A DNA stretch of 7,666 bases from Caedimonas varicaedens (GTDB lineage Bacteria > Pseudomonadota > Alphaproteobacteria > Caedimonadales > Caedimonadaceae), in contig BBVC01000084.1 of assembly GCA_001192655.1 (NCBI GenBank), positions 1 through 7,666 of the forward strand, read 5' to 3'. Below the pieces are notes generated by a model. That model worked only from the letters and a program-made list of their open reading frames with translations. It made no database searches and had not been told where the DNA came from. The position numbers and the translations under genes are program-made. Of this stretch, positions 1 to 7,666 are shown piece by piece (position 1 is the stretch's first letter; the number at the start of each line of letters is the position of its first letter).

Positions 1-7
1 AACCATT

Positions 8-145
8 TTAAAGGTTTTTAGCTATATCTTCATATTCAAAAAGAGGAGCAGTCACCCTGATTTCTTCGTCGTCATCATGAGATATTTCAGTTGCCTGAAG
101 AGAAAGAGAACATAAAACAGAAATGAAGAAAAGAAGTCGATTCAT
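8..145 (-). CDS. hypothetical small secreted peptide, 45 aa (below the length cut-off of the supplied ORF track)
   Basis: Hand translation of the minus strand: ATG at 145-143, TAA at 10-8, giving MNRLLFFISVLCSLSLQATEISHDDDEEIRVTAPLFEYEDIAKNL. A GAGGA Shine-Dalgarno-like motif (complement of 157-153) lies 7 nt before the ATG. The N-terminus looks like a Sec signal peptide: Arg3, hydrophobic core LLFFISVLCSLSL, and a possible LQA cleavage site. The predicted mature part is short and very acidic. No homology can be asserted. Confidence 0.35.
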   Translation of the reverse strand: MNRLLFFISVLCSLSLQATEISHDDDEEIRVTAPLFEYEDIAKNL

Positions 146-199
146 TATATTTTCCTCATGTACTGCATGTAAAAATTTGAGTTAGCTTGATTGATCAAA

Positions 200-2623
200 T
201 TAATGTCTTTGAATATCATCTTCTTCTGTGGACTGAGAGGATTGTAGGGGATCATTGGCTGGTGGATTCCAAACAATAGGTTTAGGGACACGAACAAGCG
301 CATGCCCCATCGCTTCATCCACTGTCTTGACGGGAATAATTTCAAGCCCTTCCTTCACATTTTCCGGAATTTCAGGAAGATCTTTTGCATTATCATAAGG
401 AATCAAAACTTTTTTAATTCCACCACGATGCGCTGCCAACAACTTTTCCTTAAGACCCCCAATAGCAAGAACTCGGCCGCGCAAGGTAATTTCACCTGTC
501 ATGGCAACATCACGGCGTACAGGAATGCCTGTCAGTACAGAAAGAATCGATGTACACATGGCTACCCCCGCAGAAGGACCATCCTTGGGAATCGCACCTT
601 CCGGAACGTGAACGTGAATATCTGTTTTTTCAAAAATCGGTGGTTGAATGCCAAAGTGGGCAGCACGAGAACGCACAAAGCTGGCAGCTGCCTGGACCGA
701 TTCTTGCATCACCTCGCCCAACTTGCCTGTAATAGTCATTTTTCCTTTTCCAGGCAACATAACTGCTTCAATTATCAAAAGATCTCCCCCAAACTCAGTC
801 CATGCCAGACCGGTGGTCATTCCAACCAGATCTTCTTCCTCAGAGACTCCGTAATGGAAACGGGTGACGCCCAGAAATTCACCTAAGTTCTGTTCTGTTA
901 CGCGAATGACTTCAACTTTATTCGTCATAATTTCTTTTGTTGCTTTGCGTAAAAGCTTGGCAATCTCACGTTCAAGGCTACGGACACCCGCTTCGCGGGT
1001 ATACAGGCGTATAATCTGACGCAAGGATGCTTCATCGATCGACCATTCTTTTTCCTTCAGTCCGTGTGCCTTAAGCTCTTTAGGGATAAGATGACGACGA
1101 GCAATTTCAATTTTCTCGTCTTCCGTATATCCGGAAACATGAATAATCTCCAGACGATCTTGTAACGGCTGTGGCATCTGCAGGCTATTAGCCGTCGTGA
1201 CAAACAAAACATCGGAAAGATCATAATCCAATTCCAGATAATGATCATTGAAAGTATTGTTCTGTTCGGGATCCAGTACTTCCAGCAGGGCAGAGGAAGG
1301 ATCTCCTCGCCAATCTGAACCCAGCTTGTCAATTTCATCCAGCAGAAAGAGAGGGTTAGATGAACCTGCTTTCTTCATCCCTTGAATAACTTTTCCTGGC
1401 ATTGATCCTATATAGGTGCGGCGATGACCCCGAATTTCGGCCTCATCTCGTACGCCACCCAGCGACATTCGAACGAAATCACGACCCGTCGCGCGCGCAA
1501 TGGAGCGACCCAGGGAAGTTTTGCCAACACCTGGCGGACCGACAAGACAGAGGATAGGCCCCTTGATTTTTCCTACCCGACTTTGAACGGCCAAATATTC
1601 TAAGATACGTTCTTTTACTTTTTCAAGCCCATAGTGTTCTTCGTTTAGAATTTTCTCCGCTTGGATCAAATCTTTTTTGATCTTGCTATATTTTTTCCAG
1701 GGGATACTTAAGAGCCAGTCAAGATAATTACGTACAACCGTTGCTTCAGCTGACATCGGACTCATCGTGCGAAGCTTTTTAATCTCGGACATCGCTTTGG
1801 TCTGCGCTTCTTTGGAAAGCTTTGTTTTTTTGATACGTCGCTCAAGTTCACTGATCTCATCGCGTCCGTCTTCAGTTTCGCCTAATTCTTTTTGAATAGC
1901 TTTCATTTGCTCATTCAAATAGTATTCGCGCTGAGATTTTTCCATCTGGCGTTTGACGCGATTACGAATACGTTTTTCAGCTTGTAAAACACTGATCTCG
2001 GCTTCCATAAAATTACAGATTTTTTCCAGTTGCTCGCTAAAATCCAAAGCTTCAAGGATCTTCTGCTTTTCAGAGACTTTAAGCGTTAAATGAGAGGCGA
2101 TGGTATCTACCAATTTTTCAGGTTGATCGATTTTGGAAATAGAAACTAGGACATCCGGTGGAATTTTGTTGTTGAGCTTAATATATTGATCAAAGAAAGA
2201 TAAAGCTGTGCGGATGAGGGCTTCATTTTCAGCTCCCTGGGGAGTAGAAGTTTCAATCGGTTCAACATAGGCCTGAAAGAAATGATCCGTTTCTGTAAAT
2301 CTTAGCACCCGGGCACGTTGCGTCCCTTCTACCAATACCTTGACAGTCCCATCCGGCAGTTTCAATAACTGCAAAATATGTCCAATCGTTCCTATAGAAA
2401 ATAAATCACGAGGAGCTGGATCGTCTTTGGACGCATCCTTTTGAGTCAGTAGTAAAACTCTCTGATCTTGCTTGATAACAGATTCCAGAGCGCTGACTGA
2501 CTTTTCCCGTCCCACAAATAAGGGGACAATCATATGGGGGAACACAACAATGTCCCTTAATGGCAAAATTGGCAGTAAGGCCCCTTGGGGAACTTCAAGA
2601 CGAATGTCTTTCTTCAATGGCAT
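200..2623 (-). CDS. lon: ATP-dependent Lon protease (LonA type)
   Basis: 807-aa ORF. N-terminal Lon substrate-binding domain ([26 protein letters not shown]). AAA+ Walker A GPPGVGKT and Walker [11 protein letters not shown]-terminal protease domain with the catalytic Ser motif PKDGPSAG and the Lys-containing [10 protein letters not shown]. An in-frame TGA 6 codons upstream leaves ATG 2623 as the only plausible start. Sits directly after clpX, as in the canonical operon. Confidence 0.97.
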
Positions 2624-2665
2624 ATCCTCATTTGGAAAATCATAATAACCCCAGTTAAAATCAGA

Positions 2666-3931
2666 TCAACCTTGATTTGATTTTAGCTCAGATTTTTTGC
2701 TATAGGTTAACAAAGGTTGCGCGCGACCCTCAACAACGTCCCGATTTATAACGACCTCTTCAATGCCAGTACTCCCTGGAAGTTCATACATGGTTTCAAG
2801 CAAAATATCCTCCATAATGGAACGCAAGCCCCTGGCACCAGTGTTACGAGTAATTGCCCGTTGTGCTATAGCCAATAACGCATCTTCTGTAAAGGTTAGC
2901 TTTACTTCTTCCATCTCAAACAATTTTTGATATTGTTTTACAATCGCATTTTTGGGTTGTTGCAGAATTTGAATCAAGGCAGGCTCATCCAAATCTTCTA
3001 ACGTCGCCACAACAGGCAAACGCCCAACAAATTCTGGAATAAGACCATATTTTAAAAGATCTTCTGGTTCTACATCTTTCAGAAGGTCTCCTGTTCTGCG
3101 GTCTTCTGGTGATTTTACATCAGCCCCAAACCCAATAGATGATCCTTTACCGCGAGCGCTAATAATCTTTTCAAGTCCCGCAAACGCCCCTCCACAAACA
3201 AAAAGAATATTTGTCGTATCAACTTGCAAAAATTCCTGTTGAGGATGCTTTCGACCTCCTTGAGGGGGAACAGAAGCAATCGTTCCTTCCATGATTTTTA
3301 ATAACGCTTGCTGAACGCCCTCTCCTGACACGTCCCGCGTAATCGATGGATTGTCAGATTTACGAGAAATTTTATCTACTTCATCAATATAGACGATGCC
3401 ACGCTGAGCTTTTTCAACGTTATATTCTGCAGATTGCAAAAGTTTAAGGATGATATTTTCAACATCTTCACCAACGTAACCTGCTTCGGTCAGTGTTGTG
3501 GCGTCGGCGATTGTAAAAGGAACGTCAAGAATACGCGCTAATGTTTGGGCTAACAGGGTTTTACCGCAACCCGTAGGGCCAATCAACAGAATATTGGATT
3601 TTGCAAGCTCAACATCCGCAGTCTTAGAAAAAGTATCAATTCGCTTGTAATGATTGTACACAGCAACCGCTAGAACACGTTTTGCATGAACTTGTCCAAT
3701 GACATAATCATCTAAAACCTTACAGATAGTCTTCGGAGAAGGGACCCCTTTTTCAGAAATGGGCAAAGCTCCCTTATTTTCTTCTTGAATAATTTCGATA
3801 CAAAGGTCGACACATTCATCGCAGATAAAAACACTGGGACCTGCAATAAGTTTGCGAACTTCATGCTGACTTTTCCCACAAAAGGAACAATGAAGGATTT
3901 CTTTCGTCTGTTCGTCTGATGATTTAGTCAT
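2666..3931 (-). CDS. clpX: ATP-dependent Clp protease ATP-binding subunit ClpX
   Basis: 421-aa ORF. N-terminal C4 zinc-binding domain (CSFCGK...CDEC). Walker A GPTGCGKT and Walker [13 protein letters not shown]-type ClpP-docking loop (SSIGFGA). Sensor-2 region GARGLRS. Position between clpP and lon. Confidence 0.97.
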
Positions 3932-4088
3932 ATTTTAGCCACTTTAAATCATTGTTTTTAAGAGAACGCTCATTAATGTATAACAAAATTAAATTTCTTG
4001 TCTTGTCTCTTTTTCAGGAACCATATTCTCAGGATGCCTAAAAACCCTATAAAAAAACGTTAACAACTAAAATAATTTTAGCTAATTT

Positions 4089-4733
4089 TTATTTTTTCAC
4101 GTCAGTTGTCCCTGGGCGGACATTAATAATCTCATCTACAAGCCCAAAATCCTTTGCCTCTTCTGCCGACATAAAATTATCACGCTCTACAGATTCTTCA
4201 ATGACTTTCAAGGGTTTTCCCGTCCTCTCAGCTAAAATTGCATTTAAACGAGCACGTGTTTTTAAAATTTCTCTTGCAGCAATTTCAATATCTGTCGCCT
4301 GTCCTCGAGCCCCCCCATGTGGCTGGTGAATCATTATGCGTGCATTGGGAAGGGCATAACGTTTCCCCTTAATACCTGCACATAAGAGTAAAGATCCCAT
4401 AGAGGCAGCCTGCCCCATGACAATTGTGGAAACATCACATCGAATGTAATGCATCGTATCAAAAATAGCGAAACCAGAAGTGACAACGCCACCGGGTGAA
4501 TTAATATAAAAAGAAATATCTTTCTTTGGATTTTCAGATTCCAAAAAGAGAAATTGCGCGCAAATCAAATTTGCAACATCATCGTTGACCTCGCCGGTCA
4601 AAAAAACGATGCGTTCTTTAAGAAGTCTTGAAAAAATATCAAAAGATCTTTCTCCGCGTGCGGTTTGCTCAATAACCATTGGAATGAGCGTATTCTGAAA
4701 TTGGTCTTTTGCATCAATCATGGTTTTCTCCAT
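4089..4733 (-). CDS. clpP: ATP-dependent Clp protease proteolytic subunit ClpP (peptidase S14)
   Basis: 214-aa ORF with the conserved [29 protein letters not shown]-terminal region. Catalytic Ser context [11 protein letters not shown], His context RIMIHQP, and Asp in the VERDNFMSA segment. The start is ambiguous. A second in-frame ATG at 4721 is preceded by GGAG (4731-4728) with a 6-nt spacer, whereas ATG 4733 has no obvious SD. The real start may therefore be 4721 (210 aa). Confidence 0.95.
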
Positions 4734-4813
4734 TTATTATTTCTTGTGCGTATTACCGTTCAATGAGGTTATTTCCCTCTTCTAACCTTTAAAATCCTTT
4801 GAGCGTATCCTAT

Positions 4814-6169
4814 TTATGAGTGTTCATCTTCTTGGGTAATGGCGTCAACAGATTTTTTAAGTTCAGCAAAAGAAACCTGTTTTTCATTGATTGTTGCTTT
4901 TTGAAGAATGAGCTCGATAACTTTATCTTCAAATATAGGCGCTCTCAGAGCTGCCTGAGCCTGGGTATTAGAGCGATAGTAATCAAGGACTTTCTGTTCC
5001 ATGCCTGGATATTTCCTGACTTCCTGAGTTATGGCTTTTTCCAATTCCTTTTGTGACACCGTCACATGATGCTCACGACCAATTTCAGCCAGCAACAAAC
5101 CTAGAAGAACACGGCGCTCAGCAATTTTCTGATATTGTTTTTTCAGCTTTGTTTCATCTTTTTCAGACTCTTTTTTATCTTTTGTCTTAGGAGAAGATTG
5201 AGCCATTTCTTTTTGAAGTTGTTCCCAGATAGACTTAAACTCAAGCTCTACCAGTCCTTGCGGGATATCAAATTTGAAACTTTCTGCAAATTTATCCAAA
5301 ATTTTGCGTTTTGCGTCCAGTAAGGACATATAGCTGTGTTCTTCTGAAAGTTGATCTGAAATAGCTTTTTTAAGCTCTTCAATAGAAGATTTTCCAAATT
5401 TTTCTGCAAATTCCTTAGTAAGTTCAGGAAGAACTTTTTCTTTTACATTTTTTATTTCGATAGAAAAATGTGTCTTCTTTCCCGCAAGATCCTTGGCCTG
5501 ATAATCAGCAGGGAAATCAATATCAAATTCCTTTTTATCTCCGGCTTTCAATCCAATAAGTTGATCTTCGAAACCAGGAATAAAGGTATTTGATCCTAAT
5601 TCCAGATCCATCCCATCAGAAGCGCCCCCTGGAATGGGTTTTCCTGCGATTGTTCCGTTAAATGCCAAGTGAACAGCATGTCCTTTTTTCGCCTTGGTTT
5701 TTTCATCGACCAGTTTGAATTCTGTATGATTCTTCCTGAGTCTTTCCAAAGCTTCTTCTACTTCCTTGTCATCGACCTTACAAACGCAATGATCAAATTT
5801 AAATTTAGAAAGATCAACTTTCTCAATATCTGGCAAAAGCTCTATGATAACTTTAGATTCAAGTGCCTTGCCTTCTTCGTAGTCTTTTGTGTCTACTTTA
5901 GGCTGAAGAGCAACCCGCAGTTTATGTTTATCGATAATATGACGCGTTCCTTCTTGCAGAACGTGCTCTAAAACTTCCGTTTTGACACGTGACGCATAAC
6001 GTTGCTTAAGGATTGGCATGGGAATCTTTCCCGAACGAAAGCCATCAACCTTCACAGAGAGGCTTAGTTTCTCTAATCGCTCTTCCAGTTTTTTTTCAAT
6101 TTCTTGAGAGGGGATAACCAGATTAAATTCCCGTATTAACCCTTCGGACTTTGTTTGTGTGATATCCAT
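4814..6169 (-). CDS. tig: trigger factor (ribosome-associated chaperone / FKBP-type PPIase)
   Basis: 451-aa ORF. N-terminal ribosome-binding signature GFRSGKIP (GFRxGxxP). Central FKBP-like PPIase segment (NTFIPGFEDQLIGLKAGD). Lys/Glu-rich helical C-terminal domain. Canonical position immediately upstream of clpP. Confidence 0.95.
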   Translation of the reverse strand: MDITQTKSEGLIREFNLVIPSQEIEKKLEERLEKLSLSVKVDGFRSGKIPMPILKQRYASRVKTEVLEHVLQEGTRHIIDKHKLRVALQPKVDTKDYEEGKALESKVIIELLPDIEKVDLSKFKFDHCVCKVDDKEVEEALERLRKNHTEFKLVDEKTKAKKGHAVHLAFNGTIAGKPIPGGASDGMDLELGSNTFIPGFEDQLIGLKAGDKKEFDIDFPADYQAKDLAGKKTHFSIEIKNVKEKVLPELTKEFAEKFGKSSIEELKKAISDQLSEEHSYMSLLDAKRKILDKFAESFKFDIPQGLVELEFKSIWEQLQKEMAQSSPKTKDKKESEKDETKLKKQYQKIAERRVLLGLLLAEIGREHHVTVSQKELEKAITQEVRKYPGMEQKVLDYYRSNTQAQAALRAPIFEDKVIELILQKATINEKQVSFAELKKSVDAITQEDEHS

Positions 6170-6213
6170 AAATCTGCGCCTAAAATTATAACGTTAATCA
6201 CTTTACACATGTA

Positions 6214-6298
6214 TGGTGCGGGCGGAGGGACTTGAACCCCCATGACTCGCGTCGCCAGAACCTAAATCTGGTGTGTCTGCCAATTCCACCACGCCCGC
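6214..6298 (-). tRNA. tRNA-Leu, anticodon TAG (UAG), class II with long variable arm, CCA encoded
   Basis: The reverse complement reads GCGGGCGTGGTGGAATTGGCAGACACACCAGATTTAGGTTCTGGCGACGCGAGTCATGGGGGTTCAAGTCCCTCCGCCCGCACCA (85 nt). The 7-bp acceptor stem GCGGGCG/CGCCCGC is perfect. The anticodon arm is CCAGA-TTTAGGT-TCTGG, with TAG in the anticodon position. A roughly 14-nt variable arm is typical of Leu. The T arm has the canonical TTCAAGT loop, and the 3' end is ACCA. Confidence 0.9.
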
Positions 6299-6516
6299 TC
6301 CCCCCACAGCTTTTCTGAAACAGATCGCTGAAGTGTAGTCACTTAATTCTGAATAAATCGTAAAGCGACTTTCTTGTTGATAGCCTTGATTTATCCAAAT
6401 TGCAATGGTTTCAGGTAGAATTTTGACATTTTTGTATTTTTTCTTATTGATTCAAAAGCTCCCTTTTTGATGTTGAGGGATCATCTTTATTTGCAAGGGC
6501 TTTCTTCCAGATGATA

Positions 6517-6545
6517 TTGTCAATCCGGGTCTTTTTTTATAGAAT
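6517..6545 (+). promoter_or_regulatory. candidate sigma70-type promoter for the plus-strand cassette (TTGTCA-N17-TAGAAT)
   Basis: TTGTCA at 6517-6522 (5/6 match to TTGACA), an exact 17-nt spacer, and TAGAAT at 6540-6545 (5/6 match to TATAAT). It lies about 38 nt upstream of the ATG at 6583. This is a sequence match only, and AT-rich DNA produces such matches easily. Confidence 0.3.
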
Positions 6546-6582
6546 TTTATATTCAGCAGATTTCAATATAGAATAAATTGGT

Positions 6583-7152
6583 ATGAATACACTGACAAAA
6601 AAAATTGATGAAATAATTCAGGAAACAGAGAGAATTTGGGAACGGAACCCCTTCGCCGGGACTTTCAGGGAAATTCCTTATGATCGTGAATTATACGGTA
6701 TTGCCAGCGGCGTAAAATGCACTCCACCAATAACCTTGAGTTCTGTTTTGGATAAGCTATTCCTTCTTGCTGCAGAAGACCATGAATTAGAGATTACCCT
6801 TCCCAATCACTTTCACTTCACTTTTCTGGCGCTTTCTTTTCCTCAATGGGAAAAGCTCGCTGATCTTCCGGTTGAACATAAAGAACTGCTTTTTCTTTCT
6901 GGAAAAATCCTGCATCGAGTTAATTGGAAATTATACCATTTAAGGCTTGTTGCGCTGAATAATACCCTTCTTCTTGTGGGAACGCCGGATGAGACCTCAG
7001 ACCTTTTGAGAAACGCGTATGCCCATTCGATTCTGGTTTCGGGTTGGAGAAAACATCTTGTTGCGCGTTATAGGGGGCTATCAACCCCGCCTTTGCTTTG
7101 GCACAGTACGTTGGCAAGAGCATTAACAGAAGCAAAGTTCAACGATTGTTAA
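6583..7152 (+). CDS. hypothetical protein, 189 aa; possible divergent 2H-phosphoesterase (LigT / cyclic phosphodiesterase-like) fold
   Basis: Only long ORF in this stretch. ATG 6583 is the only Met in the protein and a TAA lies 3 codons upstream. Two His-x-Thr-x motifs sit in hydrophobic strand-like contexts: H78-F-T80-F in ITLPNHFHFTFLAL, and H174-S-T176-L in PPLLWHSTLARAL. These resemble the LHLTLAFLG and PHITL(A/L)R motifs of LigT/ThpR-type 2H enzymes. Caveats: only 13 residues follow the second motif (known members have about 40-60), the 96-residue motif spacing is longer than usual, and the SD is weak. Confidence 0.6.
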   Translation: MNTLTKKIDEIIQETERIWERNPFAGTFREIPYDRELYGIASGVKCTPPITLSSVLDKLFLLAAEDHELEITLPNHFHFTFLALSFPQWEKLADLPVEHKELLFLSGKILHRVNWKLYHLRLVALNNTLLLVGTPDETSDLLRNAYAHSILVSGWRKHLVARYRGLSTPPLLWHSTLARALTEAKFNDC

Positions 7153-7192
7153 AAAAATTACAATTAAAGGGGCAATTTGCAGGAGTTACAGA

Positions 7193-7375
7193 ATGCTAAA
7201 AATCTATTGTTATTTTGCTCTCGAAGAGGGATGGCTCACTGGTTCACTCTCTAGTCATGAACCAGTGAACCACTTAGGTTCAAAACCTTATCCAGCAAGG
7301 GCTAGAGGGTGGTTCACAGAATGCATCAGTGAACCACTCAGTGATCCAGTAACAAAAATGGAGATCATGCAATGA
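7193..7375 (+). CDS. doubtful small ORF, 60 aa, overlapping the repeat array
   Basis: For: AGGAG at 7181-7185 lies 7 nt before ATG 7193, and its TGA stop overlaps the next ORF's ATG (ATGA at 7372-7375). Against: most of its length consists of 8-nt DNA repeats that fall in different codon phases, and the composition is atypical (W/C/P-rich, no recognisable fold). This may be a non-coding leader instead. Confidence 0.25.
   Translation: MLKIYCYFALEEGWLTGSLSSHEPVNHLGSKPYPARARGWFTECISEPLSDPVTKMEIMQ
7232..7272. repeat. inverted repeat 1: two tandem 8-mers on each arm (TGGCTCAC TGGTTCAC - 9 nt - ATGAACCA GTGAACCA)
   Basis: Base-by-base pairing of 7232-7246 with 7272-7258 gives 14 of 15 pairs, of which 11 are contiguous (7236-7246 with 7258-7268). 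The single C/A mismatch is at 7235/7269. The loop is 11 nt (7247-7257). Confidence 0.85.
7307..7350. repeat. inverted repeat 2 (GTGGTTCAC-N11-GTGAACCAC) followed by tandem 12-mers CAGTGAACCACT / CAGTGATCCAGT
   Basis: 7309-7317 is perfectly complementary to 7329-7337 (9 bp), extendable by G/T and G/C at 7308/7338 and 7307/7339. The spacer contains the ATGCAT palindrome. The 12-mer 7327-7338 is an exact copy of 7263-7274, and 7339-7350 is a 10/12 tandem copy. Confidence 0.85.
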
Positions 7376-7659
7376 CACAGCAAGCTCTTACAGCCTCTGA
7401 ATTGGCACTGAGAATTATTAATCGCAATCAAAAGAAGATTGTAGAAGAAAAAACAACCACTGTGACGTCTCACGTCAGATCATTTGATCTACGTCAACAT
7501 GTTGAAACCGTTTATCAGGATACTCTTTCTGCATTCAAAAAAGCGTTAGAAACGATGCCTGAATATCTATCGTATGAACAAGCCAGAGTCCAATGGAAAG
7601 ATCTTCATAATCTGGAACACGCCAGAATCCGCAATGAAGCTCTGAAGACCTATAGCTAA
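7372..7659 (+). CDS. hypothetical protein, 95 aa, predicted mostly helical, charged
   Basis: Complete ORF from ATG 7372 to TAA 7657-7659. GGAGA at 7360-7364 lies 7 nt before the ATG. The composition is plausible for a soluble helical protein (MTQQALTASELALRIINRNQKKIVEEK...EALKTYS). I recognise no family signature. Confidence 0.55.
   Translation: MTQQALTASELALRIINRNQKKIVEEKTTTVTSHVRSFDLRQHVETVYQDTLSAFKKALETMPEYLSYEQARVQWKDLHNLEHARIRNEALKTYS
7463..7505. repeat. three abutting short palindromes inside the 95-aa ORF
   Basis: TGACGT-ctc-ACGTCA at 7463-7477, AGATCA-tt-TGATCT at 7477-7490, and the perfect 12-bp palindrome TCAACATGTTGA at 7494-7505. ACGTCA also recurs as a direct repeat at 7472-7477 and 7491-7496. 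Confidence 0.6.
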
Positions 7660-7666
7660 CAACATA

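Follow-up and report, generated by a model that had tools for sequence, protein, structure and literature searches.

Introduction

The origins of iteron plasmids such as RK2, pSC101, P1 and F carry initiator repeats beside DnaA boxes and a DNA unwinding element. Plasmid iterons are typically direct repeats of 17-22 bp, and a dedicated Rep protein recruits the DnaB helicase of the host. In phage lambda, the origin is found inside gene O, with repeats that encode the linker of a conserved protein. Among mobile elements that supply their own replication enzymes, the SaPI ori is located immediately downstream of rep, and the C-terminal domain of Rep binds 6-12 iterons, with at least two of them on each side and in opposite directions (PMC9371898). 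The origins of E. coli PICIs also contain two iteron sets (PMC6092414). In P4, the crr region directly follows the alpha gene and holds 8-bp "ori type 1 repeats" (TGTTCACC) in tandem and in inverted orientation (X51522), while the alpha protein combines DnaG-type primase and SF3 helicase parts with a C-terminal winged-helix DNA-binding domain (PMC2777425).

The DNA analyzed here is a stretch of 7,666 nt from Caedimonas varicaedens, hereafter the window. This bacterium is a symbiont of Paramecium. A preliminary description of the window pointed to a dense array of 8-mers close to its right-hand end, and offered three possible roles for it without choosing among them: an operator, an iteron-like site, or a structured leader or non-coding RNA. 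Comparative evidence now favors the second of these and speaks against the other two. We consider it probable (roughly 0.75), judging from the comparison of related sequences, that the array provides the iteron core of the origin from which a phage-like integrative element replicates.

Results and Discussion

Organization of the locus

The features on which the analysis is based are listed below, by position in the window.

6583 to 7119, plus strand: 5' part of a host gene, 179 codons, cut at 7119
7120 to 7654, plus strand: internal fragment of a phage-like integrative element, 535 bp, with both ends inside genes
7120 to 7198, plus strand: last 26 codons and stop of the primase-helicase gene rep, from alignment with the 3' end of rep in L001
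7193 to 7375, plus strand: 60-codon reading frame spanning the array, joined to its neighbors by a start codon shared in part with the rep stop (ATGCTAA) and a stop codon shared in part with the following ATG (ATGA)
7232 to 7272, no strand: candidate iteron cluster 1, with TGGCTCAC at 7232, TGGTTCAC at 7240, a 9-nt spacer (TCTCTAGTC), ATGAACCA at 7257 and GTGAACCA at 7265
7273 to 7308, no strand: central region between the clusters, holding the partly conserved CCTTATCCA and a weak DnaA-box likeness (TTATCCAGC, 7/9)
7309 to 7350, no strand: candidate iteron cluster 2, with forward TGGTTCAC at 7310, an 11-nt spacer, reverse GTGAACCA at 7329 and degenerate reverse GTGATCCA at 7341
7372 to 7659, plus strand: truncated copy of the 124-aa gene of the element, 95 codons, with homology ending at 7654 (blastn)

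The boundaries of the fragment are sharply defined. Positions 7120-7654 of the window are 99.8% identical to positions 1334-1868 of locus L001 and 1306-1840 of locus L002 (1 mismatch in 535), and 89.5% identical to L003, and they contain the last 26 rep codons, the array and most of the 124-aa gene. To the left, positions 5693-7119 are 97.9% identical to positions 1-1427 of L008, a close relative in which the host gene is intact and encodes 226 aa; in C. varicaedens the fragment is spliced into this gene. To the right, the 12 nt past the breakpoint (GCTAACAACATA) were unmatched in L001-L008, and a blastn search of the 535-bp fragment against plasmids returned no match. The junctions 7119/7120 and 7654/7655 may be assembly errors. 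The rep remnant amounts to 79 nt and covers just the recognition-helix end of the C-terminal HTH, and the array is orphaned here because rep is missing from the window.

These boundaries also account for two of the open reading frames. The 189-aa ORF (6583-7152) is made up of the host-gene part followed by 10 out-of-frame codons from the element, and the 95-aa ORF is the shortened form of a gene whose homologues (P0001-P0004) encode 123-124 aa. Neither product, both proposed earlier as candidate binders of the array, was on record in an exact look-up, because both are truncation products. Pfam searches on the two ORFs, as well as PHROGs and NCBIfam searches on the intact 226-aa homologue, gave nothing meaningful.

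In the related loci, the array is part of a set of genes that is a replication and recombination module. Downstream of it, every complete element encodes AAA_24, DUF669 or RecT; upstream, an integrase (L013, L014 and the P0007 contig) or an HTH_17 gene (L004 and L014) was found. The 60-codon frame is the only one of the six that is open in the window, L003, L004, L013 and L014; the gene calls of L001 and L002 include it, and in L013 and L014 the array-spanning frame is fused to the 124-aa homologue. Searches of Pfam, PHROGs and NCBIfam with the 60-aa and 124-aa products gave nothing meaningful. The 124-aa family had no relatives in viral or genome contigs and one locus, L009, in metagenome contigs. 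Between the window and L003, differences in the 60-codon frame are distributed 5/5/4 over the three codon positions, with 3 synonymous against 10 non-synonymous codon changes, a pattern that does not show constraint on the protein. It is in agreement with the earlier suggestion that the constraint acts on the nucleic acid, as is the correct observation that the repeat copies fall in different codon phases of this frame.

The repeat array

The array consists of seven 8-mers within 119 nt, arranged as two forward copies followed by two reverse ones (7232-7272), and then one forward followed by two reverse (7310-7348). The arms 7232-7246 and 7258-7272 are 11 nt apart and complementary in 14 of their 15 positions; GTGGTTCAC (7309-7317) pairs perfectly with GTGAACCAC (7329-7337) over 9 bp; and the 12-mer CAGTGAACCACT is present in two copies 64 nt apart, plus a degenerate tandem copy. 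All of these elements had been described before, and their coordinates and sequences agree with the DNA. The exact word TGGYTCAC occurs five times in the 7,666-nt window, every time within 7232-7336, which bears out the initial impression that it is absent elsewhere; two one-mismatch copies complete the seven. By chance, 0.29 exact copies would be expected (sd 0.55), and none of 200 shuffles of the window reached five, which excludes a chance accumulation. Similarly, TGGTTCAC with at most one mismatch has 7 matches in the 205 nt around the array versus 1 in the remaining 7,461 nt.

Regarding base composition, 20-nt windows contain 40-55% AT in the repeat clusters and 60% at the center (7280-7299), compared to 59% for the whole window. 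The central region of the array, at about 51-60% AT, is not AT-rich, and the closest AT-rich stretch (7140-7219, 60-80% AT) is found upstream of the array and partly within rep. The CTTATCC of the central region is kept in the window, L003, L004, L010 and L013. A DnaA box in this region was considered and rejected, as the match is 7/9 at best, and the box TTATNCACA with up to one mismatch is absent from positions 7120-7400.

The overall anatomy recalls that of SaPIs and PICIs, in that the array adjoins the 3' end of rep, 34 nt past the stop codon, and distributes its seven 8-mers over two opposed sets. Differences are nevertheless clear: SaPI iterons have 5-6 nt and flank an AT-rich center, whereas the words of the window have 8 nt, with an 8-nt tandem period, around a center of ordinary composition. 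Moreover, and unlike in SaPIs and PICIs, the putative origin is inside a probably translated frame. In this last respect the locus is closer to the lambda ori, since putative initiator-binding repeats are placed inside an ORF of the replication module and the DNA would be both coding and origin. However, the lambda repeats belong to the gene of the initiator itself and encode the linker of a conserved protein, while those of the element are in a separate 60-codon frame, or in an N-terminal extension of the next gene, without conservation at the protein level.

The Rep protein and its relatives

The Rep protein of L001 has a PriCT_2 domain (E 1e-20), an AAA_25 domain (E 4e-30) and, at the C-terminus, an HTH_23 domain (25.6 bits, cut-off 24.6), all three exceeding the Pfam cut-offs. 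The helicase domain matches RSF1010 RepA (1g8y), and the HTH is of the simple, resolvase/transposase-like tri-helical type, and not a winged helix. An initiator with helicase and primase domains and a C-terminal DNA-binding domain, here a predicted HTH, is a further point in common with SaPIs and PICIs. The parts are different, however, as SaPI Rep has a winged helix and the helicases are described as SF3 or SF6 types (PMC9371898), and the Rep of the element has its resolvase/transposase-like HTH after an AAA_25 domain of the RSF1010 RepA kind.

Roughly 320 Rep homologues were found. Rep proteins from lineages sharing the layout of the array are 42-76% identical to the Rep of L004. In viral contigs, a homologue was found in L011 alone, with 47% identity over the helicase portion; this 452-aa ORF stops together with the match to Rep residues 332-585, leaving the HTH tail unmatched, and no array follows. 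The search of genome contigs gave a sole match, L012, from a Clostridia MAG that is unrelated, and neither locus is informative. A tblastn comparison of Rep with described phages and plasmids detected distant relatives (23-35% identity), with the exception of a remnant on a Nitrobacter plasmid, where a truncated Rep tail and half an array are found beside defense-type genes.

A fixed layout with a changing word

In every examined relative whose Rep has the HTH, the array is located at the 3' end of rep. After the rep stop codon, six other lineages share one layout: two tandem words, two inverted ones, approximately 45 nt, and another inverted pair. From one word start to the next, the distances are 8, 17, 8, 45 and 19 in the window, L003 and L004; 8, 18, 8, 44 and 19 in L013; and 8, 21, 8, 41 and 22 in L014. 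The arrangement and spacing of cluster 1 were also found in L003, L004, L013, L014, L015 and L017, and the forward and first reverse copies of cluster 2 have homologous positions in L003, L004, L013 and L014; its degenerate third copy has counterparts in relatives as well. The first word begins 34 nt from the rep stop in the window, L001 and L003, 56 nt in L004, 107 nt in L014, 22 nt in L013, 20 nt in L015 and about 10 nt in L017. The contigs of L009 and L010 end before rep, and what they show is limited to the array that precedes the 124-aa homologue.

The word itself differs between lineages. It is TGGCTCAC in L004, L005, L006 and L010, GTGTTCAC in L014, TGTTTCAC in L013, TGTTGCAA in L015, TGTCCCRC in L017 and TGTTCACG in L009. 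The recognition helix of Rep differs too: INRSKVQRLL is found with TGGTTCAC, INRNKVQRLI with TGGCTCAC, MSLGLVNKKI with GTGTTCAC, LSESTVYRKI with TGTTTCAC and INRTTVYRNL with TGTTGCAA, and L001 and L003 have an identical helix and an identical word. The word thus appears to co-vary with the Rep HTH, with six words for six helices, a qualitative comparison over about six lineages. The constant position at the 3' end of a primase-helicase gene with an HTH, and the change of the word with that HTH, are what sustains the iteron option of the preliminary description.

Conservation of this kind also bears on the possibility of a generic, REP/MITE-like dispersed repeat, or of a functionless product of chance or assembly. 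The two abrupt breakpoints bounding the segment, the draft status of the genome and the absence of a rep gene from the window copy would be in line with it. Nevertheless, we regard it as extremely unlikely, not only in view of the shuffles and of the confinement of the exact word, within the window, to the array, but also because in approximately 120 kb of related loci arrays were found at the 3' end of rep only, with outside matches at chance density, and because the layout is conserved across lineages with Rep proteins as divergent as those described above.

The comparison with P4 is closest at the level of the repeats: in both systems, an 8-bp repeat is present as tandem pairs and inverted copies directly past a primase-helicase gene. 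The word TGGTTCAC of the window and the P4 repeat share GTTCAC, although the octamers differ, and TGTTCAC is common to the P4 repeat and the words of L009 and L014. A BLASTP comparison of L014 Rep with the P4 alpha protein gave a best E of 2.1, and their Pfam domains differ; with no detectable similarity between the two proteins, the likeness of the words therefore looks convergent or coincidental. Furthermore, P4 needs two clusters, ori and crr, approximately 4.5 kb apart, whereas the element shows one. A second word cluster, as in P4, was looked for and rejected: there is one cluster per element, and the TGGTTCAC at position 5147 of L004 is isolated.

With iteron plasmids, the similarity is best seen in L014, where six DnaA-box-like sites (3 of them exact TTATNCACA) flank the array at about 15 times the density of the locus. 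L004 has 1 DnaA-box-like site with at most one mismatch. On the other hand, the words of the element have 8 bp and are mostly inverted, its initiator carries its own helicase and primase, and the lineage of the window is without a good DnaA box.

RNA structure or protein binding

The inverted repeats could instead act as RNA hairpins in a polycistronic rep mRNA, with a role in processing, stability or translational coupling, or as a small structured RNA. The array region is probably transcribed, and probably translated, with the operon; both strands fold well beyond shuffles (z = -4.0 for the plus strand and z = -5.2 for the minus strand, the latter with four hairpins); and changes between lineages are "compensatory" across the arms. 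Such z values are, however, what any inverted repeat gives, and ribosomes crossing the frame would unfold the hairpins. A scan of the whole window with Rfam 15, at E up to 1, had a tRNA-Leu (6217-6298) as its sole match, and no terminator-like site (a G+C-rich stem-loop followed by a T-run) was found in 6100-7666, in agreement with the preliminary description, which had set aside intrinsic terminators.

Comparison among the copies is more informative here, as half-site conservation can be weighed against pairing across related loci, an approach suggested at the outset. Identity within a lineage is 0.924 for copies that do not face each other in a hairpin and 0.906 for hairpin partners, against 0.681 for the same slot between lineages. 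Non-partners being as alike as partners, the result fits a common protein reader and not RNA folding, and the conservation of non-pairing copies is not demanded by base pairing. In addition, L009 and L013 have runs of three direct copies, 10-12 nt apart, without a nearby inverted partner. The strand favored by mismatches also differs between relatives: the C at 7235 makes a C-A mismatch on the plus strand and G-U on the minus strand, while the T of L003 at the equivalent of 7317 makes U-G on the plus strand and A-C on the minus strand. Altogether, we hold a role as RNA to be very unlikely.

If a protein reads the array, it may be another protein of the element, for instance the 124-aa protein that always follows it. 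The array would then be an operator or regulatory site for that protein, or for the HTH_17 (AlpA-like) one, controlling the downstream genes, or else a partition centromere. Head-to-head half-sites do suit dimeric regulators, and in all close lineages the array is succeeded by the 124-aa gene, which in L013 and L014 is even joined to the frame across the array. Several observations are nonetheless difficult to reconcile with regulation. An operator upstream of a small ORF had been among the suggestions, yet the array lies inside what looks like a single operon of overlapping frames (ATGCTAA, ATGA), and no promoter-like site was found on the plus strand in 7100-7372. The 124-aa protein has no DNA-binding match in Pfam, PHROGs or NCBIfam; L015 keeps the array, and the next gene there is called as 110 aa; and L017 keeps it beside a C-terminal remnant of Rep only. 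As for a centromere, no parA/parB-like genes were found in the loci examined, and the autoregulated TA-like module suggested earlier has no corresponding genes. We therefore see these roles as unlikely as the main function of the array, even though a site can be an origin and regulatory at once, since Rep bound to it may autoregulate as well.

Proposed mechanism of replication initiation

For the preferred reading of the array as the iteron core of an origin, SaPI Rep acting at ori and P4 alpha acting at ori/crr, both experimentally shown, may serve as models. In a complete element, the origin would start a few dozen bases past the rep stop codon. Rep, predicted to be a primase (PriCT_2) fused to a RepA/DnaB-like helicase (AAA_25) and ending in a small HTH, would bind there, the HTH of each subunit reading one 8-bp word, with an extended consensus of about A-S-TGGTTCAC-TG. 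The head-to-head word sets would position Rep assemblies in opposite orientations, after which Rep would self-load, open the duplex and prime DNA synthesis in both directions. Ribosomes would traverse this origin in the one open frame, which connects rep with the genes downstream through overlaps of its start and stop codons with those of its neighbors.

For the orphan copy in the window to act, a Rep of matching specificity would have to be supplied in trans, and the function of this copy is doubtful because rep is missing there. It is hardly probable that the fragment is more than debris, that is, a decoy titrating Rep, or an origin fired in trans that amplifies the lon-clpX-clpP-tig region. 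If the decoy reading were true, Rep made by an element of matching specificity, whether incoming or resident, would be titrated by the chromosomal iterons, damping the replication of that element; cloned phage origins damp phage replication in the phenomenon of "phage-encoded resistance". The Rep tail and half-array of the Nitrobacter plasmid are compatible with repeated retention of such fragments, without showing it.

Implications

As binding sites of the element's origin, the array would extend a familiar kind of feature to a new family, without being a new type of signal; being of an expected kind, its general significance is modest. The analysis corrects the annotation of the locus: truncation accounts for the 189-aa and 95-aa ORFs, and the 60-aa ORF represents read-through across a putative origin rather than a small conserved protein. 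It also provides a candidate pair of origin and initiator for uncharacterized phage-like integrative elements of Holosporales-type and other alphaproteobacterial symbionts, for which genetic tools and replicons are scarce. Moreover, the fixed layout, combined with the swapping of the 8-bp word and of the recognition helix, would constitute a natural experiment on HTH-DNA specificity and on the evolution of replicon incompatibility.

Anatomy of the array and origin of its locus

The seven 8-mer copies listed in the preliminary description were all borne out, in position and sequence, on reading 6900-7666:

7232, forward: TGGCTCAC
7240 and 7310, forward: TGGTTCAC
7257, reverse: ATGAACCA
7265 and 7329, reverse: GTGAACCA
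7341, reverse: GTGATCCA

The proposed clustering also held, as all five exact matches to TGGYTCAC in the 7,666-nt window (0.29 expected) fall in 7232-7336. At least five matches occurred in 0 of 200 dinucleotide shuffles, and allowing up to one mismatch gave seven matches in the array versus one in the remaining 7,461 nt. A repeat finder reproduced the 15-bp-arm inverted repeat (14/15 pairs, 7232-7246 / 7258-7272), the perfect 9-bp inverted pair (7309-7317 / 7329-7337) and the 12-mer with 64-nt spacing and a degenerate tandem copy. The array is real, and with zero terminator-like sites the repeats are indeed not intrinsic terminators. Each strand folds more stably than its shuffled versions (z = -4.0 and -5.2), an excess that inverted repeats of any kind would give. 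The 9-mer ACAGAATGC occurs exactly at 7188-7196, across the rep stop and ORF start, and 128 nt further at 7316-7324, between the arms of the second inverted pair; this duplication may be chance.

The window carries lon, clpX, clpP, tig and tRNA-Leu on the minus strand. Its Lon, ClpX and trigger factor are exact proteins of Caedimonas varicaedens, a Holosporales endosymbiont of Paramecium (GAO98735, GAO98736 and GAO98738, respectively), and its ClpP shares a 90% cluster with GAO98737. Both the 189-aa and the 95-aa ORF, downstream of tig, fall short of their homologues (226 aa and 123-124 aa). By blastn, window 5693-7119 is 97.9% identical to positions 1-1427 of L008, a relative with an intact 226-aa gene, while 7120-7654 is 99.8% identical (1 mismatch in 535) to element loci L001 (1334-1868) and L002 (1306-1840). 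At the left junction, 7119/7120, the two homologies abut with zero overlap (gttggcaaga/gcattaacag); the right breakpoint lies inside the 124-aa gene (cctata/gctaacaacata). Because one homology gives way to the other at 7119/7120 and the second ends at 7654, the array lies on a 535-bp piece from the interior of another element; the host gene into which this piece is spliced has no family match in any library. The 189-aa ORF (6583-7152) is a chimera of the first 179 host-gene codons and 10 out-of-frame element codons, and the 95-aa ORF is a truncated copy of an element gene. The last 12 nt of the window (7655-7666, GCTAACAACATA) match nothing in L001-L008, which cover the element and the intact host locus; therefore, either another rearrangement or a deletion accompanied the insertion, or the assembly is a chimera, and the junctions may be real breakpoints or assembly error. 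Only the last 26 codons of rep are left (7120-7198), and this copy of the array is an orphan, with rep absent and both flanking ORFs truncation products.

The parent element and its Rep protein

In L001 and L002, a long gene (470 aa visible) is followed by the 60-aa ORF, the 124-aa gene, a 68-aa gene and AAA_24. In the related locus L004, the gene order is HTH_17, 122-aa, 633-aa, 72-aa ORF, 123-aa (56% identical to the 124-aa protein), 101 aa, 138 aa, RecT and a capsid-like gene. Longer contigs have an integrase upstream, and lysozyme, DNA methylase and similar genes downstream; the parent is a phage-like integrative element. The L014 contig also holds an IS1595-family transposase and, at its end just past the element, a Cas9-like gene with HNH_4 and RuvC_III (17580-18257, 21282-21863).

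The long gene matches PriCT_2 (E ~1e-19 to 1e-20), AAA_25 (E ~1e-29 to 1e-30) and, at the C-terminus, HTH_23, each above its Pfam cut-off. Moreover, its helicase part has a structural match in RSF1010 RepA (1g8y), and its PHROG matches are to DNA primase and primase/helicase families. By these matches it is a primase-helicase, here named Rep.

A conserved layout with a changing word

All examined relatives whose Rep ends in the HTH have an array of like design 3' of the rep stop, with a different 8-mer, or word, by lineage.

Array words and Rep recognition helices by locus
TGGTTCAC: window, L001, L002, L003; helix INRSKVQRLL (L001), INRSKIQRLL (L003)
TGGCTCAC: L004, L005, L006, L010; helix INRNKVQRLI (L004)
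GTGTTCAC: L014; helix MSLGLVNKKI
TGTTTCAC, 12 copies: L013; helix LSESTVYRKI
TGTTGCAA / TTGCAACA: L015; helix INRTTVYRNL (word TGTTGCAA)
TGTTCACG, including three direct copies at 10- and 12-nt spacing: L009
TGTCCCGC TGTCCCGC tcccctagggt GTGGGACA GTGGGACA: L017, truncated Rep remnant, Nitrobacter hamburgensis plasmid 2

Across about 120 kb of related loci, matches to each word beyond its array occur at chance density, and a dispersed repeat or an artefact is very unlikely. The layout is fixed across lineages while the word changes: start-to-start spacing of the six core slots is 8, 17, 8, 45, 19 in L003, L004 and the window alike; 8, 18, 8, 44, 19 in L013; and 8, 21, 8, 41, 22 in L014. In L011, a distant Rep relative (helicase part 47% identical), the match covers Rep residues 332-585 only, up to the end of its ORF; the HTH tail is unmatched and no array follows.

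L017 (NC_007960, N. hamburgensis X14 plasmid 2, 141250-141760) is a second orphan, in which a 149-aa Rep C-terminus remnant (51% identical, HTH kept) precedes a half-array, between an AAA ATPase and SAVED-domain gene pair and a DNA methyltransferase. Direct repeats bracket the core array in L013 (11898-11941 / 12108-12151, 44 nt, 95% identity, 210 nt apart) and in L004 (~25 nt, TGAGCCACCCTAAAA..., ~3077 and ~3229); the window lineage has no such repeat.

Protein-read DNA or RNA pairing

Covariation alone leaves the two readings level, because inverted iterons and hairpin arms predict identical "compensatory" changes; the deciding comparison is whether copies that never pair are also kept identical. 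Within lineages, identity is 0.924 between copies that are not partners (n=48) and 0.906 between hairpin partners (n=12), against 0.681 for a given slot across lineages (n=36). On the proposed check of half-sites against compensatory change, half-sites are kept within a lineage, and pairing as the constraint is not supported. The suggested hairpins of a leader or ncRNA also sit badly with runs of direct copies lacking inverted partners in L009 and L013, with mismatches favouring the plus strand in one relative and the minus strand in another, and with zero Rfam family match, and we regard them as quite improbable. Instead, the constraint is that every copy matches its lineage's word, as a common protein reader would impose.

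A candidate reader is the C-terminal HTH of Rep: loci with different words differ in it and loci with a common word share it, a suggestive, not statistical, association. The main rival, a regulatory site for another element protein, is unlikely, as no DNA-binding domain is recognised in the 124-aa protein (Pfam, PHROG, NCBIfam) and the L017 array adjoins the Rep tail alone.

The preliminary description had placed the constraint on the nucleic acid and not on the protein, and the 60-aa ORF running through the array agrees. Its 14 differences between the window and L003 are spread 5/5/4 by codon position (3 synonymous, 10 non-synonymous codon changes), compared with 9/7/18 in the neighbouring 124-aa gene; because they are even over codon positions and mostly non-synonymous, protein-level constraint is lacking. 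Nevertheless, of the six frames, none but this one is open throughout the window, L003, L004, L013 and L014 arrays. Its start codon overlaps the stop of rep and its stop codon the following ATG; in L013 and L014 the frame and the 124-aa homologue form a single fused gene. The phasing of the words leaves the TGA of each reverse copy out of frame. The simplest reading is that ribosomes would traverse the origin, coupling translation across the operon.

A predicted replication origin

The L014 array is flanked on both sides by DnaA-box-like sites, six in all and three of them exact TTATNCACA. At ~15 times the locus density, these sites would independently mark the region as an origin:

11902-11960 and 12114-12133 (L014), spaced ~11-12 nt: TTATACACA, TTATCCACA, TTATCAACA, TTATACAGA, TTATACACA, TTATCAACA

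At those flanking positions, L013 has triplets of its own iteron word, not DnaA-like boxes. The array centre carries a partly conserved CCTTATCC(A) motif in four lineages (window 7282-7296; L004 3172-3186; L013 12043-12055), reading TTATCCACC in L004 and L010 (8/9 of a DnaA box) and TTATCCAGC in the window (7/9).

The 6-12 short iterons of a SaPI origin lie directly downstream of rep, two or more to a side and oppositely oriented, and are bound by the C-terminal domain of a self-loading initiator-helicase (PMC9371898); in E. coli PICIs the origin has two sets of iterons (PMC6092414). P4 alpha combines primase, helicase and a C-terminal DNA-binding domain (PMC2777425), and in the P4 record X51522 crr is annotated immediately 3' of alpha, made up of 8-bp "ori type 1 repeats" TGTTCACC in tandem and inverted copies. 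By analogy, the array would work like these SaPI and P4 origins but belong to neither family: the element Rep has no sequence similarity to alpha, its helicase is RepA/DnaB-like, not SF3, it has a simple resolvase/transposase-like HTH in place of a winged helix as its DNA-binding domain, and, unlike the SaPI layout, the array centre is not AT-rich. The window's word has a GTTCAC core in common with the P4 repeat; in L009 (1-100) and L014 (11970-12080), TGTTCAC (as TGTTCAC-G and G-TGTTCAC) equals the first 7 nt of P4 TGTTCACC (L016, 4291-4590, 9310-9413), a likeness best treated as coincidence or convergence.

Overall, among the roles first proposed, the iteron option is the right one, given the rep-adjacent array, the conserved layout and an HTH that varies with the word, and we put at about 75% the probability that Rep binds here, at the core of the origin of a mobile element. 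It would represent a new Rep/iteron family within a well-known kind of feature, unsurprising to a specialist, whose value lies in annotation and in the natural series of specificity swaps that it offers.
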